64,000 bases of DNA from a bacterium (GTDB lineage: Bacteria > Electryoneota > Electryoneia > Electryoneales > Electryoneaceae): assembly GCA_963675295.2 (NCBI GenBank), contig CAXXKJ010000002.1, positions 2,400,001 to 2,464,000 on the forward strand. Direction: 5' to 3'. The number at the start of each line of letters is the position of its first letter. Position 1 is the stretch's first letter. The notes under the pieces were generated by a model. It did not search any database. It saw nothing but the letters and a program-made list of their open reading frames with translations, and was not told where the DNA came from. Shown here piece after piece: positions 1 through 64,000 of the stretch. The position numbers were made by a program, and so were the translations under genes.

Positions 1-7
1 AAACAAA

Positions 8-1234
8 ATGAAAATCGAAGAGCTGAATAAACGGGCTCGTGACCTCGGTGTCGAGGGGTACAGCGGGTTTCCGCGGAAGCAGCTCATTTTCAAGATTCTC
101 GAAAGCCAGGCGCAGAAGGAAGGCCTGATTTTCGGGAGCGGCGTGCTGGAAATTCTGCCTGACGGGTATGGATTCCTGCGCAACGCCTCATCGAACTATG
201 TGCCGGGGCCGGACGACATTTATGTCAGCCCGTCCCAGATCAAGCGTTTCGGCTTGCGCAAGGGGCACATTGTCGCGGGGCAGATCCGACCGCCGAAGGA
301 GAACGAGCGTTTCTTCGCGCTGCTCAAGGTGGAGGCGGTGAACTTTGAATCTCCGGAACGAGTTCGCGATTCGATCCTGTTCCAGAACCTGACCCCGCTG
401 CATCCCGACGAGCGCATCCGTCTCGAGTACAATCCCCGCGATATTTCAACCCGCATCATTGACATGTTCACGCCGGTCGGCAAGGGCCAGCGTGGGTTGA
501 TCGTCGCGCCGCCACGTACGGGTAAGACGGTTCTATTGCAGGAGATCGCTCACGCGATTGAAGCGAACCATCCGGAGATTTACCTGATCGTGCTACTGAT
601 CGATGAGCGTCCGGAAGAAGTCACCGACTTCCAGCGGAACATCAAGAGCGAAGTGATTTCGTCCACGTTTGACGAGAAGCCGGAACGCCACATCCAGGTG
701 TCCAGCATGGTCAGCGAGATGGCGAAGCGGTTGGTCGAACACGGCCGCGACGTGGTCATCCTGCTCGACAGTATCACTCGTCTCGCACGTGCGCACAACA
801 CCGTCGCCCCGCACTCGGGCCGGATTCTGTCCGGTGGTGTGGACGCGACCGCGTTGCACGAACCGAAGAAATTCTTCGGCGCCGCGCGTAATATTGAAAA
901 TGGCGGTTCGTTGACCATCCTCGCGACGGCGTTGATCGAGACCGGTTCGCGCATGGATGAAGTCATTTTCGAAGAGTTCAAGGGCACGGGCAACATGGAG
1001 CTGGCGCTCGACCGCAAGCTCAGTGACGCCCGCATCTACCCGGCACTCGACATTAACCGCAGCGGCACGCGCAAGGAAGAGCGCATTCTCGACGAACACG
1101 TGCTCAACCGTGTCTGGATCCTGCGCAACATGCTCAGCGATTACAGCCCAATGGACACGATGAAGTTCCTCCGTGACAAGGTGCGTAACTCCGACAACAA
1201 TGAGGAATTCCTCGGCAGCATGTCGAAGTCGTAA
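8..1234 (+). CDS. rho: Transcription termination factor Rho (true start may lie just upstream of the window)
   Basis: [14 protein letters not shown] and [15 protein letters not shown]-binding motifs, Walker [30 protein letters not shown]; frame is open to the window edge. Confidence 0.98.
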
Positions 1235-1274
1235 CTCCGATTGCTTTTTCGCCCAGGGAACGGCGTAGCATAAG

Positions 1275-1308
1275 AACAGGCCATTTCAGCGATGAAATGG
1301 CCTGTTTT
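1275..1308 (+). terminator. Intrinsic terminator after rho, possibly bidirectional
   Basis: AACAGGCCATTTCA-GCGA-TGAAATGGCCTGTT perfect stem ending in a T-run. Confidence 0.85.
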
Positions 1309-1438
1309 GTATCTGCGAAACTGGGATTCCTACCCGCAAACGGCAGTCATGACACCCGACTTGGAAATACACGCCAAGTCGGGCGAGGCAATCCGTGGAT
1401 TCCCTGGTTCAGAGTGTGGTATCGAGGAGTTTCGCGGT

Positions 1439-2533
1439 TCAGTCGGGTGTTTCGGACGAGGTTTTTGCGGTGCGGACGATATCGCTGAACTTGAGCCGCA
1501 TCGCGAACAGGCTGATCACTCCCCAGAGGGTCAGCGTGAGGTAGTTCATCGCGTGCATCACGGTGGCGAAGATGACGCCCATGCCTTCCGGAACGTCGAA
1601 CCACGACAGGCCGAGCAGGACCGCCGCGTGATAGGTGCCGACACCACCCGGAGCGGAAGGGATCGCAAAGCCGAGCGAGGTGATGACCGTCATCGCTGCC
1701 GCCGGCATCCATGCCTGCCCGGCGAGGGCGGGGTAGGTGCCGTTGGTCAGCTGGAACGCGTCGAGTACGAGTTTCATCGTGGCGATGTAGCAGACCCAGA
1801 GCGCCAGGGTCGACCACAGTACATGGATCATTGCCATCGGCGACTTCAACACTGACAGGCCTTCGACAAGGCTGAGCACCGTTTCGCCGATCTTACGCAC
1901 GACCTTCCCACGTTTTGCGATTGCCTGGTGCCAGCGTGTCAAACGATCCACAGATTTTGCGAGCAAAAGCGATACGACCAGCACGAGCAGCACGCCACCC
2001 GCGAAGCTGAGTCCGACAGTCTGCAGCCAGTCCGGAAACGGGAAGAGGAAGGTGACGACGCCGAACACGATCCCAAGTCCGGCCATGTCAAAGACTCGTT
2101 CGGCGACAACGGTGGTCAAGACTGCCGCGCGGGAGACGCCGGACCGTTGCGCGACAATCACGGCGCGCAGCAGTTCGCCGGCCCGGAGCGGGAGCACGTT
2201 GTTCAGCAGATAGCCGACGTTGACGCCGTGAAACACGGTCCAATACGGTGCCGGGCCGATCTGGTTGATGATCAGTTGCCAGCGCCAGGAGCGCAGAAAC
2301 AGGGTGGCCATCAGCAGCAGGACGCCGAGCAGGGCAGGGGTGAGGTTGAGCGACGACCAGGCGGTGTGCAGGTCGGCGAGACCGATGCGCGAGTCCCCGA
2401 ACAAGGCGTCGAGCAGGCCGAGTTCACCCGTGAAGAATTTCCCAAGATGAGGGCTGAAAAGGACGAGGTAGACGAGGACGATGCTGATCGCGAACCCGAT
2501 CAGCGGTTGCAGTCGCTTCAGCAGACGTTTCAT
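1439..2533 (-). CDS. Lysylphosphatidylglycerol-synthase TM domain / UPF0104 flippase-like membrane protein
   Basis: RSWRW, NNVLPLRAGELLR, ERVFD, PSAPGGVG motifs; many TM helices. Confidence 0.88.
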   Translation of the reverse strand: MKRLLKRLQPLIGFAISIVLVYLVLFSPHLGKFFTGELGLLDALFGDSRIGLADLHTAWSSLNLTPALLGVLLLMATLFLRSWRWQLIINQIGPAPYWTVFHGVNVGYLLNNVLPLRAGELLRAVIVAQRSGVSRAAVLTTVVAERVFDMAGLGIVFGVVTFLFPFPDWLQTVGLSFAGGVLLVLVVSLLLAKSVDRLTRWHQAIAKRGKVVRKIGETVLSLVEGLSVLKSPMAMIHVLWSTLALWVCYIATMKLVLDAFQLTNGTYPALAGQAWMPAAAMTVITSLGFAIPSAPGGVGTYHAAVLLGLSWFDVPEGMGVIFATVMHAMNYLTLTLWGVISLFAMRLKFSDIVRTAKTSSETPD

Positions 2534-3186
2534 CGTAAATCAAACACGGTCGCGCTCTCCGGCGGCGTGTACTGAAACCGTGAATCCTCGAGTTGGACGT
2601 TCATTTCGACGTCGGTCAGCTGGTACACGGTCTGGTTGCCGGCATCATCGCGGAACGAGATCCGTTGGGTGATCCAGCGTGTGCCGTCAATGGTGACGGT
2701 GACATCGCTGACACCCAGTCCCTGTTGCTTTGGGGATAAGGTCAGTTCGTAAACATCCTCGCTGGTCTGTTTGACCGCGGCGACGTTGAACTGTTTCGGG
2801 AAATCGAACAGGAAGTCGCGTGGCAGGGAACCGGGATCGGCCTCGGCAGCGTTCTCGACAATCGCCTGGTCGCTGCCGGTGTTGTAGCGCCACAGGGTGT
2901 TGCCGTCGCAGGCAACGACCTGGTGGTCAGTCTGGTAAAGGAAACGGTCATCCCCGGCGAGCAGCATTGAACCTTCGCTGACCTCGGTTTCACCCGCCAG
3001 TCCCCACTGGAATTCCTGCCGGAAGGAGGCGGAGAAGGTGTCCATCTTCTCGTAGGTTTTCTGCACCTTGCGTATGATCTCGTCGCCGGACGGTGGCTTG
3101 GCAACGCTGGAGGAAATCGCGCTGAACGTGGCGAGGGCCACGGCCAGCAGTGTGACGACAACGCGGTGCGCACGTGTGGTTTTCAT
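2530..3186 (-). CDS. lolA: Outer-membrane lipoprotein carrier LolA
   Basis: Signal peptide, SASFRQE, VACDGNTLWRY, C-terminal F.YTPP; conserved ftsK-lolA synteny. Confidence 0.85.
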   Translation of the reverse strand: MKTTRAHRVVVTLLAVALATFSAISSSVAKPPSGDEIIRKVQKTYEKMDTFSASFRQEFQWGLAGETEVSEGSMLLAGDDRFLYQTDHQVVACDGNTLWRYNTGSDQAIVENAAEADPGSLPRDFLFDFPKQFNVAAVKQTSEDVYELTLSPKQQGLGVSDVTVTIDGTRWITQRISFRDDAGNQTVYQLTDVEMNVQLEDSRFQYTPPESATVFDLR

Positions 3187-3196
3187 GCCGCCATCC

Positions 3197-5614
3197 TCAC
3201 TCGGATTCGCCTTCCAGATTGATCAGGAACGAATCCACCTGGTCTTCGCTGATGTAGACTTCACGGGCCTTGGAGCCTTCGAACGGGCCGACGACGCCGG
3301 CCATCTCGAGCTGGTCGAGCAGGCGTCCCGCGCGGCTGTAGCCGATCTTCAGCCGACGCTGCAGCAACGATACGGACCCTTGCTGGTGACGCGCTACGAC
3401 TTTCACCCCTTCGGGGAACAAAGGATCCCGGTCGCCGGCGAGGTCGCCTCCGCCGCCGGATCCGCCGCCTTCTTCTTCCGGCGACTTCAGTTCAACCTGC
3501 TTGACGAACGCCGGTTGCTTGCGCACATGCGCGATCAACTTGTGGACTTCATCGGTTGAGATGAATGCCCCGTGGAAGCGGATCGGTGTCGGGGACGCGT
3601 TGGACAGGAACAAACCATCGCCGCTGCCGAGCAGTTTTTCCGCGCCAGCCCGGTCGAGGATGGTGCGGCTGTCGATCTTGGACGCGACCATGAACGCGAT
3701 CCGTGCCGGGAAATTGGCTTTGATCACGCCGGTGATGACGTCCACGGATGGGCGTTGCGTCGCGACGATCAGGTGTATCCCGACGGCGCGTGCCATCTGC
3801 GCAAGACGGGCGATCGGTTCCTCGACCTCGCGCGCGGCGACGATCATCAGGTCGGCGAGTTCGTCGATGATGACCACGATGTGCGGCAGCGGCTTCAACG
3901 GTTCGTTGTCGCCATTTCCGTTACCGTTGCCGTCGTCGCCATTCCCATTGTCCTTCGCTTCCTTGAGCCGGTCCTGCACGATCTTGTTGAACTCTTTCAG
4001 GTTGCGCGCGCCGGTTTCGGCGAGCAGATCGTAGCGGCGTTCCATCTCGAGCACGACGGATTGCAGCAACGCGACGGCGTTCTTCGGCTCGGTGGCGATG
4101 ACCTCGTTCAACGCTTCGAGGAACAGCAGGTGATGGCGTCGAAGCTCGGAATAGGCGCTGAGTTCGATCTTCTTCGGGTCGATCATCACCAGCTGGACTT
4201 CGTCCGGCCGGTTGCGCATCAGAATGCTGGCGATAACGGTGTTGATGCAGACCGATTTACCGGAACCGGTGGTCCCGGCGATCATCAGGTGCGGCATTTT
4301 GCCGAGGTCGACGATGAGTTCGTCCCCCTGCGCCGTCTTGCCGAGGGCGATGGAGAGGGGACGGCGTGTCGAGGCCCACTCGGCGGACTCGATGATGTCT
4401 CGCAGGTAGACGACGTCTGCGCTCTCGTTCGGGACTTCGATCCCGACCGCGCCTGCGCCGGGTATGGGTGCGATGATGCGGACCGCGACGGCGGAGAGGC
4501 TCATCGCGAGGTCGTCCGCGAGGTTCGAGATGCGGCTGACTTTAACGCCCTTGGACGGCCGCAGGTCATAGCGTGTGATGACTGGGCCGGGGTGGATCGC
4601 GACGACATTGGCCGCGACGCCGTAATCGCTGAGGCGTTCCTCGAGTTCCTTTGCCCGGCTGCGGAGCTCGTTCTCGTCCCACTCGACTTCGCCCGTGTCT
4701 TCCGAGGCAACCAGCAGCTCGGAGGAGGGGAGGACAAAGTCCTCGGGACGGGCCTTCGGGTCGCCATTCAAATCCTTCGGACCGGTCTTTTTGTCGGATT
4801 CTGCTGGTGTTCGCACGATCTCCGGCATGCCCGACTTGAATTCGTCCCAGTCGGCTTCGTCGTCGTCCAGGTCAAGGTCGAGATTGTCCGATGGAGGCGG
4901 ATCGGGCGGAGATTTCTTGCCGGGTGCGACCTTGGGTTCCGGTTTCGGACGGATCTTCGGTTTCGGTTTGCGTTCCGGCAGCTTGATCATGCTCGCGAGC
5001 GCGGCGAGGCCGGCGCCGGTAACATGCAGGATGTCGCCCCAGCTGATGCGGAGCACGAGGGTGATGTGGATCAGTGTCAACGCCGCCAGCAGCAGCGCCG
5101 CGCCGGTGATGCCGAGGAAATTGACCAGCAGGGTTTGCAGCCCGATCCCGATCAGGCCGGTCATCTCGGAGGAGTCGGGCATGCCCTGTACCAGGCGCAC
5201 CCATGACCAGATGGCGACGGCGAGGATGCTCGCGGTGAGGATCGGGAGCAGTTGGCGCTTGAGGATACGCTGCCCTTTGCCGCGCAGCAGATCGAGCCCG
5301 CCGTAGAAAAGGAACAGTGGCAGGATCAGCGACAGGAACCGTCCGAAGGTAAATTCGGAGAGGTAGAAGGCGATGTTCGCTCCGAACGGACCGAGCAGGT
5401 TTTGCACTTCCGATCCGGTGCGGCTACCCTTGGGGAAGTCATGGGCATTGTAGCTGAGCAGCGCGACGGTGATCATCGCCGCGAGAGTGATCAGCACGAT
5501 GCCAAAGACATCCTTGACCCGCGAGCCGTCGGAACCTGATCCCTTTTTGGCTTTCGAGACAGGTTTCTTTTTCGCAGGCTTTCGTTGCGTAGCTTTGGTC
5601 TTCGCTTTCGGCAT
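3197..5614 (-). CDS. ftsK: DNA translocase FtsK
   Basis: N-terminal TM domain, PHLMIAGTTGSGKS, IIDELADLM, ATQRPSVDVITG, gamma domain LQRRLKIGYSRAGRL. Confidence 0.97.
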   Translation of the reverse strand: MPKAKTKATQRKPAKKKPVSKAKKGSGSDGSRVKDVFGIVLITLAAMITVALLSYNAHDFPKGSRTGSEVQNLLGPFGANIAFYLSEFTFGRFLSLILPLFLFYGGLDLLRGKGQRILKRQLLPILTASILAVAIWSWVRLVQGMPDSSEMTGLIGIGLQTLLVNFLGITGAALLLAALTLIHITLVLRISWGDILHVTGAGLAALASMIKLPERKPKPKIRPKPEPKVAPGKKSPPDPPPSDNLDLDLDDDEADWDEFKSGMPEIVRTPAESDKKTGPKDLNGDPKARPEDFVLPSSELLVASEDTGEVEWDENELRSRAKELEERLSDYGVAANVVAIHPGPVITRYDLRPSKGVKVSRISNLADDLAMSLSAVAVRIIAPIPGAGAVGIEVPNESADVVYLRDIIESAEWASTRRPLSIALGKTAQGDELIVDLGKMPHLMIAGTTGSGKSVCINTVIASILMRNRPDEVQLVMIDPKKIELSAYSELRRHHLLFLEALNEVIATEPKNAVALLQSVVLEMERRYDLLAETGARNLKEFNKIVQDRLKEAKDNGNGDDGNGNGNGDNEPLKPLPHIVVIIDELADLMIVAAREVEEPIARLAQMARAVGIHLIVATQRPSVDVITGVIKANFPARIAFMVASKIDSRTILDRAGAEKLLGSGDGLFLSNASPTPIRFHGAFISTDEVHKLIAHVRKQPAFVKQVELKSPEEEGGGSGGGGDLAGDRDPLFPEGVKVVARHQQGSVSLLQRRLKIGYSRAGRLLDQLEMAGVVGPFEGSKAREVYISEDQVDSFLINLEGESE

Positions 5615-5743
5615 GGAATCCCAGAGTTGTCCGCGCCTAAGGTAGGGAGACCCTGCTCACCCCGCAAGCAGTGGAACGCTGGTGTGGGTAACCCTGTGAC
5701 AGTCTATATTCCGGACAGGTTTGACGAAACAGAACGTGCACCC

Positions 5744-6328
5744 ATGCGCAGGCATCTGGCAAATGTACTCACATCACTACGGTTCCCGCTGACCGCGTTG
5801 TTCCTGTACGGCTGGCTGCAACCGGAGCCCTACTGGCACCTGACGGCGACGGGAGCGTTTTTCGTTGGCATGCTGACGGACTTCCTCGATGGTCTGATAG
5901 CGCGCCGGATGATGACGGTGAGCAAGGTCGGCAGCTTCCTCGATCCGCTCGCGGACAAGGTGATGGTGGTCGCCGGGTTCTACGCGATCTTCGCGACACC
6001 GGGTTTCGCCTGGGGAGCTTGGAAATTGTGGATCGCGATTGCGCTGGGGCTGATTGTGCTGCGGGAACTGGGGATCACGGTGCTGCGTTCCGTAAAGGTG
6101 CGGTCAGACACGCCGGTTCAAACCTCGTACCTCGGCAAGGTGAAGACGACGGTGCAGATGGTGACATTGATCGTTGCCTTCCTCGGCCTCAACTTGCGTG
6201 AGTTCAGCAGTTTGCAGCTGAGCTGGTTCGAAACCCTGATCGGATTCGGGGTGATTGCGAGTGCCCTGATTGCGACCATCAGCGGCACCATCTACCTGCA
6301 GGGCGCGAAACAGACGAGTACAGTATGA
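5744..6328 (+). CDS. pgsA: CDP-alcohol phosphatidyltransferase (PgsA-like)
   Basis: ANVLTSLR, TDFLDGLIARR...GSFLDPLADK signature, GKVKTTVQM; start moved to ATG 5744. Confidence 0.85.
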   Translation: MRRHLANVLTSLRFPLTALFLYGWLQPEPYWHLTATGAFFVGMLTDFLDGLIARRMMTVSKVGSFLDPLADKVMVVAGFYAIFATPGFAWGAWKLWIAIALGLIVLRELGITVLRSVKVRSDTPVQTSYLGKVKTTVQMVTLIVAFLGLNLREFSSLQLSWFETLIGFGVIASALIATISGTIYLQGAKQTSTV

Positions 6329-9318
6329 CGGTTCACAGAGCTGGACTTCCCACCTGGTTGGTCTCCTTCGTACAAAAATCGAGCATGGTTCGTGGTCTCC
6401 TGGCGGCAGCGCTTGTGATGCTTATTGCCGGTCAGGCGAGCGCACGACTCTATCCCTCAGAGTTTCGCTGGATGGAATTCCGTTCCGGCAATGTGCTGGT
6501 CTATTACCCGCAGGGGTATGACTCGCATGCGAAGATGCTTGCGCTCAGCGGGCATACGTGGCTCGACAGCCTCGATTCGTGGTACGAGACCCGTCCGAAC
6601 TACGCGCGCATCGTGCTCAATCCGGAGAAGGACCGCAGCGAGGCGATGGCGGTGATCAACCCGACCCGGATCGAGTTGCCGATCGCGCCGGTGCTGGACA
6701 AGGGGATTCGTCCACAGGGCTCGCTGTACCTCGATCGTGTCACCGCGCACGAGTTGACGCATGTGTACCAGATGGGGCTGCGTACCGGAATCAGCCGCTA
6801 CTTGTGGCCAGTGTTCGGCGAGGCGATTGCTCCGGCGGCGCTGGCACCGGACTGGTTGCTTGAGGGGCAGGCGATCTGGACGGAATCGGTGGATGGCGGT
6901 GGACGGCTCCATTCGTCGTACCAGAGCATGATCATGCGTACGCAACTGGCGCAGCATGGCAAATTCTGGCCATTAGACCGCAATGCCGCAGCCGGACGAG
7001 TGAACCCGCCATTGAACCGGGCGTACACGGGCGGCGCGTTCCTGTACGGGTCGATGGCGTCCGAGTACCTCGGGTACCGTCACATCAACGATCTGATGGC
7101 GGAGCAGGCAGCGTGGCCCGGGTTGATGGATTGGAACTTCCGCCGCGCCTACATCGGCCGTACGGTCAGCGATCACTGGACCGCGATGGAGCGGGCGTGG
7201 CGTGACCAGCTTCGTCCCCGGATGCAGCGGCTGTATCAGTTGGGGTATGCGGTCGGGACACGATTGCTCGAGGCTCCGCGTACGTCCTACCGCCACCCGC
7301 AATGGACGGTCGAAGGCGAACTGGTGGTAAGCGAGGATTCATATGATCGCCCTAACCGTGTGGTGATGCTGTCGCAGGGGCCGGACTATGCTGAACGGCC
7401 GGTCGCGTGGACGGGATATTCGGCGCATGAGGGCGTGTCGCCGTTCCTCGAAGGGGTGATCGTGTCGGAGATCCGGCGTGACCTGTGGACGGCGGAGAAA
7501 ACGGAATCGGTGCTGGTGCTGGTGACCCGGGATGGACGTGTCAGCGACATGGCGGAGGGTGGCCTCAACGGTTGGGCGCCGGCGTTTCACACCGAATCGA
7601 TGCGATTGGCCTACGTCGGTCCACTTGAGGGCGGAGGCATGGGGCTGTGGGTCGCACCGCTGGGCATCAACGGCAAGGTGACGGGCGAAGCGGTGCTGCA
7701 CATGAGCACGATCCTCGGCTCAATCAACGACCCGGCGTGGAGCCAGGATGGCAAGCTGCTCGCGTTCGCGGCGGATCTTGGCGAAGGCGAGGCTGTGTAC
7801 GTGCTCGAGCTGGCGAAGCACAAAATGACGCGGGTCCGGATCGAGGGAGCGAATGCAACGTGGGATCCATCGTTCGGGCCGGGACGGAACTTGTGGGTGT
7901 CGGCGGACCGGGACGGCATCTTCAACCTGTACGAAGTCGAGCTGGATTCCGTTAGCGCGACAAAACGCACACGTGTGATCACCGGCGCAATGGAACCGGC
8001 GGTGTCTGCGGATGGCAGCCGTGTCGCGTATTCGCACTATACCAGCGACGGATTCTCGACGGCGTTGCTGGATTCCTCCCGTTGGTTGAACGATCCGGCG
8101 GGTGTGCAGGTGGAAGCGATCTCGGTGGCGGCGTTCGCAGAGCAGGATTCGTTGTTGAATCCCGTCGTGTTCGGGGAAACGTGGACCTATTCACCGCTGT
8201 CGCACCTGAAACCGAACTACGCGATGCCGGTCTACGCCAACGGCGACGAGGCCGGGGTCGGGCTCAGCGTGTACGGACGCGATCCAGTCGGGTTGCTGTC
8301 GTGGAGTGTGACGAGCCGGTTGGGCCTGGAATCTTCCCAACCGGATCTTGCTGCGACGGTCACCTATCGCGACCTGCCGGTGGATGTGTCGTTAAGCGTG
8401 ATTAACTACCCCGATGAATATCCGGAGTGGTCGCGGGCGACGGACGGAAACGGAAACCCGGTCGCGGTGCGGGACTATGTCTGGAAACGGCAGTGGGATT
8501 CCGGGTTGACCGCGTATCAGCCAATGTACTTCGACCACGGCCCGTGGCGAACCTCGGCGGTCCCGTTCGCCGGGCTGACCCATCGCATGCGCTACATCCA
8601 GACATCGCTCGATAAGGGCCTGGAAACGGCCGGGTATCTCGGAATCCGGCTGGGTGGAACGGTGACGCGGTATTTCTCGGCGTTACGAGATCCGGTACCG
8701 AGCCACCTGGAGTCGTTCCGGGTGATGGCGGAGGGCAATCTGCCCGGCCCGGAGCTTGAGGCGGAACTGCTGGAACTCAGCGCGCGCAAGCATGTGCCGG
8801 GACCGTTCACGAGCACGGTGTTCTCGTTCCGGGCGGCGGCGCAGATCCGGAATGGAGACCTGGACTTTTCGCGCTCGAGCGTGCGTCCGCGCGGCTACAG
8901 CGACGATAGCCTGCCGACGGCGTTGAAGGCCAACGGACGGATGGCGCTGGCCGGTGCGGAGTTTCATTTCCCGCTGTTGTATGTCGATCGTGGCTGGCCG
9001 GGATCGGGAACCATCTTTGTCGAACGGTTGACCGGATCGGTGTTCGCGGACGGCGCTACCGGCTGGGGCGGGGATTTGTCGATACCGGACTGGGCGGATG
9101 AGTATGGTGTTGCATCGTTTGGCGCAACGGTCGGCTTGCGCGGCTACCTGCTGTTCCAGGCGGAAACGCAGGTCGATGTGGGGGTTGCGTGGCGCACCGA
9201 ATACCAGAACGCGGCGGTGTTTGTCAACCTCAGCTTCCCGGAATTGTTTGCATTTGTCAACGATGCGCCTGACTGGCGGGATCTGACCCGTCGTCCCGCA
9301 CGGGGAGTGGGGCATTGA
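6325..9318 (+). CDS. Large exported/outer-membrane protein: HExxH zincin-like domain + PD40/TolB-like propeller + C-terminal Omp85-like barrel
   Basis: Signal peptide (start may be ATG 6385), AHELTHVY...PDWLLEG, PAWSQDG/PAVSADG repeats, VRPRGY and AEFHFPL barrel motifs. Confidence 0.7.
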   Translation: MTVHRAGLPTWLVSFVQKSSMVRGLLAAALVMLIAGQASARLYPSEFRWMEFRSGNVLVYYPQGYDSHAKMLALSGHTWLDSLDSWYETRPNYARIVLNPEKDRSEAMAVINPTRIELPIAPVLDKGIRPQGSLYLDRVTAHELTHVYQMGLRTGISRYLWPVFGEAIAPAALAPDWLLEGQAIWTESVDGGGRLHSSYQSMIMRTQLAQHGKFWPLDRNAAAGRVNPPLNRAYTGGAFLYGSMASEYLGYRHINDLMAEQAAWPGLMDWNFRRAYIGRTVSDHWTAMERAWRDQLRPRMQRLYQLGYAVGTRLLEAPRTSYRHPQWTVEGELVVSEDSYDRPNRVVMLSQGPDYAERPVAWTGYSAHEGVSPFLEGVIVSEIRRDLWTAEKTESVLVLVTRDGRVSDMAEGGLNGWAPAFHTESMRLAYVGPLEGGGMGLWVAPLGINGKVTGEAVLHMSTILGSINDPAWSQDGKLLAFAADLGEGEAVYVLELAKHKMTRVRIEGANATWDPSFGPGRNLWVSADRDGIFNLYEVELDSVSATKRTRVITGAMEPAVSADGSRVAYSHYTSDGFSTALLDSSRWLNDPAGVQVEAISVAAFAEQDSLLNPVVFGETWTYSPLSHLKPNYAMPVYANGDEAGVGLSVYGRDPVGLLSWSVTSRLGLESSQPDLAATVTYRDLPVDVSLSVINYPDEYPEWSRATDGNGNPVAVRDYVWKRQWDSGLTAYQPMYFDHGPWRTSAVPFAGLTHRMRYIQTSLDKGLETAGYLGIRLGGTVTRYFSALRDPVPSHLESFRVMAEGNLPGPELEAELLELSARKHVPGPFTSTVFSFRAAAQIRNGDLDFSRSSVRPRGYSDDSLPTALKANGRMALAGAEFHFPLLYVDRGWPGSGTIFVERLTGSVFADGATGWGGDLSIPDWADEYGVASFGATVGLRGYLLFQAETQVDVGVAWRTEYQNAAVFVNLSFPELFAFVNDAPDWRDLTRRPARGVGH

Positions 9319-9328
9319 ACGGCAGGTG

Positions 9329-9385
9329 TGAGTGATGAGTGGTGAGTAAAAGACAGTCTTGAGTCCTGAGTCTTGAGTCTTGAGA
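9329..9385 (+). repeat. Two heptamer tandem arrays (TGAGTRR x3; TGAGTCY x3 plus partial)
   Basis: Read directly at 9329-9349 and 9360-9385. Confidence 0.9.
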
Positions 9386-9403
9386 AAAAACGAAAGACAA
9401 TGA

Positions 9404-9487
9404 CCACAGACTACAGGCCACAGGCCACAGGCCACAGACCACAGACCAAAGACCAAAGACCAAAGACCAAAGACCAAAGACCAAAGA
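9404..9487. repeat. 12-unit heptamer tandem repeat (CCACAGR grading into CCAAAGA x6)
   Basis: Read directly; 7-bp period. Confidence 0.95.
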
Positions 9488-9575
9488 TAAAACCACCATT
9501 CCGGGGTGAGTTGGACGGGTTTCAGACTGCGAATCGTATCGTAATCCCCGGAGATTAGACGATGATGCCAACCGG

Positions 9576-9715
9576 GTCATTCTGACGCCGCGTCTGTGTT
9601 CGGCGGAAGAAGAGCCAGCTTATCAACCAGCAGGCCTGATAATCGCAGATGACCATTCAGTCCACCTGAGCGAATCAGGCTCTTCCTCACGTCGCTTCGT
9701 TCCGTTCGGAATGAC
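9576..9715. repeat. REP/REPIN-like inverted pair, GTCATTCYGA family
   Basis: Left arm GTCATTCTGA...GAAGAAGAGCC (9576-9616); right arm GGCTCTTCCTC...TCGGAATGAC (9678-9715); related copies at 15696 and 50353. Confidence 0.85.
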
Positions 9716-9808
9716 GCATCCAGGAATCAACCACTTGTCTGGAAACGAAATGCCGCGCTTGCAGATTGCGAGCACGGCACAATACTCCCTGGATTGATAA
9801 CCCAAGCC

Positions 9809-10705
9809 TCATCCACCAGCCTGCCGTCTCCGGCTGTCGAGCATCAGCAGCAGCAGGGCGCGAACCAGACGGGCGGCGAGCACGGTGCTGCGTCCGGTGA
9901 GGTCGGCGTCCGGCAGCAGCTCGACGACATCCGCCGCGGCAATGTGTTTGTCCTTTAGCAGCGTCAGCCAGCGCGAAACATCTTTCCACGCCATCCCGCC
10001 TGCTTCCGGTGTGCCGGTGCCCGGGGCTTCCGCCGGGTCGAACCCGTCAAAGTCGAATGTGAGGTAGATCGGCCGGTCGCCGAGTTTGGCCAACGCGGCG
10101 TTGAAACCGTCATCGGTAGCGTCGAAGAGCAGGTTGCCCTGTTTCGCCAGCTCGAACTCGTCCTTCATGCCGGAACGGATGCCGACCATCGCGATCTTGT
10201 CCGGGCCGATGAGGTCGTAAATGCGGCGGGTGACGCAGGCGTGTGAATACTGCGTGCCGCCGTACATATCGCGCAGGTCGGTGTGGGCGTCGAAGACGAG
10301 CAGACCGAGGTCGGGTTCACGTTTCAGTGCGTGCTCGAACAACGGAAGCGTGACGGTGTGCTCACCACCAAGGCCGAAGACGGGGACATGAGCTGGGAGC
10401 GTGGCTAGTCCAAGCCGGGCTTGCTCAACGAACTCGAGGGCGTCCATGCCGAATTCGACGGCGAGGTCGCCAAGGTCGGCGTACTCGCAGGTGTCGAGGT
10501 CGAGATCGAGTGTCGGATCGTAGGTCTCGAGGTTTCCGTCTGATGCGGCGCGGATCTGGTCCGGCGCGAAACGTTGGCCCGAACGGTAGGACGCTGTCCC
10601 ATCGTAGGGCAGGCCGACGATAACGCCAAGAGCGTCCTCCGCGATGGCGGGGGACGCTCCGATATAGCCGAGTCGCTGAAACATGGGAATCGGTTTCGGG
10701 GACAT
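9809..10705 (-). CDS. speB: Agmatinase
   Basis: Ureohydrolase motifs GGEH, FDAHTD, DFDGFDP, PGTGTPEAGG; polyamine operon context. Confidence 0.92.
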   Translation of the reverse strand: MSPKPIPMFQRLGYIGASPAIAEDALGVIVGLPYDGTASYRSGQRFAPDQIRAASDGNLETYDPTLDLDLDTCEYADLGDLAVEFGMDALEFVEQARLGLATLPAHVPVFGLGGEHTVTLPLFEHALKREPDLGLLVFDAHTDLRDMYGGTQYSHACVTRRIYDLIGPDKIAMVGIRSGMKDEFELAKQGNLLFDATDDGFNAALAKLGDRPIYLTFDFDGFDPAEAPGTGTPEAGGMAWKDVSRWLTLLKDKHIAAADVVELLPDADLTGRSTVLAARLVRALLLLMLDSRRRQAGG

Positions 10706-10708
10706 GGA

Positions 10709-11584
10709 TTAGAGCAGCTTTCTGCGCAACCAGTTCGGCATGCCGAAGCTGGAGGCATGAGTTTCACGGCTCCAGTGCTTGGAGTCGCGCTCGATGAGCA
10801 GCGCGCGTTCTTCGTTTACCGTATCGAGGTCCGGCCCCTTGCTGACCAGCGCGAAGCCCCAGACGCCGCTGGGGTACATCTGCACCGGGGCGGTGTAGGG
10901 ACGCGCCTGCGGGAAGATCTTCTCCAGGCGCTTGATCACCGTAACGAGGTGGTCGTTGTGGAAAGTCGGGTCGGCGATCTGACTGGCCATGACGCCATCC
11001 TCGGTCAACGCCCGCTTGATGTCGTTGTAGAATGGTTCCTCGAACAGAGGGACGGCAGGTCCGACCGGATCGGTCGAATCAACAAGAATCACATCCCAGC
11101 TGCCCGGTTCGGTGTCGCGGACATACGCCAACCCGTCGCCGATAACCAGGTCCACGCGCGGGTCATCGTACGCTTTCGCCATCGTCGGGAGGTACTCTTT
11201 CGCGATACGTACGACTTCGTCATCGATTTCGACCTGACAGGCGACCTCGACTTCCGGGTGGCGCAGCACCTCGCGAAGCGTGCCGCCGTCCCCACCGCCG
11301 ATAACGAGCACGCGGCGTGGGTTCGGGCTGATCAGCATCGCCGAATGGACGAGAGCGTCATGGTACTGGCTCTCGAAACGTTCGGTGAGCATCACGGCGC
11401 CGTCATGAACGAGCAGTTTGCCGTCGCCCTCGGTTTCGTAAAGGTCGATCTGCTGGTACTCGGTTTTCACCGACTCGAGCATGCGGGTGATCTTCCACGT
11501 CAGGCCAACACCGGTGTCAGACCATTCGGTGAAAGTGTGCCACGCTTCGGTCGGTTCCATCAGGGATGTTTTTTCGTCGCTCAT
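10709..11584 (-). CDS. speE: Polyamine aminopropyltransferase (spermidine synthase)
   Basis: VLVIGGGDGG, VEID, DVILVDSTDPVGPA; start ATG 11584 or 11617. Confidence 0.95.
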   Translation of the reverse strand: MSDEKTSLMEPTEAWHTFTEWSDTGVGLTWKITRMLESVKTEYQQIDLYETEGDGKLLVHDGAVMLTERFESQYHDALVHSAMLISPNPRRVLVIGGGDGGTLREVLRHPEVEVACQVEIDDEVVRIAKEYLPTMAKAYDDPRVDLVIGDGLAYVRDTEPGSWDVILVDSTDPVGPAVPLFEEPFYNDIKRALTEDGVMASQIADPTFHNDHLVTVIKRLEKIFPQARPYTAPVQMYPSGVWGFALVSKGPDLDTVNEERALLIERDSKHWSRETHASSFGMPNWLRRKLL

Positions 11585-11606
11585 CGTTACCGGTTGAGGT
11601 TTCAGG

Positions 11607-12086
11607 TCAGTCTTCATCGTAGCCAAAGATGACGGCGGCATAGACCGCGCCTATATTTTCGACGCGATGCTCCACCGAAATCGAGAGAATTTCTTTCAGT
11701 TCACGATCCCGGATTCGGAACGCCTCCGCGGCCATGTCGCGCACGATGGCTTCCGCGTTCTCGGCGTTACCGCGTGCGGAATACTCCATGATCACGCCCG
11801 GCAGGGTATCGTCAACCGGCACCGCGACCGCGACCGCACCGGCGATGACTTCACCGGGGAGGCTGGAGTTCATCGACGCATAGGCCGTGGGAGTCAGCGA
11901 CCCGTACGGTGGCTGGAACGGAGCAACTTGTTCGCAGTTCGGCGGGAGAATGCTCGACAGCTTGACCAGGTTGCAGTCAGCCACGCCGGCCTTTCCAAGC
12001 GCGGCGTCGAATGCGTTCAGCGGGGTATGTCCCTCGGACGCGCCGGCCGCGAGGAAGAATTTCGTCGGAGTCGGAATACTCTTCAT
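11607..12086 (-). CDS. pdaD: Pyruvoyl-dependent arginine decarboxylase
   Basis: LNAFDAAL...NLVKLSSILPP self-cleavage Ser-Ser motif, GVIMEY. Confidence 0.92.
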   Translation of the reverse strand: MKSIPTPTKFFLAAGASEGHTPLNAFDAALGKAGVADCNLVKLSSILPPNCEQVAPFQPPYGSLTPTAYASMNSSLPGEVIAGAVAVAVPVDDTLPGVIMEYSARGNAENAEAIVRDMAAEAFRIRDRELKEILSISVEHRVENIGAVYAAVIFGYDED

Positions 12087-12097
12087 GATCGTATCCC

Positions 12098-12520
12098 TCA
12101 GGCCGCGTGGACGCCGTTGACCATCTGCTCCGGGGCGGGCTTATGCAGCGCGCGTCCGCTCGGATCCGCGAGCAGGCCACGCTTCATCTCGCTGATGGAG
12201 ACGTTGCCAGCGCCGAGGACGGTTTTGAGGTATTCGAAACCCTTGTACGGGTCGACCTCTTCGCCGCAGGTAAACAGATCCACCGCCGCGTAACCGTATT
12301 CCGGCCACGTGTGGATCGCGAGGTGCGACTCGGAGATCACCACCACGCCGCTGACGCCGTGCGGGCTGAAGTGATGGAACACTTTTTCGACCACGGTCGC
12401 GCCGCTGATCAGGGCGGCATCTTCCATCACATGGGAAATCCCGTCCACATCGTTGAGGATGTCGGGATTGCAGTTGTAGAACTCGACCATCAGCTGACGG
12501 CCCAGGGCCTTCGTTTTCAC
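12098..12520 (-). CDS. speD: S-adenosylmethionine decarboxylase proenzyme (short class 1B, SpeH-type)
   Basis: [36 protein letters not shown]; GTG start at 12520 with GGGAGG Shine-Dalgarno 9 nt upstream. Confidence 0.95.
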
Positions 12521-12608
12521 CTCAGTGTACCTCCCGTTGCCGGCGCAAGCGCCGACGGTGTTTGACCTACAGGCCACCCGCCACGAGGGCGGCATGGTTG
12601 TTCAACAG

Positions 12609-13151
12609 CTAGAAGTACGGTGGGCTGGTAACCCAGAGAAACTCCACCGGACGTTTGTTTTTGTTTTCGAGCTCAAGGGTGTGTGTGCCCTCGGCGTAGA
12701 ACGAATCGCCGGCTTTCGCCCGGAATTGCTGTGAACTGACGGACAACCGCAACTCGCCCCGGAGGATGTAGCCGAACTGTTCGCCGCTGAAAGGAGGCAT
12801 CTCGACGGTTTGTCCCTCTTCGAGCAGTACCTTGACCGGCTCCATCGTGCGATTGGCGGCGCCGGAGACGAGGCTTTCGAACTTTTCAACGCCGTCACGT
12901 TCCAGCAGCACCGCATCCTTCGCTTTGAACACGATCTGTTCCTGCTCCTGACGGAAGAAGTCGGAGATGTGTACGTTGAGCGCGTTGAGGATCATCAGCA
13001 GGCTGTCGATGGAAATTGAGGTCTTGCCCCGTTCCACCTGACTGATGAAGCCCGCGGTCAAGTCAGACCGTTCCGCCAGGTCTTCCTGTGTCATCTCCGC
13101 GGCCTTGCGCAGCCTGCGGATACGACTTCCGATTCTCGCCAGTTCTTCCAT
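12609..13151 (-). CDS. XRE-family HTH + cupin transcriptional regulator (PuuR-like)
   Basis: IGSRIRRLRK...TQEDLAERS..ISQVERG HTH; C-terminal cupin GEQFGYILRG...GDSFY. Confidence 0.88.
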   Translation of the reverse strand: MEELARIGSRIRRLRKAAEMTQEDLAERSDLTAGFISQVERGKTSISIDSLLMILNALNVHISDFFRQEQEQIVFKAKDAVLLERDGVEKFESLVSGAANRTMEPVKVLLEEGQTVEMPPFSGEQFGYILRGELRLSVSSQQFRAKAGDSFYAEGTHTLELENKNKRPVEFLWVTSPPYF

Positions 13152-13194
13152 GCAGTATACTTAAAAAAAGTTCCTTGTTTACTAGCAGGGCGGA

Positions 13195-13223
13195 AATGTA
13201 TATCGGTTCTCTAACCCCGGCAA
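13195..13223 (-). promoter_or_regulatory. Sigma70-type promoter of the polyamine operon
   Basis: TTGCCG-17 bp-TACATT on the minus strand, about 44 nt upstream of the regulator ATG. Confidence 0.6.
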
Positions 13224-13491
13224 GAGTCAAGTGAACTCTGGGAGTACGCCGATCTTCGGTCATACTCCGGACAGTTCAAATTTCCAGCACTTTCGCTACA
13301 GCGATCATAAAAGAAAACCTGCAGGATGATGCTGAATTTCTTATCAGTGAGGCGTTGGATGCGTTGTACGAGGGAAGGTTGCTCCGGTTCCCGAGACGTT
13401 GCATGGAGCGGGGCATTTGATTGCGTTCTGGATGGTGACTTGGATATCCTGATGCCGGGGGATATCACTCAAACCGCGAGGAGGACAGGGC

Positions 13492-13986
13492 ATGGCGGAG
13501 GTAAACCCGGTTCCGGATGGATTCCACACCGTATCCGCGCACATGGTGATCAAGGGCGCGAAAGAAGCAATTGAGTATTATCAGGAGTTGTTCGAGGCGG
13601 AGGTGCTATTCTCAACGTTAATGCCGGACGGCGAAACGGTGATGAACGCCGAGATCCGCATCGGCGACTCGGTGATCATGATCGCGGATGAGATGCCGAT
13701 GATGAAATACTGGGTTTCACCGACTCAGTTGAACGGCACCACGGTCGGTCTGCATTTGTCGGTAGCGGATGTGGATACGTGGTTCACGCGTGCGGAGGCT
13801 GGCGGTGTCAAGGTGCTGATACCGCCGACGGACATGTTCTGGGGGCACCGGTACTGCCAGTTCATCGACAAGTTCGGGCATGCGTGGTCAATCGCGACGA
13901 AGGTGGAAGACGTGAGCGAAGATGAGATCAATGAACGCGCGCGGCAATGGATGGAGCAGATGGCGCAGCAGGCGAAGCAGGATTGA
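13492..13986 (+). CDS. VOC/glyoxalase (PhnB-like) family protein
   Basis: PVPDGFHTV, AEIRIGDSVIMIADE, DMFWGHRY...DKFGHAW; GAGGAG Shine-Dalgarno. Confidence 0.9.
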   Translation: MAEVNPVPDGFHTVSAHMVIKGAKEAIEYYQELFEAEVLFSTLMPDGETVMNAEIRIGDSVIMIADEMPMMKYWVSPTQLNGTTVGLHLSVADVDTWFTRAEAGGVKVLIPPTDMFWGHRYCQFIDKFGHAWSIATKVEDVSEDEINERARQWMEQMAQQAKQD

Positions 13987-14008
13987 GATTCAGCTGACCC
14001 TGATAAAT

Positions 14009-14040
14009 CAAAGCCCTCCCGGATCGGGGAGGGCTTTGTT
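14009..14040. terminator. Bidirectional terminator between convergent genes
   Basis: CAAAGCCCTCCC-GGATCG-GGGAGGGCTTTG. Confidence 0.8.
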
Positions 14041-14087
14041 GTGAGCAGCTGGTATCGGTGTGCCGCTGGAACAATGATCACGATTGA

Positions 14088-14930
14088 TTAGCCCGCCAGT
14101 TTCTTGCGGAAGCAGATCTGGGTGTAGATGATGTGAAAGCCCATGCGTTCGGCGTTGTGCTGTGATCCGGAGGACTGGCTGGCGTAGATCGTGGCGACTT
14201 CACAGCCGGCTTCCAGTGCGTCGTTGAACCGACGGTTGATCAGCGCGGTCTGGATGCCGCGCCGCCGAAACTGTGGCAGGGTGGACGCGCCGATCATCAA
14301 GCCGATTTCACCGAGCAGCGCGATCACCGCACCGCCGGCAGGTTCGCCGTTGTAGCGGGCGAGATACAATTTCGCTTCGGGCGAACCACGGTAGACCTTC
14401 ATCTGCTCCGGCGTGTCGGTATCCGGATCCTCGGCATCCGCAAGAAATCCCGCCGCAAAGGTTTCGCACCAGAGCTGGAACAGGTTGCTGTCCTCCGGAT
14501 CGACGGTCTCGAGGGAGATGCCGTCCGCTGGAGGGGCGAAGGTTTCGTTCGGGTCGAATGGCCGCAGCAACGCGTTGGTGAATTCCGACACGGTGTAGCC
14601 GCGCCGGATCAGCTGGTTCATCAGGCTGATGTCGGCGAGGGTGTTGAACTCGATGCACGGGTCCAACCCGCGCCGGCTGAACTCGTATTCGAGCGTGTCC
14701 AGATCCTCAGCGGTGATGGCCTGCTTCAGGCCGAGACCGTAGGTTCGGCTCCAGTACGCCGAGTTAGACGCGAAATTCATCACGCCGTCCGCGATCGGGA
14801 CAATCTGCGGGCCGTGGTGCGGGAACAGGCGTTCGCGTTCACGTCCGATCGCGTTGAAAAAGTTCAGGTGAACGGTGTCGAGATGCGCGACATCGTCCCG
14901 CTGCAGTGCGTGAGTGCGAAAGGACGGCAC
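14088..14930 (-). CDS. GNAT family N-acetyltransferase
   Basis: ASTLPQFRRRGIQTALI acetyl-CoA motif A; SQHNAERMGF. Confidence 0.88.
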   Translation of the reverse strand: MPSFRTHALQRDDVAHLDTVHLNFFNAIGRERERLFPHHGPQIVPIADGVMNFASNSAYWSRTYGLGLKQAITAEDLDTLEYEFSRRGLDPCIEFNTLADISLMNQLIRRGYTVSEFTNALLRPFDPNETFAPPADGISLETVDPEDSNLFQLWCETFAAGFLADAEDPDTDTPEQMKVYRGSPEAKLYLARYNGEPAGGAVIALLGEIGLMIGASTLPQFRRRGIQTALINRRFNDALEAGCEVATIYASQSSGSQHNAERMGFHIIYTQICFRKKLAG

Positions 14931-14967
14931 AGTTTCATTCCTTCCTGGTCAGCCGCAAGGCCGAGCC

Positions 14968-15573
14968 TTACTTCCGTGTGTAAATCAGTTCCATCACCTT
15001 GCTGTCGCCGAGACCATAGATCGGGTCGTGGACATCTCCGACGAAATTGTCTTCGTCGATGATGCGTAGGACGTATTTGACCGTCTTGCCGATTTCCCCG
15101 GTCATCGGCTCATCCATCAGGCCGTAGAAAATGTACGTGTTATTCTTTTCATCGAACACACCAGACATGGTTCCGATGGCGGTGGAGGTGTTGCTGATGC
15201 TGCTGCTGGTGTATTGCATCCGGAAGTTGTCGTAGCCGATGTAGCCGATACTCTGATACGGGCTGCCCATGAAGGAGCCGTCCACGGTTTCCTGGATGAA
15301 ACGTTCGCCCATGACCCACTTAAAGTTCGAAGAACCGGGGTAGTCGGCGGCTTCGGTGCCTGGGCCACCCATGAACATGCGGGCGGTGACGTCCCAGTCG
15401 CCGATAAAGTAGCCGAGGCGTTCGTGGTGTTCGCCCGGCGACATCATCTCCATATAGTTCTGCATCATCGCCATGTCTTCTTCGGACATCTGCATTTCGT
15501 CCTGAGCGAACCCGGCGGTTGAAAGCAGCAGCAACGCGAACAGACAGAGACCAAACGTGTGAATCGTATTCAT
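14968..15573 (-). CDS. Exported DUF1579-like protein
   Basis: Signal peptide, PGEHHERL..FIGDW, GYIGYDN, C-terminal KVMELIYTRK. Confidence 0.75.
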   Translation of the reverse strand: MNTIHTFGLCLFALLLLSTAGFAQDEMQMSEEDMAMMQNYMEMMSPGEHHERLGYFIGDWDVTARMFMGGPGTEAADYPGSSNFKWVMGERFIQETVDGSFMGSPYQSIGYIGYDNFRMQYTSSSISNTSTAIGTMSGVFDEKNNTYIFYGLMDEPMTGEIGKTVKYVLRIIDEDNFVGDVHDPIYGLGDSKVMELIYTRK

Positions 15574-15695
15574 GGGGGACCCTTTCACTGAGTGAACATG
15601 TGATCAGAATAGACACGGGAATGTAGGCTCGGAAGGATGGCTGGACAACGGTGAACCGGGAATTGGGGAGAGAAGTCCAGCCGTGAAACTTAGCG

Positions 15696-15733
15696 GGCTC
15701 TTCCTCACTTCACTTCGTTCCGTTCGGAATGAC
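15696..15733. repeat. Solo arm of the GTCATTCYGA REP-like family
   Basis: GGCTCTTCCTCACTTCACTTCGTTCCGTTCGGAATGAC differs from 9678-9715 at two positions. Confidence 0.88.
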
Positions 15734-15742
15734 GTGTGGTTC

Positions 15743-16957
15743 TCACTTCAGCTTGATGTCGAGCCAGATCAAGCGGTGGTCGGAGGCGGTTTCGGCCAAC
15801 GCAGCGCCGTCCGCATCAGCGGTGGAGTCCGGCCAGAAGACGCCGCCGTCCACGATCTCGAGATCGGTGCTCGGCATCAGGTGGTCGATGCGCATGCCGT
15901 GATCGCCGAAGCCTGTGGTGTTTCGTTCGAAATGGTTCGGCGGTCCGGCGGGACGTCCCCGCAATGCGCCGGTGCTGGTGAGGAACTCGCCGCAGTCATG
16001 GATGCGGGGATGGGTGAGCAGTTGGTCAATGGCGCGTTGGCCAGTGCTGAGCGTGTCGCCAGTGGGGCCGGCGTTGAGATCGCCCGCGAGGACAAAGCTG
16101 GTAGTTTCCGGCAAGCCGCCACGGACGCCTTGATCATCCACCAGCACGTCGTCATTGTCGAGATAGTGCACCCACATGCGGAGTTCGTCATAGTTGCGGC
16201 GGCCGTTCCGGTCTTCAGGCCCGTCGAACACAGGGGGTGTCGGGTGCGAGACCAGCAGGTGGATCGGATCGCCGTCGATCAGAATGGGAATGTCCCAGTG
16301 TGACTTGCTGGAGAGGCGGAATTTCTGAATTTCCGGGATGGTGTACCAGCGCGGGGGGATGAGGTTGTCCGGTAGATCACGCCAGAGAAATTGCTGGAAG
16401 GTGCGGACCTGCGCGGTGTCGAGCGGCAGGTTCGAGAGCACGGCCATCGAGTACTGGCCGGGGTATTCGCCGTAGCCGAAGCAGTCCCCACCGTACGTGC
16501 GCGTGTGCAGGTCGGAGCTGGTGGCGATGTGGCCGTCATTATCGAAATCCTCGCCGGCAAGGATTCCGGTATTGCACGGTGCGGCGAAGACATGTGCAAA
16601 GGTGTACGCGTCCTCGCCCTGATCGAGATAGCGTTCGATGAACTGGCGTGCGGTCAGGCTCAGATCCTCGCCACGGGCGACAGCGTCGTAATCGTGATCG
16701 ATTTCCTGCAACACCAGCACGTCCGGCCGGATGCGCTGGATGATCTCCGCCGCCGCGACAAGCTGCTCGTCTTGGCCGATGCCGTGGTCGTCCACCTCGT
16801 TGAGCTTCTCCGTGGACAGTTCCCAGACGTTGAACAAGGCAATGCGAACGGTCTCGCCGGCGGGCAGCTCGGGTGTAGTGGAACAGGCGGTTAGCAGCAG
16901 AAGCATGGCCAGCAGGGCCGGGACCAGGACGGTACGCCACGAAGCAGAGGAACGCAT
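15743..16957 (-). CDS. Endonuclease/exonuclease/phosphatase family lipoprotein
   Basis: Lipobox LLTAC, FNV, PDVLVLQEID, SHPTPPVFDG, AGDLN, SDHRLIW. Confidence 0.9.
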   Translation of the reverse strand: MRSSASWRTVLVPALLAMLLLLTACSTTPELPAGETVRIALFNVWELSTEKLNEVDDHGIGQDEQLVAAAEIIQRIRPDVLVLQEIDHDYDAVARGEDLSLTARQFIERYLDQGEDAYTFAHVFAAPCNTGILAGEDFDNDGHIATSSDLHTRTYGGDCFGYGEYPGQYSMAVLSNLPLDTAQVRTFQQFLWRDLPDNLIPPRWYTIPEIQKFRLSSKSHWDIPILIDGDPIHLLVSHPTPPVFDGPEDRNGRRNYDELRMWVHYLDNDDVLVDDQGVRGGLPETTSFVLAGDLNAGPTGDTLSTGQRAIDQLLTHPRIHDCGEFLTSTGALRGRPAGPPNHFERNTTGFGDHGMRIDHLMPSTDLEIVDGGVFWPDSTADADGAALAETASDHRLIWLDIKLK

Positions 16958-17047
16958 GGGATCGCTCACGGTCTGTGAAACCATTAACGGGTCGGCAGCA
17001 GGTTTGCCGCTACCAATGTACGAGATCGAGGCGGGGTGGAGAGAGCA

Positions 17048-17073
17048 GAAAACCCGCACCGAAGTGCGGGTTT
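17048..17073 (-). terminator. Terminator after tRNA-Glu
   Basis: AAACCCGCAC-CGAA-GTGCGGGTTT hairpin with minus-strand T-run. Confidence 0.8.
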
Positions 17074-17080
17074 CCCTACG

Positions 17081-17152
17081 TAGCGCGTACGGGACTCGAA
17101 CCCGTGTTACCGGCGTGAGAGGCCGGCGTCCTAACCGCTGAACGAACGCGCC
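17081..17152 (-). tRNA. tRNA-Glu (CTC)
   Basis: Acceptor stem GGCGCGT/ACGCGCT, anticodon arm CCGGC-CTCTCAC-GCCGG, T-loop TTCGAGT; CCA not encoded. Confidence 0.97.
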
Positions 17153-17171
17153 ATTTTTTCAAACGGCCCAC

Positions 17172-17200
17172 AAAGTAACTCGTGCATCCGGATCACGCAA
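17172..17200 (-). promoter_or_regulatory. Promoter of tRNA-Glu
   Basis: TTGCGT-17 bp-TACTTT(G). Confidence 0.6.
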
Positions 17201-17239
17201 GGGGTGCGGAAAGCCCGGAGACACGGTTGAGGGGAACGG

Positions 17240-18205
17240 TCAATTGGACGAAGATTTCTGCTCTTCCTGCGCGACACGATCGGCGAGAGTGATCACCGCA
17301 TCGACATAATCCTCGCTGTGGTTGTAATGCCAGACCGCCTTACGCCGTCGCTTGTCGTTTTCGGCGTCAAAGCGATGGATCGCGAGGTAGTTGGCAACCG
17401 AGGCGATGGCGTCGCTGAGGTTGTCGAGATCGATGTGGTCGTCGCCGTCGCCGTCTTTCGCGTACGCCATGAATGATGACGGCAGGAATTGCGGTATGCC
17501 GTACGCACCCGCCCAGGATCCCCGTTCGTCGAGCGGGTCCATCTGGCCGTTCTGCCGCAGCTCGATCAGGGTTTTAAGTTCGCGGTACGCCCAGTTCGCC
17601 TTGGAGGATCGGCGGCGGTTCGCGGTGCTGATCGCGGCGTCGTGCTCCTCGGCGGGGAGGTCATGCAGGATGCGGTCCCAGAAGTTCGGCGCGTGGGTTT
17701 CGAGCGACTCACTGTTCAGCAGGCTGAGGGTGGCGAATACGTTGAACAGCGGGTACGGTCCCTTGTTCGACCCGAAGTCGCTCTCGATTTTGAGGATCGC
17801 GGCGACCACCTCAGCATTGACCGGCGAGGAGGCGAGTACCGTATCAAAGGTCGCCCTGTTCGCGATCAGGAACCGGTAGGTATCCTGCACGGAGGCGTCA
17901 CCCTTGAACCGTTCATAGGCTCCAGTTGCGTCCGGCTGCTTGATGTTGACCTTGAGCAGTTGCGGCAGCAGTTCGGTACGGGGGTCATCGAACATCTGAT
18001 AGACCAGCGTCGGGTCGATGCCGTCCTCGATGAGACGGTTGGTCAGCTCGTCAAACGCCGACGGCGGCTCGACAATGGAGTCATCCGCGAAGGCGGAGGC
18101 CAAGGTGATGAGCGCGAGCAGCGCGACAGCCAGGGCGGAGTGTGTCCAACGCGCGGCAGAACGGCGCGTGGTATGATGGTGTACAAATCGGGTCATGAGG
18201 GGCAA
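17240..18205 (-). CDS. mltB: Lytic murein transglycosylase, MltB family
   Basis: AILKIESDFG catalytic Glu, GSWAGAYGIPQFLPSS, EF-hand DGDGDDHID, ASVANYL, YNHS. Confidence 0.9.
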   Translation of the reverse strand: MPLMTRFVHHHTTRRSAARWTHSALAVALLALITLASAFADDSIVEPPSAFDELTNRLIEDGIDPTLVYQMFDDPRTELLPQLLKVNIKQPDATGAYERFKGDASVQDTYRFLIANRATFDTVLASSPVNAEVVAAILKIESDFGSNKGPYPLFNVFATLSLLNSESLETHAPNFWDRILHDLPAEEHDAAISTANRRRSSKANWAYRELKTLIELRQNGQMDPLDERGSWAGAYGIPQFLPSSFMAYAKDGDGDDHIDLDNLSDAIASVANYLAIHRFDAENDKRRRKAVWHYNHSEDYVDAVITLADRVAQEEQKSSSN

Positions 18206-18213
18206 ATCCGGTT

Positions 18214-19203
18214 TCAGCTCGTTGCGGAATCAGGGTCAGGCGTTCTCCGGTACTGCATCTCGATCAGGAACATGACCGCCCGGAGGACAATCTGGAACGC
18301 CTTCCGTCCTGAAATTGTGCGTGGAGTGGTCTCCTTCGCAACCCCATGGACGATGAGATTGCGGTAATCGGTGAGCTCGGCGAGGAGTTGCTCGAAGTTG
18401 GCGGGCCAATCTCCCAACCGTTCCTCGAGAAACATCAGTTTGGCACGTTTTTCGTTCATGCCGCGTTTGCGTCCGCGTTTGCGAATCATGGAGAAATCGA
18501 CTCCGACACGATGAAGCATCGCGTCGTAATAGAAGTCGAGCGCCATGGTCAGCATCACGATGGCGGCGAGATCCTCTTCTTGGCGAACGAGGCTGGCACC
18601 GTTCTGCAGGTACTGCAGCCACAACGGTTTTTCCCAATCGCCGGTTTCACCGAGTGCCATCCAGTGGATTTCCGCCGGTTCGGCGGGACGGTTCTTCTCC
18701 AGGATGCGGCTGAAGAGGATAAAGTTTTCCTCGCTGGTAGACAGTGGCAGTAATACCTGGTTGTTCGCGATCCACTGCCGGGCGGAACGGTTGCCATCCA
18801 CGATGAAGAAGACTTCCGGAGGACGGCGGTAACGCATGCCGAAATCGACGATCAACAGGTCATTGGGCGCGGATTGAACGTGTCCGTTGGTGGAAAAACC
18901 GGGCACGAGCGGGATAGCGTGCACCGAGTCAATGAACAGTTCGGGGTACTCGCGGTAATAGAGCAGGTAGCCGTCGACGTAAGGGAAGCGTGTATCACAT
19001 TTCGGGCAGGCGGTTTCCGCTTCCAGTCCTTCGCAGTTGTGTTCGAAATCGTGGAAGCACTTGGGACAGCGGATGGTGCGAATCGGAAGCATGGTCACGG
19101 GTTTCGGCGCGGAATCCGCCGTAGCCGTATGCTCGGCGATCTCATCCATCGCCGGACGGCCCTGTTGGATTGGAATCTGGCGTGACGCGTTCTTCGCTGG
19201 CAT
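18214..19203 (-). CDS. Hypothetical protein: Zn-ribbon + beta-rich middle domain + HEPN-like C-terminus
   Basis: CPKC...CPKC; DFGMRYRRPPEVF...IHWMALG; helical C-terminus with YRNLIVHG; start uncertain. Confidence 0.7.
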   Translation of the reverse strand: MPAKNASRQIPIQQGRPAMDEIAEHTATADSAPKPVTMLPIRTIRCPKCFHDFEHNCEGLEAETACPKCDTRFPYVDGYLLYYREYPELFIDSVHAIPLVPGFSTNGHVQSAPNDLLIVDFGMRYRRPPEVFFIVDGNRSARQWIANNQVLLPLSTSEENFILFSRILEKNRPAEPAEIHWMALGETGDWEKPLWLQYLQNGASLVRQEEDLAAIVMLTMALDFYYDAMLHRVGVDFSMIRKRGRKRGMNEKRAKLMFLEERLGDWPANFEQLLAELTDYRNLIVHGVAKETTPRTISGRKAFQIVLRAVMFLIEMQYRRTPDPDSATS

Positions 19204-19315
19204 GTTGTTATCCAACAATCAGGAGTGATGTTTCATTGCACTACGGAAAAGTGTCCCTCGTTCGTCAAGAAGATACGCGCGGAAGGGTGTAGTGTGAACC
19301 CTGGACTCCGCAAAA

Positions 19316-21043
19316 CTACAAAAAGTCACTCCAGTCCAAACCCAGCGAAATCAACGTGTCGGTGGTATCACGGGACGATGAGCCATCTTCGAAGAAACGA
19401 GCGATTCCGCCGCGTACCCAGACCCTCATCCCGGCGATGGGGAACAGATCGACCCGTGCGGACGCGCTGAGCTGTTCGGTTGAGGTGGACCGGAAGGGAA
19501 ACTCGCCGGGTCCGTGGGTCTCGACCACAGTGACGCGCGAACCGGAGTCGTATTGCTTCACCCCGGCGACTGTCGCACCGAATGCGACCCACTGAGCGAG
19601 CTTGCGTTGGGCGTTCAGGCTAAGGCCATGGCCGGACCCGTCATGCTCAAAGGAGGCGGTGTAGCGCGCGCTGGCGAGCACGGTCTCGAACTGACGGGCG
19701 AGGTAGAGGCGGGACGTGTACACGTTTTCCGCCCGACGGGATGCGTCGATGTCACGACGCAGGCGGAACGAGCCGTCAACACTCCATGACGATCGTGAAC
19801 CGGCGAACACTCGAAGAAATAGGGCCTGGCGTTGCTCGGGGTTGGTTTCGCCAGCGTCGGGTTCGCTCCAGTCGGCGGCGAGGCCGGTGGAGAGGGTGAC
19901 GCGTTGGATAGTGTGGACCAGGGCGAGCTGACCGCCGGTGACACCGCCGGGGTCGGTGCCGAAGGCGAGTGTCGGGCGTGCGTGGAAGGTGGAAAAATCC
20001 TGCGTTGCCCGCCAGCCGCTGGCGACGACACGTGTGTAATCCGCTAACCGATTCGTGAACTCGAAACCGCCACCCATCGTACCCGCAGATTGCGTTGCGA
20101 ACTCGCTGTGGAATTCCAGGCCGCGATCGGGGTGCTTGACGTCCCAGCCGATCCCGGCGGTCGAGAACTGATTGTTGGCGAAACGGAAGCGGGCGTTGTC
20201 GACTGCGGGTGAGATGTCTTCGAGGAACTCGGTTGCTGCGCCGGTGAGGCCGAGCTCGCCGAGGTTAAACGGCAGGTGCAACGTGACGTGGCCGCCAGCG
20301 TGCCGTGCGGGAAGCTGCACGATGTCCACGCTGCGATCCTCGGCGTGATCGCCCTGGGTGGCGTACGGGTAAAGGGGAGCGTCGGCGTTGGCTTGAAACG
20401 AGTCGAACTCCTGCAGACCGGCCCAGAGGTCAACGCGTGCCAGCTGCCGGGTCGAACCAGGTCGATCGAAGGTGCTGCTGACCGCCGCGCCTTTCCAGGC
20501 CCAGCCTTCCTCGGCGCTGAGGTTCATGCGGATGCCGTCACGGGGGCGGCGCAGCGCGGCAAAGGCGTCTGTCGTGGAGGACCACGACGGTGTGCCGGAG
20601 ACAGTCCAGCCGAGTCCCTGATCCACCTGGAAATCTCCCGCGATAAGGCGGCTGCGGTGATAGGTGGCGGTGAGGGATGCGCGCCAGAGGTCGAGCACGT
20701 TGCGCTCGCCGCTGTCGCGGTGCATCAGCAGACCGATCATGACCGATTCGCGGTCCATGGTCAGGCGGGCATAATGCGCGGGAAACGGTTCAGTGTCCGG
20801 ATTCAGCACCCGGGCGCGAAACTGAGTGCCGGTGGGTTTCGATTGCAGCCACTGCCACACCGATTCCTGGTTGTTGCCAGCAACGTCCAGCAGGAGGGAG
20901 TATTCATCGCTGGGTTCGACCGGGGTGAACTCGTCCATGATGTAGAGCGAATCCTGTGCGGACGAGGTGCCGGACGCATGGAGCAGGCACAGCGCGAACA
21001 GCAGCGCAAGGACGGTTGGACGGATGGCTGGTGCGTGCGTCAC
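19316..21043 (-). CDS. Outer-membrane beta-barrel protein resembling the barrel part of FCB ComEA/HhH-associated proteins
   Basis: Signal peptide, IAGDFQVDQGLGW motif, alternating beta strands, near-terminal LGLDW; no HhH repeat seen. Confidence 0.55.
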   Translation of the reverse strand: MTHAPAIRPTVLALLFALCLLHASGTSSAQDSLYIMDEFTPVEPSDEYSLLLDVAGNNQESVWQWLQSKPTGTQFRARVLNPDTEPFPAHYARLTMDRESVMIGLLMHRDSGERNVLDLWRASLTATYHRSRLIAGDFQVDQGLGWTVSGTPSWSSTTDAFAALRRPRDGIRMNLSAEEGWAWKGAAVSSTFDRPGSTRQLARVDLWAGLQEFDSFQANADAPLYPYATQGDHAEDRSVDIVQLPARHAGGHVTLHLPFNLGELGLTGAATEFLEDISPAVDNARFRFANNQFSTAGIGWDVKHPDRGLEFHSEFATQSAGTMGGGFEFTNRLADYTRVVASGWRATQDFSTFHARPTLAFGTDPGGVTGGQLALVHTIQRVTLSTGLAADWSEPDAGETNPEQRQALFLRVFAGSRSSWSVDGSFRLRRDIDASRRAENVYTSRLYLARQFETVLASARYTASFEHDGSGHGLSLNAQRKLAQWVAFGATVAGVKQYDSGSRVTVVETHGPGEFPFRSTSTEQLSASARVDLFPIAGMRVWVRGGIARFFEDGSSSRDTTDTLISLGLDWSDFL

Positions 21044-21930
21044 GGCGCGACCGGGTGTTGCTGCCAGTCGAGGCCGAAGGCGTGACTCCAGCCCAGCCAG
21101 GGGTGGTAATCGTACGCGCCCATGCCGGTCAGTCCCGACCAGCGGAGGGCGAGTCCGAGGTGGATGCGTTCCGGCGCGCTGTCGTATCCAGCACGGATCG
21201 CGAGGGCGTCCAGCATCCAGATCTCAGCTCCGGCGCGGACGGTGAGGTCGCGATGCTCCATCCACTCGATTTCAGCGAGCAGAGTCAGTTTCTCGAGCGG
21301 CGTGTAGCTGCCGGCAAGGTGGAGCATGTGCGGCGGGTGATCGTCGGTAAAGGTCGAGAGCGGAGTGCTCGCCAAGTTCAGCGCAGAGGCACCCACCGAC
21401 CAGCTCCGGGTGGTGTAAAACAGGCCCAGGTCTCCGCTGAACGTGTTGTCGTTGCCGTAGTTCTTCACCTGAACCTGGGTAACCGACAGCCCGGCTCCGA
21501 GTTGCAGGGAACCGGGGAGGGGATACGAAACGTTCAATCCGGCAGTTCGTTCACTGTAGAGCGTTTGCCCGAAGCCGGAGAGCCAGCCGCCGAGGGTGAG
21601 GTCTCCCAGTGGCGCGGCGGCCGCGAGCTTAAACCGATCAAATTCCGGCATGTCAAAGGAACGGGAAAACCCGGCGCTTACGGAATAGCCTGTGATCGTG
21701 GTCCCGGCGGCGGGGTTGAGGATGCGGCTGCCGGCGTGGTACGGATCGGCGACGGGGCTGACGGACGTACCAAGCTGCAGCAGTGACGGCCCACGTTCCT
21801 CGAGCAGGGCGGAGGCTGTGGTTGTCAAGAAGAGCAGAGAAATCGCGGCCAAGACCGTAGTTCGAACGGTTCGGAGAAAATTCGTATATTTTGGAATCAC
21901 ATTCTTGACATGAGCTGACGTTGTGCGCAT
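21040..21930 (-). CDS. PorV/PorQ-like outer-membrane barrel protein
   Basis: Signal peptide, ILNPAAG, DLGLFY, AIRAGY, YHPWLGWSH; overlaps the downstream gene by 4 bp; start uncertain. Confidence 0.6.
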   Translation of the reverse strand: MRTTSAHVKNVIPKYTNFLRTVRTTVLAAISLLFLTTTASALLEERGPSLLQLGTSVSPVADPYHAGSRILNPAAGTTITGYSVSAGFSRSFDMPEFDRFKLAAAAPLGDLTLGGWLSGFGQTLYSERTAGLNVSYPLPGSLQLGAGLSVTQVQVKNYGNDNTFSGDLGLFYTTRSWSVGASALNLASTPLSTFTDDHPPHMLHLAGSYTPLEKLTLLAEIEWMEHRDLTVRAGAEIWMLDALAIRAGYDSAPERIHLGLALRWSGLTGMGAYDYHPWLGWSHAFGLDWQQHPVAP

Positions 21931-22091
21931 GGATGGTTCCAGGCTGATTTGATGGCCAAAAGAAGATAACATGTGGCTGACGGGATCACATGGAACCGAA
22001 CTGGAGCGCGTTCAACGGGCTCTCTTTTGTTTTAGGATACGAATTCCGTGGACGAATCACGGAATAGTGTAACGGCCTGCAACGGGATCAA

Positions 22092-22107
22092 CGTGAGTTA
22101 GATCACA
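22092..22107. promoter_or_regulatory. CRP/FNR-family-like binding site
   Basis: CGTGA-GTTAGA-TCACA, 9/10 match to TGTGA-N6-TCACA, in a divergent intergenic region. Confidence 0.45.
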
Positions 22108-22219
22108 GAAGAACCCTGAAAGTTGCAATTAACCGTTATACGAACGCTATCCTTTTGGTTGATGTAGAACTAATTGGGATTTACGGCGTTTGAAATCTCG
22201 TGACGAGGGTGCGAATCTC

Positions 22220-22249
22220 TTGACTCAGTGGATTTGAAAGCCGTACGTT
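22220..22249 (+). promoter_or_regulatory. Promoter of mltF, probably leaderless
   Basis: TTGACT-18 bp-TACGTT, 6 nt before ATG 22256; no Shine-Dalgarno. Confidence 0.6.
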
Positions 22250-22255
22250 TGTGCT

Positions 22256-23722
22256 ATGAATTACCAAAAGTCCAAAACGTTCGCCCGGAACATCATTGGC
22301 GCAGGCGCCCTCGTGCTGCTGATCAGCTGCACGGACGGAACCCGTACGCCCGTGGATCCCAGGCCGGTGGACGTTGACCTGACGGAGATAGCTGCGCGGG
22401 ACACGTTGCGCGTGATTACGCGGAACCACCCGTTGACCTACTATCTCTACAAGGGGACTCGCCGTGGTTTCGACTTCGAGCTGATTCAGAAGTTTGCCGA
22501 CGAGCAGAACCTCGTCTTGGAAGTGGTGCTACCTCCGACGTGGAACGATATGATTCCGTACCTGCTTTCTGGCAAGGGCGATATCATCGCGTCGATGATG
22601 ACGGTGACGCCGGAGCGTGAGGAGCGGATTGACTTCACGCGTCCGTACAAGGATGTGTGGCAGGTTGCCGTTGGCCGCAAGGATGCTCCACCGCCGCGTA
22701 CGAAGGAAGATCTCGCGGGCCGGAGTGTGCTCGTGCGGCAGGGCTCATCGTACGATGAGAACCTGCGTGCGTTGCGGGACAGCCTTGGTGTCGATTTCAG
22801 CATCCAGTACCACGATGAAGTGAACGAAGTGGAAGATCCGGTGCAGCTCGTGGCGAACGGGCAGGCGGCGTTGACGGTGGTTGACAACACGATCGCGCAG
22901 CTGGAGCAGCAGTTCTATCCGGATCTGCGGATCGGTGCGTCGATGAGTGAGCATCAGCAGATTGCGTGGGGCGTGCGTCCCAACGCGCCGGAGCTGCTGG
23001 AAGCGTTAAACGAGTTCCTCGATCGCTATGATCGCAGCGCGTTCTTTAACATCCTCGAGAAGCGGTATTTCGAGAGTCCGCAGCGGTTCCGTATTCATCG
23101 CACCCACCAGATGGCGTTGAACCAGGAAGGCCGCATCAGCCGGTTTGACAACTTCTTCCGTGAAGCGGAATCGGATGTCGGCATCGACTGGCGTCTTCTG
23201 GCGGCGCAATCGTACCACGAAAGCCGGTTCTACCCGGAGCAAGTGTCGTGGGCGGGCGCGGTCGGCCTGATGCAGCTGATGCCGGAGACGGCGGCGACGC
23301 TTGGTGTCACGGACCTGTACGATCCGGAACAGAACATTCTCGGCGGTGCCCGGTATCTGCGCCAGTTGCTGGACATCATGTACGAGAATCTCGGTGAGAA
23401 CTCCGGCGATTTCCGTAACCAGATCAGTTTCGCGCTGGCGGCCTACAACGCCGGTCTCGGACATGTGTTTAACGCGCGCCGGCTGGTGCGCGAGCAGAAC
23501 GGCAACGCGGACAACTGGGAAGAAGTGGCGCAGGCGCTGGTGTTGCTTGAGCAGCCGGAATACTATCGCCGTGACGGGTATGCGTTCGTGCGTGGTGAAC
23601 AGGTCCGGCGCTATGTGTACGACATTTTGCACCGGTACGATATTTTTTGTGACCTGATCGAACGGGAACCGACTGAGAACGATCAGGATCCGGATGAGAC
23701 GCTGGTGTTGACGATGCTGTAG
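22256..23722 (+). CDS. mltF: Membrane-bound lytic murein transglycosylase F
   Basis: Lipobox-like LISC, SBP domain (GFDFEL, FTRPY), SLT domain DWRLLAAQSYHESRF, GLMQLMP, AAYNAG. Confidence 0.92.
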   Translation: MNYQKSKTFARNIIGAGALVLLISCTDGTRTPVDPRPVDVDLTEIAARDTLRVITRNHPLTYYLYKGTRRGFDFELIQKFADEQNLVLEVVLPPTWNDMIPYLLSGKGDIIASMMTVTPEREERIDFTRPYKDVWQVAVGRKDAPPPRTKEDLAGRSVLVRQGSSYDENLRALRDSLGVDFSIQYHDEVNEVEDPVQLVANGQAALTVVDNTIAQLEQQFYPDLRIGASMSEHQQIAWGVRPNAPELLEALNEFLDRYDRSAFFNILEKRYFESPQRFRIHRTHQMALNQEGRISRFDNFFREAESDVGIDWRLLAAQSYHESRFYPEQVSWAGAVGLMQLMPETAATLGVTDLYDPEQNILGGARYLRQLLDIMYENLGENSGDFRNQISFALAAYNAGLGHVFNARRLVREQNGNADNWEEVAQALVLLEQPEYYRRDGYAFVRGEQVRRYVYDILHRYDIFCDLIEREPTENDQDPDETLVLTML

Positions 23723-24008
23723 GAGAGGACCAATCAGGGTACAACTCTGATACTATTCCCAATTGTATTGCCCCGGCTGGATGACTGGCTGGGGCATTGT
23801 GTTTCTGGCAGGGATGAGTGGCAGTCTGCCTGATTGGCAGATCGCGGCAGAGGTACGTGTGGAGCGAGTCTCGGGTGCGAGTTGCCGTTTCTTCCCGTGT
23901 GCAGTACCTTTCGCCGTCTTTTCCGGCACCGGGGTTGAAATGGCCTTGTGTTTGCGATGTGACTGGAAAAAAGAGTTGCACGAACAGTTTGTCCTGGAGG
24001 ATGTGACC

Positions 24009-24371
24009 ATGCCGACGTACACCTACCAATGCACGGAGTGCGGGCATGCCTTTGATCTGTTTCATGGCATCATGGAAAACGGGACGCGTCCGTGCCCGGT
24101 TTGCGGTGCGGAAGCCAAGCGCCGGATCGGTGCGGGAGCCGGCCTGATTTTCAAGGGCAGCGGGTTCTATGAAACCGATTACAAGCGCAAGGGCAAAGGT
24201 TCGGACAACGGCCTGATATCCTCGGTGGGCAGCAACGGTCACGCGCACAGCAACGGCAGCAGCGCGGAGTCCAGCAATGGGACCGCGAGCAGTAATGGAA
24301 CCAGCGCGCCGGCGAGCGAATCGAAGAAGCCGGAGAGCGCGAAGAAAACGGCGGACACGAAAGCCGCCTGA
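24009..24371 (+). CDS. FmdB-family zinc-ribbon protein
   Basis: MPTYTYQCTECG...CPVCG...FKGSGFYETDY; GGAGG Shine-Dalgarno. Confidence 0.92.
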   Translation: MPTYTYQCTECGHAFDLFHGIMENGTRPCPVCGAEAKRRIGAGAGLIFKGSGFYETDYKRKGKGSDNGLISSVGSNGHAHSNGSSAESSNGTASSNGTSAPASESKKPESAKKTADTKAA

Positions 24372-24393
24372 CCGGATCCGACGAACGTCTCGA

Positions 24394-24430
24394 GCCCTGT
24401 GCCGTCAGCGATCGGTGCAGGGCCTTTTTT
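24394..24430 (+). terminator. Intrinsic terminator
   Basis: GCCCTGTGCCG...CGGTGCAGGGC stem followed by T6. Confidence 0.7.
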
Positions 24431-24606
24431 GTCGCTGATAGTACATGATTCGGGAGGTACGTGTTGCCGTCTCCGGCACGCCGTCAGCTGGTTTGACTCC
24501 CATCAGCGGCACTCCTACTTTCCATGCCACGGAAACAACAGACAATTCCGCGATTTACCCGTTGAAAAAGGGTGTGTTCGCGGCATAAACACAGGGAACT
24601 GGAACG

Positions 24607-26127
24607 ATGGATTTTCTGGCAGAACTCGGCATTCAGGATGTAAACAAGGGTGCATGCTACGGTGACGGCGGTTGGATCGGCGGCGAAGGCCGTGACGAGC
24701 TGGTCTCGTACAACCCGGCCAACGGCGAGCCGATCGCCAAGGTGCAGCAGGCGAACGAAGAAGACTACGAAACGGTGATGGCGAAGGCGACAGAAGCCTT
24801 CAAGACGTTCCAGATGGTTCCGGCGCCGGTCCGTGGCGAGATCATCCGTGATCTCGGCAATGCGCTGCGTAGGAAGAAAGAGCCGCTCGGCCGCCTGGTC
24901 AGCCTCGAAATGGGCAAGATCTACCAGGAAGGTCTCGGCGAAGTACAGGAAATGATCGACATCTGCGATTTCGCTGTCGGTCTCTCGCGTCAGCTGTACG
25001 GCTACACGATCAAGTCGGAACGTCCGCGTCACCGGATGATGGAACAGTGGCAGCCGCTCGGCGTGGTCGGCATTGTCACGGCGTTCAACTTCCCGGTTGC
25101 GGTCTGGGCGTGGAACACAGCGCTGGCGACGGTCTGCGGCGATCCGGTTGTCTGGAAGCCGTCCTCGGAAGTGCCGTTGACCGCAGTCGCGGTGCAGAAC
25201 ATCGCGAATGAGGTCGCGAAGAAGCACGGCTATGAAGGCATCTTCAACCTCGTGATCGGCAAGGGCCGAGTGGTCGGCGAACGTCTGATCAAAGACAGCC
25301 GCATCCCGTTGGTCAGCTTCACTGGTTCGACGGCGATGGGCAAGCATGTTGGAGAGGTCGTTGGCCAGCGTCTCGGCAGCACGATCCTCGAGCTCGGCGG
25401 CAACAACGCAGTGATCGTGACGCCGTCCGCGAACCTCAAGATGGCGGTCCGCAGCGTGATGTTTGGCGCGGTTGGGACGGCCGGCCAGCGTTGCACCTCG
25501 ACGCGCCGTGTGATCGTGCACAAGAGTGTGGCGGACAAGTTCATCGCTGATCTGGTCGCGGCGTACAAGCAGGTCAAGATCGGTGATCCGCTGGACGAAT
25601 CGACGTTGATGGGGCCGCTGGTGAACGAGGCCGCGCGTCAGGACATGATCCGTGCGCTGGATACGTTGAAGAGCCAGAACGCGGAGATCGTGTACGGCGG
25701 CAACATGATCGACGGTAAGGGTTTCTTCGTTGAGCCGACCATCGTCAAGGCGAAGCACGACTGGGAAATCGTGCATCACGAAACATTCGCCCCGATTCTC
25801 TACATCCTCGTGTACGAAGATTTCGAGAACGAGGCGCTGGCGTGGCACAACGAAGTCCCGCAGGGCCTGTCCTCCGCAATCTTCACCAACGATGTGGTGG
25901 AAGCGGAAACGTTTGTTTCGCCGATGGGCAGCGATTGCGGCATCGCGAACGTGAACCTCGGTACCTCCGGCGCGGAGATCGGTGGTGCGTTTGGCGGTGA
26001 GAAGGAAACCGGTGGTGGCCGTGAGTCCGGGTCGGATTCGTGGAAGGCGTACATGCGCCGTCAGACGAACACGATCAACTACTCGCATGAGCTTCCGCTC
26101 GCACAGGGCATCAAGTTCGGTGACTAA
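24607..26127 (+). CDS. Aldehyde dehydrogenase, ALDH7/antiquitin type (piperideine-6-carboxylate / aminoadipate-semialdehyde dehydrogenase)
   Basis: GEVQEMIDICDFAVGLSR, LELGGNNA, GTAGQRCT, GAEIGGAFGGEKETGGGRESGSD. Confidence 0.92.
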   Translation: MDFLAELGIQDVNKGACYGDGGWIGGEGRDELVSYNPANGEPIAKVQQANEEDYETVMAKATEAFKTFQMVPAPVRGEIIRDLGNALRRKKEPLGRLVSLEMGKIYQEGLGEVQEMIDICDFAVGLSRQLYGYTIKSERPRHRMMEQWQPLGVVGIVTAFNFPVAVWAWNTALATVCGDPVVWKPSSEVPLTAVAVQNIANEVAKKHGYEGIFNLVIGKGRVVGERLIKDSRIPLVSFTGSTAMGKHVGEVVGQRLGSTILELGGNNAVIVTPSANLKMAVRSVMFGAVGTAGQRCTSTRRVIVHKSVADKFIADLVAAYKQVKIGDPLDESTLMGPLVNEAARQDMIRALDTLKSQNAEIVYGGNMIDGKGFFVEPTIVKAKHDWEIVHHETFAPILYILVYEDFENEALAWHNEVPQGLSSAIFTNDVVEAETFVSPMGSDCGIANVNLGTSGAEIGGAFGGEKETGGGRESGSDSWKAYMRRQTNTINYSHELPLAQGIKFGD

Positions 26128-26232
26128 GTCCCGAACGGGTTGCTACCGCCTTATCTTTGCGACACCTTGAACCACGCGCCGGGAGTTCAGGAATGGACTT
26201 ACCGGCGCTGGTTGTTTACACATGAAAGACCG

Positions 26233-26703
26233 ATGGGTACGACGACTCCAGAGATCAAGAACCGCAAGGCGTTTCACGATTACCATATCGATGATCGCCT
26301 CGAGGCGGGCATCATGCTCAGCGGGACCGAGGTGAAATCGGTTCGGATGGGACGGGTGTCTCTGCGGGACGCGTACGTCGATTTTACCAGCGGCGAGCCG
26401 ATCCTGGTCGGGCTTTCGATTTCGAAGTATGATAATCGCGGGTATTCGGACCATGGTGTCCACCGTCCCCGCAAGCTGTTGATGCATCGCCGGGAGATTA
26501 AACAATGGGCCCGGAAAGTCCTTGAAAAGGGCTACACCGTGGTCCCGTTGCGGTTATATTTCAACGATCGGAATTACGCCAAGTTGGAAATCGGTCTCGC
26601 GCAGGGCAAGCGCCAGTACGACAAGCGCAAGGCGATTGCCGACCGTGAGGCCAAGCGGGATGTTGCGCGGGCAAAGAAGGAGGCGCAATCCTGGAATCGC
26701 TGA
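26233..26703 (+). CDS. smpB: SsrA-binding protein SmpB
   Basis: NRKAFHDY, EAGIMLSGTEVKS, RKLLMHRREI, GKRQYDKR. Confidence 0.97.
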   Translation: MGTTTPEIKNRKAFHDYHIDDRLEAGIMLSGTEVKSVRMGRVSLRDAYVDFTSGEPILVGLSISKYDNRGYSDHGVHRPRKLLMHRREIKQWARKVLEKGYTVVPLRLYFNDRNYAKLEIGLAQGKRQYDKRKAIADREAKRDVARAKKEAQSWNR

Positions 26704-26726
26704 CCAGGGAAAAAGTATCGCCACAA

Positions 26727-27740
26727 GTGGACGTGGGCCGAATCCGGCTGACGGACATTCTTGATCTCATCCGTGACGACAAGAAAGCGTTCCGGAAGCA
26801 GTACAAGTTGATGCTGCGTTCCGGGCTGCCGCTTGTTGACACGGTCGCCGCGCATCTCGTGAAATCTCGCGGCAAGGGGTTGCGTCCCGCGTTGACGTTA
26901 ATGTCGGCGCGAGCGTGCGGGGTGGAAGGACCGTTGCCGGAACGCACGTTGATCGCGGCGATGGTTGTGGAAATGTTGCACACGGCGTCCCTGGTACATG
27001 ACGACGTGGTGGACAAGGCGGACGAGCGGCGTGGCCGTCCGACTCTCAATCTGGTGTACAACAACAAGGTCGCCGTCCTGTTCGGCGATTTTATGCTCGC
27101 ACGTGCGCTGGACGGGATGTTCCAGCAGCGCAGCTTCAAGGTGCTCGACCTGTTCAGCGATTGCGCGGTACGGCTGGCGAAGGGTGAGTTGGTTGAGGCG
27201 ATCCAGGCGCGCAAGCTGACGATGGACAAGACCGATTACTTCCAGATGGTGGCGGACAAGACGGCGAGCCTGATCAGTGCCGCCTGCCAGATGGGTCCGT
27301 TGTCGCTGGAGTATGGCGACGAATACGTCGAACCGTTGGCGAAGTACGGCGAGCTGGTCGGCATCGCGTTCCAGATCCGGGACGATCTGCTTGACCTCGG
27401 CGATGGATCGAAGCGAATCGGCAAGCCGATCGGTCTCGACCTCGGCCAGGCGAAGTTGACGCTGCCGTTGATTCACACGCTGGAACAGCTGAGCGACAGT
27501 CAGCGTAAACAGGTGACAAACCGGCTGCGCAAGGCGAAGAAGCGCGACAAGCGTGGCAAGAGCACCGACCTGCGTGAGATCGTCGAGCTGATTCGTGAGC
27601 AGGGCGGGATTGAATACGCCCGTGATGTCGCTATCGACTACGCGGTCAAGGCGGGCGAAGCGCTGGACTCGTTACCAGATACGGAATACCGCGAAGGGTT
27701 GAAACGCTTCGCGATGTTTGCCGCGGTGCGTGACCGGTAG
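26727..27740 (+). CDS. Polyprenyl diphosphate synthase (IspB-like)
   Basis: GKGLRP, HDDVVD...RRG, FQIRDDLLD, GKPIGLDL. Confidence 0.93.
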   Translation: MDVGRIRLTDILDLIRDDKKAFRKQYKLMLRSGLPLVDTVAAHLVKSRGKGLRPALTLMSARACGVEGPLPERTLIAAMVVEMLHTASLVHDDVVDKADERRGRPTLNLVYNNKVAVLFGDFMLARALDGMFQQRSFKVLDLFSDCAVRLAKGELVEAIQARKLTMDKTDYFQMVADKTASLISAACQMGPLSLEYGDEYVEPLAKYGELVGIAFQIRDDLLDLGDGSKRIGKPIGLDLGQAKLTLPLIHTLEQLSDSQRKQVTNRLRKAKKRDKRGKSTDLREIVELIREQGGIEYARDVAIDYAVKAGEALDSLPDTEYREGLKRFAMFAAVRDR

Positions 27741-27743
27741 CCG

Positions 27744-28817
27744 ATGCTGATCGGTTCATCTTTTTTTCCAGCCGGAACGATGATGGTTTCCATGAAGCAA
27801 GTGCCTCGCATTTTCCTGATGCTGCTGCCGGTATTGCTGCTGGTAGTGGGATGCAGCAAGCTCCCGATGGAAGAAACCCGTTCCCTGATGGGGACGCAGG
27901 TAATCATTACCGTCCAGGATTACGACCGCGACCGTTTGAACAGCGATCAGGCGGAAACGGTGATCGATCGTGCGTTTGAGGAAATCAATCGCATCGAAAA
28001 CCTGTGCCGCTGGAGAGAACTGAAGAAGCTCAATTCCTGGGCAGGATTCCAGCCCAGCGCGGCGGGCAGTGAATTGATCGCGTTGATTGACCATGCGTAC
28101 CTGCTGGCCGAAGACACTGGCGGAGCATTCCGTCCGGATTTGGGCCCGTTGACCCGGTTGTGGTCGGTTGGCACGGATAGCGCGCGTATCCCGTTGTATT
28201 GGGAGATCGAGGACGCGCTGGACATCATCCGCCGAACCGAGTTCACCGTGATCGACACGTCAATGGCGCGATTGGATCCGAAAGGCGCGGCATTGGATCT
28301 CGGCGGTGTGGCGAAAGGATATGCGGTCGACCGGGCGTGCGAGGTGTTGAAGCAGAACGGCATCACCGCCGCGATGGTGTGGGCGGGCGGCGACCTGAAG
28401 GTGTTTGGCGACAAGCCGGACGGTGAACCGTGGCGGATCGCGGTGCGTCACCCGCGTAACCCGGAAGAATTCGCTGCCGTGCTGGAGCTGCATGATGACA
28501 TGGCGGTTGCCACATCCGGCGATTATGAGCGCTACTTCGAGATCGACGGCGGCCGGTACCACCATATCCTCGACCCCGAAACCGGCTATCCTGGGATCAA
28601 CTCGATCTCGGCAACCGTGGTGACTGAAAACTGTGTCGATGCCGACGCGTACGCCACAGCGCTGTTCATCATCGGGCCGGAACAGGGGCTGCTTTTTGCC
28701 GAATCGTTCGGCCTCGCCGCGATGATCATGAACGAAGAGGGCGGAGATATCGGCGAGGTGCAGACGGGTTCGTTCAGCCGTCTGCGGTCGGCGAACGAGG
28801 CGGCGGTCGCACCGTGA
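27744..28817 (+). CDS. apbE: FAD:protein FMN transferase (lipoprotein)
   Basis: Lipobox VVGC, LMGT, DLGGVAKGY, ATSGDYER, HHILDP, ADAYATA; start may be slightly downstream. Confidence 0.93.
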   Translation: MLIGSSFFPAGTMMVSMKQVPRIFLMLLPVLLLVVGCSKLPMEETRSLMGTQVIITVQDYDRDRLNSDQAETVIDRAFEEINRIENLCRWRELKKLNSWAGFQPSAAGSELIALIDHAYLLAEDTGGAFRPDLGPLTRLWSVGTDSARIPLYWEIEDALDIIRRTEFTVIDTSMARLDPKGAALDLGGVAKGYAVDRACEVLKQNGITAAMVWAGGDLKVFGDKPDGEPWRIAVRHPRNPEEFAAVLELHDDMAVATSGDYERYFEIDGGRYHHILDPETGYPGINSISATVVTENCVDADAYATALFIIGPEQGLLFAESFGLAAMIMNEEGGDIGEVQTGSFSRLRSANEAAVAP

Positions 28818-29821
28818 GTGACGGGCCGGAACGCATCGCCGTCATCCGCTTCAGTTCTCTCGGCGACATTGTCACCACCGGACCGGCCGTCCGTGCATTG
28901 AAGGCTCGTTTTCCTGATTCCCACCTGGTTTACGTCACCACAACACCCTACAAGGATCTTGCCGCAGCTCTTCCGGGCGTGGACGAGGTTGCCGCTCTGC
29001 GTCGCCGGGGGGACGGGTTTCGCGAGGATGCGGCGCGGCTGGTTGAGATGGGACCGTGGTCACGGGTGGCGGACCTGCAGGGCTCATCACGCAGCGCGAA
29101 ACTGGTCACGTTGATGAATGCGCAAGAGGTGGTGACCGACAAACCGCCGCGAGTGCGACGCTCGTTGTTGTTGCTGACACGCATCCGTTTTGGCCAGTTC
29201 CCGGCCGTGCCGGATCGCATGATCGGGCGGCTGGCGCCGTGGGGAGTGACGGGGGACGGCGGCTCGTTGCGACTTGATATTCCGGATGAAGTGACGGCTG
29301 AGGTCGAACAGCGCTGGGGCGATCAGGTTCGCGAAGCGATCGTGCTGGTGACCGGCGCGAAACACGAAACGAAGCGTTGGCCGGACACCTACTGGCGGGA
29401 GCTGCTGGATTTGCTGCCGTTGGAGAAACCGGTGGTGGTGCTCGGCGGCAAGGGTGAATTTCCCGCCAGTTTCGCCGGTCTCGCGGGAGAGCGCGTGCTT
29501 GACTTGACCGGCGCGACGGGCATTCTTCAAGCCGCTGCCATTTTGAAGCTGGCGTCGCTGGTGATTTCCGGTGATACCGGCCCGATGCACATGGCGGTTG
29601 CGGCCGGGACGCCGTTGGTTGCGCTGTACGGCCCGACGGTGCGCGAGTTCGGCTTTTACCCGTACAAACACGACCGGTCGGTGGTGCTGGAACGCAGGCT
29701 GATGTGCCGGCCCTGCTCGGCTCACGGTTCGGCGCGTTGCCCGTTGGGGCATCACAAGTGTATGCGGGAGATCACTCCGCGCATGGTATCCGACGCCGCC
29801 GCGGATTTGAACCACTGGTAA
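28814..29821 (+). CDS. Glycosyltransferase family 9 (LPS heptosyltransferase)
   Basis: IRFSSLGDIV, KRWP, DTGPMHMA, LYGPT, CRPCS. Confidence 0.92.
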   Translation: MSDGPERIAVIRFSSLGDIVTTGPAVRALKARFPDSHLVYVTTTPYKDLAAALPGVDEVAALRRRGDGFREDAARLVEMGPWSRVADLQGSSRSAKLVTLMNAQEVVTDKPPRVRRSLLLLTRIRFGQFPAVPDRMIGRLAPWGVTGDGGSLRLDIPDEVTAEVEQRWGDQVREAIVLVTGAKHETKRWPDTYWRELLDLLPLEKPVVVLGGKGEFPASFAGLAGERVLDLTGATGILQAAAILKLASLVISGDTGPMHMAVAAGTPLVALYGPTVREFGFYPYKHDRSVVLERRLMCRPCSAHGSARCPLGHHKCMREITPRMVSDAAADLNHW

Positions 29822-29842
29822 TTCTTAACCATCTTCGCCTCC

Positions 29843-31123
29843 ATGATCTGGAGAATCCTCTACAATATCCTCGCCGCGCCGGCGCTGAAGCTCGTTTTGC
29901 TGATCGCCGGGCTGTTCAGCGAAAAGGTGCGCCGTGGCATCAAAGGCCGGATGGGCGAGGGCGACCGCCTGCGTGGCGCGCGTGCCCGTTGCCAGGAGGG
30001 TTCGCCGCGTGTGCTGGTGCATTGCGCCTCGGCGGGGGAGTTGGAGAGCGCGATCCCGATTATTCGTGAGATGAAGCGCCAGAGTGACGTCTGCATCATC
30101 CTCAGCTACTATTCCCCCAGCGCAGTCAACCGTGTCGCCGGGGTGGACGAGATCTCAGACCACATTTACCTGCCATTTGACTCACCGCGCCGTGTCCGGC
30201 GTTTGTTGGATATCATCGACCCGTCACTGATTCTCGTGATCAAGCATGACCTGTGGCCGAACCTGGTGTGGCAGGCGAAAAAGCGGAACGTTCCGGTGGT
30301 TCTGGCGAACGCGTACAGCCGCCGTGACTCGATGCTGCTGCGGCAACGGATGCTGATCCCGTTCTCGCGGGAGCTGAACGGGTCGCTCGCCGAAATTCAC
30401 GCGGTTACCGAAAGCGACGCCAGCCGCTGGCGGTTTCTATCGGGACGCAAGGTGGACGTGCTCGCGACCGGCGACACGCGTTTCGACCGGGTCCGTGAAC
30501 GTGCGCTCAACAGCGCCGGGGACCAGGGCGAGCTGAAGCGCCGGTTGTCAGGGATGAAGGTGTTTGTCGCGGGCAGTACGTGGCCGGTGGACGAAAAGAT
30601 GTTCCACGACGCGTGGCAGGAGCTGAGCGTGGAAGGCCGGCTGTTGATGCTGGTTCCGCATGAGATTGGCGAGGAACACCTGAGCCAGATCGAGCAGGAC
30701 TTCGCTGAGTTCGGTGTCGTGCGCCTGTCGCAGCTCAAGCCGGACAACCGTGAGACGGTGCTGCTGGTTGACCAGATGGGCATCCTGGCGGGCCTGTACG
30801 GGCTTGGGGTCGGTGCGTATGTTGGCGGCGGGTTCGGCGTCGGGGTGCACTCGGTGATCGAACCGGCGGTGTTCGGCATTCCGGTCTCGTTTGGCCCGAA
30901 GTACGAGATGAGCCCGGAAGCAAAAGAGCTGAAGCGGCGCAAGGGCGCGGAACTGATTGAGGACGGAGACGCGTTGAAACAGTTCATGGCCGCGTGCCTT
31001 GAAGGCCAACCGTCGCACCTGGACATCGGCAAATGTGCCGGCGAGTTCGTCGAAGAGAAGGCCGGTGTCACCCGCAATCTGGTCACGCACCTCACCCAGC
31101 GTTACCTCACCATCTCCGGCTGA
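29843..31123 (+). CDS. waaA: Kdo transferase
   Basis: HCASAGE, YLPFD, DLWPN, GDTRFD, AGSTW, HSVIEPA. Confidence 0.9.
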   Translation: MIWRILYNILAAPALKLVLLIAGLFSEKVRRGIKGRMGEGDRLRGARARCQEGSPRVLVHCASAGELESAIPIIREMKRQSDVCIILSYYSPSAVNRVAGVDEISDHIYLPFDSPRRVRRLLDIIDPSLILVIKHDLWPNLVWQAKKRNVPVVLANAYSRRDSMLLRQRMLIPFSRELNGSLAEIHAVTESDASRWRFLSGRKVDVLATGDTRFDRVRERALNSAGDQGELKRRLSGMKVFVAGSTWPVDEKMFHDAWQELSVEGRLLMLVPHEIGEEHLSQIEQDFAEFGVVRLSQLKPDNRETVLLVDQMGILAGLYGLGVGAYVGGGFGVGVHSVIEPAVFGIPVSFGPKYEMSPEAKELKRRKGAELIEDGDALKQFMAACLEGQPSHLDIGKCAGEFVEEKAGVTRNLVTHLTQRYLTISG

Positions 31124-31151
31124 CCGGACCCAACCCCGGGACAACCCAGCC

Positions 31152-32732
31152 ATGAACCCATCCGCAGAACCGGCCCCGTTGCTTGCCCTGGACGACGTTT
31201 CGTACAGCGTGAAAGGCGAGCCGATTCTGGAGCGGTTACGTTTCTCCGTGCGGAAAGGCGAACTGGTTGTGATCGCGGGCCGCAGCGGCTCGGGTAAGAC
31301 GACGCTGCTGAAGCTCGCCGCCGGACTGATCCATCCCGATCGCGGACGTGTGCAGGCACCCGTTCCGGGCGACGATAACGGCAACGGCAATGGGAACGGA
31401 AAACGCAGCCTGCCACGGATCGCGTTTGTCCGTCAGCAACCGGAAAACCAGCTTGTCGCGGGCACGGTGGAGGAGGAAGTGGCGTTCGCGCTGGGGTTGA
31501 CCGAGATGCCGCGCGCTACGGTCGAGAATAAGGTGGAAGCCGCCCTGCGTGCGACCGGTCTGCTTGACATCCGCAAGCAGCCGCCGCACACCCTCTCCGG
31601 CGGAATGATGCAACGTCTCGCGATTGCCGCTGCCCTCGCGATGAAACCCAGCCTGTGGTTGTTCGACGAGCCGACCTCGTACCTCGATCCACCGTCGCGG
31701 AAGCAGGTTCATGATCTCGCCCGGCGCGAGGCGAAGCAGAGCGCGGTGGTGTATGTCGCGTCCGACCCGCGTGAATGGCGGTTGGGCAACCGGCTGATCG
31801 TGGTAAGCCAGGGGCGGATTGTCGCCGACGGCAAGCCGGACGAGGTGCTCGCCTGTGATGAGGTGCGGGAAACCGGGCTGATTGAACCAGACACGCCGGC
31901 GGTGTGGGAGCGATTGTTCAACGGGGGATCGCCCACGCAGACGAAGAAATCCGGGAAACGGGACAACCTCCCAGAGTCGCAGATGTCTCTGTCGCTCGCC
32001 GTACCTTTGGCAAATTCCGGCTTCACGCCGTTTTTGCGGGCGGATGCGGTGAGTGCGTCCCGCAATGCCCTGCTGAGTGAAAAACGGCAGGTGCTTCACG
32101 ATCTCAGCTTGTCGATTGGCGCGGGCGAATGCGTTGCGTTGATCGGTCCGGCCGGGGCGGGGAAGACGACGTTGCTGGAGGTGCTGGCCGGCTTGACGCC
32201 GCTGGACTCCGGAAAGTTGCAGCACGAACCGCAAGCGGACGACGAAAAGCACGATTCCGCCGCCGGGTTGGCGTTCCAATTCCCGGAACGGCAGTTCTTC
32301 GCCGAGACGGTGCTGGAGGAGATCGCGTACGGGGTCCGAAACGCAGGAGTGGCGAAGGAAACCGCCGGTCGTGTTGCGTTGGAAGCGTTGTGGCAGGTCG
32401 GGCTCGGGTTAGAACACGCCGGCCGTAGCCCATTCGACTTGAGCGGTGGTGAAGCACGGCGGGTGGCGCTGGCGATTGTGCTGGCGCGACGCCCGCGATT
32501 GCTGTTGCTGGACGAACCGACCGCCGGGCTGGATGTCGCCGACGCGGAGCGGATTGGCGAGTTGATTCAGAAGCAGGTTGAGGACGGTAGTTCGGTGGTG
32601 GTAAGCGGGCACGATCTGGATCGTTTCGCCGAGTGGTGCCCACGATGGATTTTGTTGAAAGACGGGACGATTCATCATGACGGCCCGCCTGATGAGATGA
32701 GTGACGACGTGCGTAAAACCTTTTGGTCTTGA
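31152..32732 (+). CDS. ECF-type ABC transporter ATPase with two fused NBDs
   Basis: Two Walker A (GRSGSGKTT, GPAGAGKTT), QPENQL and QFPERQF Q-helices, LSGG signatures, SPFDLSGGE. Confidence 0.88.
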   Translation: MNPSAEPAPLLALDDVSYSVKGEPILERLRFSVRKGELVVIAGRSGSGKTTLLKLAAGLIHPDRGRVQAPVPGDDNGNGNGNGKRSLPRIAFVRQQPENQLVAGTVEEEVAFALGLTEMPRATVENKVEAALRATGLLDIRKQPPHTLSGGMMQRLAIAAALAMKPSLWLFDEPTSYLDPPSRKQVHDLARREAKQSAVVYVASDPREWRLGNRLIVVSQGRIVADGKPDEVLACDEVRETGLIEPDTPAVWERLFNGGSPTQTKKSGKRDNLPESQMSLSLAVPLANSGFTPFLRADAVSASRNALLSEKRQVLHDLSLSIGAGECVALIGPAGAGKTTLLEVLAGLTPLDSGKLQHEPQADDEKHDSAAGLAFQFPERQFFAETVLEEIAYGVRNAGVAKETAGRVALEALWQVGLGLEHAGRSPFDLSGGEARRVALAIVLARRPRLLLLDEPTAGLDVADAERIGELIQKQVEDGSSVVVSGHDLDRFAEWCPRWILLKDGTIHHDGPPDEMSDDVRKTFWS

Positions 32733-32891
32733 GATACCCACCGTCAACGCAGCGGGGATCAGGGACGGCAATTCTGGTCTCCGGGTGAAGGTGAACCCGG
32801 CCTGATTCCATTTGCGATGGCGTTGTGAAACGGTAACGTTTGGCCTGATTCATCCGTTGCAAGGGTTTGCGGCGGAAAGTGCGAGGAAGCG

Positions 32892-34097
32892 ATGAAGATT
32901 TTGACGTTGAACTGCGGCAGTTCGTCCATCAAGTACCAGCTGTTTACGATTGCTGACGACGAAGAGAAGGTGTTGGCCAAGGGTGCGGTGGAACGCATCG
33001 GGATGAAGGGTGCGATCCTCAAGCACGAGCGGTACGATGGCGACAAAGTCAAGGTCGCGGGTGAAATCGTCGATCATGGCGCGGCGATTGAGTATATCCT
33101 CGCCATTTTGCTGTCGGACAACCACGGCGTGATCCGTAACCGGGAAGAGATCGAGGCTGTTGGACACCGTGTTGTCCACGGCGGCGAAGTGTTTACCGGG
33201 TCGGTGGCGATCAAGCCGGAAGTGATGGAAGCGTTGAACGAGTGCATCGAGCTCGCGCCGTTGCACAACCCGGCGAACATCAAGGGTATCGTCGCCTGCC
33301 AGCGGATGATGAAGAATGTGCCGATGGTCGGTGTGTTCGACACGGCGTTCCATCACACGTTGCCGGATTACGCGTACCTGTACGGCCTGCCGTACGTGCT
33401 GTACAAGCGGTATGGCGTGCGCCGGTATGGTTTCCACGGCACCAGCCATTTCTACGTCGCCAACCGTGCGAGCGCGATGGTCGGCAAGCCGTTGAGCGAG
33501 ATGAAGGTGGTGACCGCGCACCTGGGCAACGGTGCGTCGATGGCCGCAGTCGATCAGGGCAAGTCGATTGACACGACGATGGGTATGACGCCGCTGGAAG
33601 GGCTGCTGATGGGCACGCGTACCGGCGATATCGACGCCGGCGCTGTGCTGCACATCATCGGCCGTGAAGAATTGACACTGGGCGAAGTGAACACGCTGCT
33701 CAACAAGCACAGCGGGCTGATCGGGCTCAGCGGTGTGTCGTCGGACATGCGTGAGATCGAGGAGGAGATGCAGGCGGGCAATGATCGCGCCCGCCTCGCG
33801 TTTGACGTGTTCTGCTACCGGGTGAAAAAGTACGTCGGCGCGTTCGCTGCGGCGATGGGCGGCGTGGACACGCTGGTCTTCACCGGTGGCATCGGCGAGA
33901 ATTCCGACCTGCTTCGGGCAGAAGTCGCGAAGGGGTTGGGCTTCCTCGGCATCGAGATTGATGACGAGAAAAACCAGGTGCGCGGCGGCGAACGTGCGAT
34001 CCACAGCGATTCGAGTAAGGTGAACGTGTTCGTCATTCCGACGAACGAGGAGCTCGTCATCGCGCGCGAAACGAAACGTGTGCTCGCTGAGAATTGA
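32892..34097 (+). CDS. ackA: Acetate kinase
   Basis: LNCGSSSIK, GHRVVHGG, APLHNP, FDTAFH, HLGNG, IPTNEE. Confidence 0.97.
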   Translation: MKILTLNCGSSSIKYQLFTIADDEEKVLAKGAVERIGMKGAILKHERYDGDKVKVAGEIVDHGAAIEYILAILLSDNHGVIRNREEIEAVGHRVVHGGEVFTGSVAIKPEVMEALNECIELAPLHNPANIKGIVACQRMMKNVPMVGVFDTAFHHTLPDYAYLYGLPYVLYKRYGVRRYGFHGTSHFYVANRASAMVGKPLSEMKVVTAHLGNGASMAAVDQGKSIDTTMGMTPLEGLLMGTRTGDIDAGAVLHIIGREELTLGEVNTLLNKHSGLIGLSGVSSDMREIEEEMQAGNDRARLAFDVFCYRVKKYVGAFAAAMGGVDTLVFTGGIGENSDLLRAEVAKGLGFLGIEIDDEKNQVRGGERAIHSDSSKVNVFVIPTNEELVIARETKRVLAEN

Positions 34098-34127
34098 TCA
34101 GCGGCGTGACAATAACGGGCAAGGCCC

Positions 34128-35159
34128 ATGCATGAAAAACTGACGGAATTGCAGTCCCTGCGGGAGGCGTTCGAGAAGGATATCGCCGCCGTTACCTCGC
34201 AGGACACTCTGGAAGAGGTGCGCGTTCGCTATATCGGACGCAAGGGGTCGATCGCCGAACTGTTCAAGCAGATGGGCAAGATCGATCCGTCGATTCGCGG
34301 TGAGTTCGGCAAGACGCTGAACATGCTGAAGAACGACGCCACTGCGAAGATCGAAGGGATGGCGCGCGAGCTGGAACAGGCGGAAACGCTGGCCGGGTTC
34401 GACCCGACGCTGCCCGCACGTCCGATCGCGCAGGGATCGTACCACCCGATCACGTTGATTGAACGTGAGGTCAAGCGGATTTTCACGCGGATGGGCTTCG
34501 CGATCAAGCGCGGGCCGGAAGTCGAAGACGTGTGGCACAACTTCGACGCGTTGAACACGCCGGACTGGCACCCGTCCCGCGATGAGTCGGACACGTTATA
34601 CCTCGCGGACATCCCGAACATGCTGCTGCGGACCGAAACCAGCCCGGTACAGATCCGCACGATGCAGGCGCAGAAGCCGCCGATCCGGATTGTTGCCCCG
34701 GGACGTGTGTTCCGTAACGACAAGCCCGATCCGACGCACTCGCCGATGTTCACGCAGCTGGAAGGGCTGTACGTGGACAAGGGCGTGACGTTCGCGGATC
34801 TCAAGGGGACGGTGCTGCAGTTCTACCGTCACCTGTTGGGCAAGAACGTAGTGACGCGTTTCCGTCCGCATTTCTTCCCGTTCACCGAACCGTCCGCGGA
34901 AGTGGACGTTTCCTGCCCGTTCTGCGGTGGGGACGGCTGCCGCGTCTGCAAGCACAGCGGCTGGATCGAGGTTGGCGGAAGCGGGATGGTCGACCCGAAC
35001 GTGCTGGAAACGGTCGGCATTGACCCGGAAATCTACACGGGCTGGGCGTTTGGCCTGGGAATCGAACGGATGACCATGTTGCTGTACGGCGTGGATGATA
35101 TTCGCCTGTTCTACGAGAACGACATTCGTTTCCTCTCGCAGTTCGGAGGCCGCCGATGA
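34128..35159 (+). CDS. pheS: Phenylalanine-tRNA ligase alpha subunit
   Basis: NFDALN, TSPVQIR, FRPHFFPFTEPS, WAFGLGIER. Confidence 0.98.
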   Translation: MHEKLTELQSLREAFEKDIAAVTSQDTLEEVRVRYIGRKGSIAELFKQMGKIDPSIRGEFGKTLNMLKNDATAKIEGMARELEQAETLAGFDPTLPARPIAQGSYHPITLIEREVKRIFTRMGFAIKRGPEVEDVWHNFDALNTPDWHPSRDESDTLYLADIPNMLLRTETSPVQIRTMQAQKPPIRIVAPGRVFRNDKPDPTHSPMFTQLEGLYVDKGVTFADLKGTVLQFYRHLLGKNVVTRFRPHFFPFTEPSAEVDVSCPFCGGDGCRVCKHSGWIEVGGSGMVDPNVLETVGIDPEIYTGWAFGLGIERMTMLLYGVDDIRLFYENDIRFLSQFGGRR

Positions 35160-37564
35160 AGATCTCACTGAACTGGTTGCGTGATTTCGTCGACTTCGAC
35201 GAATCCCCCGAAGAAATCGCCGAGATCCTCACATTCCTCAATTTCGAGTGTGAGGGAATCGAACGGATCAAGCGGTATGTGGACGGCGTCGTTGTCGGCA
35301 AGGTGCTGGAAAGCGTTCCTCATCCGAACGCCGACAAGCTGCAATTGACGAAGGTGGACATCGGCGGCGAGGTGCTGCCGATTGTCTGCGGCGCGCCGAA
35401 CTGCCGCGAGGGACTGATCGTCCCGGTGGCCACGGTCGGCACGCAGATCGGCGAATTCACCATTGACGCGCGCAAGCTGCGTGGCGAGATGTCGCAGGGC
35501 ATGATCCTCTCCGAAGCGGAGATGAAGATCAGCGAGAATCACGGTGGCATTCTCGAACTCGGTGCCGGATTCAACGTTGGCGATGATTTCAGCAAAGTGG
35601 TTCCGGCGGAAGACGCCGTGCTCGAATTCGAGATCACGGTCAACCGTCCAGACGCATTGTCGCACATCGGCATCGCGCGTGAACTGGCGGCGCATTGGGG
35701 CCGTCCGCTGCGACTGCCATCGTTCGAGGTGCAGGAGACCAGCTCGCGCAAGGTCGCGGATGAGCTGATGATCGACATCACCGCCCCGGAGCAGTGTCCG
35801 CGCTATGTCGGCCGCAAGGTGACCGGTGTGACGGTGATGGACAGCCCGCTGTGGATGAAGGCGCGGCTGGCGAGCATCGGGCAGCGTCCGATCAGCAACG
35901 TCGTCGACATAACGAACTACATCCTGTTCGAACTCGGGCAGCCGTTGCACGCGTTCGACGCCGGCCAGATCAAGGATGGGCATATCATCGTGCGGATGGC
36001 GAACGAGCGCGAGAAGTTTGTCACCCTCGACGACAAGCCGCGCAAGCTGGTGGCGTCCGACCTGATGATCGCCGACCCGGAGAAAGGTGTGGCGCTCGGT
36101 GGCGTGATGGGCGGCGCGAACAGCGAAGTGACCGACACGACGAAAGACGTGATCATCGAAGCGGCGTATTTCGACCCGCCGACGATCCGAAAGACGGCGA
36201 AGCGGTTGGGTTTGCCGTCGGAAGCATCACGCCGGTTCGAGCGTGGAGCCGATCCGGGCATGCAACCGAACGCTGCCGCACGGTGCGCGGAACTGTTCCG
36301 TTTGCATGCAGGCGCGGAGGTGTTGCAGGGCCAGGTGGATGCGCACCCGGCTCCGGTCGCACGTCCGCCGGTGAGCTACCGTCCGCAGCGCGCGGGCGTG
36401 GTGCTCGGCTTTGATGTGGCGAAAGATGACGCGGTGAAGGTGTTCCAGTCGCTGGAGTTTGGCGTCGAGGACAAGGGTGAGACAGTTGTCGTCACCCCGC
36501 CGAGCTGGCGTCACGATATCGAACGTGAGATCGACCTGGTGGAAGAGGTCGCGCGTCACGTCGGGTACGACAAGGTGCCGACGGCGGAATCGTCGCGTGT
36601 CGTATTGTCGAGTGAGGATCCACCGCTGGAACGGATGCTCGACACGGCGGTCGATACGATGGTCGCGCTCGGATTCCGGGAAGCGAACTGCTCAGCGATG
36701 ACCTCAGGTGAGGATCATGAGGCGTTCGCGGGCGGATTGAAGCCATACGTGATCAACCGCCCGATCAATCCGGAGATGAGTGTCTATCGGGCGTCCCTGA
36801 TCCCGGGATTGCTGCGTGTGGTCGAGCACAACCTGAACCGTGGCTTCGAAGACGTATTCCTGTTCGAAGCTGGGCAGGTGGGTGGTGAAGGCTGGCTGGG
36901 GACCGAAGGCGGCCAGCGGCTGCACCTCGGATTCGCGATGGTCGGCAACTGGATCCCGCAGGCGTACGACCGGGAAGGCGAAGCTGTTGATCTCGCGGAG
37001 GTTAAAACGGTTCTGAATGAACTGGCGCGTGGATTGACGCTTGATTTACCTCTGCGGTTTGACTACACTACTCCAGATAATCTCATGCTCGGCGTCAAAC
37101 TCCTGTTGGAAGATGGCTCATTGACGGGAGTTGCAGGCCAGCTGAAGCCGGAACTTGCAGAACGATTTGGAGTCGAGCGGCCGGTGTATGTCGGTGAGAT
37201 CGACCTTGAGCGTTGGGTCAAGCCGGTGGCGGGCGAGCTTCGGTTGCCCGGTATCCGGGGTGGCTACCAGCGGTTCTCGCGATTCCCGGCGAATGTGCGT
37301 GACGTGGCGTTTGTAGTGCCGATCAGCACCCCGGCAGAAGATGTCCGGGGAGCATTGCTGGAGCACTCAAGCGAGTTGCTGGAAGATGTGGTTTTGTTTG
37401 ATCTTTATAAGGGCAAGCCGTTGGCGTCCGATGAACGCTCGTTGGCGTTCCGGGCAACGTTCCGTGCTCCGGATCGAACGTTGACCGATGAGGACATTGA
37501 TCCGGTCATCGAAGGGATGATCGCTGCAGCGGAGAAATTGAACGGAGTTCGCTTACGGGGGTAG
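35156..37564 (+). CDS. pheT: Phenylalanine-tRNA ligase beta subunit
   Basis: HPNADKL, IVCGAPN, NRPDALS, NVVDITNY, RFERG, DLVEEVAR, C-terminal anticodon-binding domain. Confidence 0.98.
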   Translation: MKISLNWLRDFVDFDESPEEIAEILTFLNFECEGIERIKRYVDGVVVGKVLESVPHPNADKLQLTKVDIGGEVLPIVCGAPNCREGLIVPVATVGTQIGEFTIDARKLRGEMSQGMILSEAEMKISENHGGILELGAGFNVGDDFSKVVPAEDAVLEFEITVNRPDALSHIGIARELAAHWGRPLRLPSFEVQETSSRKVADELMIDITAPEQCPRYVGRKVTGVTVMDSPLWMKARLASIGQRPISNVVDITNYILFELGQPLHAFDAGQIKDGHIIVRMANEREKFVTLDDKPRKLVASDLMIADPEKGVALGGVMGGANSEVTDTTKDVIIEAAYFDPPTIRKTAKRLGLPSEASRRFERGADPGMQPNAAARCAELFRLHAGAEVLQGQVDAHPAPVARPPVSYRPQRAGVVLGFDVAKDDAVKVFQSLEFGVEDKGETVVVTPPSWRHDIEREIDLVEEVARHVGYDKVPTAESSRVVLSSEDPPLERMLDTAVDTMVALGFREANCSAMTSGEDHEAFAGGLKPYVINRPINPEMSVYRASLIPGLLRVVEHNLNRGFEDVFLFEAGQVGGEGWLGTEGGQRLHLGFAMVGNWIPQAYDREGEAVDLAEVKTVLNELARGLTLDLPLRFDYTTPDNLMLGVKLLLEDGSLTGVAGQLKPELAERFGVERPVYVGEIDLERWVKPVAGELRLPGIRGGYQRFSRFPANVRDVAFVVPISTPAEDVRGALLEHSSELLEDVVLFDLYKGKPLASDERSLAFRATFRAPDRTLTDEDIDPVIEGMIAAAEKLNGVRLRG
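37041..37069 (+). promoter_or_regulatory. Putative internal promoter in pheT
   Basis: TTGATT-17 bp-TACACT within a locally AT-rich coding stretch. Confidence 0.5.
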
Positions 37565-37594
37565 TCAGCCTGAGCGACAAGGGGAGACTGGCAG

Positions 37595-37885
37595 GTGGAA
37601 ACTGGAACTGCGCCAGGCTTGGCAGAGCTGAGTACGCTTGAAGAGAAGGTTGATCGCGTTGCGGGGATGCTGGAAGAGCAGCAGGCCCGGAATCGTGAGT
37701 TGACTGCGGAAGTAGAAGATCTGCGCGAACAGTTGTCCGTGCGGGAGACCACCGTGGAAGAGCTTCAGCGGGAGTTGGAGGACGCTCGCAAGCATCGCCG
37801 TGATCCGGCGAAGGAGGAGCTGATCCGCGGGAAATTGACGACCTTGCTGAGCAGGATTGAGTCTCTGGAACAGGAGACGGCATAG
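37595..37885 (+). CDS. ZapB-like coiled-coil protein
   Basis: Heptad coiled coil LEEKVDRV...LLSRIESLE; lies between pheT and zapA; GGAG upstream. Confidence 0.75.
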   Translation: METGTAPGLAELSTLEEKVDRVAGMLEEQQARNRELTAEVEDLREQLSVRETTVEELQRELEDARKHRRDPAKEELIRGKLTTLLSRIESLEQETA

Positions 37886-37950
37886 TCGTCGTATGGGGAT
37901 CGTGGAAGTATCCTGGGGGTTGGAACCGGACCTGGACCTGAGGATTATAG

Positions 37951-38256
37951 GTGAACGAGACAGCACAGGTCGTAAACGTTTCGATTTTCGGTAGTGAATA
38001 TCCGATCCGTGCGCGTTTGTCGGATGAAGCATATGTACGTCAGGTTGCGTCGGTCGTGGATGCTCGCATGCGTGAGGTCCACGAGTCGATGAAACCGTCA
38101 TCCACTTTGAAGGTTGCGATTCTGGCGGCCTTGAACATTGCGGACGAATTGCTGACTACCCAGGAGGACAAGAAACGAGTTGACAGCTCGTATCGTGAAA
38201 GGATAACATTGCTTTCCGATCGTCTGGACGAGCTGCTTACGCAGCCGGAGTCCTGA
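37951..38256 (+). CDS. zapA: Cell division protein ZapA
   Basis: VSIFGSEY, VASVVDARM, VAILAALNIADEL. Confidence 0.93.
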   Translation: MNETAQVVNVSIFGSEYPIRARLSDEAYVRQVASVVDARMREVHESMKPSSTLKVAILAALNIADELLTTQEDKKRVDSSYRERITLLSDRLDELLTQPES

Positions 38257-38278
38257 TCGGCAGGCATTTACACGACTC

Positions 38279-38458
38279 GATCCCTGCATTTCTTAGCGAC
38301 TTTGATTGAGAACCAACACTCTCAATGGAGGGAGTTCGGCTTCGTTTGTGGCGGGTAGGCCTTGCCGGCAACGGTTGAAGGAAACCTAACACGAATGAGA
38401 GGACACCCAGTTTGGTGAACTAAGCGTTCTCCAATCCACTCGCGGAAATGTGGGGATC
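38279..38458 (+). ncRNA. ssrS: 6S RNA
   Basis: 180 nt closed by GATCCCTGCATTTC/GAAATGTGGGGATC with inner pairing GATTG.AGAAC/GTTCTCCAATC; canonical zapA-ssrS-rny position. Confidence 0.88.
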
Positions 38459-38510
38459 AGTGTTTTTCACCGGGACGGGAATCAATTCCGCCCGAAGGAG
38501 ATACAGCGAA

Positions 38511-40073
38511 ATGGATGTGCTCACACTGATTATCGGTGTGCTCGCAGGCGCGGCCGTGGGCGTGGCGGTCGCGTTGGTTCTTCGCAACGTTGCAGACAAA
38601 TCCCGCGTAAACTCCGCCCAGTCGCAAGCAGAAACCATCCTCGACACCGCAAAGAAGGAAGCAGAGAACCTGAAGCAGGCGGCGTTACTGGAAGCGCGTG
38701 ACAAAGCCCTCGCCGAAAAGCAGAAGATGGAAGGTGAGGTTGAGAAGCGCTTTGAGGAAATCCGGCGGGACGAGAAACGTGTCGCCGATCAGGAAATTGC
38801 GGCGGAGAAACGATTCGAGCGGGCGAAGCAACGTGAACGTGAACTGAAAGACCGCGAGCGTACCCTGCGCAGGCAGGAGAAGACAGTAACTGCCAAAGAA
38901 GAAGAGTTAGACACGCTGATTTTACAGCGCCGTGAGATGCTGGAGCAGTTGGCGGGGAAGACATCCGCCCAGGCGTTGGAAGAGTTGCAGGGCATTCTGA
39001 TTGACAAGGCGCGCGCGGATTCTGCGACGATCGTCAAGGAGATCCTCGACGAAGCGCGTGAGAACGCCAACCGTGAAGCGAAGGAACTGATTGTCAATGC
39101 CATTCACCGTAGCGCGGCCGACCACACGGCCGAAATGACGGTGACAGCGGTGGATCTGCCGAACGATGACATCAAGGGACGGATCATCGGGCGTGAAGGC
39201 CGTAACATTCGTGCGTTGGAAGCGGCGACCGGCGTGGATATCATCGTCGATGATACCCCGGAAACGGTTGTCGTGTCGTGTTTTGACCCGGTCCGCCGTG
39301 AGTTAGGCCGGATGGCGCTGGAGAAGTTGATCTCGGACGGCCGGATTCACCCGGGCCGCATCGAGGAAGTGGTGTCGAAGGCGCAGAAGGAGTTGGACGA
39401 ACGCATCTTGGAATATGGCCGTAACGCCGTCCAGGAGGCGAAAGTCCACGGGTTGCACCAGGAACTGATCAAGGCGCTCGGCCGGATGCATTATCGCACC
39501 AGCTACGGCCAGAATCAGCTCCGCCACAGCATTGAAGTCGCGAAGTTGACCGGCATCCTCGCCGCCGAGCTCGGGTTCAACGCGAAGCTCGCGCGCCGTT
39601 GCGGTCTGCTGCATGACATTGGCAAAGCGATCGACCGGGAATCCGAGGGCACGCACGTTCAGCTTGGCGCCCAGTTGGCGAAGAAGTACGGCGAACCGCC
39701 GGAGGTTTTAAACACGATTCAGTCGCATCATGGTGACGTTCCGCCGGACAACGTGTTGAGTGTGCTGGCGGCGTCCGCGGACGCCATCAGCGGCAGCCGT
39801 CCCGGCGCGCGGCGTGAGAGCCTTGAGAATTACGTTCAGCGTCTGCACGACCTCGAGGAAATCGCCAAGGGCTTTGAGGGCGTCAACAAGGTGTACGCGA
39901 TTCAGGCCGGACGTGAAGTTCGCATCATGGTCGAGAATGGCAAGGTGTCGGATGCGTACGCCGAAGTGCTCGCGCATGACATTGCTGAGAAGATCGAGAA
40001 TGAGCTGGTCTATCCCGGCCAGATCAAAGTGACCGTGATTCGCGAGTACCGCGCGAGTGGAGTCGCGAAGTAG
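38511..40073 (+). CDS. rny: Ribonuclease Y
   Basis: N-terminal TM + coiled coil, KH motif [15 protein letters not shown] motif [14 protein letters not shown]; AAGGAG Shine-Dalgarno before ATG 38511. Confidence 0.97.
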
Positions 40074-40093
40074 CGGGAATAGCATTCAGTTTC

Positions 40094-40124
40094 AGAGCCC
40101 GATGCGGAAGCACCGGGCTCTTTT
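40094..40124 (+). terminator. Terminator after rny
   Basis: AGAGCCCGATGC-GGAA-GCACCGGGCTCT followed by TTT. Confidence 0.8.
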
Positions 40125-40194
40125 GCATCCGGGCGGGAATCTTTGTTCATTCCCTCACTTCAAACTTGGATCTCATCCTTGAAAGGGGGGTGAC

Positions 40195-41700
40195 GTGAGT
40201 ACGGGCAAACGGATTGAGATCGGCCGGGAACGGTTGACGCTGGAACAGATGAAGCAGGTGGCCGCGGGCGTGGCGAAGGTCGTGCTCAGCGAAGACGCGG
40301 TCGAACGGATGCGGAAATCCAACGAGCTGGTGCAGCAGGTGATCACCAAGGGTGACCCGGTGTATGGGGTCAACACCGGCTTCGGCAAGTTCAGCGAGGT
40401 GCGGATTGACGCGAAGGACCTGAGCACCCTGCAGACGAACTTGATCCGGTCTCACTCCTGCGGGGTCGGGCCGGCGTTGGATGAAGCCATGGTGCGGATG
40501 ATTCTCGTGGCGAAGGCGTCTTCGTTGTCGCGTGGTTTCTCCGGCTGCCGTCCCGAGCTGGCGCAGATGCTCGTCGACTTCTACAACCAGGAGCTGTTGC
40601 CGGTGATTCCGGCGCATGGCAGCGTCGGCGCGTCCGGCGACCTCGCGCCGTTGTCGCACATGACGCTGGTGATGATTGGCGAAGGCGAGGCGACGTATGA
40701 TGGCGAGACGATGTCCGGCGCGGATGCGTTGCAAGCGGCCGGTTTGCAGCCCATCGAACTGGGCCCGAAGGAAGGGTTGAGCCTGATCAACGGGACACAG
40801 GTGTCGACATCGCTGTCGGTGAAGGCGTGGCTGGCGTTGAATGATCTCGTCGCGGCGGCGGATGCAGCAGCTGCGTGGACGCTGGAAGGTGTCGCCGGGC
40901 TGACGTCCGCGTTCGACGCGCGAGTGCACGAAATTCGTGGGCACAGCGGCGCTATCGCCAGCGCGGAACGGATCCGGGGTCACGTTGAGAATTCCCAGAT
41001 CCTCAGCAGCGAAGCGGCTTCGCGGCGGGTGCAGGACCCGTACGCGATCCGCTGCGCACCGCAGGTCCATGGGACGGTGCGGGATGTGCTGGCGAACGTG
41101 CGCGGCATGCTGGAAACCGAGCTGAACGGTGTCACCGACAACCCGCTTGTGTTCCCGGAACAGGGCGACGTAATCAGCGGCGGCAATTTCCACGCCGAGC
41201 CGGTGGCGATGGTCTCGGATCAGCTGGCGATTGCCGGGACGGACTTGGCGTCGATCAGTGAGCGCCGCACCTTCCTGTTGACCGATCCGCAAATCAGCGG
41301 CCTGCCGGCGTTCCTCGTCGAGCACGGCGGTCTCAACAGCGGATTCATGATCCATCACGTGACGCAGGCATCGTTGGTTAGTCAGTGCAAGACGCTGGCG
41401 CACCCAGCGAGCGTGGACAGCATCCCGACATCAGCGGGCAAGGAAGACCATGTCAGCATGGCGACGTGGGCCGGGTTCAAGGCGAACGAGATCATGGATC
41501 GCGCGGCGACGGTGATCTCGATCGAAATGATGGCGGCGGCACAGGCGGTGACGTTGCGCGAGCCGTTGCAGCCGGGGTACAGCATCCAGGCGTTGCAGAA
41601 GGAGCTGCGGACGGTGGTACCGAAACTGGACAGAGACCGCTACTCGAAGCCGGACATTGACGCGGCGGGGCAGTGGTTGCGTGAACGAAACTGGGCGTAA
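40195..41700 (+). CDS. hutH: Histidine ammonia-lyase
   Basis: VYGVNTGFG, LIRSH, MIO-forming GASGDLAP, KEGLSLING, QDPYAIRC, SGGNFH, EDHVSM. Confidence 0.93.
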   Translation: MSTGKRIEIGRERLTLEQMKQVAAGVAKVVLSEDAVERMRKSNELVQQVITKGDPVYGVNTGFGKFSEVRIDAKDLSTLQTNLIRSHSCGVGPALDEAMVRMILVAKASSLSRGFSGCRPELAQMLVDFYNQELLPVIPAHGSVGASGDLAPLSHMTLVMIGEGEATYDGETMSGADALQAAGLQPIELGPKEGLSLINGTQVSTSLSVKAWLALNDLVAAADAAAAWTLEGVAGLTSAFDARVHEIRGHSGAIASAERIRGHVENSQILSSEAASRRVQDPYAIRCAPQVHGTVRDVLANVRGMLETELNGVTDNPLVFPEQGDVISGGNFHAEPVAMVSDQLAIAGTDLASISERRTFLLTDPQISGLPAFLVEHGGLNSGFMIHHVTQASLVSQCKTLAHPASVDSIPTSAGKEDHVSMATWAGFKANEIMDRAATVISIEMMAAAQAVTLREPLQPGYSIQALQKELRTVVPKLDRDRYSKPDIDAAGQWLRERNWA

Positions 41701-41719
41701 TTGACAAAGGTAGTCGGAT

Positions 41720-43258
41720 ATGGCGCGAACGATTTTCACCGGTGCAAAGGTGCACCGTCACGACAGGGCGTGGGGGGACGCCGACGACGAACTGCTGATT
41801 GAGGACGGAAAGGTGGTAGCCACCGTGCGAGGGGACGACCTCTCCTCGGCGGCGGCGGGTACGGACGAGATCGTTCGTTTGCCGGGGGGACGTATCCTGC
41901 CCGGCTTTTTTGACGCGCACCTGCACGTGGACCAGGGCGGACGTCTGCTGGCCAGTCTGCAGTTGCTGGACAAGTCGACAAAGTCGGAGGTGCTGGAGTC
42001 AGTCGCTGAAGCTGCGAAGTCCGGCGAGGGCTGGCTGATCGGGATCGGCTTGAGCGAACACGCGTGGCCGACATTGGCCGAACGGGACCGGGTCTGCCCC
42101 AACCGTCCGCTGCTGCTGCACGCCCGTGACTACCACACGGTACTGATCAACAGCCGCGCGATCGAGGAAATCGGCCTGACTAACGAAACCCCATTGCCGG
42201 AGGGCAGCTGGCAGGAGTTGGATGAGGCTGGATTTCCGCGCGGAATCCTGTGCGAAAACGCCGCCCGGTGGATCGAGCAGTACCTTCCGGAAGAAACGCC
42301 GGAACAGTTGCGTGGCCTGATGCGCAACGCGATGCGGCACCTGTTGTCGCTGGGTATCACTGGTGTCAGTGACGCCGGCGATCCCGCGTCGTACGAGAAT
42401 GGCTGGCTGTGGCTGGAGGAACATGAGGGCCTGCCGATGCACGTCGAGAGCTGGTTGCGTTGCGTGCATTTCGGGGACGACTGCATTGCGCAACCGCGCC
42501 GGATGCAGGGCAAATTGAACCGGTTCCGGCTCAAACTGTTCATTGACGGCGCGCTCGGCAGCCGGACAGCGTGGATGAAGCAGGAATACGCTGACAAACC
42601 GGGCCACACCTCCGGGCCGGTTCCGGATCTAGCGGTGTATGATGCGTTCCTGAAGCGTGGCGCGGAGGCCGGTTGGTCGTTCACGGTGCACGCCATTGGT
42701 GACGCCGGAGTGGACTACGTCGCGGAAAGCCTCGCAGATCTACCCGCCAAAGCCGGACGGCACCGGATCGAGCACATTCAGCATGTGGACGCGGTTTCGA
42801 TACAGAAGTTGCTGGAGTCGGACCTCGCGTTGTCGGTACAGCCGACGCATCGGCTGGACGACCTCGGCATGCTGCGGGATCGTGTCGGCGAACGGGAGAA
42901 GTGGGCGTATCCGTTGAAGAGTCTGAATGTCGCCGACCGTCTGGTGCTGGGCAGTGACTGGCCGGTGGTCGATCCGGACCCACGCCGGACGATCCGTGCC
43001 GCTCTGCTGCCGCGCAAGCCGGGCGAGGGCATGCCGGAACAGCACCTGACGGCCTCTGAGGCTGTGCTGGCGTTGACGCGAAACGCCGCCCGTGTCGCGG
43101 GTTTCCCAAACCTGGGATCGCTGGAGAAGGGGTATACGGCGGACCTGGTGTGGTTGGATCGTGATCCGGGTGATGATCCGCACTCGTGGCTTGAGACGAA
43201 CGTTGGCGCCGTGTGGACCGGAGGCACGCGTGTCAACCGGGACAACGATTTGATTTGA
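41720..43258 (+). CDS. Amidohydrolase_3 (YtcJ-like) metal-dependent hydrolase
   Basis: PGFFDAHLH, KLFIDGALGSRTA, HAIGD, RIEH, GSDWPV, ADLV. Confidence 0.9.
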   Translation: MARTIFTGAKVHRHDRAWGDADDELLIEDGKVVATVRGDDLSSAAAGTDEIVRLPGGRILPGFFDAHLHVDQGGRLLASLQLLDKSTKSEVLESVAEAAKSGEGWLIGIGLSEHAWPTLAERDRVCPNRPLLLHARDYHTVLINSRAIEEIGLTNETPLPEGSWQELDEAGFPRGILCENAARWIEQYLPEETPEQLRGLMRNAMRHLLSLGITGVSDAGDPASYENGWLWLEEHEGLPMHVESWLRCVHFGDDCIAQPRRMQGKLNRFRLKLFIDGALGSRTAWMKQEYADKPGHTSGPVPDLAVYDAFLKRGAEAGWSFTVHAIGDAGVDYVAESLADLPAKAGRHRIEHIQHVDAVSIQKLLESDLALSVQPTHRLDDLGMLRDRVGEREKWAYPLKSLNVADRLVLGSDWPVVDPDPRRTIRAALLPRKPGEGMPEQHLTASEAVLALTRNAARVAGFPNLGSLEKGYTADLVWLDRDPGDDPHSWLETNVGAVWTGGTRVNRDNDLI

Positions 43259-43320
43259 CCGCGCGGGCCCGGACGCAGTAGACTCCCCGGCAACATTCAT
43301 TGACGAATCGTAACGCGACC

Positions 43321-44721
43321 ATGGCGAAATCAAAGAGTTTCAAGCCTCCGAACACCTACCTGATCCTGTTTACGCTGCTGGTGATTATGGCGGTGCTGAC
43401 ATGGATCGTTCCCGGCGGCCGGTACCAGACCGAGCTCGTGGAAGGCCGCGAGATGGTGGTGCCGGGCTCGTTTGAGCATGTGCCCGCTGAACCGCAGAAC
43501 CTGCTCGACCTGCTCGTCGCCCCGGTCAAGGGCTTTATGGACGCGGCTGAGATCATCGCGTTCGTGCTGATTGTCGGTGGTGCGTTCTCGGTGCTGCAGC
43601 GGACAGAGGCGATTGACGCGATCATCCGCAGATTAGCACGGGCAAGCCGCCGCTCTGCGGCGATCCGGACCGCGATCATCCCGCTCTTCATGGTGCTGTT
43701 TTCACTTGGTGGCGCGGTTTTCGGGATGGCGGAGGAGACGATCCCGTTTGTGCTGATTTTCATCCCGTTGTCTCTGGCGTTGGGCTATGACTCGATTGTC
43801 GGCGCAGCGATTCCGTTCGTGGGGTCGGGCGCCGGATTCGCGGGCGCGTTCCTCAATCCCTTCACCGTTGGCATTGCCCAGGGGATCGCGGATCTGCCAC
43901 TGTTCAGCGGGCTGGAGTATCGTGTTATCGTGTGGCTGGTGACGACAACGATCACGGTGCTGTTCGTCATGCTATATGCCGCACGCATCCGCAAGGACCC
44001 GACGAAAAGCCCGGTGTACGAGATGGACCAGAAGCTGCGGCACACGTTGCATCTCGACATCGACGGCGAAAATTCGGGTACGACGAAGCGTCAGGTGTGG
44101 GTTTTGGCGGCGTTTGGCGTCGCGATGGGGATGCTGGTGTTTGGTGTGCTCCGGCTGGGCTGGTACATCGAGGAGATCGCCGGCCTGTTCCTCGCGATGG
44201 GGATTGTCGTCGGCATCATCGGCGGGATGAAGGGCGGCCAAATTGCGGATGGATTCGAGAACGGCGCGAGAGATCTCGTCGGCGTCGCGGTGATCATCGG
44301 GCTGGCACGTGGAATCCTGATTATCGCGCAGGACGGCCTGATCATCGGCACGATGCTGAACGCGTTAAGCGGTGTCGTCGGAAGTCTGCATCCGGTGGCG
44401 TCCGCGGAGGCGATGTTCGTCTTCCAGTCGCTGCTGAACTTCTTTGTTCCGTCGGGTAGTGGCCAGGCGGCGTTGACGATGCCGATCATGGCACCGCTCA
44501 GCGACCTGGTTGGTGTCTCACGTCAGACCGCGGTGTTGGCGTACCAGTTCGGTGACGGGTTCTCGAACATCATCATCCCGACCTCGGCGGTGCTGATGGG
44601 CGTGTTGTCGCTGGCGAAGATTCCGTGGACGACGTGGGCGAAGTGGATCGCCCCGCTGGTATTGCTGTTGTCGCTCGCCGGAGCGCTATTGCTGATTCCA
44701 ACGTTTTTCTGGGTGTGGTGA
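43321..44721 (+). CDS. YfcC/DcuC-like (basic amino acid antiporter-type) membrane transporter
   Basis: LTWIVPGG, GMAEE, NPFTVGIAQ, PSGSGQA, AYQFGDG. Confidence 0.9.
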   Translation: MAKSKSFKPPNTYLILFTLLVIMAVLTWIVPGGRYQTELVEGREMVVPGSFEHVPAEPQNLLDLLVAPVKGFMDAAEIIAFVLIVGGAFSVLQRTEAIDAIIRRLARASRRSAAIRTAIIPLFMVLFSLGGAVFGMAEETIPFVLIFIPLSLALGYDSIVGAAIPFVGSGAGFAGAFLNPFTVGIAQGIADLPLFSGLEYRVIVWLVTTTITVLFVMLYAARIRKDPTKSPVYEMDQKLRHTLHLDIDGENSGTTKRQVWVLAAFGVAMGMLVFGVLRLGWYIEEIAGLFLAMGIVVGIIGGMKGGQIADGFENGARDLVGVAVIIGLARGILIIAQDGLIIGTMLNALSGVVGSLHPVASAEAMFVFQSLLNFFVPSGSGQAALTMPIMAPLSDLVGVSRQTAVLAYQFGDGFSNIIIPTSAVLMGVLSLAKIPWTTWAKWIAPLVLLLSLAGALLLIPTFFWVW

Positions 44722-45254
44722 TGCGCAGATTGATCCTGCTCGACCGTGACGGCACGGTCATGGTGAACAAGCATTACCTCGTCGATCCGGAGGGTGTCGA
44801 ACTGATTCCCGGCGTGGCGGAGGGCATTCAGCGACTGAATCAGGCCGGGTATGCCGTCGCGATCATCTCGAACCAGAGCGGCGTTGCGCGTGGGATGATG
44901 ACGGTCAACGATGTCGCCAAGGTCAATGCGCGCCTGCTAGCAGTGTTGCACATTCACGGCGCGGCAGTCGACAACATCTACTTCTGCCCGGAGGTGGATG
45001 ACGATGCACCGTGCCGGAAACCGAACACCGGCATGCTCGAACAGGCAGCGCGGGATATGGATTTGACGCTATCCGATGGTGTGGTGGTCGGGGACAACGT
45101 TGCGGATATCGAAGCAGGCAAGCGAGCCGGGTGCAAGACCGTGCTGGTGCGCACGGGGTACGGGGCAGAGGTGGAGAAGGTGGGGAGAGTGACGCCGGAT
45201 GCGGTGGTGGATTCGCTGCGTGAGGCGGTGGAGTGGATTCTGGCAGAGCTATGA
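44721..45254 (+). CDS. gmhB: D,D-heptose 1,7-bisphosphate phosphatase (HAD IIIA)
   Basis: LDRDGT, SNQSGVARG, CRKP, VGD, VRTGYG; TGATG overlap with the upstream gene. Confidence 0.88.
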   Translation: MRRLILLDRDGTVMVNKHYLVDPEGVELIPGVAEGIQRLNQAGYAVAIISNQSGVARGMMTVNDVAKVNARLLAVLHIHGAAVDNIYFCPEVDDDAPCRKPNTGMLEQAARDMDLTLSDGVVVGDNVADIEAGKRAGCKTVLVRTGYGAEVEKVGRVTPDAVVDSLREAVEWILAEL

Positions 45255-45294
45255 GCTGTGAGCGGTGAGCTATGAGCTATGAGCTGTGAGCTAT
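45246..45294 (+). repeat. Heptamer tandem repeat GAGCKRT x7 starting in the last gmhB codons
   Basis: Read directly; each junction forms TGA. Confidence 0.93.
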
Positions 45295-45299
45295 ACATT

Positions 45300-45386
45300 C
45301 CGGGTACACTTTGGGGACAAAGTGTCCCCGGATCTACTCTGGGGACCAAGTGTGCCCGGATCTACTTTGGGGACAAAGTGTCCCCG
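45300..45386. repeat. 28-bp palindromic unit in about 3 tandem copies (ACTTTGGGGACAAAGTGTCCCCGGATCT)
   Basis: Units at 45308, 45336, 45364; related copy at 52334-52368. Confidence 0.92.
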
Positions 45387-45395
45387 TTTCTTATT

Positions 45396-45423
45396 ATTAC
45401 CACGGATTTAAGTCCGTGGTAAT
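45396..45423. repeat. Perfect hairpin ATTACCACGGA-TTTAAG-TCCGTGGTAAT (REP/IS200-end-like or terminator)
   Basis: 11-bp perfect stem. Confidence 0.7.
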
Positions 45424-45443
45424 GGTGAATCTTAGCTATATGA

Positions 45444-45874
45444 TCAAGGATCGTCAAACCAAACCACCTGCAACGCCCATTCGTTGAGATACTCCTCAAT
45501 CTGCTCTTTCAGACCCGGTGTATCCGGTGCAGTCGGATAGATCAGACCCGCGCAAACATCGGTACTCTCTTTTCCTTCCACGAATTCGTTGATATACTTC
45601 CACACCTGCCGTCTGTGCGCCCCAAGAGCTTCTTCACATTCTGGGGCTTAATACGATCCCAGTTCGTGCCCTTGATTTCGACGATAACGACATAGTCGGT
45701 CAAGTCATCAACGAACAAGTCCATTCGTCCATGCCGGACGCGTTTCGCCGAACTTGATAGTGGAAGTGGGATTGTTTTCTCATCCTTGACGTGTCCATCT
45801 GCTGACAGCAACCAATCCTGTTGCACTCGCTTGTGGAAGGCTTTGCCATGTTTTAGCTGTTCTGGTTCAGCGAT
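45444..45874 (-). pseudogene. Frameshifted PD-(D/E)XK (RecB/Cas4-like) nuclease
   Basis: HGKAFH, GRMD, VEIK in one frame; HRRQVWKY...GLIYP in the shifted frame after a G4 run near 45620; ATC at the expected start position. Confidence 0.75.
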
Positions 45875-45910
45875 GATTCACCCCCACGAATGATCCCGCT
45901 CGAAGGTAAT

Positions 45911-45936
45911 AAAAAACGCCCCGTTTCCGGGGCGTT
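45911..45936 (-). terminator. Terminator after gmhA
   Basis: Minus strand AACGCCCCG-GAAA-CGGGGCGTT followed by TTTT. Confidence 0.85.
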
Positions 45937-45958
45937 AGGATTCGAAAAGACTTGTGAA

Positions 45959-46537
45959 CTAGCCGTGTAATTCACGTTCACTGAGCTCACACAGCAGATG
46001 CCCGACGAACGAGTGCATCTCCTGGATGCGTTGCGTGTCCTCTGATGGAATAATCACCGCCTGATCGCACAGCGGCGCCAGTTTCCCGCCGGTGTTGCCG
46101 AGGATGCCGAGTACACGCACGCCAAAGGTATGCGCCATCTCGGCCGCATTCAGCAGGTTCGGCGAATTGCCGGAGGTGCTGATCACGATCAGCAGGTCGC
46201 CCTTTTTGCCGAACGATTCCACTTGCCGTGCGAAGACGTTCACGTAGCCGATGTCGTTGGCACCGGCGGTGAGGATCGAGGTGTCGGTGCTCAGCGCCAT
46301 CGCGGGCATGGAGGGCCGGTCGAGGTCATGGCTCAGCCGGATGACCCATTCCGCCGCCCAGTGTTGCGCATCCGCCGCACTGCCACCATTTCCGGCGAGC
46401 AGCAGCTTGTTGCCGGCTTTGAAGGTGTCGATCACCAGTTTGACTGCCGCGACGATGGGTTCCTTGAGCGAATCCATCTGCCGTGCGACGTCAATGTGCG
46501 CGGCCAGGCGTTTGCCGAAAGCGGCGTTCAAATCCAT
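45959..46537 (-). CDS. gmhA: Phosphoheptose isomerase
   Basis: GNGGSAADAQH, TAGAND, FARQV, ISTSGNSPN, RIQEMH. Confidence 0.95.
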   Translation of the reverse strand: MDLNAAFGKRLAAHIDVARQMDSLKEPIVAAVKLVIDTFKAGNKLLLAGNGGSAADAQHWAAEWVIRLSHDLDRPSMPAMALSTDTSILTAGANDIGYVNVFARQVESFGKKGDLLIVISTSGNSPNLLNAAEMAHTFGVRVLGILGNTGGKLAPLCDQAVIIPSEDTQRIQEMHSFVGHLLCELSERELHG

Positions 46538-46539
46538 AC

Positions 46540-47844
46540 TTACACCTTGCGACCGATGCCGACGTAGGTGAGCCCGAAAGACTGAACGTACTTCGGATCC
46601 CAGATGTTGCGGCCATCAAAGACCACCTTGTCGGCCAGCTTCTTGGACAGCAGGCCGTGATCCGGGGTGCGGAAATCGTTCCACTCGGTGACCAGTACCA
46701 GCGCGTCCGCGTCTTCCACCGTCTCGTATTCGGATTCGCAGTAGGTGATGCTGTCGCCGAAAATGTCCCTGGCGACGGTCATCGCTTCCGGGTCGAACGC
46801 CTTCACGTTGGCACCTGCCGCGAGCAGCGAGTTGATGATCACGATCGCCGGCGCCTCGCGCATGTCATCGGTGCGCGGCTTGAACGACAGACCCCAGATC
46901 GCGAACGTCTTGCCCTGCAAGTTTCCTTCGTAATGTTTGGAAATCTTGCTGAACATGAGCTTCTTCTGCTCTTCGTTGACGCGCTCGGTGGCTTCGATGA
47001 TCTCGAGGTCGACATCATACTGTTTCGCGGTACGAAGGATCGCCTTGACATCCTTCGGGAAGCAGGAGCCGCCGTACCCGGCGCCGGCGTAGAGGAATGC
47101 CGGACCGATGCGTGAATCGGTGCCGATGCCCTGGCGGACCATGTCGATATCCGCGCCGACTTTTTCGCACAGGCGCGCGATTTCGTTCATGAACGAAATT
47201 CGTGTCGCGAGGAACGAGTTGGCGGTGTACTTGGTCAACTCGGCGGAGACGACGTCCATGTGGATAATGCGGTTGCTCTTCATCATGAACGGGCGATAGA
47301 GCCGGTTGAGGACTTCGTGGCCGATGTCGTTATCCGCACCGATGATCACACGTTCCGGCTTGAGGAAGTCGTTGACCGCGTCGCCTTCCTTGAGGAATTC
47401 CGGGTTCGAGACGACGGTGAAGTCGCTGTCGGTGTGCTTGCGGATCGCCTCGCTGACGAGACCGGCGGTTCCGACCGGGACGGTGCTCTTGTCGACGATG
47501 ATCTTGAACTCGTTCATCGCCTTGCCGATGCTTTCGGCGACGGTGAGCACGTGCTTCAGGTCCGCGCTGCCGTCCTCGTTCGGCGGGGTGCCGACGGCGA
47601 TGAAGATGACGTCACTGCTTTTGACGGCGTCATCGATGTCGGTGGTGAAATGCAACCGTTCCTTATCGATGCCTTCCTGGACCAGGTCTTCCAATCCCGG
47701 TTCGTAGATCGGGATTTCACCGTTCTTGAGCCGGTTGATCTTATCTTCGTCGATATCGACACAGATCACGTGGTTCCCGGTAGACGCGAAGCAGGCGCCC
47801 GCAACGAGTCCGACATAACCGGTACCAACCACCGCGACATGCAT
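46540..47844 (-). CDS. ugd: UDP-glucose 6-dehydrogenase
   Basis: GTGYVG, IAVGTP, KSTVPVG, NPEFLKEG, GYGGSCFPKD, FKPRTDDMRE. Confidence 0.96.
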   Translation of the reverse strand: MHVAVVGTGYVGLVAGACFASTGNHVICVDIDEDKINRLKNGEIPIYEPGLEDLVQEGIDKERLHFTTDIDDAVKSSDVIFIAVGTPPNEDGSADLKHVLTVAESIGKAMNEFKIIVDKSTVPVGTAGLVSEAIRKHTDSDFTVVSNPEFLKEGDAVNDFLKPERVIIGADNDIGHEVLNRLYRPFMMKSNRIIHMDVVSAELTKYTANSFLATRISFMNEIARLCEKVGADIDMVRQGIGTDSRIGPAFLYAGAGYGGSCFPKDVKAILRTAKQYDVDLEIIEATERVNEEQKKLMFSKISKHYEGNLQGKTFAIWGLSFKPRTDDMREAPAIVIINSLLAAGANVKAFDPEAMTVARDIFGDSITYCESEYETVEDADALVLVTEWNDFRTPDHGLLSKKLADKVVFDGRNIWDPKYVQSFGLTYVGIGRKV

Positions 47845-48071
47845 GAGTCACTCCTGAGTTTTCTTGGCACAAAGATTCGTGGAACGCCGGGCAATATACG
47901 CCATCCGCCAGTCTAGCGCCCATCTGTGAGGGTACGATTCAGAGCGCCCGGGGGAGGGCGCACAGGGGCTGATGTTCCAGCCAGCGGAGCCCGAATCGTA
48001 TGGCTCCTGCGGGTGTTGCCGTCCTGTTCACCGCGTACTTTCTTCGATAGGAACGAAATTCGGAATCGTGC

Positions 48072-49106
48072 ATGAAGCTCGCGATACACAACAGTCCCCG
48101 TTCGTACAGCGACCGCTGGATCCGCTGGTGCCGCAGCAACAAGGTCGAGTTCAAGATCGTCGACGCGTATAGCAGCGGCATCCTGAACGATCTCCGTGAT
48201 TGCGACGGGTTCCTCTGGCATTGGCAGCATAATGAGGCGGAACCGTTGTTGTTTGCCACGCGTCTGATCAGGGCAGCGGAGGAGATGGGCCTGCTGGTGT
48301 TTCCGGACACGGCGACCTGCTGGCATTATGACGATAAGGTGGCGCAGAAATATCTGCTCGAGGCGGTCAATGCGCCGCTGGCACCGGTGTGGGTGTTTTA
48401 CGACAGGCAGGCGGCGCTGAGCTGGGCGGCAGAAACGTCCTGGCCGAAGGTGTGGAAGCTGCGTCGCGGGGCTGGATCGAGCCAGGTGAAGCTGCTGCGG
48501 TCACGTGACGAAGCGGAAAAGGTAATCCGGCGAGCGTTCGGACGTGGCTGGGTGCCGGTGGAACGTGCGACCTCGGATGTCGCGATCCGGTTTCGGGGTG
48601 CGGGCGGGTTGCGTGGCAAGATCGACCTGCTCAAGCGTGCGCCGCGCGGCCTGTTGAAGCTGGCTAAACGGCGGAAGTTGGTCGCGCCGGAACGCGGCTA
48701 TTTTTACGCGCAGGAGTTCATCCCGCGGAACGAATTCGACACGCGGATCACGGTCATCGGCGACCGCATCTTCGGTTTTCGCAGGTTTGTCCGTCCGGGT
48801 GACTTTCGCGCGTCCGGAAGCGGGCGGATTGACTACGACGCCAGCGGGGTGGATCTGGAGTGTGTGAAGATCGCGCGGGATGTGGCAAAACGGCTGCGGA
48901 CGCAGAGCTGCGCGTTTGATTTTGTGCACACACCGGACGGCGACCCGTTGATCGTCGAGATCAGCTACGCCTACCTCGCCAGCGCGATCCACAACTGCGC
49001 CGGACACTGGGACAGCGAGCTGAACTGGGTCGAAGGGCCGGTCTGGCCGGAAGATGCGATGATCGAGGATCTCGTGGCCGCGATTGAAGCGAAAACCGGA
49101 CATTGA
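48072..49106 (+). CDS. RimK-like ATP-grasp ligase of polysaccharide-locus type
   Basis: WHYDDKVAQKY, KLRRGAGS, QEFIP, DTRITVIG, DFRASGSG, AFDF, VEIS. Confidence 0.8.
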   Translation: MKLAIHNSPRSYSDRWIRWCRSNKVEFKIVDAYSSGILNDLRDCDGFLWHWQHNEAEPLLFATRLIRAAEEMGLLVFPDTATCWHYDDKVAQKYLLEAVNAPLAPVWVFYDRQAALSWAAETSWPKVWKLRRGAGSSQVKLLRSRDEAEKVIRRAFGRGWVPVERATSDVAIRFRGAGGLRGKIDLLKRAPRGLLKLAKRRKLVAPERGYFYAQEFIPRNEFDTRITVIGDRIFGFRRFVRPGDFRASGSGRIDYDASGVDLECVKIARDVAKRLRTQSCAFDFVHTPDGDPLIVEISYAYLASAIHNCAGHWDSELNWVEGPVWPEDAMIEDLVAAIEAKTGH

Positions 49107-49128
49107 TGTCCGATTTAACGGAAAGTCC

Positions 49129-50301
49129 ATGCGCCGGAAACGCATCTGCCTGTTGATCAACAAGTTAGCCCGTGGTGGGGCGGAGACTCAGTGTGTCCGT
49201 CTCGCGACCGGTTTGCACGCGCGCGGCTGGCGGGTGCGGGTGGTGACGTTGCTGCCGTCAACGGCGTTCACCGATGAGTTGACGGAGGTGGGGATTCCGG
49301 TCGTTGATATCAGCGAGGGGGAGTCGCCCTACCGTCCGCACAACCTGCTGCGCCTGCTGAACCAGTTCTGGAGTTTCAAGCCTGATGTGCTGGTCACCTT
49401 CCTGTACCAGGCGGACGTCGTTGGACGGATGCTCGGCAGCGCGTTCGGGATTCCGGTACGGGTGACGTCGATACGGAACGAGTTCTTCGGCGCGTCCGAT
49501 AAACCGCGCGACCACTGGAGCGTGCGGGCCCGGGAGGAGCTGATCCGTCGCACCGACAGCCGCGCCAGCCTGAGCACGACGAATTCCGAGCTGGCGGCGG
49601 TGAGCCTGATTGAACGCGGGATTGTGCCGTCGCACCGGCTGCGTATCATCCGCAATATGGTCGACCTCGCTCCGTTCACGCCGATGACCGCGGAGGAACG
49701 AACCGCATTCCGTCGTGAACACGGGGCGGAGGGCGATTCCGATTTTGTCTGGGTGCACGCCGGCCGTCTCGAGACGCAGAAGGATCAGGCGACGCTGCTC
49801 AAGGCATTTGCGGAACACTGCAAGACGCACAATCACGCGCGGCTGTGGATTCTCGGAGATGGGGCGCGGCGACAGGAGCTGGAAGCGTTGGCCGGGCAGC
49901 TCGGTGTGACGGATCGTGTGCTGTTCGCCGGGGAACGGCCCGATGTGCCGGACTGGTTGCGGGCGGCGGACGCGTTCGTGCTGTCGTCCAAGTGGGAGGG
50001 CCTGCCGAATGTGTTGCTGGAAGCTGCGGCGGCGCGTCTGCCGGTGGTGAGCACCGATGTTGGCGGGGTACGTGAGGCGATGGGCCCGGACCTTTTCGAG
50101 TACCTGGCAGAAGCGGGATCGGTGGACTCGCTACGTGATGCGATGGACCGCTTGGTGACGCTGCATCGCGACAATCGGCACGAATACGATGTCCTCGGCG
50201 AAACGAATTTCGCGCATGTGCTCGATCGGTTCGGCAGTGGAGGTGTGCTCGATCACTGGGAAGGGTTATTCACGGAGCTGATGCGGGAGAGGCTTAAGTA
50301 G
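49129..50301 (+). CDS. Glycosyltransferase family 4
   Basis: GGAE, GRLETQKD, LSSKWEGLPNVLLEA, STDVGG. Confidence 0.93.
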   Translation: MRRKRICLLINKLARGGAETQCVRLATGLHARGWRVRVVTLLPSTAFTDELTEVGIPVVDISEGESPYRPHNLLRLLNQFWSFKPDVLVTFLYQADVVGRMLGSAFGIPVRVTSIRNEFFGASDKPRDHWSVRAREELIRRTDSRASLSTTNSELAAVSLIERGIVPSHRLRIIRNMVDLAPFTPMTAEERTAFRREHGAEGDSDFVWVHAGRLETQKDQATLLKAFAEHCKTHNHARLWILGDGARRQELEALAGQLGVTDRVLFAGERPDVPDWLRAADAFVLSSKWEGLPNVLLEAAAARLPVVSTDVGGVREAMGPDLFEYLAEAGSVDSLRDAMDRLVTLHRDNRHEYDVLGETNFAHVLDRFGSGGVLDHWEGLFTELMRERLK

Positions 50302-50341
50302 CAAGAGATAGTAAAAGATAGTAAAAGATAGTAAAAGATAG
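50299..50341 (+). repeat. 10-bp tandem repeat TAGTAAAAGA, first unit starting at the GT4 stop codon
   Basis: TAGCAAGAGA + (TAGTAAAAGA)x3 + TAG. Confidence 0.92.
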
Positions 50342-50352
50342 GACTCGCGCGT

Positions 50353-50557
50353 GTCATCCTGAACGAAGTGAAGGATCTGGGTTCCAGATGATTTGCTCTT
50401 AAACGCTAAATCATTCAGAACGAAGTAAATGATCTGAATTCCCGATGATTTGCACCTGAATAGCACGTCATTCTGAACGAAGTGAAGAAGATCGGGCTTT
50501 GTTGAGCGTTATCGAAGTTGGATCTTCTTCATTCCACTTCGTTCCATTCAGAATGAC
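50353..50557. repeat. Cluster of GTCATTCTGAACGAAGTGAAG REP-like units: three direct copies at 57-bp period plus one inverted arm
   Basis: Copies start at 50353, 50410, 50467; inverted arm 50521-50557. Confidence 0.88.
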
Positions 50558-50598
50558 ACCCTCGCACCTTCCATCTTTTACCGATTACCGACCACCGT

Positions 50599-52086
50599 TC
50601 ACCGCCCCTCCACCTTAAACCGCAAACTATCCCCCGGCACGAAACCATACCCTCCCGCTGCGGCACGGACGGTCATCCGGTAGTCTCCGGCGGGCAGTCC
50701 GCCGGGAACGGCCATGCCGAGGTTGGGCCAGGTCAGCCACTCGCCGTTGGTGACCGTCATCCGGCGGTGCCAGACACGTGCACGGGTGCCGTTCGGGCCG
50801 GTCACGTCGGCCCAGAGATGGCCCTCCATCGGCTGTGGGAACTGGTTGTAGATCATGCCGTCGAAGACGACCTCGCCACCGGCGGACGGAATGATCGTCT
50901 GGCGTGGCACCAGCCGGATGATGAACTGCGGCGGGTCGTTGGTCGGGTTTTCGTACCAGTAAATGTGCTCGTTGAACAGATCAACGTCGCCGTCGTTGTC
51001 GATGTCGGCTTTCTCGAGAATGTCCCACATGTACGGATAATTATCGGCGAAAGCATACTGCTGCAGGACAAAGGAATCGCCGTTACCCTGGTTGTAGAAC
51101 ATGTAGCCACACACCGCGACATCGGTATCACCGTCCCCGTCGGCGTCCAGCATGCGGATCGGTTGTCCGAAGGCCAGAGGATCGTAGATACTGCTGGGCA
51201 GGTAGATTTCATGGCGGGCGAAGGTCGTCCCACCCTGGTATTCCCACCACGTGATCTCACCCATGAAAAACTCCGGATCCCAACTGCGAATGGTGGTGAA
51301 ATCCAGGTCGCCATCACCGTCGAAATCGTCAATGTCAAAATAGGAGTACCCGTATCCGTAGGGCGTCGGCAAGACATCGAGCATCACGTAGGCCCACTCA
51401 TCTCCTGTCCATGAAAATACCGCGAGGCCGTTGTTGCGAGACGCGACGAACTCAAGCAGGCCGTCACCGTTGAAATCCACCAGATTGGAGGGGAAGGATA
51501 GCGGACCAAACTCGGGAAAAAACTGCATCTCAAAGCTGCCATCTGGCTGCTGCCACCACGTGTGCAATATAAATTGGTAGTCGGGATCGGTACCGAACAT
51601 GGTGACAAGATCGACGTCACCGTCGCCGTCAATGTCACCCGCGCAGATCGGGCCGCCGCTCTCAAGATTGGTAGCGATCAGGTGATATGTGAATTCTAAC
51701 TCCCCTAAACGCTCGATCCAAGCTATACTTCTGCCGAAAGATGCAACGTACCCATAGAAAACATAGTCTATGTCGCCATCATGATCAAAATCTGAAGTGT
51801 CTGAGAAAGTAACACCCAAGACATTTTCCAGACTATCGGCAGTGTATAAGATCCAATCTGCTGGTAGTCGATTCTCTATGAAATTGCAGTCCGAAAATAC
51901 GCCAGCCAACAAGCCAGCCAGATCAAGATCTCCATCCTGATCCCAGTCATGAATCTCCAGAGAGCCACCAACCAAATCCACTGCAGGGGCAGGTAGTTCA
52001 TGCCCGATCCATTGGGCGGGTGAGGTGGATACACAACACAATGCCAACAGGAGGATGAGGGGAAGTGTGAGCAGGTAGCGTGTCAT
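50599..52086 (-). CDS. Secreted FG-GAP/VCBS repeat beta-propeller protein with C-terminal beta-sandwich domain
   Basis: Signal peptide; seven DxDxDGDxD-type motifs; about 110-aa C-terminal domain. Confidence 0.88.
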   Translation of the reverse strand: MTRYLLTLPLILLLALCCVSTSPAQWIGHELPAPAVDLVGGSLEIHDWDQDGDLDLAGLLAGVFSDCNFIENRLPADWILYTADSLENVLGVTFSDTSDFDHDGDIDYVFYGYVASFGRSIAWIERLGELEFTYHLIATNLESGGPICAGDIDGDGDVDLVTMFGTDPDYQFILHTWWQQPDGSFEMQFFPEFGPLSFPSNLVDFNGDGLLEFVASRNNGLAVFSWTGDEWAYVMLDVLPTPYGYGYSYFDIDDFDGDGDLDFTTIRSWDPEFFMGEITWWEYQGGTTFARHEIYLPSSIYDPLAFGQPIRMLDADGDGDTDVAVCGYMFYNQGNGDSFVLQQYAFADNYPYMWDILEKADIDNDGDVDLFNEHIYWYENPTNDPPQFIIRLVPRQTIIPSAGGEVVFDGMIYNQFPQPMEGHLWADVTGPNGTRARVWHRRMTVTNGEWLTWPNLGMAVPGGLPAGDYRMTVRAAAGGYGFVPGDSLRFKVEGR

Positions 52087-52333
52087 TGTGGACCTCGGTG
52101 GAACCGTGTTGGGTCAATATACGACGGGAGAGTGGGCGCTGGTGCCCGTGATTGTCCGTCACGGCTGTTGGTGATGGCTATCGCGGGTCATCCGAGGGTG
52201 GATCATCCCGGCTGGCGGAGCCATCCGGGGCACGTGACAGGAAACTTTCGGATCAGCCCGCGAACCGGCTACGCCGGGTCACAGGGGCAATCTCGTGCAG
52301 ATGATCAACGACATGAATGTCGTGGGCATGTGA

Positions 52334-52368
52334 CGGGGACACTTTGAGGACAAAGTGTCCCCGGATCT
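52334..52368. repeat. Palindromic element CGGGGACACTTTG-AGGA-CAAAGTGTCCCCG-GATCT
   Basis: Perfect 13-bp stem; same family as 45300-45386. Confidence 0.9.
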
Positions 52369-52370
52369 GA

Positions 52371-52421
52371 ATCAATCCCACCACCAGATCAATCCCACGA
52401 CCAGATCTATCCCACGACCAG
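52371..52421. repeat. 17-bp tandem repeat x3 duplicating the leuS 3' end
   Basis: ATCAATCCCACCACCAG / ATCAATCCCACGACCAG / ATCTATCCCACGACCAG; the third contains the leuS stop. Confidence 0.92.
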
Positions 52422-54887
52422 ATTCACCAGCTTACCGGGGACGACAATCGCCTTGCGCAACGACTTGCCTTCCATCAGGCTCTGCACCTTCTCGGAAGCC
52501 AACGCGAGCTTCTCGAGGTCGTCGTTGGACGCGTCCGCCGGGGCGTCGATGCGGTCGCGTAGCTTGCCGTTGACCTGCACGACGAGGGTGATCGTGTTTG
52601 CGACCAGCGCGGACTCGTCGTACGTAGGCCATGCCTGTTGGAACACAAACGGCGTGCCGCCAAGCCGTGTCCACGATTCCTCGCAGAAATGCGGGGCGAA
52701 CGGGGACATGATGCGGATCAGGATGCCGAGCAGGTTGCGGACGGCGTCCGTGTTGACCTTGGCGTCATTCTCCTCGCCGAGCCATTTGTAGAGTTCGTTG
52801 ACCAGCTCCATCATCCGGCTGATGGCGGTGTTGAACGACAGGTTTTCCAGATCCTCGCCGACGGACTTGATCGTGTTATGCAGCGTGCGGAACACGACCT
52901 CCGGGTAGTCATCTTTGTTCAGTTCCACGGACGGTTCGGACTCACCCGGGAAGCGGTTGACGAGACGCCAGACACGGTTGGCGAAACGGTCGATGCCGGT
53001 GATGCCGTCGTCCGACCAGTCGCCGCCGAGGCGGAAATCGCCGGTGAACATCAGGTACATGCGGAAGACGTCGCTGCCGTATTTCTCGATGAACGGTTCC
53101 GGGTTGACGACATTGCCCTTGGACTTCGACATCCGCATGCCGTCCTTGGTGATGATGCCCTGGTGGACCATCTTCGCCGCCGGTTCCGCGACCGGGCTCC
53201 AGCCGATTTCATGCAGGAACCGGGTGATGAAGCGGATGTAGATCAGGTGGCCGGTGCCGTGTTCCGGGCCGCCGACGTATAGCGAGATCGGCATCCAACG
53301 GTTCATCCGTTCCTTGTCAAACGGGACATCGTCCTTGTCCGCCGCGAGGTACCGCAGGTGGTAGAAGGAGGAGTCGACGAAGGTATCCATCGTGTCTGTG
53401 TCGCGTTTCGCCGCGCCGCCGCAGGTCGGGCAGGTGGTGTTGACCCAGTCCTCGAGCGCGCCGAGTGGGGAGGTACCCTTGGGACGGAAGTCGTGGATCT
53501 CGTCCGGCAGCACGACCGGCAGCTGGTCTTCCGGCACAGGGACCACGCCGCATTTCTCGCAATGGATCATCGGAATTGGGCAGCCCCAATAGCGTTGCCG
53601 GCTGACCGACCAGTCGCGGAGACGGTAGGTGACGGTGTGTTTGCCGGCGCCGAGGGTCTCGAGCTTGTCGGTGACAGCTTTCTTGCCGATGTCGCTTGCC
53701 AGACCGGAGAATTGGCCGGAGTTGTGCATGATGCCGGGCTCGGTGTAGGCCTCGGTCATGTCCTCAACGTCGATTGATTCCTTCACCGGCCGGATCACCA
53801 GTTTGATCGGCAGCTTGAACTTGAGTGCGAACTCGAAGTCGCGCTGGTCATGCGCGGGCACGGCCATCACGGAGCCGGTGCCGTACGAGCCGAGCACGTA
53901 ATCCGCGACCCAGATCGGGACGCGTTCATCGTTGATCGGGTTGATGGCGTAACTGCCCGTAAAGACGCCGGTTTTCTCGCGCGTGGTCGAGGTACGATCG
54001 ACCTCGGTGGCGCGCAGGGCGGTCTGGACATAGTCCTCGACTTCGGCCTTGCGTTCGTCGACGGTGAGCTTGTTGACGAGATCGGATTCCGGCGCGAGGG
54101 TGACGTAGCTGACGCCGAAGAGCGTGTCCGGACGGGTAGTGAAAACCTCGATGGAGGTGTCGTCGTGACCTTCGACGCCGAACGTGATGCTGGTGCCCTC
54201 ACTGCGGCCGATCCAGTTTTCCTGGCGCTTGACAGTGCTTTCCGGCCAGTCGATCTCCTTGAGGCCGTTGAGTAGTTTCTCCGCGTACTCGGTGATGCGG
54301 AAATACCACTGTGTCATCTTCTTCTGGATGACGGGGTTGCCGGTGCGTTCGTCCATGCCGTTGATGACCTGCTCGTTGGCGAGCACCGTCTGCAGGGTCG
54401 GGCTCCAGTTGACGAGACCGTCCTTCTGCACGGCGATGCCGTGCTTGAACAGTTGCTGGAACAGCCACTGCGTCCACTTGTAGTAGTTCGGGCGGCTGGT
54501 GACGACTTCCCAGTCCCAGTCGTACATCGCGCCGATCCGTTTCAACTGTTCGCGGATGAACGAGATCGATTCCTCGGTGACGGTTGCCGGGTGAGTGCCG
54601 ACCTTAATCGCGTATGTTTCCGCCGGTAGACCGAAGGAGTCGAAGCCCATCGGCTCGAACACCTTCATGCCCTTCATGCGGAGGTAACGCGCGTGCGTAT
54701 CGACGCCGCCGTAGTTCCACCAGTGCCCGATGTGGAGCTTGCTCGCGGAGGGATAGCTGAACATGACGAGCACGTACTTGTGTTCGCCGCTATCATCATC
54801 GAGATCGACGCTGAAGGCTTTTTCGTCGTCCCACTTTTTCCGCCAAGCGGCTTCGACGTCGTTAAACGGATAGCGATCCTCGCTCAT
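52407..54887 (-). CDS. leuS: Leucine-tRNA ligase
   Basis: HIGH, CP1 editing motifs FTTRPDT and YGTGSVMAVPAHD, RQRYWG, RMSKS, VQVNGKLR. Confidence 0.98.
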   Translation of the reverse strand: MSEDRYPFNDVEAAWRKKWDDEKAFSVDLDDDSGEHKYVLVMFSYPSASKLHIGHWWNYGGVDTHARYLRMKGMKVFEPMGFDSFGLPAETYAIKVGTHPATVTEESISFIREQLKRIGAMYDWDWEVVTSRPNYYKWTQWLFQQLFKHGIAVQKDGLVNWSPTLQTVLANEQVINGMDERTGNPVIQKKMTQWYFRITEYAEKLLNGLKEIDWPESTVKRQENWIGRSEGTSITFGVEGHDDTSIEVFTTRPDTLFGVSYVTLAPESDLVNKLTVDERKAEVEDYVQTALRATEVDRTSTTREKTGVFTGSYAINPINDERVPIWVADYVLGSYGTGSVMAVPAHDQRDFEFALKFKLPIKLVIRPVKESIDVEDMTEAYTEPGIMHNSGQFSGLASDIGKKAVTDKLETLGAGKHTVTYRLRDWSVSRQRYWGCPIPMIHCEKCGVVPVPEDQLPVVLPDEIHDFRPKGTSPLGALEDWVNTTCPTCGGAAKRDTDTMDTFVDSSFYHLRYLAADKDDVPFDKERMNRWMPISLYVGGPEHGTGHLIYIRFITRFLHEIGWSPVAEPAAKMVHQGIITKDGMRMSKSKGNVVNPEPFIEKYGSDVFRMYLMFTGDFRLGGDWSDDGITGIDRFANRVWRLVNRFPGESEPSVELNKDDYPEVVFRTLHNTIKSVGEDLENLSFNTAISRMMELVNELYKWLGEENDAKVNTDAVRNLLGILIRIMSPFAPHFCEESWTRLGGTPFVFQQAWPTYDESALVANTITLVVQVNGKLRDRIDAPADASNDDLEKLALASEKVQSLMEGKSLRKAIVVPGKLVNLVVG

Positions 54888-55143
54888 AGCGCATCTTCCA
54901 GGCTGTGCAAACTGTCAACAGGAATCGTTCCGGCGAATCCGGACGATGGTCGGTGAAAGTACGTTGTCTGTCTGAGATGGGCAACTGCGAAGGGAGAAGA
55001 AAGGGGAAAAGCGGTCTCACATTGGGGGTTCGAGACAGCGAATTCTTATGGAAGATGGGAGCGAATTCGATTGAACCGGGGCGTGTTGCCGACTATCTTT
55101 CCAATTCCAACAGTTTCGCAGTTCCCGCCGACCCTAGAGGGGG

Positions 55144-56460
55144 ATGACCATGGATGAGGAGTTTGAGGTTCTGATCATTGGAGCCGGGCCTTCCGGCATC
55201 AGTGCCGCCGTCGCGCTTGCGAGAGCGGGAGTGGAAGTTGTGGTGCTGGAGCGTGGGGAATACCCCGGCGCGAAAAATGTGTACGGCGGCATCCTGTTCA
55301 CTCACCAGCTGCTCAAACTGCTTCCTGATGCCATCGACAGTGCCCCGTTTGAGCGTAATGTAACCCGCCGTCGTTTTGGCGCTCTCGCGGATGATCGTGA
55401 AGTCGCGCTCGACCTGAAGGTTGGCCATTGGCGCGAGAAGCCCTACAACCACACGATGACCGCGTTGCGGGGACGCTTCGACCGCTGGTTTGCTGAACAG
55501 GCGGAAGCGGAAGGCGCGCAGGTGTTTGCTGGCTTCATGGCCTCGGAACTGGTTGTGGAAGACGGCCGCGTGGTCGGCGTCAAGGTGAAGCCGGGCGACG
55601 ACGAGATGCGGGCGAAGGTTGTCATCTCGGGCGAAGGGGCCCAGGCGTTCCTCGCGCGCCAAGTCGGGCTGATGCCGCCGAAGTTGCCGCAGCGGCACAT
55701 GATCACCAACGTCAAGGAAGTGATCGGGCTGCCCCGTGAAAAGCTTGAGGACCGGTTCCTGCTCGAGGGCAATGAAGGCGTCGCGATGGAGTATTTCGGC
55801 GAGCCGGTCAAGGGCCACTTCGGGATGGGATTTGTCTACACCAACCAGGAGTCAGTGTCGATCGGGCTCGGGCTGACGGTGCATGACCTGATCACGTCGA
55901 AGGAAACGCTGAACGATTTCCTCGAGCATTTCAAGAATCTGCCGACGATCAGGAAGTTGATCGAAGGCGGCGAATCGCTTGAATATGCTGCGCACATGAT
56001 CCCGGAATACGGGTACAATCACCTGCCGAAGATGAGCATGCCGGGGTTGCTGCTGGTCGGTGACACGGCTGGCTTGATCAACGGCAGCGTTTATCACGAA
56101 GGCACGAACCTCGCGATGGGCAGTGGTCTGGCGGCTGCGGAGACGATCATCGCCGCCAAGGAAGCGGGTCAGGACATCGGTTCGGCCGAAGCGCTGGCGT
56201 CCTACAAGGACAAGCTGGAAAACAACTTCGTGCTCAAGGACATGAAGAAGTTCCGCAAGATTCCGGACTTCTTCAACAGCAAGCCACACATTCTGCGGGA
56301 TTACCCGAAACATGTGACGCAATGGCTGGAAGACTACTTCACCATCAGTGAAACTCCCAAGGACGAGGTCGAACGGGGCATTATCAACAAGGTCAAGAAG
56401 GATATCGGCCTGTTCTCGTTCGCCAAGGATATGTTTGGAGTGGGGAGGTCGGTACGATGA
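55144..56460 (+). CDS. fixC: FixC-type ETF:quinone oxidoreductase flavoprotein
   Basis: GAGPSG, ERGEYPGAKN, RFDRW, YTNQES, EYAAHMIPE, GTNLAM; followed by fixX. Confidence 0.88.
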   Translation: MTMDEEFEVLIIGAGPSGISAAVALARAGVEVVVLERGEYPGAKNVYGGILFTHQLLKLLPDAIDSAPFERNVTRRRFGALADDREVALDLKVGHWREKPYNHTMTALRGRFDRWFAEQAEAEGAQVFAGFMASELVVEDGRVVGVKVKPGDDEMRAKVVISGEGAQAFLARQVGLMPPKLPQRHMITNVKEVIGLPREKLEDRFLLEGNEGVAMEYFGEPVKGHFGMGFVYTNQESVSIGLGLTVHDLITSKETLNDFLEHFKNLPTIRKLIEGGESLEYAAHMIPEYGYNHLPKMSMPGLLLVGDTAGLINGSVYHEGTNLAMGSGLAAAETIIAAKEAGQDIGSAEALASYKDKLENNFVLKDMKKFRKIPDFFNSKPHILRDYPKHVTQWLEDYFTISETPKDEVERGIINKVKKDIGLFSFAKDMFGVGRSVR

Positions 56461-56747
56461 CTGACAATCCAAAGACGATAGAAGACAAGCTGGGCCTGCT
56501 GCAATATCGCACGGACGAAGGGAATTCTCACATCACGGTTGACCAGGAGAAGTTCAAGGCAGATCCAATAAAAGCCATCCTGTATGCGTGCCCGGCGAAA
56601 GTCTATGTGGAAGACACACAAACCGGCGAATGTATCGTCAACTACGAGAACTGCGTCGAATGTGGCACCTGTCATGTCGTAGCCCCAGACTATGTGCGAT
56701 GGTTTTATCCCGAGGGCGGAAAGGGCGTTCACTACCGTTACGGTTGA
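56457..56747 (+). CDS. fixX: FixX-type ferredoxin
   Basis: ACPAKVY, CVECGTC, WFYPEGGKGVHYRYG. Confidence 0.9.
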   Translation: MTDNPKTIEDKLGLLQYRTDEGNSHITVDQEKFKADPIKAILYACPAKVYVEDTQTGECIVNYENCVECGTCHVVAPDYVRWFYPEGGKGVHYRYG

Positions 56748-57571
56748 TGCCTGAAAATCGACGACTGCCCTTTCTGCCGCTTCTGATTTTCCTTCTCGTA
56801 CTGCTCACCGCGCAGGGAGTGCAGGCACAACCGCAAACGGGCAGTGAACCGGTTGACCGGATCGAACAGTATTATCTCGAAGGACGCCTCGACAAGGCTG
56901 AGCTGGAAGCACTCCGTCTGCTCAACCGTCCGACCGGCCTGACCGAGTTCGAGCGAGGTGAACTCTGCCGCATTCTAGGATTTACGTCCGTTGCCCGGGA
57001 CGAAACCGAACAAGCGAAACAGTACTTTCGTACAGCGTTTCAGTACAATCCGAATATGCGGCTGGACCGGAACCTGACCTCACCGAAAATCCTCTCGGTG
57101 TTTGATGAGGCAAGGATCGAGTTCAAGCAGGTGCGGATTCTCGACCGTGAAGCGCTGGTTAACGATCTCAAGAGCTACCGGCTGCGTGTGGAAGGCGGGG
57201 TACGCTCGCTTCTGTTCCCGGGTCTTGGCCAGTTGCACAAGGGTCACAAGCTTCGCGGCAACATGATGCTCGGCGCGACCGGGATCGCGATCGTGGGGCT
57301 GGTGTATTCGCACGTAATGGTGCTGGATGCCGAGGACCGCTACACGCAAAGCGAAGACCCGATCAGCGCCCAATCCAACTACGACGACTACCTCACCTAC
57401 TGGCAGTGGCGGTACAGCTTTGGCTACGCCATCGCGGCGGTGTGGATCGGCTCAACGCTGGACGCGTTCCTGTCGCCGCCTGCCGAATCAGCGTACGACC
57501 GGATTACGATTGAACTGGCGTACGATCCGCAGTCACGGACTCCAATGGCGGGACTGGCATTCCACTTTTAA
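56747..57571 (+). CDS. Exported TPR-like protein with C-terminal DUF5683-like membrane region
   Basis: Signal peptide, AKQYFRTAFQYNP, SPKI, RSLLFPGLGQ; TGATG coupling to fixX. Confidence 0.65.
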   Translation: MPENRRLPFLPLLIFLLVLLTAQGVQAQPQTGSEPVDRIEQYYLEGRLDKAELEALRLLNRPTGLTEFERGELCRILGFTSVARDETEQAKQYFRTAFQYNPNMRLDRNLTSPKILSVFDEARIEFKQVRILDREALVNDLKSYRLRVEGGVRSLLFPGLGQLHKGHKLRGNMMLGATGIAIVGLVYSHVMVLDAEDRYTQSEDPISAQSNYDDYLTYWQWRYSFGYAIAAVWIGSTLDAFLSPPAESAYDRITIELAYDPQSRTPMAGLAFHF

Positions 57572-57601
57572 CACAGATACAAACCAGATGGTTTGAGATA
57601 G

Positions 57602-57633
57602 AAACGGATCCGGCAGTTGCCGGATCCGTTTTT
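57602..57633. terminator. Bidirectional terminator
   Basis: AAACGGATCCGGC-AGTT-GCCGGATCCGTTTTT. Confidence 0.88.
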
Positions 57634-57644
57634 CTGCGGGGAAG

Positions 57645-57717
<73 letters not shown>

Positions 57718-57785
57718 CAGCTGCTCACCAATGTGAGCTGCAAGAAACACCCGCGCCTTGGGCACGGGTGCAGTAAAGCGGCTCA

Positions 57786-57814
57786 AATGTAATCGGAACG
57801 GGGCGTGTTCACAA
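57786..57814 (-). promoter_or_regulatory. Promoter of tRNA-Thr
   Basis: TTGTGA-17 bp-TACATT(TG). Confidence 0.55.
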
Positions 57815-57876
57815 GTACGCCGGGCCGAAGAGTCTCAGGACTCCAGCGCGCTCACGCCCGTTCCGTAAACCACAAA

Positions 57877-58521
57877 TCAGCTTTCGAAGAACGGCGCGAT
57901 GCTCTCGAGCGGAATCTTGAGCGTCTTGACCGACTTCTCCTGGACGACCAGGTGTTCGACAATATGTCCGATCACATCCATGTCGACCGGCTTCGTCAAG
58001 ACGAGGTCGGCCCCGATGCGCAGAGCTTCCTGACCGTTTTCCCTGTTAAGGAAACCGGTGACGACGACGACATGGCAGTTGCGCAGGCGGTTGTCGCTGC
58101 GGATGTCCCGGAGGACGTGGAAACCGTCCAGCCCGGGCATCATCAGGTCCAGGAACACCAGTTGCGGAACGCGGCGGCTCAATTTGCGGCCGGCGTCGTA
58201 TCCGTCGATGGCGTACGTAATCTCGAGCGCGGGGAAGCGTTCTTGCAGGTTGCGCACAAGAGCTGTGCGGGTATCCTCATCGTCCTCGACGACGAGAATG
58301 TGTCCGGTGCTCTCTTCGCTGACAGCCTGGGGGCTCGAGCGTTGCTGATGACGCCGCAGGAACTTGTCCAGCTCCTCACGGTTAATTCTCCGGTGACCGC
58401 CGGGTGTCCGTGCGGCGGGCAGCCAGCCCTTGCGGACCCAGCTGTTCACCGTTTGATGGTGGACACCGACAATCTTGGCAACTTCGAATGTCGACAGTAC
58501 TTCTTTCTTGGAGAGATCCAT
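57877..58521 (-). CDS. Response regulator with N-terminal excisionase/MerR-like HTH
   Basis: LSTFEVAKIVGV...TPGGHRRI; REC domain VVEDD, FLDLMMPGLDG, LTKP. Confidence 0.88.
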   Translation of the reverse strand: MDLSKKEVLSTFEVAKIVGVHHQTVNSWVRKGWLPAARTPGGHRRINREELDKFLRRHQQRSSPQAVSEESTGHILVVEDDEDTRTALVRNLQERFPALEITYAIDGYDAGRKLSRRVPQLVFLDLMMPGLDGFHVLRDIRSDNRLRNCHVVVVTGFLNRENGQEALRIGADLVLTKPVDMDVIGHIVEHLVVQEKSVKTLKIPLESIAPFFES

Positions 58522-58702
58522 CTGCCACTCATCCGTTAAATCTTCTAGCGGGCGTTCACGTAATCATAAGAATATATGGCTTGATCCCCCCCGAGAGCAA
58601 CACCTTTTCGGATATTTCGACGTGGTGCTCTCTCCTGGAGCACTAAAAGTTGTAAAGATCCGTAATACCGAGTGGTTGTCCGCAAAACTCGACTCATAGT
58701 CA

Positions 58703-61330
58703 CTATTTAACCAGCTTCAACCTCCGGCTGAGCTTTTCGCTATCTGTCGTTGCGACAACGATATACGTTCCGCTCGCGAGACTGAGACCGTCCTCACTCG
58801 AAGCATTCCATGTCCATTCTGTTACTCCGGCGTTTGTGAATTGTTCACTCGCAAGGGTTGTCACCTCACGGCCGAGCAAATCGTAGATCACCAGAGTCAG
58901 GTTTGACGGAGTTGGCAGATTCATCCGAATTGTCGTTTGCGCGTTGAACGGATTCGGGTATGATATGAGTGTTAGTTCGCTCGAGGTCGGAATTGTCGCG
59001 GGAATATCCTCAACACTCAGGTCACCTAGCAGAATACTGTACATCGAGCGGCCGTGGGTTCCGGCGACCAGGCGGCGTTCGCCCGGGATGAACTCGAGGT
59101 CGAAGACGGCGGACATCGGCAATCCTTCCCCGAGCGCGGCCCAGTTCTGGCCGTAGTCGAGGGACACGAATACGCCGTAGTCGTTGGCGACATACAGCCG
59201 GGCGGTGTCGTGCGGATCAATGATCACGTCGTTGATCGGGCCCTCCGGCAACTGGGTGTCCGGATTGCTACCGGAGACGGATGTCCAGTTCGCGCCGAAG
59301 TCGTCACTGCGGTACAGATGCGGCGTTTCGTCACTGACCCGGTGGCCGGAATAGGCGGCGTAGAATATGTTTGCGGAATCGGGATGGGTCGCGACACGGC
59401 TGACCCACATGTCCGGTAGTGGATCTTGATTGATCTGATGCCACTCGGCGCCGGCGTTGTCCGTGTACCAGACGTTCGCGTCGTCCGTGCCGACAAGGAT
59501 CAGTCCCTGCTGGACACTAGACGCGGAGATGGTGGTGATGGTGCCGTAGGTGAGGTTGCCGGGGTCGTCGCCGTTGGTCAGGTCGCCGGAAATATCGGTC
59601 CAGGACGTGCCCTGATTGTCCGTCTGCCAGATACGGTAAGTGCCGGCATACAGGCGGTCGTAGTTGAACGGATCAAAGCAGTAGGGTGTCATCCAGTTGG
59701 TGCGGTCATCGGCATCGGCCCATTCCAGGTTGATGAACTCGAAGTTTGATCCACCGTCGAGCGACCTCAGCAACGACCCGTTCTGGTAGCAGACGTAGAT
59801 CACATCCGGGTCGCGCGGGTCGACGAGGCAGTAGAAACCATCCGCGCCAAAGATTTTCTCCCAGTTGTCGATGCTGCCGTCCGGGGTGCGCATGGTGCCA
59901 TTGTCCTGCGTGCCGCCGTAGAGCCGCCACGGTTGGCTCGGATCGTGCGTGATGGCGTAAAACTGTGTCGCAGCGAGGGAGCTGAACTGGATTGAGCTGT
60001 CGCCACGGTTCTGCGAGGCGTTGTAGCCGCCGTCGTGCACGCTGATAACCTGACTCGGGTTGTTCGGGTTGATCAGGAAGCCGTGATTGTCAACGTGCGC
60101 ATCTTCGAATACGCGAACCCAGTCAAACCCTCCGTTTGTCGTGCGCAGGATGTACACACCGCCGAAGTACGCGATGTCTGGATCCTCGGGGTCGACGATG
60201 CTCTCGCCGAAATACCAGCCGAAACTGTTGTAGATGTAGTCGTGGTACCATCCGAAGTGGAGTTCGGACCAGGAATCGCCACTGTCAGTGCTTTTCCAGA
60301 CTCCGATGATTTCACCCGGATGGTTACTGTGCGACAGGTAGAGCACGTTCGGGTTTGATGGGGAGATGGCGAGTGATCCGCGCCCGACGTTTTCGTAGTT
60401 CGGGATGCCGTTGGTCAGGTGTGTCCATGTGTCGCCGCCGTCCGCACTGCGCCAGACGCCACTGTTGATGCCCGCGACCATGCGGCGGTCCGGGAAGCGG
60501 TACCGTTGCCACATCACCGCGTACACCGTGTCCGGGTTCAGCGGGTTGATCTCGATATCGACACAGCCGGTGGTATCGTTGAGCGCGAAGACCTGTTCCC
60601 AGGTGTCGCCGCCGTTCTCGGTGCGATAAACGCCACGTTCTTCGTTGAAGCCGAACAGCTTGCCCATCACCGCGACGAAGATGCGGTCACTGTCTGTTGG
60701 GTCGATGACGATGCGGCCGATGTGGTAGGATTCCGGCAGGCCTTTCCAGGTCCACGTTTCGCCACCATCCTCGCTGAGGTAGATGCCGTTGCCGGGATAG
60801 CTGTCACCGGAGGCGTTCGCTTCACCGGTGCCGAACCAGATGCGATCCGGATTCTGCATGTCGATGGCGATCGCACCGCCTGAAAGTGCAAAGTCTTCCG
60901 CGAAGACCGGCTCGAAGTTCAATCCGGCGTCGGTGGATTTGTACACCCCGCCCAACGCTCCGGCCACGTATACGGTGGAGAGCTCGTCCGGATGGACCGC
61001 AACCCCGGTCAGCCGGCCGCCGATATTCGTCGGTCCCTCGAACTGCCACGCTTCGTCAAGCTCGCGCGGGACGCTGTGCAGCCGTTTGGCCTGCAGGCGT
61101 GCGTCCCGGACGGCGTCCATGTTCAGGGTTCCGTCCGGCCCGACGCGCTGCACCATGAACCAATCGCTCGGCTGTTTCACCGGACCACGCTGGTACTGCT
61201 TGAGGTCCTGCAACAGGGCATCAGTGCTGCGATAGGGGAGTCTGCTGTCTGGTTGCGGCACCAGCCAGATCAGAGCTGTCAGAAGCAACGTAGCCGCAAC
61301 CGCTCCAGCGGTGCGTGTAAGGGCAGCCAT
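58703..61330 (-). CDS. BNR/Asp-box (sortilin/VPS10-like) beta-propeller protein with T9SS C-terminal sorting domain
   Basis: GPTNIGGR, repeated SxDGGxTW, THGRS; CTD YPNPFN...IYDLLGREV...LASGTY...LKLVK. Confidence 0.9.
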   Translation of the reverse strand: MAALTRTAGAVAATLLLTALIWLVPQPDSRLPYRSTDALLQDLKQYQRGPVKQPSDWFMVQRVGPDGTLNMDAVRDARLQAKRLHSVPRELDEAWQFEGPTNIGGRLTGVAVHPDELSTVYVAGALGGVYKSTDAGLNFEPVFAEDFALSGGAIAIDMQNPDRIWFGTGEANASGDSYPGNGIYLSEDGGETWTWKGLPESYHIGRIVIDPTDSDRIFVAVMGKLFGFNEERGVYRTENGGDTWEQVFALNDTTGCVDIEINPLNPDTVYAVMWQRYRFPDRRMVAGINSGVWRSADGGDTWTHLTNGIPNYENVGRGSLAISPSNPNVLYLSHSNHPGEIIGVWKSTDSGDSWSELHFGWYHDYIYNSFGWYFGESIVDPEDPDIAYFGGVYILRTTNGGFDWVRVFEDAHVDNHGFLINPNNPSQVISVHDGGYNASQNRGDSSIQFSSLAATQFYAITHDPSQPWRLYGGTQDNGTMRTPDGSIDNWEKIFGADGFYCLVDPRDPDVIYVCYQNGSLLRSLDGGSNFEFINLEWADADDRTNWMTPYCFDPFNYDRLYAGTYRIWQTDNQGTSWTDISGDLTNGDDPGNLTYGTITTISASSVQQGLILVGTDDANVWYTDNAGAEWHQINQDPLPDMWVSRVATHPDSANIFYAAYSGHRVSDETPHLYRSDDFGANWTSVSGSNPDTQLPEGPINDVIIDPHDTARLYVANDYGVFVSLDYGQNWAALGEGLPMSAVFDLEFIPGERRLVAGTHGRSMYSILLGDLSVEDIPATIPTSSELTLISYPNPFNAQTTIRMNLPTPSNLTLVIYDLLGREVTTLASEQFTNAGVTEWTWNASSEDGLSLASGTYIVVATTDSEKLSRRLKLVK

Positions 61331-61426
61331 GAGAATCTCTCCGCGAAGTTCCGCATCCAGGCGATAAACGGGTACAGCCGGGGGTTGATGCGTATGTTGA
61401 CCCGTTCGAATCGGGTGGTACCTATC

Positions 61427-61467
61427 GTACGTTACAATAACGTACAGACAGCCTGCGACTCCCGCAA
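61427..61467 (-). promoter_or_regulatory. Promoter with overlapping palindromic operator
   Basis: TTGCGG-17 bp-TACGTT on the minus strand; the -10 box lies within GTACGTTA-CAA-TAACGTAC. Confidence 0.55.
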
Positions 61468-61509
61468 GCAGTGATGACAGGGTGAAAAGTCAATTACGCC
61501 GGAGAGAGC

Positions 61510-61537
61510 AAACCCCGATGAAACTCACCGGGGTTTT
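61510..61537 (-). terminator. Terminator after tRNA-Phe
   Basis: AAACCCCGATGA-AAC-TCACCGGGGTTT hairpin. Confidence 0.7.
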
Positions 61538-61541
61538 GGTG

Positions 61542-61614
<73 letters not shown>

Positions 61615-61692
61615 ATCAATGCTTGTTTCGTCCGTCTTGTCTTCTGGCTCATACCTTCAACTCCCTGAACCGTGACGCGTCGAACGGGCAGG

Positions 61693-61722
61693 AAGATAGA
61701 GCAACAAGGGGGATCGTGTCAA
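61693..61722 (-). promoter_or_regulatory. Promoter of tRNA-Phe
   Basis: TTGACA-18 bp-TATCTT. Confidence 0.65.
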
Positions 61723-61987
61723 TGCGTGAAACTCCAAATCGGTTCCCTGCTCCCCTTGTCCCTGATTCCGTTGACTAGTAGGCTTGCGATCCGGCTATCA
61801 GCCGGAACAACTGAAGATTGTTCTTCTGCCGTCCAACCTGAATGCTACCTCACCATCTGCTGATCTGATCAGGCGATACGTACTCCATCCGCAACGCAGA
61901 ACAAAGGGGAGATCACCGTCTCATGGTAGACAGATGCAGATGACCGAAGGTGGGAAGGCGACTCCAGACGGGTGGTTGCTGCAAACG

Positions 61988-62017
61988 AAAAACCCTCGAC
62001 GAAGAACGTCGAGGGTT
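61988..62017 (-). terminator. Terminator of the small secreted protein gene
   Basis: Minus strand AACCCTCGACG-TTCTT-CGTCGAGGGTT followed by TTT. Confidence 0.82.
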
Positions 62018-62051
62018 GAATCCGGATGCTCCGGTCTAATTTCGTTTGGCC

Positions 62052-62441
62052 TTAGCCCACCACTTCGATGGTGCAGGAATCCTGATCGGCCAAGTAACCA
62101 TTCTGGCTGTACAGGAACACGTTGAAGGTGTACTCACCCAACGGGGCGCAGTCCGGGATCAGCACGCAATCTTCGCGGGACTGATCGCCACACCAACGCA
62201 GCGTGATGTCGTAGACACCCTGCAGCCAGTAACCACCACTCGGTCCTTCCACATAGACTTCGAGGACGACCGGATGCTGACCCACCAGGTTGTGATCAAA
62301 CGTGATCGTAAAGCAGGCGTACTCGCCCTGCATCACAGTCGGCGTATCACAGGTGATGTCAACATGCGCGTAATACTGCGCTGCTGCCAAGCCTGGCAAC
62401 AGCAGCACTCCAAGGAGGAGCGCAACCGCAAAACTCCGCAT
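62052..62441 (-). CDS. Small Cys-rich secreted single-domain beta-sandwich protein
   Basis: Signal peptide ending AAA-Q, AGGAGG Shine-Dalgarno, own terminator, six Cys in the mature part. Confidence 0.8.
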   Translation of the reverse strand: MRSFAVALLLGVLLLPGLAAAQYYAHVDITCDTPTVMQGEYACFTITFDHNLVGQHPVVLEVYVEGPSGGYWLQGVYDITLRWCGDQSREDCVLIPDCAPLGEYTFNVFLYSQNGYLADQDSCTIEVVG

Positions 62442-63327
62442 TTCTTTTTCCCTCCTATTTGATGCCCAAGTTTTTCCGGTGCTCAAACCCAGCTCGCACT
62501 GGGTGTTCGTCTAAAGATAACAACTAAGTCAAGCAAAAGCATGTTTGAAAATGTCAGACGTTAGGTCTTCCGAACTCTCTTCCTCCTGATTGGTTTCTGG
62601 ATCTGATACCCGAATCTATGGATTTCAATGCTTTACGATTCGTAAACCGCGATAATGTTCAAAAAGCCTAAAATTCCTAAAGGCTCTCAAGACCTCCCGG
62701 AGGACCTGTACACCGCGTCAACTCTGTTAGATCTGTCTGAATAGCTAGTATTCAACAGTATCAGAATCGTCAGAAACACGAAATTCAAAAATCACGAAGT
62801 CGTGTCTGCACACCAGCCGGTCCGTTAATCGGATTCGTTCAGCGTCCGCCAATTGACAGTGAGCGGGGCTGAGGTTGTACCGGTGCAGGTCTACTTCACC
62901 CTTTCAAAGACCATCAGTTGTAAGAATACGGGCTTTTTCTCGGTAATGCAACACGAACATGCATTTTTCTGAAGCTCGTACACACTATCAGGGAGCGGTG
63001 TCACCGCCTGCATCTGAGACGTTTTTGTCCAGACTAAGTTCCGTAGAAATTTAAAATTGCCCCGAAGGACGCGGAATATGCTCGTGCTGGTTGCTGGTAG
63101 TCCAGTATTGTTCGACTCTCCTGACTCCAGGGGCAACCGTTTCGGCGGGAGGTATCCCAGGGTGCTCCCCGATGCTGAAAGTGCGATACGGGCAATGGTT
63201 GCGTGCGTCTCAGCATCCATACTTTTTGCATCACTCGGTTTGGACCGGGGTCATGGATTACAGATCATTTGATCTTCATACACAACGATTGTAAAGCAGT
63301 TGAAAAACAAGTACAAGGAGGTAGTTG

Positions 63328-64000
63328 ATGCGCATGCGAATGGGGGGTATGGTCTTATTGGCGGTCGTATTGATGATTGCCACCACGTCTGTCACGAACG
63401 CTCAGTCGTCGGCGGACACCGGTTGGAGTCTCTCAGGTACGTTCAACTTGACCCACACCCAGAGTGCGTACAGCACCAACTGGGATGGTGATGAACAGGG
63501 CCAGATTTCCTGGAAGTCCCAGCTGAATGTGATTGCCGAGAAGCAGCTCAGCGATCTGTTCCACAACCGCAACACGTTGGATCTCGAATACGGTCAGACG
63601 CAGACGCAGGATCGTGATATTGATGCATGGACACGTCCGACCAAGAACGCGGACAAGATCGAGTTCGAGACGGTGCTTCGCTTCACCTTGCACGGATTTG
63701 TGGACCCATACGTCTCGGGCCGGTTCCTCTCGCAGTTCACGGACAAGCGTGCCGGTGACATCGAATGGGTGAACCCGATCACATTGACCGAGAGTGCTGG
63801 TATCGCCAAGACCCTGCTGAAAAACGAGGATAAGCAGCAGGAATGGCTAGCTCGGTTAGGTCTGGGAGTACAACAGCACATCGACCGCAAGGTTCCGACG
63901 GTGGATGCGAACGGCAACCTGGACTATGAGAGCAAGACAACGACCTACGCTGGAATCGAACTGGTGTCCGAACTGTTGAGCCAGGTGATCAACGAGAACC
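63328..64000 (+). CDS. DUF3078-like outer-membrane beta-barrel protein (3' end outside the window)
   Basis: AAGGAGG Shine-Dalgarno; MRMRMGGMVLLAVV signal; GW..SGTFNLTHTQSAYSTNW, LDLEYG, KNADKIEF, FLSQF; open to the window end and absent from the ORF track. Confidence 0.78.
   Translation, partial: MRMRMGGMVLLAVVLMIATTSVTNAQSSADTGWSLSGTFNLTHTQSAYSTNWDGDEQGQISWKSQLNVIAEKQLSDLFHNRNTLDLEYGQTQTQDRDIDAWTRPTKNADKIEFETVLRFTLHGFVDPYVSGRFLSQFTDKRAGDIEWVNPITLTESAGIAKTLLKNEDKQQEWLARLGLGVQQHIDRKVPTVDANGNLDYESKTTTYAGIELVSELLSQVINEN

Follow-up and report, generated by a model that had tools for sequence, protein, structure and literature searches.

What does a predicted HEPN ribonuclease, preceded in the same polypeptide by a zinc ribbon and a lectin-like domain, do within a cluster of envelope genes? 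The question is raised by one gene, here called T, in the 64-kb stretch of bacterial DNA that was analysed as a whole (the window). An original prediction, made from the sequence alone, had described T as a candidate sensor-RNase of unrecognised architecture with a flavour of defence. As an overall interpretation this has come through in part: its domain calls, the absence of an MNT antitoxin, the host-like GC content and the undescribed architecture have held, and the defence flavour has been weakened. The reading that we favour, tentatively and as something short of probable, is that T would be a self-contained RNase under gated control, whose likeliest link is to the state of the envelope or peptidoglycan, with RNase activity, gating and signal all presumptive. 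The gene and its protein are laid out thus:

18214..19218, minus strand: T, the gene under study, 334 aa from a TTG at 19218, stop codon at 18214-18216
19081..19218, minus strand: N-terminal tail (aa 1-46), little conserved and with disorder predicted
18982..19080, minus strand: Cys4 zinc ribbon (aa 47-79), C51-x2-C54-x16-C71-x2-C74, four short strands
18634..18921, minus strand: beta-sandwich domain (aa 100-195), predicted H-type-lectin / phage tail-fibre-knob (gp53-like) fold
18235..18633, minus strand: HEPN domain (aa 196-328), with helices H1 199-212, H2 216-237, H3 275-291 and H4 304-324 and an insert at 242-268
18535..18537, minus strand: D228, invariant acidic residue of helix 2 (LDFYYD) in alignments A1, A2 and A6
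18415..18495, minus strand: basic insert between helices 2 and 3 (aa 242-268, IRKRGRKRGMNEKRAKL...), candidate RNA-binding surface
18346..18363, minus strand: R286-N-L-I-V-H291, the Rx4H motif, at the C-terminal end of helix 3 (275-291)

T is a real, conserved gene. Every segment quoted in the original prediction was found in the ORF, namely CPKC-x16-CPKC (C51-P-K-C54, 16 residues, C71-P-K-C74 in the 334-aa numbering), the middle segments IVDFGMRYRRPPEVFF (123-138), TSEENFILFS (161-170) and IHWMALG (184-190), and RNLIVH, whose codons, cgc aat ctc atc gtc cat, occupy 18363-18346. The gene span of 18214..19203 proposed there is right in that 19203 is an in-frame ATG, six codons in, which would give a protein of 329 aa and at which the database protein P0001, 95% identical to T, begins, but the listed ORF runs on to the TTG at 19218. 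The GC content (0.57-0.59) is indeed host-like, lying inside the range of the surrounding 14 kb (0.52-0.65). T occurs once in its own 4.8-Mb genome and has 27 homologue clusters at E<=1e-3; the family is rare, with 16 representatives among 1.84 billion at the same threshold, and a profile search for further relatives added P0042 only. Among sequencing runs the DNA was found in four, all from one study, and no RNA run was listed. C71, C74, R286, N287 and H291 are invariant in all 27 close homologues (alignment A1), and C51, C54, C74, R286 and H291 in all 15 sequences of an alignment that includes relatives at 19-24% identity (A2); the motifs are more than chance.

The N-terminal tail has a pLDDT of <50 over aa 8-46, and its identity within host family f1 is 22.5%. 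Because a signal-like or hydrophobic N-terminal stretch is absent in 27/27 homologues, a secreted or T9SS cargo identity was ruled out, and T is, judging by its sequence, a soluble cytoplasmic protein. The call of a zinc ribbon is borne out by the Cys4 pattern and by a profile match in the PDB to the LysW-type ribbon 5k2m_E (E 0.001), and a conserved Y80-x-D82-G83-Y84 follows directly after the ribbon. Pfam zinc-ribbon models match T below threshold only, and a PDB sequence search with the A1 and A2 profiles at E<=10 gave zinc-ribbon matches only; neither HEPN nor lectin chains were among them.

For the C-terminal domain the argument runs through structure, motif conservation and profile comparison. 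The AF2 model of T, with pLDDT >90 over most of 199-324, has a four-helix up-down core plus the insert. By VIA the domain matched 2hsb (Z 8.6, rmsd 3.4 over 110), 1ufb (7.7), 1wol (7.2), 4nqf (7.1) and 3o10 (6.8), HepT proteins also being among the matches, and an independently modelled relative (25% identity, pLDDT 85.8) had HEPN proteins as its best four rows (Z 9.4, 9.4, 8.4 and 8.2; 1ufb and 2hsb both at 9.4 in this distant relative), scores that fall in the range of 6-9.4 where VIA warns that matches may reflect common arrangements, helical bundles especially. Among the best 50 rows of a whole-PDB scan at least 15 are titled HEPN, Csm6/Csx1, HepS, LsoA, SO_3166 or AbiA, and all of these rows align to residues ~196-327 of T. 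None of the curated HEPN or lectin models in Pfam, NCBIfam and PADLOC reaches threshold for T. The best of them, Pfam HEPN_RiboL-PSP, scores E 0.18 (12.1 bits, cut-off 28.4) and matches 5/15 members of the T family below threshold, at best 2.8e-4 (21.3 bits, cut-off 28.4) in a distant relative; profile-profile alignment of the T family with ten RiboL-PSP HEPN proteins by hhalign gave 88.9% (E 2.4e-6), with RNxIVH aligned to RNxIAH. The conservation of R and H, on which the original prediction had staked its HEPN call, turned out to extend to the most distant relatives: R286 and H291, together with D228, are invariant in A1 (27/27), A2 (15/15) and A6 (19/19), down to 19-24% identity, and D232 is nearly invariant across the three alignments. 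With the fold matches, these invariant residues and the profile-profile match, the HEPN call is sustained. According to the available part of a published description of HEPN domains (PMC3710099), an Rx4-6H motif lies at the end of helix 3 or the start of the loop to helix 4, and helix 2 of active domains bears an acidic residue close to that motif; helix order, insert and motif position in T agree with that description as far as it is available. R286-x4-H291, N287 and D228, the full set of residues that a catalytically active, metal-independent RNase should have, are all kept in the HEPN domain of T, for which RNase activity is inferred. In the insert, R246, G249, R250, N255, E256, K257, A259, K260 and L261 do not vary within the close family and 10/27 residues are K or R (pI 11.7; 9.5 for the whole HEPN domain); it is a candidate surface at which RNA might bind. 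A homodimer prediction (residues 44-330, two copies, A1), made without control runs, scored 0.01, the mark being 0.42, and is taken neither for nor against a dimer.

The H-lectin/gp53-like assignment of the middle domain holds at the level of fold. By VIA it matched 4ru4 (Z 7.2), discoidin I (2w94; 7.0, and 7.0-7.7 across the models of T and the distant relative), 6cxb and 7eea (both 6.9), 3wmp (6.1), Helix pomatia agglutinin (HPA, 2ccv; 6.9, rmsd 1.6 over 69 of 99) and AP22 gp53 (4mtm; 6.3, and 6.3-6.9 across the same models); pyocin fibres reached Z 6.7-6.9, tailspikes are also among the matches, and the whole set spans Z 6-7.7, scores to which the same warning of VIA applies. This relation to H-lectin and gp53 structures was repeated with a second model, that of a distant relative, which gave the same lectin and fibre matches. 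Foldseek returned nothing for T at E<=0.001 in PDB and BFVD, and the structural matches used here are its weaker rows with high probability (0.9-1.0 in both databases for the middle domain) together with the VIA Z-scores. Almost all of the best 50 BFVD rows are tail-fibre and 'H-type lectin domain' proteins, and those with a probability of 1.0 are named H-type lectin or gp53-like. Pfam at E<=1 listed 12 families for T, none of them lectin or fibre, and the polar residues H100, Y130, N153, Q154, R171 and E191 of the domain are conserved in the close family only. H-type lectins, as known from the HPA literature, are trimers with a GalNAc/GlcNAc site at the protomer interfaces; the H-lectin-like fold modelled for T does not by itself show sugar binding, and phage fibres use the same fold as a trimeric knob.

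The surroundings of T are those of an envelope operon, with these neighbours in the window:

17240..18205, minus strand: mltB-like lytic transglycosylase gene (SLT_2), downstream of T, Pfam E 2.8e-45
19316..21043, minus strand: gene of a 575-aa secreted protein, probably outer-membrane, upstream of T, no Pfam match
21040..21972, minus strand: gene of a PorV/PorQ-like outer-membrane protein (NCBIfam PorV_fam, Pfam PorP_SprF), first of the conserved cluster
22256-23722, plus strand: MltF-like SBP_bac_3+SLT gene, near T

The mltB-like gene, which scores 5.9e-33 against NCBIfam MltB (below cut-off), lies immediately downstream of T in 17/19 loci and here starts with a TTG 8 bp or an ATG 17 bp after the T stop, so that the predicted distance of 8-17 bp is exact; the predicted proximity of mltF corresponds to the MltF-like gene above. 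On the other side, T begins 97 bp past the end of the gene for the 575-aa protein; in family f3 the proteins at the corresponding position have an HHH_3 domain at the N-terminus. Atlas look-alikes of the 575-aa protein are DUF6029 (0.93) and HHH_3 (0.92) clusters, which we take as leads only. The PorV/PorQ-like protein matches PorV_fam at E 9.4e-8 (below cut-off) and PorP_SprF at E 1.2e-4, and in the 11 f1 loci its gene is the second one upstream of T, in the 6 f3 loci, where a CheY gene intervenes, the third. The order PorV-like, outer-membrane protein, (CheY), T, MltB is kept in 17/19 loci, with gaps of -26 to about 190 bp by longest-ORF calls and a 4-bp overlap of T with the upstream gene in 5/6 f3 loci. 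These counts cover 19 of the 21 loci examined, L035 and L047 being left out because overlapping long ORFs in GC-rich DNA gave no T call there under the ORF filter. In all 19, an outer-membrane protein or CheY receiver is found upstream and SLT_2 or PfkB downstream; elsewhere the operon runs on into an Amidase_3 amidase, MurI and a Mur ligase, and peptidoglycan enzymes accompany T in all three host families (MltB in f1 and f3, Amidase_3 in f3 and f4). Core housekeeping genes (Rho, LolA, FtsK, PheST, SmpB, RNase Y, KdtA) make up the flanking 64 kb, within which T has no mobile-element or defence neighbours. An adjacent MNT antitoxin had been said to be missing, and no nucleotidyltransferase domain was found among the neighbours of T in the window or in the 19 loci. 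A toxin-antitoxin pair was ruled out because neither an MNT gene nor a small conserved partner is present at T loci, and the CheY receiver was dismissed as a dedicated partner because it stays in the operon in three f3 genomes that lack T.

Within its own family T was found in all other genomes (15/15), and it was found in 6/9 and 2/4 of two further families, and none was found in 50 genomes of six other families of the same phylum. Three f3 genomes without T (93-95% complete) keep PorV-like, outer-membrane protein, CheY, MltB, amidase and MurI, and in family f2 the outer-membrane protein is followed directly by MltB in 4/5 loci: T is not needed by its operon and is dispensable, which counts against our main reading. 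The tree of T groups by host family, with three label changes, the minimum possible (shuffled mean 10). Within the family T is 53.8% and MltB 51.4% identical, between families 34.2% and 34.3%, and the separate domains of T show within-family identities of 55.9% (zinc ribbon), 55.7% (beta-sandwich) and 63.6% (HEPN); judged by these values, the sensor domains are not hypervariable and T evolves at a rate like that of MltB. The lineage of T is one candidate phylum (Electryoneota-like, FCB group), in which it is an old, single-copy, dispensable gene; its place between an outer-membrane gene pair and mltB is fixed in the two families with the best sampling.

From these pieces the following mechanism can be put together. 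T, in the order Cys4 zinc ribbon, H-lectin/tail-fibre-knob beta-sandwich and HEPN, would be a self-contained sensor-effector RNase, whose HEPN site would stay switched off until a signal binds to the zinc ribbon and lectin-like domain, until these two parts assemble differently, or both. The signal could be physiological and envelope-related, such as a cytoplasmic amino sugar or muropeptide released by the neighbouring hydrolases, rather than a phage protein. A more specific version, which we consider unlikely, is that a domain of phage tail-fibre/H-lectin ancestry was recruited to the cytoplasm, where it would serve an HEPN RNase as ligand sensor, and that this RNase reads peptidoglycan-turnover products; anhydro-muropeptides or amino sugars from the co-transcribed MltB and amidase would then lead to RNA cleavage by T. 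If true, this would be a direct route of wall-to-RNA signalling built from parts normally used in phage-host conflict, and we know of no precedent for such a route. Two further points weigh against the envelope-linked reading: the fixed position of T within one lineage may merely reflect inheritance, and most prokaryotic HEPN proteins with intact motifs reportedly belong, in the Anantharaman survey of 2013, to conflict systems.

The main rival, possible but doubtful, would make T an abortive-infection defence consisting of one protein, akin to RAZR (PD-T7-4) or HepS, in which ribbon and knob-like domain recognise a phage structural protein, co-assembly with a fibre or tailspike knob causes oligomerisation and switches the HEPN domain on, and a constitutive envelope operon captured the gene long ago. 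RAZR, a ring-activated zinc-finger RNase (Nature 2026, PMC13017515), has, in the available part of its description, an N-terminal Cys4 zinc ribbon and a divergent HEPN domain and is activated around phage ring proteins; HepS, a tetrameric HEPN abortive-infection protein of the Gifsy-1 prophage (Nature 2026, PMC13043305), is a lone HEPN protein activated, as far as that source is available, by siphovirus tail-tip proteins, and it matches T in structure (9oik, Z 5.7-5.9). The nearest structures to the middle domain being phage and pyocin receptor-binding parts, the dispensability of T, its absence from some genera and the rarity of its family would also fit. Of the distant relative P0039 there are two metagenome loci, and in the one that is informative (11 kb; n=1 for a mobile context of the distant branch) a tyrosine integrase lies ~1 kb off, a STAND/AAA-like ATPase is near and the surrounding ORFs have no family; a search of genome contigs with P0035 gave no match. 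Against this, T has been held at one site over family-level time, with mobile-element and defence neighbours absent over 64 kb, is universal in one family, whereas true RAZR homologues occur patchily over the same genomes, and has no fast-evolving sensor domain. PADLOC returned nothing for T (E<=10), nor for P0035, P0036, P0040 and P0041, and for P0038 one RTasHEPN row (0.006); it was counted as empty for T and five distant relatives, whereas a positive control from the same phylum (L065) hit PD-T7-4 at 1.7e-14. Comparison of T with a DUF4145/RAZR-like set by hhalign gave 36.7%. Taken by its context, T does not resemble a member of a defence island. The suggestion of defence in the original prediction is weakened because T is single-copy, sits at a fixed envelope-operon site, has a tree that groups by host family and evolves at an MltB-like rate; the bona fide defence-type HEPN families DUF4145 (15/79 genomes) and RiboL-PSP (12/79) are scattered over most families of the same phylum.

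It is quite improbable that T is a constitutive or operon-specific RNA-processing enzyme for the envelope-operon mRNA or another housekeeping RNA, its N-terminal domains binding RNA or a partner. The short or overlapping gene junctions would suit a gene co-expressed with its operon, the HEPN domain has a basic pI and a conserved K/R-rich insert, the rate is housekeeping-like, and zinc ribbons often bind nucleic acid; but the three f3 genomes and family f2 have the operon unchanged without T, the lectin/tail-fibre-knob fold is not an RNA-binding module that we know of, and constitutive HEPN RNases are, to our knowledge, rare in bacteria. That the HEPN domain might be a non-nuclease scaffold binding nucleotides or proteins, as in kanamycin nucleotidyltransferase, MtlR/YggD and GlnE-type proteins, is very unlikely: MtlR, YggD, ANT(4') and DrrA are among the structural matches (Z 4.5-6.2), but R, N, H and the helix-2 acid of T are invariant across 19-24% identity, and the 2013 Anantharaman table is said to mark non-catalytic HEPN branches 'No' or as lacking R, with no conserved Rx4-6H.

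Cas13, Csm6, many toxins and several newly solved single-protein phage sensors (RAZR, HepS) all have HEPN RNases as their effectors, and how each such RNase stays silent and then gets triggered is an open question for the class. To it T adds an unreported candidate sensor module, a zinc ribbon plus a lectin/tail-fibre-knob fold, in a protein that behaves unusually for its kind, with a fixed site in a peptidoglycan/outer-membrane operon, a tree grouped by family and an MltB-like rate. If the trigger were a cell-wall metabolite, T would couple envelope turnover to RNA decay; if it were a phage fibre, the bait in such a defence would be a copied version of the fold with which the phage itself binds its receptor. 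With few members, all of them in uncultured bacteria, the family has a limited immediate reach. The architecture, which the original prediction did not recognise, was not found in literature on HEPN with H-type lectin, lytic transglycosylase, or zinc ribbon/tail fiber/lectin, and no curated family or paper with this combination of domains turned up; as far as that literature goes, it has not been described.

Several known systems come close to parts of T. HepT/MntA share the HEPN fold with Rx4H (5yep, 7ae2 and 8xdj, Z 5.3-6.6), but T has no adjacent MNT gene (19 loci), is two to three times longer and has two extra domains. HepS is, in the available part of its description, likewise a lone HEPN nuclease that senses and acts without an antitoxin; it is prophage-encoded and by that description has neither zinc ribbon nor lectin-like domain, whereas T is chromosomal and lies in a housekeeping region. 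By sequence the closest HEPN family is RiboL-PSP-HEPN (Pfam PF18735; Anantharaman et al. 2013), with which RN-x-I-[AV]-H and helix 2 align, although T stays below the model cut-off and the RiboL-PSP proteins of the phylum are scattered and 153-230 aa long. With H-type lectins (HPA, the discoidin I C-domain, SLL-2) and the gp53-like and pyocin fibre knobs, T shares the small beta-sandwich fold without a sequence match; the described examples are either lectins outside the cell or C-terminal parts of virions, whereas the copy in T is internal, cytoplasmic and fused to a predicted nuclease. A further parallel is RAZR: like it, as far as the available part of its description goes (PMC13017515), T is a single polypeptide with an N-terminal Cys4 ribbon and a C-terminal HEPN domain (a predicted RNase in T) and no partner antitoxin, and in RAZR the ribbon is the sensor and activity is controlled by assembly state. 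The HEPN domain of RAZR is, by the same source, a DUF4145 with R146...H154, that of T has the classical RNxxxH, and neither DUF4145 (Pfam, E<=1) nor PD-T7-4 (PADLOC, E<=10) matches T. RAZR homologues are patchy, whereas T follows host families, and between ribbon and HEPN it carries the lectin-like domain of ~96 residues; it is ~100 aa longer than the phylum's ZnR-DUF4145 (RAZR-like) proteins of 198-269 aa.

T lies on the minus strand of the window as a single long ORF, in which every sequence string cited in the original prediction is present.

18214..19218, minus strand: T, 334 aa, TTG start
18346-18363, minus strand: RNLIVH, residues 286-291 of T

An alternative ATG start lies at 19203, as in a 95%-identical database protein. 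The CPKC-x16-CPKC motif corresponds to C51/C54/C71/C74, and IVDFGMRYRRPPEVFF, TSEENFILFS and IHWMALG fall within residues 123-190. Searches of Pfam, NCBIfam and PADLOC gave no match to T above threshold, the sub-threshold matches being only weak zinc-ribbon rows and HEPN_RiboL-PSP at E 0.18. Word-indexed searching across 5.8 billion proteins yielded 27 homologue clusters at E<=1e-3, none of them carrying a name beyond 'hypothetical', and an exhaustive phmmer search of 1.84 billion representatives yielded 16, full-length relatives of 19-29% identity among them. In the 27-sequence alignment C71, C74, R286, N287, H291 and D228 are invariant, as is a basic block (R246, G249, R250, N255-K257 and A259-L261), and once distant relatives join, C51, C54, C74, D82, G107, P198, W200, D228, R286 and H291 are still invariant, including the arginine and histidine of the proposed RNase motif. 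Since this invariance persists with distant relatives, the motifs are, to judge from the alignments, under selection in a family that extends beyond this lineage.

An AlphaFold2 model built on the same alignment (mean pLDDT 80.9, with low confidence in the first 46 residues) has four short strands bearing the cysteines (residues 47-79), a beta domain (~100-195) and six helices (199-324). It was scanned, independently of Foldseek, against 48,161 PDB representatives, and among the best 50 matches listed at least 15 carried HEPN-type titles. The helical part matched 2hsb (Z 8.6, rmsd 3.4 over 110), 1ufb (Z 7.7), 1wol (7.2), 4nqf (7.1) and sacsin HEPN (6.8), further matches being Csm6, Csx1, HepT-type toxins, LsoA, AbiA and HepS. 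Excerpts of Anantharaman et al. 2013 (PMC3710099) set out three residue-level rules for HEPN domains: the Rx4-6H motif closes helix 3 or opens the loop towards helix 4, helix 2 bears a conserved acid, and inserts are common between helices 2 and 3. T agrees with all three rules: R286...H291 closes helix 275-291, D228 lies within helix 216-237, and the insert 242-268 is helical and strongly basic (10 K/R of 27, pI 11.7). In profile-profile comparison, T matched ten RiboL-PSP HEPN proteins from genomes of its phylum with 88.9% probability (E 2.4e-6; RNxIVH aligned to RNxIAH), versus 36.7% for eleven zinc-ribbon-DUF4145 (RAZR-like) proteins. The fit to the HEPN rules and the RiboL-PSP match, together with the fold matches, indicate that the C-terminus is, as originally predicted from its Rx4H motif, a HEPN domain that retains the full catalytic set and is a putative nuclease; by sequence profile RiboL-PSP is the nearest family, but T falls outside it.

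In the PDB scan the beta domain aligned with lectins of the H type and with receptor-binding knobs from phages or pyocins, among them LKA1 gp49 (Z 7.2), discoidin I (7.0), the R1 pyocin fibre (6.9), Helix pomatia agglutinin (6.9, rmsd 1.6 over 69 of 99), the Pam1 tailspike (6.9), AP22 gp53 (6.3) and SLL-2 (6.1). Foldseek searches of PDB and viral models returned the same families with probability 0.9-1.0 at E-values of only 2e-3 to 0.1. Because Z values of this size may come from common arrangements, as the scan tool warns, the scan was repeated with the distant relative P0035 (25% identical to T; pLDDT 85.8, pTM 0.81), for which the four best matches were all HEPN proteins (Z 9.4, 9.4, 8.4 and 8.2), followed by the lectin and fibre set at Z 6.5-7.7. 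The two models thus bear out the predicted H-lectin/gp53-like fold of the middle domain.

As had been noted from the sequence, T lies immediately upstream of a gene for an SLT_2 lytic transglycosylase (MltB), which starts 8 bp (TTG) or 17 bp (ATG) past the T stop codon; 3 kb upstream, the opposite strand carries an MltF-like gene, and the GC content of T is unremarkable. The rest of the 64-kb window consists of core housekeeping genes; integrases, transposases and known defence genes were not found among them. Directly downstream of the MltF-like gene is a second zinc-ribbon protein, of FmdB type, whose ribbon showed no relation to that of T in these searches.

23763-24371, plus strand: 202-aa protein, FmdB-type zinc ribbon (Zn_ribbon_8, E 2.5e-13)

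For 20 relatives a region of ~13 kb containing T (7.4 kb at one locus, which meets a contig end) was compared with the window, ORFs being clustered jointly across all 21 loci; two loci unusable with the ORF filter were dropped, which left 19. T proved to be part of a conserved envelope operon, the order PorV/PorQ-like outer membrane (OM) protein, large secreted protein (550-660 aa), T, MltB being found on the same strand in 17/19 loci, with short intergenic gaps around T. In family f3 (six loci) a receiver of the CheY type separates the large protein gene from T, and Amidase_3, MurI and Mur ligase follow MltB; f4 (two loci) has T, a PfkB kinase, Amidase_3 and SurE. Overlaps in f3 amount to 4 bp between T and the gene upstream (5/6 loci) and to 1-26 bp between T and MltB (6/6 loci), values that depend on longest-ORF start calls.

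Window 19316-21972, minus strand: PorV/PorQ-like OM and large secreted protein gene pair (also L039, an f3 locus, 7388-10050)
L039 6894-7283, minus strand: stand-alone CheY-type receiver, 128-136 aa as longest ORF (equivalents in L040, L042-L044, L046 and L097-L099)

Three or more families of the phylum have the OM gene pair ahead of mltB, with an Amidase_3 amidase as well in f2 and f3. In f1, the family of the window genome, no Pfam family matches the large secreted protein (550-690 aa across these families), which in f3 has an N-terminal ComEA-type HHH_3 domain; it diverges very fast (38% identity inside one genus), and DUF6029 clusters are among its Atlas look-alikes.

T is dispensable to the operon. 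In f2, which lacks T, the large OM protein is followed directly by MltB in 4/5 loci, and three of these four then continue with the amidase. The entire operon also persists in three T-less f3 genomes (93-95% complete), where the receiver gene and mltB are 20-65 bp apart and tblastn found no significant T remnant (only E 3.3 and 9.1). The operon predates T, which sits in it as a removable insert. The receiver, retained in these three genomes, is ruled out as a private partner of T.

T is single-copy in the window genome and was found in 24/79 genomes of the phylum: the window genome and 15/15 others of f1, 6/9 of f3, 2/4 of f4 and 0/50 in six other families. Three of the 24 copies are possibly damaged.

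G035:C124:20391-21196: T match split into two overlapping frames (frameshift or assembly error possible)
G037:C103:11318-12247 and G022:C6:12603-13547: T matches with one in-frame stop each

ORF calls at the latter two gave intact T genes of 349 aa and 311 aa, so that the stops probably lie in the N-terminal extension. All 15 T loci in the species-level genome collection come from uncultured MAGs, among them a Calditrichaeota bacterium and a Candidatus Electryonea clarkiae, whose genus is part of the FCB group. Nineteen T proteins and three distant relatives were placed in a maximum-likelihood tree, which supported f3 (99/100), f4 (99/100) and the window genus (100/100), and required three changes of host-family label, the minimum, versus a shuffled mean of 10. 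As a control, conflict-type HEPN families in the same 79 genomes (DUF4145 in 15, RiboL-PSP in 12) were scattered over most families. Mean within-family identity was 53.8% for T, 51.4% for MltB, 32.9% for the PorV-like protein and 27.9% for the large OM protein, and f1 versus f3 identity was 34.2% for T and 34.3% for MltB. The zinc ribbon, beta and HEPN domains are conserved alike within family (55.9, 55.7 and 63.6%), and these identities revealed no fast-evolving sensor domain as an arms race would predict.

Distant relatives of T are rare singletons, one from a Desulfobacteraceae MAG. The sole informative context, an 11-kb metagenome contig (L093, n=1), has a tyrosine integrase ~1 kb upstream of the T relative, an AAA/STAND-like ATPase and several family-less ORFs, a hint that the wider family may sit in mobile or conflict surroundings.

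L093 3157-4332, 5404-6336, 6344-6844 and 10466-11236, plus strand: features comprising the T relative, cyclotransferase, integrase and ATPase region

This T relative is 54% identical to another distant relative, P0039, and lies 8 bp ahead of a gene for a GGACT/AIG2-like gamma-glutamyl cyclotransferase; the ATPase has a weak PADLOC mad8 match (4.4e-6). Separately, the phylum encodes zinc-ribbon + DUF4145 proteins of 198-269 aa (L063-L073, e.g. L065 1126-1824, plus strand), CxxC motifs being present at the start of 11/11 DUF4145 ORFs inspected. L065 matches PADLOC PD-T7-4 at 1.7e-14. These proteins are candidates for RAZR-type defence; none is present in the window genome.

We tentatively propose that T may be a gated RNase that would read an envelope-derived cytoplasmic signal, with gating, ligand and oligomeric state that we infer. 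Such a physiological role is favoured by the fixed site in a peptidoglycan/OM operon, the presence in every f1 genome examined, a tree in which sequences from one host family group together, a rate like that of MltB, the evenly conserved sensor domains and the housekeeping surroundings. Defence is favoured by the middle domain's phage-like fold, the dispensability of T and a single-chain design parallel to that of RAZR (PD-T7-4) and HepS; the phage-sensor reading, though rather unlikely taken by itself, ranks close behind. On balance, the evidence for a physiological role slightly outweighs that for defence. According to the respective reports, RAZR combines a zinc ribbon with a DUF4145-HEPN domain and becomes active on wrapping itself around ring proteins of phages (PMC13017515), and tail-tip proteins switch on HepS (PMC13043305). 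Like both, T joins one or more sensors and a HEPN domain in one chain with no antitoxin. The original prediction did not recognize the architecture; no curated model covering T was found, and a full-text literature search yielded no description of a zinc ribbon + H-type-lectin-like + HEPN protein. Self-contained HEPN sensor-effectors are a known kind, and what is new in T is a sensor module not previously reported, together with an unusual inheritance, embedded in an operon and tracking host families.
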